From Glycera tridactyla (Eukaryota): a stretch of DNA of 64,000 bases. The stretch is taken from assembly GCA_965644265.1 (NCBI GenBank), contig OZ286468.1:98952001-99016000 (forward strand), given 5' to 3'. Below the pieces are notes generated by a model. The model ran no database searches. It was not told where the DNA came from and saw only the letters and a program-made list of their open reading frames with translations. A program made the translations under genes and the position numbers. How positions within the stretch are numbered: position 1 is the stretch's first letter; each line of letters starts with the position of its first letter. Below are positions 1 to 64,000 of this stretch, piece by piece.

Positions 1-22530: not shown

Positions 22531-25500
22531 TCATCATCACTGTTATCAAATCCATCCCTCATCGGGGGTCAGAGAATTGATGTGTACCCTTCTGACCAGT
22601 TTTGGCTTGTTATTGACCTTGGCGAGCGGATGCGGATCCAATAAGGGTTTTTGAGCATCCAGGATAATGGCCACTAGCAGAGAAGTGGACCAGTCGCATG
22701 ATGGAGCACTCCAGCCAGGCAATTAACCTCGCATTTGTGGCTTGCAGCTCCATTTCACCTTCTAGATAATGCATCTGTTAATGTCAAGAAGTTTTTGTCA
22801 TCACCTGTCCGATTACTTGTAAGTGCCAGCATCAATCTTCGGAAAAAGACAATGTTGGTCACAATGCCACCCGTGCTGACAATAGATGGATTTCATCACT
22901 TCCTGTAGCCTTGCACTTGGAAACTTTTCACTGTTCATAGTTGATCACACCTGTGTGCTCTTGTATTCTCATATTGGCTTTTGAAATTGCTTTCAGAGAA
23001 AGTGGTGCCTGCTGATGGATCACGAATCTGAAATGGAACTCTATTGTCTGTGATGCAGCCTTTATTGCCATGAAAGAGGAATAGGTCGAGGTCATCCAAG
23101 TTATCTTTTAAAGAAACAGTCCTGCGTCAATTTTTGTACATTTCTCGGAGCAAGACAGACACACTCTCAAAACAGAGTACTGTGAGATATTCATCAGAAG
23201 ACTTATATCTACTCTTCNNNNNNNNNNNNNNNNNNNNNNNNNNNNNNNNNNNNNNNNNNNNNNNNNNNNNNNNNNNNNNNNNNNNNNNNNNNNNNNNNNN
23301 NNNNNNNNNNNNNNNNNNNNNNNNNNNNNNNNNNNNNNNNNNNNNNNNNNNNNNNNNNNNNNNNNNNNNNNNNNNNNNNNNNNNNNNNNNNNAATGATAT
23401 TAGTGATATCATCAACAATAAAAGAGATAATGATAATAGTGATGGAAATGATAATGCTAATTTTCATGAGGATGATGGTAACGAGAATTGTATTCCGTGA
23501 GATGTTTGTGGGTGCCTCACATCGGCTTGTCGGATAAGGATATGCATATTGCATAATGAATTCTATAACAAATACAATAAGTCAAGTCTCTGCTAGAATG
23601 ACTCCAAACAGCATGTTAGTGCTTCGACAATTACCTGATCAGATGGATTATGGCATTATCGGTAGGTCCGATCCGATCAATCGATCATGCAAGTTGACAA
23701 TCCAATGAATAATTGACGATTCTAGTCGTAGGGAAATCACAAATTCTTGCTATAGTATATTTGTTTGCATGAACACAAGATATGTCCTTACAAGGTCATC
23801 TGTAAACTTGTTCATTACAACTCATGAAATAACATTATCAGTATTCAGTGGTCAGTGTTGTTTGCTAATGGCAAGTGTGCCTTATGAGAGATGTCTTTAA
23901 AATAATGCTCACTGTCACACTGAGCCCAAAGATTTGTCTCGAACATCAACGACTTTGAAAAGCCGTGTCCATGAATATATCAAAAATACAAGACTTGAAG
24001 GCCGAAATTACAACAAAAACTTCATCCATACTTGGTGATTGATAAATGGGCAACGATAACACGGGTGAAGTGACATCAGAGAAATTAGTTCCTTGTAAGT
24101 CCAAACCCTGCAGTCTAAATTGAATACAATTAGTCAAGTTTAACTGCGAACACTGCTATACGGCCAGCTCACAGAATTCAAATTGGGAAAGTTTGTTCTA
24201 CTCTATGATGAACAAGATGTACAATCTGCAATTGAACTCAGGCTGGTTTTCATCCGGCATACACGACAGGAAACTAGCGAATATACTAATCGGCATTTCA
24301 CTGGTCATTGACTCGTCCTCATGAAAGTTCACAAGGCTCCATGAGAGCTTCATGAAATGCTTTATATAAAAGCTCCATATTGCATCTAATATTTTTCAAA
24401 CTAGTTGGGCAAGAATGAATGCATTAGTTAATGTATCTCTTTGATTAGATAAACAGATATGTTTTGAGGATTGGATCCCTTGATATATCTGCCCTTAGTC
24501 TCGACTTTTCGTGACCGATCAGGGCCATATTCAGATTTCCAATAATCGTATCAGATCTGCCGTGGGATTGTGTTGCAAAGGCACACGATATTTTGAACCT
24601 GTTCGGAAGTTCACAGTTCATGACTGGTCAACTGGTTGCTACTTTCATTCAAAGCGAGTGTAATGTCATGACCAAACACATTATTAGGTTGATCAGAGTC
24701 CGAGCAAATGTATCCTTTTTCTCGTTGATGATACACTGAGAGTTATTTTCGATAGTAGATTCTCAAAACTCCATATTATTTGGTATTGATTGTCTTCATT
24801 GTTCTGGACCCATCTTTCATCTTCAAATGTATCATATATTTTCGTTTATATTGTTCTATGTTGTCACCTTCACTAATGATTCGCACGAAGTAGTCATTGG
24901 TGTTTGAACTGCATGTATCTTATCAATGTCCACACTTCCCCAGCATCCATTATCATCGTCGGTATAAAAGCAAGAACCCATGGTTTTTGGACTAATCACA
25001 ATATTCAATCGGTGGGTCGGGCATAGGGGAATCTCCGCGTCAGATTTACCCAGTTGAATGTTCGGATAGATCCCAAAACCATGGATTCTTGCCCTGCGAT
25101 ATGATGATTTGAGTGTAGATCTTGTTTGAGTGACTTCATACCATCCGATCCAGTTCCATGGATGTCCCCGAGTAATCCTGAAATATGACTTGCATGAACA
25201 TGAAAAATTGGGGAAAAGGGGCGACGTGAAAAAAAGACGGAATCCTCGAAAATATTGATTGGTTTGACGCACTAAGCCAGGCAGAATGTATCAAAACATG
25301 GTGTCTTCATAATTCGCTACTTTTTTATCGTCGGTCTACAAATTGAAATCATCCACGGAGTGATCTAATTGGTCTGACACTTTCTTTCCGACGAGAGTGA
25401 AGCAAGATGATGTCACATTGAGAGTAACCCTGGCTATCCATTCTGTCAATCAGTCAGGTTGAGTAACACTATCGATATATATATATGCGACATACATCTG

Positions 25501-25560
25501 CAACGAGTTGTCTTTCTGGTTGACGCATATCTGCATTGAATGGCACCAAACGGTATATGC

Positions 25561-26760
25561 TAATAAGTTCACCTGAAGAATCGCTTGCTTGTTTCTCAAC
25601 GAATGAGTTCATCTGAAGAATCACTTGCTGGCTTACCAACTAATGAGACCACCTGAAGAATCACTTGCTGGCTTCCCAACGAATGAGTTCATCTGAAGAA
25701 TCACTTGCTTGTTTCCCAACTAATGAGTTCATCTGTAGAATCGCTTACTTGTTTTCCAACTAATGAGTTCATCTGAAGAATCCCTTGCTGATTTCCCAAC
25801 TAATGAGTTCATCTGAAGGATGGCTTGCTTGTTTCCCAACGAATGAGTTAATCTGAAGAATCACTTACTGGTTTCCCAACTAATGAGTTTATCTGAAGAA
25901 TCACTCGCTTGTTTCCTAACTAATGAGTTCATCTGAAGAATCGCTTGCTGGTTTCCCAACTAATGAGTTTATCCGAATAATCACTTGCTGGCTTCCCAAC
26001 TGATGAGTTCATCCGAAGAATGACTCGCTTGTTTCCCAACTGATGAGTTCATCTGAAGAATGACTCGCTTGTTTCCCAACTAATGAGTTCATCTGAAGAA
26101 TCGTTTGCTGGTTTCCCAACTAATGAGTTTATCCGAATAATCACTTGCTGGCTTCCCAACTGATTAGTTCATCTGAAGAATGACTCGCTTGTTTCCCAAC
26201 TGATGAGTTCATCTGAAGAATCGTTTGCTGGTTTCCCAACTAATGAGTTCATCTGAAGATTCACTTGCTGATTTCCCAACTAATAAGTTCATCTGAAGAA
26301 TCGCTTGCTTGTTTCCCAACTAATGAGTTCATCTGAAGAATCGCTTGCTCGTTTCCCAACTAATGAGTTCATCTGAAGATTCGCTTGCTGGTTTCCCAAC
26401 TAATGAGTTCATCCGAAGAATCACTTGCTGGTTCCCAACTAATGAGTTCATCTGAAGAATCGCTTGCTTGTTTCCCAACTAATGAGTTCATCTGAAGAAT
26501 CCCTTGCTGGTTTCTCAACTAATGAGTTCATCTGAATGATCACTTGCTGGTCTCCTAAGTAATGAGTTTATCTGAGGAATCACTTGCTGGCTTCCCAACT
26601 AATGAGTTCATCTGAAGAATCACTTGCTGGTTTCCAGACTAATGAGTTCATCTTTAGAATCCCTTGCTGGCTTCCCAACTAATGAGTTCATCTGAAGTAT
26701 CACTTGCTGGCTTCCCAACTAATGAGTTCATCTGAAGATTCACTTGCTGGTTTCCTAACT
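25561..26760. repeat. 40-bp minisatellite (aatgagttcatctgaagaatcgcttgctggtttcccaact)n, ~30 units
   Basis: Head-to-tail units with no spacers. Confidence 0.95.
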
Positions 26761-27478
26761 GAGAAAATAGAACAAAATTGGCCCTCCAAAATAGCATTCT
26801 GAGATCAAATTTTCAAATATCTGAACACTTTTGGGTGATCAAACACAGTTTAATCATATCTAGTTTTAGGACATACTGTATGGTACATAAACATTTCAAC
26901 TGGTCCGATCACATCTCAGTGGCAGAGATCTGTGAAAACCTCTCCCTGCCTCAGCTGAACTCTTCGATTTGAAAGCTGGACAAAAGATTTGACCTAGGTG
27001 GTTGATGCTTCCACAACAAACACCAAGGACTGATTCATAAGTCAGTCATTCAAGCCTGTACAGCTCTCGTAATTGAGTAATACGCTTACCATGTGAAGAT
27101 TGTTTGAATATAATCGACTCATGGTTAATCACTGCTGCGGCATTAAACAACTCATCTCTCAATTAGCCAGATGCAAGTCGTTTGTAGCATGTTAACATCA
27201 GAATTATTATTCATGAGCATTCCATCACTACAGTTATTGGGGTGAATTGGATTAGTTTGATGAATTACGCTAATGGTGATCATCAATTTGTGAGATGGAC
27301 ATGTGAAACATGGGGTGTGACGTCAATCGATTGTTGCATATGGATGCTGTTATATTCAAGGTGAAGCATGTGCTGATAATTATCAGCAACCGGAAGGAGG
27401 CCTGTTTTACAGAGAAAGTAGACCACTATTCCTGGAAAAATTCGTCATGTGACATGGTATATTTGTCCCTTCTCATAT

Positions 27479-28257
27479 CGGTGGGATGAATGGGATGTAC
27501 CGCCTGGATCTTCCTACTCCACCTCTGGATAGAGCATAGATATCAATACCACTTATTTTATGAACAGATGCTTCTCCATCTATTGGTGGGATGAATGAGA
27601 TGTACCGTCTTGAGCAGCTAGATCTCCCTACTCCACCTCTGGATAGAGCATAGATATCGATACCACTTATTTCATGGACAGATGCTTCTCCATCTATTGG
27701 TGGGATGAATGGAATGTACTATCTTGAGCAGCTAGATCTTCCTATTCCACCTCTGGATAGAGCATGGATGTCGATACCACTTATTTTATGGACAGATGCT
27801 TATCCATCTATTGGTGGGATGAATGAGATGTACTATCTTGAACAGCTAGATCTCCCTACTCCACCTCTGGATAGAGCATAAATATCGATACCACTTATTT
27901 TATGAACAGATGCTTCTCCATCTATTGGTGGGATGAATGGGATGTACCGTCTTGAGCAGCTAGATCTCCCTACTCCACCTCTGGATAGAGCATAGATATC
28001 GATACCACTTATTTCATGGACAGATGCTTCTCCATCTATTGGTGGGATGAATGGAATGTACTATCTTGATCAGCTAGATCTTCCTATTCCACCTCTGGAT
28101 AGAGCATGGATGTCGATACCACTTATCTTATGGACAGATGCTTCTCCATCTATTGGTGGGATGAATGAGATGTTCCGTCTTGAACAGCTAGATCTTCCCA
28201 CTCCACCTCTGGATAGAGCAGGGATATCAATACCACTTATTTCATGGACAGATGCTC
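27479..28257. repeat. 114-bp tandem repeat, ~7 units
   Basis: tggtgggatgaat recurs at 27584, 27698, 27812, 27926, 28040 and 28154. Confidence 0.95.
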
Positions 28258-31200
28258 ATCCAGTAATGCTGTATAGAGAAGACTCAATGACAGATGACAG
28301 TCTTCGATTCATCGGGCAATGCTTTTGCTATCATTGATGTGTTGATGTGGATTGTATCTCGATTCAAGGTGCTTGACATTGCACAGTGTTCGATATCCGA
28401 CCTGGAGGAAGTCGGCCATGAAGAGATGAAGATGTGATGAAATGGATTATGAAGGTACAGCCAGCATCAAACAATTATGAATGTGTTTATTCATCTCTGA
28501 TCCTCTGTTGGACATTTCCACGATGAACACCCTTCTCTATTTCTTCCCACTGTATGCCTGCCAGTGTGCCTGTCTGCATGTGTGCCTGTTTGCATCTGCA
28601 TCTGTGTATGTGTGTATTTGTGTCTGTGTGTCTGTCTGGGTGTCTGTGTGTCTGTCTGTCTGTTGCGATAAACTTCTATTTAACGTCTCATCACTAGAAC
28701 GAAGTATCTTCACCCCAGCATGACATGATGGATGACCATGATGATATGCTGAATGAGATGAATATACCAATTGGAAGAATATTTTGGTCTTTTATATGAT
28801 TTGGCATATGGGGTAAATATCGATGATGTCAATTTAGAGTAGGCTTTCAGTTTCTGCTGGTCAGACAAATAAATAATGATGTAAGAAATGTGAGTAGAGC
28901 AACTCCATCAGCACTCAGCCTCCACATCCGGTGCCACCCCTAGCAACGCCTGCATCCTGCACTCACTAGGACACTCGGACTCACAACCTAATTACTTCCG
29001 ACAATGATATCTCCAGCCTACAGACCGACTCTAACTAATACTAGTGAAATGAGTCATCTAACGTGACATTTCACTGAGTTTGTGAACATTTGCGCTTGGT
29101 ATTGACAGTGTCCTATGGCTGATTGTGGTTGAGTCTGATGCAGGTCAAAGAATGCCATCAGCATGGCTCGCTCTGAGCCACTCCGCATCTATCAATTGCT
29201 CATTCCAACATGGAATCAAATACTTCCAGGGATTTTCTTTAATATCATGTGCTTTTGAAAAGCATGGCTATCAGGCATCCAGCTCCCAGCCAGTCCCCTA
29301 ACCGATCATTGGTTATTCATTCTTCAGTTACTTCGATGGACATGAAGGTTAATGAGAAGGATGCCTGCATGAGGACTAAGCATCCTGTGCTCCCACATCT
29401 GGAGACATGCATAAAACTAAACTCTGTCAGATCCGAATTTGGCGGGTACGTTTCAGACGCTAACTTCGCCATTTCTCGCCCGATTTCAGTTTCAATGGCA
29501 CAAATGTATCAAGGTGGTCTTCCGACGATTATCGAATCAGGTGTCAGGGTCGCTGTATGCTTTGGAAGAGGATTACGTCATCATTTGATTGCAGTTATTG
29601 GGCGAATCCACAGGCATTATCGCCTGTTCTGCCCTATGAAAACCAACGTAAATATGGCCGCCGCACCTGCCGCGGAACAAGCGTGATATTTTTATTTCTG
29701 GCGTTCTGAGGTGGGATATACATGAGAACTTCGAAGAGATTACATTTGTAGTCGTTGGAGATGTACACGAAGTCCGTCAGACAGCTTCTTTCTAATCGGA
29801 ACTGAATTTGCGATGCTAGGGTGAAAAACGTATCCACCACGACAAAGCTTGGCAAACTTTAGCAGCGCTTTCATATGGCTGCTGTCGTGAAGCCTTCATG
29901 AAATTATATTTCTTGGGGACGAGAAGGATTTCTCCTTCACGTCTCATAATTTCTTTCTCATGGGTTTCATATTCACATGATGCTAAATCCAGCATGTCAT
30001 GCTTATGATGAAGTACTCTCGTTTGAATAGAACAGATCATATGAAATCCATCAATGTATTTTTGTCTGTGTGGAACCTAAATTCGTCCCTTGCAGTGGAA
30101 AATTGAATGTGGCAGTAATCAGATCCGTGTCAATTTCAAAACTAATACTACTTTGAATATGGTGCATCATCTGTGCGACGAGAGATCAAAGAGAGAGATC
30201 AAAGAGAGAGATCAGAGAGAGAGAGAGATCAAAGAGAGCCGTGAGAGTGGGAGATCTGCACTTTTTCCGCATAGGGCATCTTTCATACATCTCATATGTG
30301 ATTATTGAACACAAGGGTCGGCTGCAGTCCTTCCATATGGCGGGTCCCCCGAACTGACCAAAACAAAAATCCATCACCCGGCATTTACTGATATCGCGAA
30401 CCGCAGAGATATCTGTACTTCAAGTGTTGAGGGGAATATCAGTGAGGAGAGAGTCACTTATGATCAACACATACAATTCTAATACTAAAAAGCTGTTAAC
30501 TTCGGTGAATGATACGGATAATCATGTCGCACTAAAATCTTTTATTGTTTCTAGAATTACTCAAAGCGGATAGAGATATAAACGAGAGACATATATGATA
30601 CTCGCATTTCAAACAAGCGATATAAGGCGATCTGGCATTTCAATACTTCTAGCAGAAGCTTCTGATCCTGTCACTGATTCATATGATCCTCTAAAGCAAT
30701 GAAATGATGTATGCTCATAGATAACCGAGGCAGCACTCCAACAATGACGTGCATATTCTTCTGCGTTGCAGTAATGGCAATGAAGTTAAATAAGCACGTC
30801 CCGGGATGATTTGTTCCATATTTTTCAAGGTGTGAAGTCCATATGATATTCAATTTCTGAATCTCCCGGAAAAATAGATAATGATTCGTCGTTTTTCTGA
30901 TAATCCGCCATTCTCTGTAGCCTGCAATAGAAATGGTTACATATTCTTCTCTTTCAGCGTCAATATATGAAATGTGTACAGCAGAACAGCTCAGGTGAGC
31001 ATGGTTGTGAGATCCACATAATTCAGAGAGACATCAAAGGCTTACTTTGCTCTCATTCAGCATCCATACAGTTCTCCCCAATATTTGTTTGTCTGTTTGA
31101 ATTCAATGTCCATTCGAGCACCTTGTGCCATATAGGACTGAAGTACCGGAAGGCTGAAAAAAGAAGCACCCCTATTCGGGATTAATTGTCTGAAATGGTA

Positions 31201-32228
31201 CCTTGTGTGTCTGTGATTTTCATATCATTTCGACTTCCGTTGGGGATCCAGAGGGAGGAGTCTCGGAAGATCCCACCCATGCCCATTGCATCCTTCCATC
31301 CATCCATCAATTTCCCCCCCCCCATCAGGAAGCATGACATTGAGACCTCTTTTTTCACAGCATACGGTGGAGATGCTCAACGCTGGTAAGAATCGTTCTA
31401 TTCCGAGAAACATATTCATCTTTTGCGTTGGCGGTCTGTCGTACACGTTCCCCTGGGAGTTCTGTGACGGGGAATAGATTGGTTTATATAATGCTTCATG
31501 ATTTACATATCAATCAGACTTCATCATGCATGGTCCAGCAGGACATGCACTCTCAGGTACCTCGCCTATCCCGCTTCTATGTGCTCAATACCCTACGTCT
31601 CTTGTGCTTGAAATTATCATTCACTCCATGTCACGGCAAAGCTCATATTGGCATGCTAACTGAATGAACTCTTAGATGATGAAAATATGATATCAGCTTG
31701 ATATCCCCGAACTGATTCGAATAATGATACGAAAGTCTGTCGGGATTTTTGTCACTCCCATGACAGCGAAGCAAGTAGAGATAAGGAAATTATTTATGGT
31801 AGAATATGAGGAATGAGTCCTAACGAGAAAGCACCGCTGGGAAACTGGAAAACATTTGACTATGAGTTGGAGAAAACAGAGTCGAACGATTTGGTTCGCT
31901 CCACAAATGGTGAATGACTAGATCTTTCATGACATGTTGATTTTCAGAAATGCATGGTTCAGGTTGAAAAATCATTTCCCGCGAGTCGCCCACCCCCATG
32001 GGGGTCGAAAAAAGCAAGAGGCAGAGGCTGGGGCTTGTGGAAACTGTGCGAAATATTCTGAGGGGGAGGGGGCTGTTCGGACATGCTCTTGCAACTTCTT
32101 GCATTCTGGCCGTTAGAACCGGTGCCAATGGCAATAGCCGATAAGATCAATCACGGAACGCCAGCCATCTGGGCCAACGTAACTTCTACGATCGTTTGTG
32201 AGTTTTGTACACCAGGATACGATTCATC

Positions 32229-35200
32229 TGTATTGTACCTCTCAACTACAACCTAGTATTGTACTTCTCAACTACGACCTAGTATTGTACCTCTCAACTA
32301 GGACCTAGTATTGTACCTCTCAATTACAACCTAGCATTGTACCTCTCAACTAGGACCTAGTATTGTACCTCTCAACTACGACCTGGCATTGTACCTCTCA
32401 ACTACAACCTAGTATTGTACCTCTCAACTATGGCCTTGTATTGTACCTCTCAACTAGGACCTAGTATTGTACCTCTCAACTAGGACCTAGTATTGTACCT
32501 CTCAACTACAACCTAGTATTGTACCTCTCAACTAGGACCTAGTATTGTACCTCTCAACTAGGACCTAGTATTGTACCTCTCAACTACAACCTAGTATTGT
32601 ACCTCTCAACTAGGACCTAGTATTGTACCTCTCAACTACAACCTAGTATCGTACCTCTCAACTACAACCAAGTATTGTACCTCTCAACTAGGACCTAGTA
32701 TTGTACCTCTCAACTACAACCTAGCATTGTACCTCTCAACTACGGCCTTGTATCGTACCTCTCAACTAGGACCTAGTATTGTACCTCTCAACTACAACCT
32801 AGTATCGTACCTCTCAACTACAACCTAGTATTGTACCTCTCAACTAGGACCTAGTATTGTACCTCTCAACTAGGACCTAGTATTGTACCTCTCAACTACG
32901 ACCTAGTATTGTACCTCTCAACTACGACCCAGTATTGTACCTCTCAACTACAACCCAGTATTGTACCTCTCAACTAGGACCTAGTATTGTACCTCTCAAC
33001 TACAACCTAGTATTGTACCTCTCAACTACAACCTAGTATTGTACCTCTCAACTACGACCTGGCATTGTACCTCTCAACTACAACCTAGTATCGTACCTCT
33101 CAACTACGACCGGGCATTGTACCTCTCAACTACGACCTAGTATCGTACCTCTCAACTAGGACCTAGTATTGTACCTCTCAACTAGGACCTAGTATTGTAC
33201 CTCTCAACTACGACCTGGCATTGTACCTCTCATCTACAACCTAGTATTGTACCTCTCAACTACGACCTAGTATTGTACCTCTCAACTACGACCCAGTATT
33301 GTACCTCTCAACTACAACCCAGTATTGTACCTCTCAACTACAACCTAGTAATGTACCTCTCAACTACGACCTGGCATTGTACCTCTCAACTATGACCTAG
33401 TATTGTACCTCTCAACTACGACCTTGTATCGTACCTCTCAACTACGACCTGGTATTGTACCTCTCAACTACGACCTAGTATTGTACCTCTCAACTACGAC
33501 CTAGAATTGTACCTCTCAACTACGACCTAGTATTGTACCTCTCAACTACGACCTAGTATTGTACCTTTCAACTTCGACCTAGTATAGTACCTCTCAACTA
33601 CGACCTTGTATCATACCTCTCAAGTACGACCTAGTATTGTACCTCTCAACTACGACCTATTATTGTACCTCCCAACTACATCCTAGTATTGTACCTCTCA
33701 ACTACGACCTTGTATCATACCTCTCAAGTACGACCTAGTATTGTACCTCTCAACTACGACCTATTATTGTACCTCCCAACTACATCCTAGTATTGTACCT
33801 CTCAACTACGACCTAGTATTGTACCTCTCAACTACGACCTAGTATTGTACCTCTCAACTATGACCTCGTATTGTACCTCTCAACTACGACCTTGTATCGT
33901 ACCTCTCAACTACGACCTAGTATTGTACCTCTCAACTACGACCTTGTATCGTACCTCTCAACTACAACCTAGTATTGTACCTCTCAACTACGACCTAGAA
34001 TTGTACCTCTCAACTACGACCTAGTATTGTACCTCTCAACTACGACCTAGTATTGTACCTTTCAACTTCGACCTAGTATAGTACCTCTCAACTACGACCT
34101 TGTATCATACCTCTCAAGTACGACCTAGTATTGTACCTCTCAACTACGACCTATTATTGTACCTCCCAACTACATCCTAGTATTGTACCTCTCAACTACG
34201 ACCTTGTATCATACCTCTCAAGTACGACCTAGTATTGTACCTCTCAACTACGACCTATTATTGTACCTCCCAACTACATCCTAGTATTGTACCTCTCAAC
34301 CACGACCTAGTATTGTACCTCTCAACTACGACCTAGTATTGTACCTCTCAACTATGACCTCGTATTGTACCTCTCAACTACGACCTTGTATCGTACCTCT
34401 CAACTACGACCTAGTATTGTACCTCTCAACTACGACCTTGTATCGTACCTCTCAACTACGACCTGGTATTGTACCTCTCAACTACGACCTAGAATTGTAC
34501 CTCTCAACTACGACCTAGTATTGTACCTCTCAACTACGACCTAGTATTGTACTTTTCAACTTCGACCTAGTATAGTACCTCTCAAGTACGACCTTGTATC
34601 ATACCTCTCAAGTACGACCTAGTATTGTACCTCTCAACTACGACCTATTATTGTACCTCTCAACTACATCCTAGTATTGTACCTCTCAACTACGACCTTT
34701 TATCTTACCTGTCAACTACAACCTAGTATTGTACCTCTCAACTACAACCTTGTATCGTACCTCTCAACTAAGACCAAGTATTATACCTCTCAACTTTGAC
34801 CTAGTATTGTACCTGTCAACTACGACCTAGTATTGTACCTCTCAACTACGACTCGGTATTGCACCTCTCAACTACTACCTAGTATTCTGCCTCTCAACTA
34901 TGACCTAGTATTGTACCTCTCAACTACGACATAGTTATCTTACATGTCAACCACAACCTAGTATCATACCTTTTCAACTACGACCTAGTATTGTACCTCT
35001 CGACTACGATCTAGTTTTGTACTTTTTACCTACGACCTAGTATTGTTCCTCCCAACTATGACCTAGTATTGTACCTCTCAACTACAACCTAGTATTGTAC
35101 TTCTCGACTACAACCTAGTATTGTACCTCTCAACTACAACCTAGTATTGTACCTCTCAACCACAACCTAGTATCGTACCTCTCAACTAGGACCTAGTATT

Positions 35201-35351
35201 GTACCTCTCAACTAGGACCTAGTATTGTACCTCTCAACTACGACCTGGCATTGTACCTCTCATCTACAACCTAGTATTGTACCTCTCAACTACGACCTAG
35301 TATTGTACCTCTCAACTACAACCCAGTATTGTACCTCTCAACTAGGACCTG
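32229..35351. repeat. 26-bp minisatellite (ctagtattgtacctctcaactacgac)n, ~120 units
   Basis: Read directly. Confidence 0.97.
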
Positions 35352-49715: not shown

Positions 49716-50428
49716 TGGATTGATTTGCTTCAAAAATTGTGAAGTGTAATTTCACTGATGAGTTGAAGGAATTGTTAATTTGCACTTTGGGTTGATTTTT
49801 GGTTATCTATGCCAGAATAATGGACGGACTACATGCTATCACATATTTTCTTGGCAACAGCCAGATAAATCATGGGGGGACATTGTTTAATGAACTTAAA
49901 GGTATTCTCATTGCCATGGTTATTTGAGATAATATAAACCATACATGAGTTACTTACTCTGAAGTAGGACAGATGCATGTCAATTGTATGAAGTCCATCA
50001 AAGAAGCTTGAATTGTGTTGTTGTTTTATAAGGGATTAGGCATGGGAATATCATAGGGGCACATGGTATCATCTACATCTGATCGGTCACATTCAGATTA
50101 TTGAAATATGACAGAACACAGATATCCATGAAAAAGACTGTTTTATTCATTGTGATTGTGTTTATATATATATAATAAATAATTTAAAAAAATTGGTAGT
50201 TGTCATTTCCTTGAAATCTGACTGATCCTAGTATGTGCCAACTTCTTAAATAAATCAGCACAGTTTCATTGAAATCAGCACTGTGTTGGTAATCATGACT
50301 GGTGTGAAAACATGACTGTCAAATCTCCAACTGCTGTTAGGACTCCATATGTGAAAGCAGCAATCTTAATTCATTGCCTGAAATCTACCCACTGCAATGA
50401 ACTATATTTGGGTCAGAATAAGATGATA

Positions 50429-51085
50429 CAGTAAAACCTCTCTTGATAGACAGGCACAACTGTCAACCACAAGCGGTCTCTCAAAAGAAATGGTCTCTCA
50501 CTGGAGGTATATTTGACTATGCCAAATGGAAAAGAACCAATTGAACACAGTCTCTCAAAACAGAGCAGTATAGTAACAGGCTCCATTGTATGAGCTGACT
50601 TGAATTCCATTTAAACTTATCATGAAGATGAAAGAATGGGGCATACTTTTTTTTTAGGACACAGACTCTCCATCTTGCCGAAAGAGAGACCAGTTGGGAA
50701 TATTCCATGTACAGTTGAACCGGTCACATCAAAAAGTGGTCCTTACAGGCAGGTGGTCTTTATTGAGAGGTCAGTTACCATTAAAAATACTACCAAAGTC
50801 GCAGCTCAGCCTGGTCTTTATAGAGAGATGGTCCCTATAGAGAGGTGGTCTTTAGAGCAGGTTTGACTGTATGATCAACTGTAATTTCTGGTAATCATTG
50901 CTGGGTACAGTGGAACCAGCTATGAGACCCATTTACGAGAGACCACCTCTGACGAGAAAACCGCTTATTGAGACAGTTTAGTCCTATTTGACATGGTCAA
51001 ATATGCCTCCAATGAGACACAACCTCTTTTGTGAGACTGCTTTTCCTATCGCATTTAGGGCAGTCTCCCATTGCAGGTTTCACTG
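50429..51085. mobile_element. Three further MITE copies: 50429-~50575 (truncated), 50712-50869 and 50908-51085
   Basis: TA|cagtaaaacc, TA|cagttgaacc...ggtttgactg|TA and TA|cagtggaacc...ggtttcactg, each with the family's gagaccac/gtggtct motifs. Confidence 0.7.
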
Positions 51086-52207
51086 CAGAAAGTTCAGATG
51101 AGTGATCAATCATTGAGAATCCACATTAACCCTGACAGTTTTGAAGTACCTTTAATCCCATTTTTTGGGCCTACAAATATCTGGCTCTGGCTAGTAAAAC
51201 AAGGCAGGTAAACCTAGGATGGATATATGGATGGATGGATGGATGGTTGGATGAATCAGCAATTCCAAACACAAGGTCATAAACAGTGCTTTAGCACTCA
51301 ACATAAAGGCATCTTTGACAGGTAAACACTCCTGACTTCAGTGTGATGGTCTTGCAAATATAACACCTCTTGGCCAGCACTGCACATGCAGTCATCTTCC
51401 TTGATCAATAAATAACCCAACTTCACTGTGGCATTGTTGATATAAGTTGATGGCTGGCTATGTGCAGTGAAGAAATGATGGTTAGCGACTGATGCCTGAC
51501 AGCCATGTGCGTTTGTTTACATACAAACCACTAGCGCACCATGCAGAGGCAGCGCTAATCAACTACTCCGTACCGGCCTCCTTTTCCCCAGGAACGAGGT
51601 CGGCAGCCAGCCAGGGTGGACCCATGTGGTAGCGCGTTCTACCACGCCGAGACGGATTACAGTCCTCTCGTGCTGTGATCGAGAGCGGGCGCACCCCCTC
51701 TGCGTCGTCTGCTTTCGGCTTTTGAATGACACTGTGCCCGCCAAAGTTCGAAGGGGGTGTGCTTGTTGCATGTAAGATCGTGCTCGAGGACTGTGGTAGC
51801 GGGACCCCAGTCCTCCTACCTAGTTCTCTGTTTCGCCGACAGAGGCGTTACTCTGTATGCATGATTATTCAGATCGAAGTAGTCTCAATAGACCATATTT
51901 TCTGAGTTATTTCACGATAAACTCATACTTTGATATGGTTTTAGATTGAAGTGTACTATTTGTTCATTTTTGATCATATTTTGATTGAGATGTATCATGA
52001 TATGACTCCTTGATCAATTCAGGAAAAGTATAACTCGTCCCAACCCTATCTTGGTGATATCAGCCCTGTACAGATATTCAATGTTGTCTATTTTCCCGGC
52101 TGATTTCTGACAGTTTTACAGGGTTTTCAGGCTTAATCGGCAGTGATCGGTGTTCATTGAACATTTATCATGCATTAATGGTGTGGCAAAACTATGATTA
52201 ACCCCTC

Positions 52208-52322
52208 CCGCGCGTACAGGGTCGGCACCACCACGTCCTCCACCCGCGCTACCGTCCTCGGCCCTGCGGGCCTCGGACGGTGCTCGTGCTCGGACGTGGT
52301 AGTGCCGACCCTGTACACGCGG
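52208..52322. repeat. GC-rich long inverted repeat (31-bp arms, 2 mismatches) with nested inner stems
   Basis: 52208-52238 versus 52292-52322; inner ACCGTCC/GGACGGT and GGCCC/GGGCC. Confidence 0.9.
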
Positions 52323-53469
52323 TCGTAGTTAATCATTAAGACCCCGGACCTCCTCGCTAGTTCTCTGCATTGCCGACAGGGACGCTTTACCTTGCATATA
52401 AGCATTCAGACATTAGTGATCCCAAAGACTTACATTTTTCCGGCCATTTTACAACAAACTTGCATTCTGATGAGTTGGATGAATTAGGTGAACTATTTCT
52501 TGGTTTTTGATCTTTTTCTATCCAACATCTATCATTGTGTGACTGCTTGATTCCATTTTAGATAAGAAACTCATTGCAACCCTATCTCAGTGATATTGGC
52601 TCCATACAGATATTTAATATTGCCTATTTTCCGACTGTTTTCACTGGCTTCCTGACAGTTTTACAAGATTTTTAAGCTTAAACAGCAGCGTTCAGTGTTG
52701 CTCAGACGTTCAATATTCATCAATGTGTGGCAGAACTACAATTAACCCCTCCAGCGCTACTTGGTCAGACTGGTGCGTCGGACGTGGTAGCGCCGACCAA
52801 GCGCGCGCTGTCGTGGTTGATCACTAAGATAACGAACAGACCCCACATACTCAAGGGAGATCGGTGGAAGCTCAGAACAGAAAGATGTTATGATATATGA
52901 TGAAAGTATCAGTATATATCCCCGTCACATAAATGCACAATCTCAAGAATAGGAAACGGTAACTCGGAAATCATCCCCAATATGATTCACAATAGGCCTC
53001 ACCCTAGAAGATTAGAAGTGCAGAAATGTTCATTATGACAGGCAGATAGATGACCCGGCAAGACGCAATTTGTTCAAATACTTGCATTGTCACTAATATT
53101 GATCACCAGCATATCTGGAGTGAGGCTTCAGAATATCATCACATGTTTAATATCATATCATTAAGATAAGATAAGGGAAAAACTCAGCATAACACTCACC
53201 TATGTGACCAGACTAGACTCAATTAATTTGTCTCATACCCAATCCGTGCTCGAGGATATACAATGATGGGTCAGTATTAAGGTCCCTGAACATTGTGACC
53301 CTGTGAACAGATATTCAGATTGAAATATACCTGTACAAGCTCGGATCATGGAGATTGCCAGCTAACTATCACACTGACCTATATCAACCAGCAAGACCCA
53401 ATTCTTGTGTCTCATGATTGAACTTTCGTCACTAATATCAAATAACGAAACAGGATTGAGAATTCAAAA

Positions 53470-53769
53470 TTTAATTTACGAGTAAATTGTTTTTTGAGGA
53501 ATGTATAAGGATTAATTTTAGAGGCCTGACTCAGTAGCTCCGCGAGAGGTCAGGATATTTATTAGCGAGTCCGTTTATAGGCTTCCAGGAATTTTGTAAA
53601 ATATGACAGTATGCAAGTTTGGTGTGTTTATTTATGACCTTGATATCAGGAGTTTTGTTTGACAAAAAGCTTTTTGTTTTAGGAGTTTTTGTCAAAATAG
53701 AGGGCGCTTTTGCGCCCTATATAGGGCCGAGAGGCCACGCGATCGACCTCACTTCCAGTTTTTCTCGAA
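53470..53769 (+). repeat. Split direct repeat A1 (300 bp)
   Basis: Runs from tttaatttacgagtaaatt to ttttctcgaa; direct copy at 59896-60195. Confidence 0.95.
53718..53757 (+). promoter_or_regulatory. Putative Pol II core promoter of the element (TATA box plus initiator)
   Basis: TATATA at 53718-53723 and an Inr-like TCA(+1)CTTC with A at 53751, 33 bp downstream. It is preceded by a perfect hairpin AGGGCGC-TTTT-GCGCCCT (53701-53718). The transcription start is inferred, not observed. Confidence 0.55.
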
Positions 53770-53778
53770 GGTGTGTAC

Positions 53779-54549
53779 ATGATTGGAATACCTCGTAGAT
53801 ACATGGCATGGTTTAAGCCGAAAGCGCCCTGGATACCGGTTGACCAGTGGTTAGGGCGGCAGCCTACCGCGGTAGTCTTAGGTCACTCCTTTGCACGGAG
53901 GCAAGAGGCAGGTTTGTTGGTAGAAATTGACAACCTGGGTCTGTCCCAGAGTTTAGCAGACGGAGGCATAACACGTGGAGCAGCTAATGCTTTAGCTCTC
54001 AATGTAGATGACAACTTTTCCGAGGTTAATTTCAGGAGTTGCAATTTTGTGAGGGAATATGAGGAAGATAGAGATATAGCTGACAAATTGTTAGTGTTGG
54101 GGGCCCTTTCGCCGGATGTATTGCTCTTTGATCTTGGATCTAATGATCTTACAAAATCTTGGAATGATCCAAGGGAGGTAGTGGCGGACTTGTTTGAGTT
54201 AGGGGTTCGCCTGCGTGCCAGAAGGAGGGTCAAAATAGTGGCATACATGTCATGCTTAGACCGCGCTAATACCATTTCATCGTTCCGCTCCAATGCTAAC
54301 CAGTTCAATCACATGTTGTGTGCTTGTTGCGAAGGCCTGGAGGGCCAAATGTTTCACCGAACCAGAGGGTTTGGTTCAGTTGAACCAGGCACACCAAGCA
54401 CAGTAGAGGAGTGGAGTGAGGACGGAATTCATCCTTTGGAAGGCACCAGGCATTTCCGAAAATACACAAAAGAAATGAGGCAAGCCATTCTGGAGTGTCT
54501 GCCGGGTCTGGGGCGCTTGGTGAGGAATTTTCCAGCCATGCGAGACTAA
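53779..54549 (+). CDS. SGNH/GDSL-family hydrolase (esterase-like) carried by the retrotransposon
   Basis: The 258-aa track ORF has its first ATG at 53779 and an alternative ATG at 53803. Block I VVLGHSF (Ser39, 53887), block III DLGSNDL (Asn124) and block V DGIHP (Asp217/His220, 54421) are all intact, with no stops. Confidence 0.85.
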   Translation: MIGIPRRYMAWFKPKAPWIPVDQWLGRQPTAVVLGHSFARRQEAGLLVEIDNLGLSQSLADGGITRGAANALALNVDDNFSEVNFRSCNFVREYEEDRDIADKLLVLGALSPDVLLFDLGSNDLTKSWNDPREVVADLFELGVRLRARRRVKIVAYMSCLDRANTISSFRSNANQFNHMLCACCEGLEGQMFHRTRGFGSVEPGTPSTVEEWSEDGIHPLEGTRHFRKYTKEMRQAILECLPGLGRLVRNFPAMRD

Positions 54550-54555
54550 CTGGAG

Positions 54556-54683
54556 GTATGCAATAAAAGGGGGGGGGTGGGAGGGGAAGGAGGGGAGGGA
54601 GGGTGGGTGCTCTCAAATTTGATAGTGAAACTTGTTGACAAGCTTGTATGTTTCTCGTCCCTTCGTTGTTGTTAATGTTTCAG
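54556..54683 (+). promoter_or_regulatory. Inter-ORF signal block: splice-donor-like GTATG, AATAAA, G-rich tract and splice acceptor
   Basis: AG|GTATGC at 54556, AATAAA at 54562-54567, G-runs at 54569-54607, then a pyrimidine-rich tract ending TTTCAG at 54683, one base before the gag ATG (54685). Confidence 0.55.
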
Positions 54684-54684
54684 G

Positions 54685-56638
54685 ATGGCAAAACGCATGG
54701 GTCAAGATGACCTGGGAGGTATTCCCAGGAAGAAACCAGCAACTCTCGGGCGTATGCCTGAAGCGTTTGAAAGTACGACTGAATCTCAGTTCATAGTGGA
54801 TCCATATGCGAATTTATTGGACCCATCCATACCAGGTAATGATACATCTGTATCTTCTCAGAACATGGACTTGGGGAGTCAGATCCCTTGTGGTCAGAAA
54901 CAACCAGAACAGACAATGCAATCACACACGCAAACATCGAGCACCAATGCCAATGCTGATTTGGGCGGGATGTTGAACTCACTCAGGCGGATAGCATCGG
55001 ACACCTGTTCAATGCAGAATAGGAATATTGTTGGCGGGATCGGACGCCCAGTTCGCAACCCTTTTCCCACCTGGGGAGGGTAGGTTTAACCCTTATGCCA
55101 TGCCTCCTCCTTATCATCATCAGTTACAGGACAGTGCTCAGACCCAAGGTTTGACAGACCCTTCTGTTGCGGGTCTCCGCAACGATTTGGAGCGTGTCGA
55201 AAATATGGCGCTGCAACATATGGCTGTGCTGACAGACCTTTTGGGTAACATCAGTAACCGAGTTGATGGCTTATCTAGAGCATCAGATGGAGGTCTACAC
55301 GTTCGACACCTTGGGCCAACAGCGGGAGGAAGCATGAGGCAAGGTATGGTGAAAAATTCTTCAAAAAATAATTTTGATACCTCATACACTCAAAGTACAA
55401 GTACGCAGGACATAGATGAAAGACAGAGTAATCCCGACCGGCACACCGGTCTCAGTAGAAGGGGACTGGGACATGCAGGCTTGTTCGGTAATTTGGATGT
55501 AGGTAATGGTATGGGAGCAAACATGACAGAAAGTAATGGACAGGGGTTTGACAATGGGAACCAACGACGCATGACTAATGACATAACAGGACGGTCAGAT
55601 TTCGACGAACGCCGGGGATTGAGTAGTTTCAATCCAGGACCAATGGTCTCAGATATGAATCATACAATGTTCAATTCCGATTCTTCAATGTGGAACCCTT
55701 GGTCTCCGCCAATACATAACATATCTACCTTCGAACGCTTAGAAGGGCTACGCACACGTGCAACCAATGGTAGATTTCAAGGTTCCGATGCAATGGTGTC
55801 CGCCACTTCAGCGGCGGGTTTCAGGGATCCTGCCACACATGGTGTGAATAATTGTAATATAGTTTCTCCCTTTGGAGCTATTCACCCTGGTCTAGGTTCT
55901 GCTAGTGCAGCGGGTTAGTTAAGGGATCCTGAACCTAGGAAAATAATAATGGCAGGATTACCTATTGGTTATAATGTTGAACTAAGCTCGAGGATAGATA
56001 TCTGGCAGGACAGGTTCATAGACCTGGGGGAATTGTTACAGCCAATAAAAACCACTAGGAAGCACTATGTGGTTGACGGCAGGACCGGAGAATTTGTTCT
56101 TTCAAAAAAGAAACGGTCCATAGACAGCATACACGATTGGGACGAGGCATTTTTAATATTTCAGGCAATTTACAATGCCCATCCCTTTAAATCTGCCCAA
56201 CAAAAAGCAAAAGATGGCTTTGATTTGCTTACATATGGAAGCGAGGTCAGGGAAATTGCGGCGCACGGAGGTGACTATTTATTATACGATGAGACATTCA
56301 GAAGTTTGCGTTCCACCATGGCTGAGCCTTACCCTTGGTCAACATTTCACCTGGTTTTGCATCAGAAATCTAACAGACCTAGTACCTCTCCTCCCGAAAA
56401 GGTAACTAACAAGAACGAATTTAAGAATTCCAAGCTTAAAAAGGGTTTCTGTACGTTCTATCATGCCCAAGGAAAGCGTTGTCTATACGATAAATGCACA
56501 TTCAAACATTTTTGCCCTTCATGCAGTGGGAAGCACCCGGTATACGCATGCAAGTCATCCTCAAACAATGGAGGAAGCACAAAGAAGGATAGAGCTGGAG
56601 GAAATAATGACGCCGGTAATTCCCCATCGTCTCAATAA
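54685..56638 (+). pseudogene. gag: gag-like ORF1 of the Ngaro element, disrupted by one frameshift and one in-frame stop
   Basis: Three track ORFs: 54685-55083, then a shift to 55028-55918, then an in-frame TAG at 55916-55918 continuing into 55949-56638. The C-terminal part has a DIRS/Ngaro gag-like core (IWQDRFIDLGELL...WDEAFLIF...YDETFR) and tandem zinc fingers C-x9-C-x4-C-x3-H and C-x2-C-x3-H-x4-C. Confidence 0.75.
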
Positions 56639-58184
56639 CCTTCTTCAGGGATACCCAGAAGGTGAGATAGCTTACCTAGTGAAGGGTTTCACCTGGGGCT
56701 TTGACATAGGTTTCAAAAGAATATCCCCAGCCTATAGGGCCAGGAACCCTTTATCCATAAAAGATTTGTCTGAAGAAGCCAAGTCCTTGGTTCACAAGGA
56801 TGTTGAACTGGGTCGAATTGTAGGCCCTTTTAAGACACCACCATTTGTGAATTTTCAAGTGTCTCCAATCACTGTAGTCCCGAAAAGAGAGCAGGGAGCT
56901 TATAGGCTAATACACAACCTCTCCGCGCCTTATAATGAATTGGCCATAAATCACCATATTCCGGACACGGAGGCTTCTGTTTCTTACACTACAGTTAAAT
57001 CGGTGGTAGATTTTGTAATTCAGACAGGTAAAATGGCATATCTTTGCAAAACGGATGTAAAGTCTGCTTTCCGGATAATTCCGGTTAAACCGGAACAATA
57101 TCATTTACTAGGTTCAAAATTAGAGGAGGATTACTTTGTGAACAGATGCCTAGCAATGGGTGCACGATCTTCGTGTAGAACTTTTGAACGCTTTTCATCA
57201 GCGTTGCATTGGATCTGTGAGAACAAACTGGGAATACACCAGGTGGCGCATATGCTGGACGACTTTTGTCTGGTAGGTAAGGGTAGAGATGAATGCAAAC
57301 GTCACCTGGTGGCATTCCAGAATCTTTGCTCAGAACTTGGAGTGCCTCTATGCCCAAAGAAGATGGAGGAACCAACTCAGTGCTTATCATCTTTGGGTAT
57401 AGAGATAGACGTATGCAAAGGGTTTGTTCGGGTACCAAGAGATAAATTGCATAAATACGCGGACCAAATCAACAACATTCTTGAATCCAGGTCTTGTACT
57501 TTCGGATCTCTTCGTTCATTGATCGGGAAGCTGAATTGGGCCTCTTCTTTAATTGTACCGGGCAGATCATTTCTCAGAGGTCTGATTAATGCAACCAAAG
57601 GTTATACGAATCCGGCTTTCTTAGTCAAATTCACCACAGATTTGAAAGATGATTTGCTCATGTGGCAATCTTTTCTGGTGAGTTATAATGGTTTCTCCTT
57701 TTTGCGGGAGCTGACTTTGAACAAACACACAGTGGAGAGTATAGCTACGGACGCTTCTAAAATAGGGGCGGGAGGAGTATATGGGAAGCTATGGTTCCAT
57801 TTGAGTTACAAAGGGAAGTGGTCCATGCAAAACATCGCATATCTGGAATTCTTCCCGATACTAGTAGCTTTAGTTACTTTTCGAGTTTCTCTTAGGCACA
57901 GAAAGGTAATTTTTAAATGCGACAATATGGCGGTTTGTGAAGTGATCAACAAGAGGTCAGCTAAAGACCATGACCTCATGAGGTTAATGCGCCATATAAT
58001 GTTATTTGCATTGTTAAATGATATTGATGTGTTTGCAGAGCATATACCTGGGGAGGACAATGTCCTACCTGATCTCATCTCTCGTTCTCGTTGTTCACAG
58101 GAATTGTTGCTAGCGAAGGGTATGGCGATACACCCGGTATCAATCTCAGACGGGTACAATCCGACAATCTGTGGCATTTGGTGA
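56463..58184 (+). CDS. pol: Reverse transcriptase / RNase H ORF (573 aa, open), overlapping gag and YR in a different frame
   Basis: RT motifs YRLIHNLS, KTDVKSAFRIIPV, LAMGARSS and HMLDDF (57252-57263, with M in place of Y). RNase H motifs ATDAS, IAYLEF, CDN and HIPGEDNVLPDLISR. The true start or expression mode is uncertain. Confidence 0.92.
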   Translation: MPKESVVYTINAHSNIFALHAVGSTRYTHASHPQTMEEAQRRIELEEIMTPVIPHRLNNLLQGYPEGEIAYLVKGFTWGFDIGFKRISPAYRARNPLSIKDLSEEAKSLVHKDVELGRIVGPFKTPPFVNFQVSPITVVPKREQGAYRLIHNLSAPYNELAINHHIPDTEASVSYTTVKSVVDFVIQTGKMAYLCKTDVKSAFRIIPVKPEQYHLLGSKLEEDYFVNRCLAMGARSSCRTFERFSSALHWICENKLGIHQVAHMLDDFCLVGKGRDECKRHLVAFQNLCSELGVPLCPKKMEEPTQCLSSLGIEIDVCKGFVRVPRDKLHKYADQINNILESRSCTFGSLRSLIGKLNWASSLIVPGRSFLRGLINATKGYTNPAFLVKFTTDLKDDLLMWQSFLVSYNGFSFLRELTLNKHTVESIATDASKIGAGGVYGKLWFHLSYKGKWSMQNIAYLEFFPILVALVTFRVSLRHRKVIFKCDNMAVCEVINKRSAKDHDLMRLMRHIMLFALLNDIDVFAEHIPGEDNVLPDLISRSRCSQELLLAKGMAIHPVSISDGYNPTICGIW

Positions 58185-59059
58185 GAACGATGGTGGATGG
58201 TGCGTTTGCAAAGTCAACTGTCACGAGTTACAAGGCTATTTGGGAACAATATTGTAAGTTTGTACACATGATGGCACTTCCCTGGTCCCAGGCGTCGGTA
58301 TATTTGTTTGTAGCCTTTCTGGCAAACAAGGGTTTGAAAGCTTCGTCTATAAAATCAAAACTGTCTGGTTTGTCCCATGGATTCAAGTGTCGTAATTGGG
58401 AGGATTTCAGCAAGCATTATGTAGTGGGGAAAATGCTAAGTGGTCTGTCACAAGATACGGGATCGAGAGACAGTAGAATGCCTATAAGTCGTGCTAGTCT
58501 GATACAGCTACTTGATTGCATTCGCAGAATGCTACCAGTTGGTTATGAACAAATTCTGCTATGTACGATGTTCTTATGGGCGTATAGCGCCTGTTTAAGG
58601 GTACCGGAATATGCTTTCACAGGGACAAGCGACCATTATATAAGACTGAGAGATTTAAAAAGAATCAGCTCGGGGGGTGATGTAGTGGCACATCACCTAA
58701 CGTTAAGATCTTATAAGTTTTCATCTGGTCAAAAGTAATTTATCATTGAACAACTGGATAAACCATGGTGTCCAGTAGCCACGATGGAGAGTTATTTGAA
58801 ATACAGAGGTAATTGTCCAGGCCCGTTATTTGTCAAGGAGGGACGTCCCATTTCAAGTAGATATGTCAACGGATGGTTGGCTAGGTTGGGACCCTTAGTA
58901 TATAAGAAAGGTGCGGTTATCAGCAGTCATTCCTTCAGAATTGGCCGCTGTTCAGATTGGGCTGAGGAAGGTTTAACAGACCAGCAAATCAGAACCAAAG
59001 GTAGATGGGCTTCAGATGCTTTCAAGAGTTATGTCCGTCCTGATGTAGTCAATTTATAG
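58091..59059 (+). pseudogene. Tyrosine recombinase (YR) ORF interrupted by an in-frame TAA
   Basis: Track ORFs 58091-58738 and 58784-59059 are in the same frame, separated by TAA at 58736-58738 (SSGQK*FIIEQLDKPWCPVATM). Catalytic motifs: LR(V)PEY, RSYKF, SHSFRIG (HxxR), GRWAS and FKSY (Tyr). Confidence 0.9.
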
Positions 59060-59092
59060 TGGCCGCCTGAGAGCATCGCTCCTCGGGGCAGG

Positions 59093-59895
59093 CGGCTGTG
59101 TCCTTATTGAAGCTTATTTCTGCTTATCGGAATCTGAAGACCACCAACCTCGTTTTGGGATCACCTCCTACGACATCTTGATCTGTGTAAATTGTGAAAT
59201 AAATGTTTGTGTGAAGGGGAAGATTGGTTATATGTAATTTGTTAATTGATTAGCCTCGGTGTAGGCTAATTACTCCATTAGTCATGAAGTAGGCTAGTTA
59301 TCTCACTTCGGGAAATAGCTAAATATTTGCCAATTGTGAGCAATTAGCCTAATGCTAATTGCTAATTAGCTATTACACTCGCTAATTCGTGGCAAACAAG
59401 GCTAATGGGGAATTACGAAGATGGCTACAGTACAATTCCGCCAGGGCGAAATCAAATGATTTCTTAGGCTCTTGGGATGGAAAGGGGCTTCATCCTAAGA
59501 TCTTGAGATTTCCGGTCAATCTTCTTAAGTTGAAGACTAAGCTCTTCTTCACGACCTTAGGTCTCGGTGCCCGGAAATGGGACTCCAGTACTGTGCCTCT
59601 GTACGCTGTAAAACTCCGGGAGAAAATTCCATAGTGGTGCCCAGAGGCACAGGTAGCAAGATTGTACAATTTCCCACAATATAACTTTGTGATAAGAATT
59701 TTTGTTGTGTCTTTATTCTACCGGTGTCATCATGCTTGGCAATTGTGGAAACCATCGGGTCATCAGGAACCCATTCAGGGTCTGAAGAATCCACAAGTGT
59801 CATCTAGGTTTGAGAACATTAAGTCATCATGGGATCATTAAGGGTTTCTCAAGAAGAAGAGAGGAGAAACCAGTCGGATAGGAAAGAGTCAAAAA
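59093..59895 (+). repeat. Split direct repeat B1 (803 bp)
   Basis: Runs from cggctgtgtcc to gagtcaaaaa; direct copy at 60236-61038 (offset 1143). Confidence 0.95.
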
Positions 59896-60195
59896 TTTAA
59901 TTTACGAGTAAATTGTTTTTTGAGGAATGTATAAGGATTAATTTTAGAGGCCTGACTCAGTAGCTCCGCGAGAGGTCAGGATATTTATTAGCGAGTCCGT
60001 TTATAGGCTTCCAGGAATTTTGTGAAATATGACAGTATGCAAGTTTGGTGTGTTTATTTATGACCTTGATATCAGGAGTTTTGTTTGAGAAAAAGCTTTT
60101 TGTTTTAGGGGTTTTTGTCAAAATAGAGGGCGCTTTTGCGCCCTATATAAGGCCAAGAGGCCACGCGATCGACCTCACTTCCAGTTTTTCTCGAA
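59896..60195 (+). repeat. Split direct repeat A2
   Basis: Directly abuts B1 and is followed by a 40 bp unique C-rich spacer (60196-60235) before B2. Confidence 0.95.
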
Positions 60196-60235
60196 CCACC
60201 ACCACCCCACCACCACCAGTTGTTGAACGCAGAGA

Positions 60236-61038
60236 CGGCTGTGTCCTTATTGAAGCTTATTTCTGCTTATCGGAATCTGAAGACCACCAACCTCGTTCTG
60301 GGATCACCTCCTACGACATCTTGATCTGTGTAAATTGTGAAATAAATGTTTGTGTGAAGGGGGAGATTGGTTATATGTAATTTGTTAATTGATTAGCCTC
60401 GGTGTAGGCTAATTACTCCATTAGTCATGAAGTAGGCTAGCTATCTCACTTTGGGAAATAGCTAATTTATTGCCAATTGTGAGCAATTAGCCTAATGCTA
60501 ATTGCTAATTAGCTATTACACTCGCTAATTCGTGGCAAACAAGGCTAATGGGGAATTACGAAGATGGCTACAGTACAATTCCGCCAGGGCGAAATTAAAT
60601 GATTTCTTAGGCTCTTGGGATGGGAAGGGGCTTCATCCTAAGATCTTGAGATTTCCGGTCAATCTTCTTAAGTTGAAGACTAAGCTCTTCTTCACGACCT
60701 TAGGTCTCGGTGCCCGGAAATGGGACTCCGGTACTGTGCCTCTGTACGCTGTAGAACTCCGGGAAAAAATTCCATAGTGGTGCCCAGAGGCACAGGTAGC
60801 AAGATTGTACAATTTCCCACAATATAACTTTGTAATAAGAATTTTTGTTGTGTCTTTATTCTACCGGTGTCATCATGCTTGGCAATTGTGGAAACTATCG
60901 GGTCATCAGGAACCCATTCAGGGTCTGAAAAATCCACAAGTGTCATCTAGGTTTGAGAACATTAAGTCATCATGGGATCATTAAGGGTTTCTCAAGAAGA
61001 AGAGAGGAGAAACCAGTCGGATAGGAAAGAGTCAAAAA
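60236..61038 (+). repeat. Split direct repeat B2
   Basis: Copy of B1; the element ends at gagtcaaaaa|cattg. Confidence 0.95.
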
Positions 61039-61730
61039 CATTGTTATCGGGTCATGGTCGACCCATTAGCCAACAACCGCACTAACAGAAAATATGGACA
61101 ACGCAACTTGGCATCATATATATGAGTGGACTTTCGATATCTTCTATATCCTGCGTTTAGAAATGTGATCACGATCAAGTTTATTTGTATATTTCACCCT
61201 GGTGGCTGATGATGTTGATTCCACACAAAATTTATAACAGGGAGGCGACCGTTTCGTATGGATTCGCGGCCAGAGATTAGCGGATAATGACATGACCCTG
61301 CAATCAGATCACCAACATTCATGCAGTGTGTATGGAATCAGGTTGGATGAGCACTTGGGGTCCTTTAGAGTACAGCTGTACCATTGGAACCATCACAGGA
61401 TCAAACATGGTGTTCTGAACAATATAGAAGTATTTGACGCATTCAGATTTGATTATGGCAAGAAACAATGGGGTATTGGTCGTCATGTTATACACCACAA
61501 GTGAAGAGGGGTGAATATTTGCAGGGCCAATAGCCAATGGTTTCCTGCACATTTACCATGAATTAACATCTCAGTATTGATTTACGGAACGCAATGGCTA
61601 CTGGGGGATCAAATGCGTCCCGACAACAAGGGTGTCAGCAGTAGAAAACAGTCACGTGACTGCGCATTATCGTAGACATGTGCCAGTGGTCCGACAAGTC
61701 ATACACAACCTCCCAATTTGATAATAGTAA

Positions 61731-61815
61731 TAATAATGATAATGATAATCATGATAATAATGATAATTATAATTATAATGATAATTATGATGATAATTTT
61801 GATAATTATGATAAT
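61731..61815. repeat. (AAT/GAT)n trinucleotide tract
   Basis: Read directly. Confidence 0.9.
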
Positions 61816-62130
61816 AGCGATTCATATGGCACCAATATCCATAGCATGTTCGAAAGGGAAAAACATACATGTCTACCAGCCTCCACGATTCAATAGTGGG
61901 ATAATATGACATGGGGTCATTGAATATATTATTATCATTTTTTTTTCAGAGCATCGTCACAATAATCCTGGTACCGTCGAATAGGATCGGAAGTCCATAT
62001 CTTTGAAGTGATCAACTCTCCATGACTGTGACCGTGGTGATATTTTCAACAGTAAATGACCTCTGAACGGATCCCAAATGCCTATAATAGGCATTTTTTG
62101 TGCGGCCGAAGACTGTATGGAAGAAAGCAC

Positions 62131-62205
<75 letters not shown>

Positions 62206-62207
62206 AT
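62131..62207. repeat. (TA)n microsatellite
   Basis: Read directly. Confidence 0.95.
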
Positions 62208-62625
62208 CGAGGGGGTTGAAGGACAAGACATGTGATGGACCATTCCTAGGATGTCATTTTTGTCTGACTCAATCGCAGTCAGAAGCGTGCCCAGTAGGAA
62301 TTCCAACGACAACATGGAGTTTGCCATATTCCATTAGTCGGTTTCACGAGCAGTCTACGTCCTGCGACCAGAGATTTGAACCATATGTTCATATGTCAAA
62401 GTTATTACCATGGGTGCCATAATTCAAGGATCTTCCTCCTCTCTGATTGAAGTTGAAATGATATAAAGGTCACAACCACTTATGGGTGTTATGGCAGGCC
62501 GGCTAAGTTTGGATACTCTCTGTTCGTATAGTAAAAAGACCAGGTCGTAACACATTCATCATCTCACAAACATACATGGGGTTCATTCGCTTAGAGTTAA
62601 CGGCATTAATCAACCCAACGGAGTA

Positions 62626-62680
62626 CAGTCTGACCTGCTCTGGAGACCACGTGCCTATAGAGACCACCTGCCTATGAATA
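62626..62680 (+). mobile_element. MITE left-end fragment of the same superfamily
   Basis: TA|cagtctgacctgctctggagaccacgtgcctatagagaccacctg. Confidence 0.5.
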
Positions 62681-63353
62681 ATACCCGGAGCTGCGACTGT
62701 GATAGTCTTTTCAGTATCTTTTTTTCTCTACATATGTATAATTATTTTTTTTACGGAATTATGCTAATTTGAAAAGCCACCTTGTTTGGTGATCAGCACA
62801 CAAAAAAACAGATGATCAGTGAAATAAATCACCCTGATGGATAGATTTGGTTTCACACCTCAGACTGAATAATTTTTCCACAAAGATAATTCCACTTTGA
62901 TCAAATGATAATGATGTTTTATTTGTTCGTGTTTGTATGGCGAGATTCATCGAATCTGTTTTCTGCATGCTCTCGTGGAGATTCGACTTTCATATGGCAA
63001 TTCATTCGTTATTGTGTACACCCCTGATATCATAGGTATATGGCCATCGCCCACAGATTCAACCAACCACCTGAGGCATATACTGCCTCTCCAACAAGTT
63101 TGGACCTGACTGTATGCCTGATCAGATAAGAAGATATGTGGGTTGCGGCCTCACCTGCCGTTGACTGATAAACAATGAGACATTCACATTTCCCATAGAA
63201 ACTGAGCTATTCTGGGGATACTGCCGCATTATGTCTTTTCCAGAAATACACTTCTCAAGGATTTCTGTGATACAGGTGTTGGCACTTGAGATGAGAGCGG
63301 TATCAAGTGAGTATCAGTGTAGGAGGGGTGATAAGGCAACCGGTAGCTGTCGG

Positions 63354-63645
63354 TGGTGGTGGTCAACGTCGTTGTTGTTGTTGTTGTGGTGGTGGTGGTG
63401 GTGGTGGTGGTGGTGGTTCTGATGGAGGTGNNNNNNNNNNNNNNNNNNNNNNNNNNNNNNNNNNNNNNNNNNNNNNNNNNNNNNNNNNNNNNNNNNNNNN
63501 NNNNNNNNNNNNNNNNNNNNNNNNNNNNNNNNNNNNNNNNNNNNNNNNNNNNNNNNNNNNNNNNNNNNNNGGTTGTGATGGTGCTGGTGGTTGTAGTGGG
63601 GATGGTGCGAATGGTGGTTATGTTGGTGATGGTGGTGGTGGTGCA
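63354..63645. repeat. (GGT/GTT)n trinucleotide tract, partly N
   Basis: Read directly on both sides of the N-run 63431-63570. Confidence 0.9.
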
Positions 63646-64000
63646 TCAAATATGATGTGTTCAGAGAGAAATTGTGTCTAATCATGCCTGGTGGGACACT
63701 CTTGTCTGATGTATGATATTTTCGTTCAATGGTTAGATTAATGTTCGAATGTCCATGATGTCCCTGCATGCAGAGCTTGGTTTGTTCAATACAATGTGAC
63801 TGGTTATATGTGTGTTAAATCCTCATACAGGAGAGGACTATCTTTCCCCATTTATTGAGTGTTTGTACAGAGACTTGTTCTTTCATATCTGATCTGATGC
63901 AATATGATTTATGGTTTTTTTTCGCCCATCTATACTACCAGAGTTGGTCAACATTAAGCTTTGTGAATGCTATGAGGTCGGAATGATGGATTCTTATATC

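What the first reader, a model, noticed from the sequence alone, without database searches (positions are those of the whole stretch)
53718..54687. Intact SGNH hydrolase placed first in an Ngaro retrotransposon, inside a putative intron ahead of gag
Seen in sequence: within the element, between repeat A1 and gag, is an uninterrupted ORF with all SGNH catalytic blocks (GHS, GSND, DGIH). It is bracketed by TATA (53718), Inr (53751), a donor-like AAG|GTGTGT at 53770/53771 and an acceptor TTTCAG|G ending at 54683, one base before the gag ATG. It also has its own AATAAA 13 bp after the stop. Established knowledge: SGNH esterases occur in ORF1 of some CR1/L2-type LINEs, and, as I recall (to be verified), as an extra ORF downstream of YR in some frog and sea-urchin Ngaro elements. 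Inference: the 5' position is atypical, and one promoter may make three RNAs. These would be a short polyadenylated hydrolase mRNA, a spliced gag mRNA lacking the whole hydrolase ORF (20-nt exon 53751-53770 joined to 54684), and the full-length genomic RNA. That would be a splicing/polyadenylation switch controlling a possibly lipid- or membrane-acting accessory enzyme.
Basis: partly seen in the sequence, partly recalled or inferred. Interest (0 to 1): 0.85.

Follow-up and report, generated by a model that had tools for sequence, protein, structure and literature searches.

The report
Esterase gene inside a retrotransposon's leader intron
A tyrosine-recombinase (Ngaro-type) jumping gene carries a well-conserved lipase-like esterase gene in front of its capsid gene, framed by splice signals and an RNA helix that distant relatives keep. 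It therefore probably sits in an intron that must be removed to make capsid protein, but no RNA data could be obtained to prove the splice.

Summary
The window has a full-length Ngaro element: A1 53466-53769, B1 59088-59895, A2 59892-60195, B2 60229-61038. Its first ORF (53779-54549, 256 aa) is an SGNH/GDSL-fold esterase (AF2 pLDDT 92.6; Z 16-17 to GDSL lipases and PAF-AH Ib), with Ser37, Asn122, Asp215 and His218 conserved.

The ORF is under strong purifying selection (dN/dS 0.02-0.08 between families). It comes first, before gag, in every sampled relative: about 20 diverged copies, 27 more distant hydrolase/recombinase pairs in this genome, and contigs from other organisms.

The splice reading is supported only by comparison:
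- A donor (G|GT) sits at the end of repeat A1, and a YAG acceptor abuts the gag ATG, in families whose spacers no longer align.
- A 10-22 bp helix pairs the predicted first transcribed bases with the sequence at the hydrolase stop codon. It covaries (up to 10 of 15 positions compensatory).

The AATAAA is private to this copy, so the short polyadenylated mRNA is not supported. No RNA run was listed, so the splice is untested.

The published position of the hydrolase in Xenopus Ngaro is after the recombinase, so this is a new variant of a known kind. The scan had already noted and followed up the same architecture on other DNA of this genome.

The parts
53466..53769 (+). Ngaro split direct repeat A1 (promoter plus predicted exon 1). 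It ends 1 nt before the donor.
   Evidence: 98.4% identical to A2 at 59892-60195. The same A-end/donor relation holds in L031 and L033-L035.
53718..53725 (+). TATA box (TATATAGG)
   Evidence: Read. A TATA-like box lies 30-31 nt before the 5' arm in all 10 copies where one was found, including the distant L037.
53748..53760 (+). Predicted transcription start (CTCA, Inr-like) and 5' arm of the long-range helix. In this copy the paired bases are 53751-53760.
   Evidence: A 10-22 bp complement is found in 12 of 13 copies. It is in the predicted MFE in 11 of 12 copies, with pair probability 0.78-0.99.
53768..53776 (+). Donor-like site AAG|GTGTGT (boundary 53770|53771)
   Evidence: Matches 8 of 9 positions of MAG|GTRAGT. 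A 7-9/9 donor lies 8-31 nt before the hydrolase ATG in all lineages except L041.
53779..54549 (+). SGNH/GDSL-fold esterase ORF, 256 aa (Ser37, Asn122, Asp215, His218), first ORF of the element
   Evidence: Pfam Lipase_GDSL_2 E 2.8e-5, below the curated cut-off. 60 of 70 family members match it. AF2 pLDDT 92.6. Foldseek and VIA Z 16-17 to GDSL lipases and PAF-AH Ib. dN/dS 0.02-0.08 between families.
54548..54557 (+). 3' arm of the helix, overlapping the TAA stop. It also holds a second donor-like site, GAG|GTATGC, at 54555|54556.
   Evidence: The arm always lies within -3 to +4 nt of the end of the stop codon.
54562..54567 (+). AATAAA hexamer, private to this copy
   Evidence: Absent from all other copies; the 94% sibling has AATAAG.
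54569..54609 (+). G-rich tract
   Evidence: Present in all copies of the window clade. Absent in L024/L029, L037 and L039.
54651..54684 (+). Pyrimidine-rich tract and acceptor TTTCAG|G (AG ends at 54683)
   Evidence: A YAG lies 0-1 nt before the gag ATG in 13 of 14 copies read: the 10 copies plus L027, L029, L037 and L039. The exception is L041, whose AG lies 5 nt upstream.
54685..56638 (+). gag-like region, broken here into three frame pieces (54685-55083, 55028-55918, 55949-56638). It holds a CX2CX3HX4C knuckle-like motif.
   Evidence: Siblings have one open frame of about 650-690 codons.
56463..58184 (+). Reverse transcriptase / RNase H ORF
   Evidence: Pfam RVT_1 at 36.8 bits, above the cut-off; RVT_3 weak.
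58091..59059 (+). Tyrosine recombinase, interrupted here by a stop (58091-58738 and 58784-59059)
   Evidence: R...HxxR...Y motifs are conserved in siblings. Weak XerD and Phage_integrase hits. One TAA inside.
59088..61038 (+). 3' repeat block B1 (59088-59895), A2 (59892-60195), B2 (60229-61038)
   Evidence: Self-BLAST.

Best explanation
This is a slightly decayed copy of a large, recently active Ngaro lineage. Its accessory SGNH esterase gene lies in the 5' leader, between repeat A1 and gag.

Proposed mechanism:
1. Transcription starts about 30 nt after the TATA box, at CTCACTT.
2. The unspliced RNA is the genomic RNA. It is also the only RNA on which the esterase AUG is the first AUG.
3. Splicing from the donor at the A1 boundary (53770|53771) to the acceptor at 54683|54684 removes the whole esterase ORF and its spacer.
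4. The gag AUG then sits about 20 nt from the cap, in a good context (purine at -3, G at +4).
5. A helix joins the first transcribed bases to the sequence at the esterase stop codon. It can form only in the unspliced RNA. It most likely loops out the 0.8 kb ORF to bring the splice sites together, or marks or represses the unspliced RNA.

By analogy with LINE ORF1 esterases, the esterase probably acts on lipids or membranes during particle assembly or transport.

Shown:
- the ORF, its fold, its motifs and purifying selection on it;
- the gene order;
- conservation of the signals;
- covariation of the helix.

Inferred:
- the transcription start;
- the splice;
- the role of the helix;
- the substrate.

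My odds:
- selected functional gene, 0.95;
- active esterase, 0.8;
- D1-to-acceptor splice used, about 0.6;
- helix functional at the RNA level, about 0.75.
For: Element anatomy:
- Split repeats; RT/RH; recombinase motifs.

Esterase:
- Profile search gave 296 relatives. GHS, ND and D..H are nearly invariant.
- 60 of 70 family members hit Lipase_GDSL_2.
- The profile hits PDB GDSL lipases, PAF-AH Ib and the ZfL2-1 ORF1 esterase 4c1b.
- AF2 pLDDT 92.6. Z 17.0 to 4hf7 and Z 16.3 to PAF-AH, rmsd 2.9 A over 176 residues.

Selection:
- dN/dS is 0.02-0.08 between families, with four-fold sites saturated.
- Amino-acid identity of 71-77% equals that of RT and exceeds that of the gag N-terminus.

Gene order:
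- Hydrolase then gag on one strand in all loci that hold both.
- 27 distant recombinase hits have a hydrolase hit 3.1-4.5 kb upstream on the same strand, and none has one downstream.
- The same order holds on contigs from other organisms: L037, L039, L041, L042.

Splice signals:
- Donor and YAG|ATG acceptor are conserved although the spacers do not align.
- Repeat A ends 1 nt before the donor in 5 full-length copies.

Helix:
- 10-22 bp in 12 of 13 copies. In 9 copies no control window reached the observed length.
- In the MFE in 11 of 12 copies.
- 10 of 15 positions are compensatory between the window clade and L037, and 6 of 14 against L039.
- All imperfect pairs are G.U in the sense strand.
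- The arm starts 30-31 nt after the TATA box.
Against: - There is no RNA evidence of any kind. No sequencing run was listed, and neither protein is on record in the assembly collection.
- No DNA copy of the spliced form was found. That is expected if spliced RNA is not reverse transcribed, but equally if no splicing occurs.
- The donors are only moderate (GTGTGT, GTACAT, GTAACT).
- L037 has an upstream ATG in the predicted exon 1.
- A second donor-like site lies in the 3' arm, so a different short intron is possible.
- The donor-like GTGAG of the 3' arm may be only the complement of the Inr-like CTCAC.
- The window protein is below the Pfam curated cut-off, and the block II glycine was not located.
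Confidence: 0.55

Rival explanations
1. There is no splicing. Both proteins come from the unspliced RNA. The helix between the cap-proximal end and the esterase stop codon lets ribosomes bypass (shunt) the esterase ORF, or reinitiate after it, to reach the gag AUG about 100 nt further on. The GT and AG are conserved for other reasons.
For: The helix closes exactly over the ORF, from the first bases to the stop codon. The esterase AUG is in a weak context, with a pyrimidine at -3 in most copies. No spliced-form copies were found in the genome.
Against: This does not explain why a 7-9/9 donor sits at the A1 boundary and a YAG abuts the gag ATG in lineages whose spacers are unalignable. The C at -3 of CAG|ATG is a poor start context for the unspliced RNA, whereas the spliced form gives a purine at -3.
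Confidence: 0.2
2. The intron that is used is the short one. It runs from the donor-like site just after the esterase stop (54555|54556 here; A|GTGAG in most families) to the same acceptor. This places the gag AUG a few bases after the esterase stop, for coupled termination-reinitiation. The helix controls access to this donor. This may coexist with the long splice.
For: GTGAG or GTATG follows the stop in most copies. In the window clade it is followed by G runs, a classic intronic enhancer arrangement (established knowledge). In L042 the same GGTGAGTC occurs after the stop, with its complement 40 nt further on.
Against: This donor is weak or absent in L039 (GTGACT) and L024 (GTGGGT). It may be only the complement of the CTCAC start motif. 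The G tract is lineage-specific.
Confidence: 0.12
3. The helix serves replication, not expression. It would work like the self-priming of Tf1-type LTR elements (recalled from the literature, not checked here), where the first bases of the RNA pair with a downstream primer-binding site. Or it would work like a retroviral packaging signal lying beyond the splice donor. Either way it marks the unspliced RNA for reverse transcription or packaging.
For: The 5' arm starts at the predicted first transcribed base. The 3' arm lies inside the predicted intron, so only unspliced RNA has it. No hydrolase-less copies exist in the searches made.
Against: The paired site lies about 790 nt from the 5' end, not next to the terminal repeat. 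A primer there would give a product that does not account for the A1-B1-A2-B2 structure (inference). Arm length varies from 10 to 22 nt.
Confidence: 0.1
4. One promoter makes three RNAs, including a short esterase mRNA polyadenylated at the AATAAA 13 nt after the stop.
For: AATAAA at 54562-54567, followed by a G-rich tract, in this copy.
Against: The hexamer is AATAAG in the 94% sibling. It is absent in every other family and in the contigs from other organisms.
Confidence: 0.07
5. The inverted repeat is a relic or site of DNA rearrangement. It would be either the terminal inverted repeats of a captured cassette or paired sites at which the element's recombinase inverts the esterase segment.
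For: The two arms flank the ORF like terminal inverted repeats.
Against: Orientation is the same in every locus that holds both genes, and in 27 further pairs. Imperfect pairs are G.U only in the sense strand, which points to RNA. The 5' arm lies in repeat A, which also occurs without the cassette as A2.
Confidence: 0.03

Closest known systems
Ngaro elements of Xenopus (Repbase DIRS-53_XT and DIRS-54_XT) with an extra SGNH hydrolase ORF (Goodwin and Poulter 2004, as cited in PMC9210276; PMC7192593)
   Same: A tyrosine-recombinase retrotransposon with split direct repeats A1...B1-A2-B2, with gag, RT/RH and YR, no methyltransferase, and an accessory SGNH hydrolase of unproven function.
   Different: In Xenopus the hydrolase ORF lies after the recombinase and overlaps it. 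Here it is the first ORF, separate, between A1 and gag, framed by splice signals and a long-range helix. Whether the two hydrolases are orthologous was not tested.
Esterase domain of ORF1p of CR1/L2/RTEX LINEs (ZfL2-1, PDB 4c1b; PMC3905857)
   Same: A retroelement-encoded SGNH esterase placed upstream of the polymerase. The family profile hits 4c1b at E 8e-4. ZfL2-1 is a weak esterase that binds acidic phospholipids and liposomes, which gives the working idea for function here.
   Different: The LINE esterase is a domain fused to a coiled coil in ORF1p and takes the place of gag. Here it is a stand-alone 256-aa protein next to a separate gag, in a different class of element. Similarity to 4c1b is no closer than to bacterial GDSL lipases.
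GDSL esterase ORF3 of bdelloid Vesta LTR retrotransposons and Athena elements (PMC5408684)
   Same: Independent capture of a GDSL/SGNH ORF with intact catalytic residues by retroelements, as a stand-alone accessory gene.
   Different: Those ORFs lie 3' of pol. In that study their evolution within the genome did not depart from neutrality. Here the ORF is 5' of gag and under strong purifying selection.
Leader splice donor logic of retroviruses and pararetroviruses (unspliced RNA as genome, spliced RNA for other genes; established knowledge, not checked here)
   Same: One promoter and a donor in the leader. An RNA element that exists only in the unspliced RNA could tell the genome from the mRNA.
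   Different: The roles are reversed. Here gag would need the splice, and the accessory gene would be read from the unspliced RNA. None of this is shown experimentally.

Membership tests
Ngaro (tyrosine-recombinase retrotransposons with split direct repeats) | Split direct repeats A1 ... B1-A2-B2 | tested here: met
   A1 53466-53769 = A2 59892-60195 (98.4%). B1 59088-59895 = B2 60229-61038 (97.9%). The same layout is found in L031 and L033-L035.
Ngaro (tyrosine-recombinase retrotransposons with split direct repeats) | Reverse transcriptase / RNase H ORF | tested here: met
   RVT_1 at 36.8 bits (window) and 45.5 bits (sibling), above the 29.6 cut-off. RVT_3 just below its cut-off.
Ngaro (tyrosine-recombinase retrotransposons with split direct repeats) | Tyrosine recombinase with the R ... 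HxxR ... Y catalytic residues | tested here: met
   LRVSEY, HSFRIGR and GRW.SDAFK.Y are conserved in the siblings; L033 loses the final Tyr by a frameshift. Profile support is weak: XerD E 7.7e-4 and Phage_integrase E 0.03. The window copy has an internal stop.
Ngaro (tyrosine-recombinase retrotransposons with split direct repeats) | No methyltransferase domain (this separates Ngaro from DIRS1-like and PAT-like elements) | tested here: met
   No further Pfam domain in the RT/RH ORF, nor between it and the recombinase, which overlaps it.
Ngaro (tyrosine-recombinase retrotransposons with split direct repeats) | RT or YR groups with named Ngaro elements in a phylogeny | not tested
Xenopus-type Ngaro layout (hydrolase after YR) | Hydrolase ORF downstream of the recombinase | tested here: not met
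   Only about 30 nt separate the end of YR (59059) from B1 (59088). The hydrolase is upstream of gag in all copies.
SGNH/GDSL hydrolase superfamily | Block I nucleophile Ser (GxS), block III GxND, block V DxxH | tested here: met
   G35-H36-S37, G120-S121-N122-D123 and D215-G-I-H218. All are invariant or nearly so across 70 relatives.
SGNH/GDSL hydrolase superfamily | Block II oxyanion-hole glycine | tested here: inconclusive
   No conserved Gly follows strand 2 (82-87, FRSC). No residue-level structural superposition was available.
SGNH/GDSL hydrolase superfamily | Three-layer alpha/beta/alpha flavodoxin-like fold | tested here: met
   AF2 pLDDT 92.6. All top Foldseek hits are SGNH enzymes. 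VIA Z 17.0 to 4hf7 and 16.3 to PAF-AH Ib over 174-176 residues.
SGNH/GDSL hydrolase superfamily | Pfam curated threshold for Lipase_GDSL_2 | tested here: not met
   The window protein scores 25.1 bits against a cut-off of 32.9. However, 60 of 70 family members match at E <= 0.01.
SGNH/GDSL hydrolase superfamily | Esterase activity | not testable with these tools
   Needs recombinant protein.
Spliceosomal intron (53771-54683) | GT...AG boundaries conserved in relatives | tested here: met
   Donors match 7-9 of 9 consensus positions. YAG lies 0-1 nt before the gag ATG in 13 of 14 copies read (the exception is L041). Spacers are otherwise unalignable.
Spliceosomal intron (53771-54683) | Polypyrimidine tract and branch point | tested here: inconclusive
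   Pyrimidine fraction is 0.55-0.77 in the 22 nt before the acceptor. The branch point was not modelled.
Spliceosomal intron (53771-54683) | Junction seen in RNA | not testable with these tools
   No run was listed, so read laying could not be used.
LINE ORF1p esterase (CR1/L2/RTEX) | Esterase fused to a coiled coil in ORF1, upstream of an endonuclease/RT ORF2 | tested here: not met
   This is a stand-alone 256-aa ORF with no further domain, in a YR element with its own gag.

The most novel reading that the evidence does not exclude
A whole lineage of tyrosine-recombinase retrotransposons expresses gag only after removing a leader intron that holds a complete, selected enzyme gene. A covarying helix between the very 5' end of the RNA and the enzyme's stop codon acts as the switch that separates genomic/esterase RNA from gag mRNA. 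This would be a retrovirus-like splice and packaging logic that arose independently and with the roles reversed.
Probability: 0.35. Interest if true: 0.7.

Novelty: new variant of a known kind. Interest (0 to 1): 0.55.

Why it matters
Almost nothing is known about how DIRS/Ngaro elements are expressed, and the role of their hydrolase is unproven.

Here the hydrolase is as conserved as the reverse transcriptase across thousands of copies. It also sits where a simple splice decides between esterase/genomic RNA and gag mRNA. That gives testable handles:
- one RT-PCR junction;
- one helix, with natural compensatory variants;
- one catalytic serine.

These bear on two open questions: what retroelement-borne SGNH esterases do, and how YR retrotransposons regulate their RNAs. 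The finding also shows that accessory-gene position in Ngaro elements is not fixed.

Tried and rejected
- **RNA evidence.** Two run searches listed nothing, so read laying was never usable.
- **Exact look-ups.** The sibling's gag and the window's esterase are not on record in the assembly collection.
- **Word-based protein searches.** The esterase and the gag N-terminus found nothing. The exhaustive profile search did find relatives.
- **Metagenome scan.** It returned only a contig already in hand.
- **DNA copies of the spliced form.** An exact-junction pattern with 3 mismatches found none. A looser pattern gave three hits, all in host P450-like genes and not in Ngaro elements.
- **First structure model.** A 9-sequence alignment gave pLDDT 56 and was discarded.
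- **Distant families of this genome.** I did not try another route to those letters.
- **Apparent excess of synonymous change.** pS above 0.75 looked like an excess, but four-fold sites show plain saturation.
- **Organism.** Not identified. Other long ORFs of the window gave no Pfam family.
- **Goodwin and Poulter 2004.**
- **Inversion switch and cassette-relic readings.** Rejected on constant orientation and sense-strand G.U pairs.


Full report
**The observation**

- TATATA starts at 53718 and the Inr-like CTCA has its A at 53751.
- AAG|GTGTGT has its boundary at 53770|53771.
- An open frame runs from the GTG at 53773 (first ATG at 53779) to the TAA at 54547-54549.
- AATAAA lies at 54562-54567.
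- A G-rich tract covers 54569-54609.
- A pyrimidine-rich stretch ends in TTTCAG at 54683, followed by one G and the gag ATG at 54685.

Self-comparison shows the split direct repeats of a Ngaro element.
- A1 53466-53769 equals A2 59892-60195 at 98.4%.
- B1 59088-59895 equals B2 60229-61038 at 97.9%.

Between the repeats lie four coding regions.
- The hydrolase ORF.
- A gag-like region.
- An RT/RNase H ORF (RVT_1 at 36.8 bits).
- A tyrosine recombinase.

In this copy gag is split into three frame pieces and the recombinase holds a stop. Siblings in the genome have these as single open frames. So the window copy is slightly decayed, but its hydrolase ORF is intact.

**The protein**

Pfam gives Lipase_GDSL_2 at E 2.8e-5, below the curated cut-off. 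A word-based search found nothing. A profile of nine intact copies scored against 1.84 billion representatives found 296 relatives, four of them below E 1e-30.

In a 70-sequence alignment several residues are invariant or nearly so.
- G35, H36, S37.
- N122, D123.
- D215, H218.

These are blocks I, III and V of SGNH hydrolases. Sixty of the 70 members hit Lipase_GDSL_2. The profile hits PDB GDSL lipases, PAF acetylhydrolase Ib and the ZfL2-1 LINE ORF1 esterase 4c1b at E 8e-4.

With the deep alignment, AlphaFold gives pLDDT 92.6. All top Foldseek matches are SGNH enzymes. VIA-align gives Z 17.0 to the GDSL-like lipase 4hf7. It gives Z 16.3 to PAF-AH Ib, at rmsd 2.9 A over 176 residues. I could not locate the block II glycine. 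The nearest ESM Atlas clusters are eukaryotic GDSL-like proteins, commonest in molluscs.

**Selection and gene order**

A DNA search of the window's own genome returned about 30 places, at 67-94% identity to the query besides the window's own two repeat copies.

In every locus that holds both genes, the hydrolase precedes the gag N-terminus on the same strand. Nine further loci keep an uninterrupted hydrolase ORF.

Between families, dN/dS is 0.02-0.08 where dS can be estimated. Elsewhere synonymous sites are saturated, with four-fold identity 0.2-0.4, while pN is only 0.04-0.2.

Amino-acid identity across families compares as follows.

| Region | Identity across families |
|---|---|
| Hydrolase | 71-77% |
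| RT | 70-78% |
| gag N-terminus | 46-69% |

Four siblings have identical A repeats and B repeats 99.6-100% identical, so they are young insertions: L031, L033, L034 and L035. Three of them keep all four frames open. L033's recombinase loses its final Tyr through a C-terminal frameshift.

A search with the recombinase gave 2,493 first-look candidates. The 124 that were scored are mostly open frames at 44-50% identity. A search with the hydrolase profile gave 33,063 candidates and 141 scored.

I cross-matched the two lists by hand. That gave 27 pairs from the distant group in which the hydrolase lies 3.1-4.5 kb upstream of the recombinase on the same strand. No pair had it downstream. So the hydrolase-first order is the rule in this genome.

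The order is also found outside this genome.
- Metagenome contigs L037, L039 and L041 carry relatives at 29-39% identity, each followed by a gag that begins MPPKR.
- L042, from a 1.8 Mb contig of another organism, has repeat, hydrolase, gag, start of RT, repeat.

**Splice signals**

| Lineage | Donor before the hydrolase ATG | Consensus positions matched (of 9) |
|---|---|---|
| Window, L002, L004, L006 | AAG\|GTGTGT | 8 |
| L010, L015, L018 | AAG\|GTACAT | 7 |
| L013, L016 | AAG\|GTAACT | 8 |
| L024 | AAG\|GTGAAT | 8 |
| L037 | GAA\|GTAAGT | 7 |
| L039 | ACG\|GTAAGA | 7 |
| L042 | ACG\|GTGAGT | 8 |

These donors lie 8-31 nt before the hydrolase ATG.

In the five full-length copies, the A repeat ends 1 nt before the donor boundary. 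The candidate intron is therefore exactly the material between A1 and the gag ATG.

A YAG lies 0-1 nt before the gag ATG in 13 of 14 copies read: the ten copies plus L027, L029, L037 and L039. In L041 the AG is 5 nt upstream. The spacers between the stop and gag are otherwise not alignable across families.

Joining the exons gives a purine at -3 and G at +4 of the gag AUG in the families whose gag starts ATGG, including the window; the unspliced context has C at -3 in most families. The esterase AUG is the first AUG of the unspliced leader and is in a weak context.

The AATAAA is a different matter. The 94% sibling reads AATAAG, and no other copy has a hexamer there. I therefore reject the short polyadenylated mRNA as a family feature.

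**A long-range helix**

The sequence at the predicted transcription start is CTCACTTCCAG in the window clade. It is the reverse complement of the sequence at the hydrolase stop codon, CTGGAAGTGAG.

- An ungapped helix of 10-22 bp is present at these two fixed places in 12 of 13 copies.
- In 9 copies, none of about 180 control windows from the same locus reached the observed length.
- The window copy itself has only 10 bp, a length that 18 of 178 controls also reach. The case rests on the family, not on this copy alone.
- Arm sequences differ between lineages. L037 has a perfect 22-mer, L039 a 15-mer and L024/L029 an 11-mer.
- In register, 10 of 15 positions are changed on both sides between the window clade and L037. 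The count is 6 of 14 against L039.
- All imperfect pairs are G.U when read in the sense strand. That points to RNA rather than DNA.
- The 5' arm begins 30-31 nt after the first T of the TATA box in all ten copies where a box was found. That is the expected first transcribed base.
- RNAs of about 920-1,020 nt were folded from that base to just past the gag AUG. The helix is in the minimum-energy structure in 11 of 12 copies, with mean pair probability 0.78-0.99.
- The 3' arm lies inside the candidate intron, so only unspliced RNA can form the helix.
- In L042 the arrangement differs. GGTGAGTC occurs at both donor-like sites and its complement lies 40 nt after the second.

**What could not be done**

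- No sequencing run was listed for this DNA, so there are no junction or poly(A) reads.
- Neither protein is on record in the assembly collection.
- No DNA copies of a spliced form were found. The three loose-pattern hits lie in host P450-like genes.
The signals and the helix could therefore not be read in the distant families that make up most copies.

**Comparison with what is known**

The searchable literature places the Ngaro hydrolase after the recombinase in Xenopus and calls its function unproven (PMC9210276; also PMC7192593 and PMC6681497). No paper in the library that holds both 'Ngaro' and 'SGNH' describes a 5' position, and none listed for 'Ngaro', 'intron' and 'splicing' appears, by title and abstract, to deal with a Ngaro intron. 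Goodwin and Poulter 2004 and Repbase could not be read.

SGNH esterases are known in three other retroelement settings.
- ORF1p of CR1/L2/RTEX LINEs. There the ZfL2-1 domain is a weak esterase that binds acidic phospholipids (PMC3905857).
- ORF3 of bdelloid Vesta LTR elements (PMC5408684).
- Athena elements (PMC5408684).

The working idea that this esterase acts on lipids or membranes rests on that analogy only.

**Earlier notes of this scan**

After reaching the readings above, I found that first readers had noted the same architecture on many other pieces of this genome. Two follow-up agents had reported the hydrolase-first order (s1-320738) and the intron with a helix tying its ends (s1-302889). 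They agree with what I tested here, but they are not independent evidence.

**Verdict**

  - The gene, its position and the splice signals are real and conserved.
  - The poly(A) arm of the model fails.
  - The splice remains an inference, at about 0.6.
- It is a new variant of a known kind of element.

Noticed in passing
G000 genome-wide: The genome holds a very large Ngaro population. There are 2,493 first-look recombinase candidates and 33,063 hydrolase-profile candidates. Most of the 124 and 141 scored matches are uninterrupted frames.
   Followed up: partly
L041:222-1091 (metagenome contig): A relative keeps a full-length ORF before gag but has lost the catalytic residues (GHE for GHS, GANE for GSND, NGFTP for DGIHP). 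It also lacks the long-range helix. Instead it has a local hairpin holding both arm-like sequences after the stop.
   Followed up: partly
L006:1543-2301 (minus strand): This copy has Phe in place of the nucleophile Ser (LGHFF), together with other signs of decay in gag, RT and YR.
   Followed up: no
L042:7800-8900: In a distant relative from another organism, GGTGAGTC is present before the hydrolase ATG and again right after its stop. Its complement GACTCACC lies about 40 nt further on. The helix is therefore arranged differently and would cover the donor-like sites.
   Followed up: no
window 54569-54609: A G-rich tract (runs of 3-8 G) follows the 3' arm in all copies of the window clade, with variable length. 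It is absent in L024/L029, L037 and L039. Its role is unknown (splicing enhancer, quadruplex, or none).
   Followed up: partly
window 59892-59895 and 60196-60228: B1 and A2 overlap by 4 nt. A 33-nt stretch rich in ACA/CCA separates A2 from B2 and has no counterpart after A1.
   Followed up: no
L033:6024-6093: A young copy (A repeats 100% identical) has a frameshift at the very end of the recombinase that removes the catalytic Tyr.
   Followed up: no
L012:550-1287 and L018:866-1136: Older, decayed hydrolase or gag fragments lie just upstream of complete elements. This suggests nested or tandem insertions.
   Followed up: no
L010:1559-2434 and L018:1519-2394: In two families an in-frame ATG inside repeat A extends the hydrolase frame by 37 codons. 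It lies upstream of the TATA box, so it is probably not in the RNA.
   Followed up: no
window 61700-62230: AT-rich palindromic minisatellite and (TA/TATA)n repeats lie just beyond the element. The window also holds 13 masked N runs, which were left alone.
   Followed up: no
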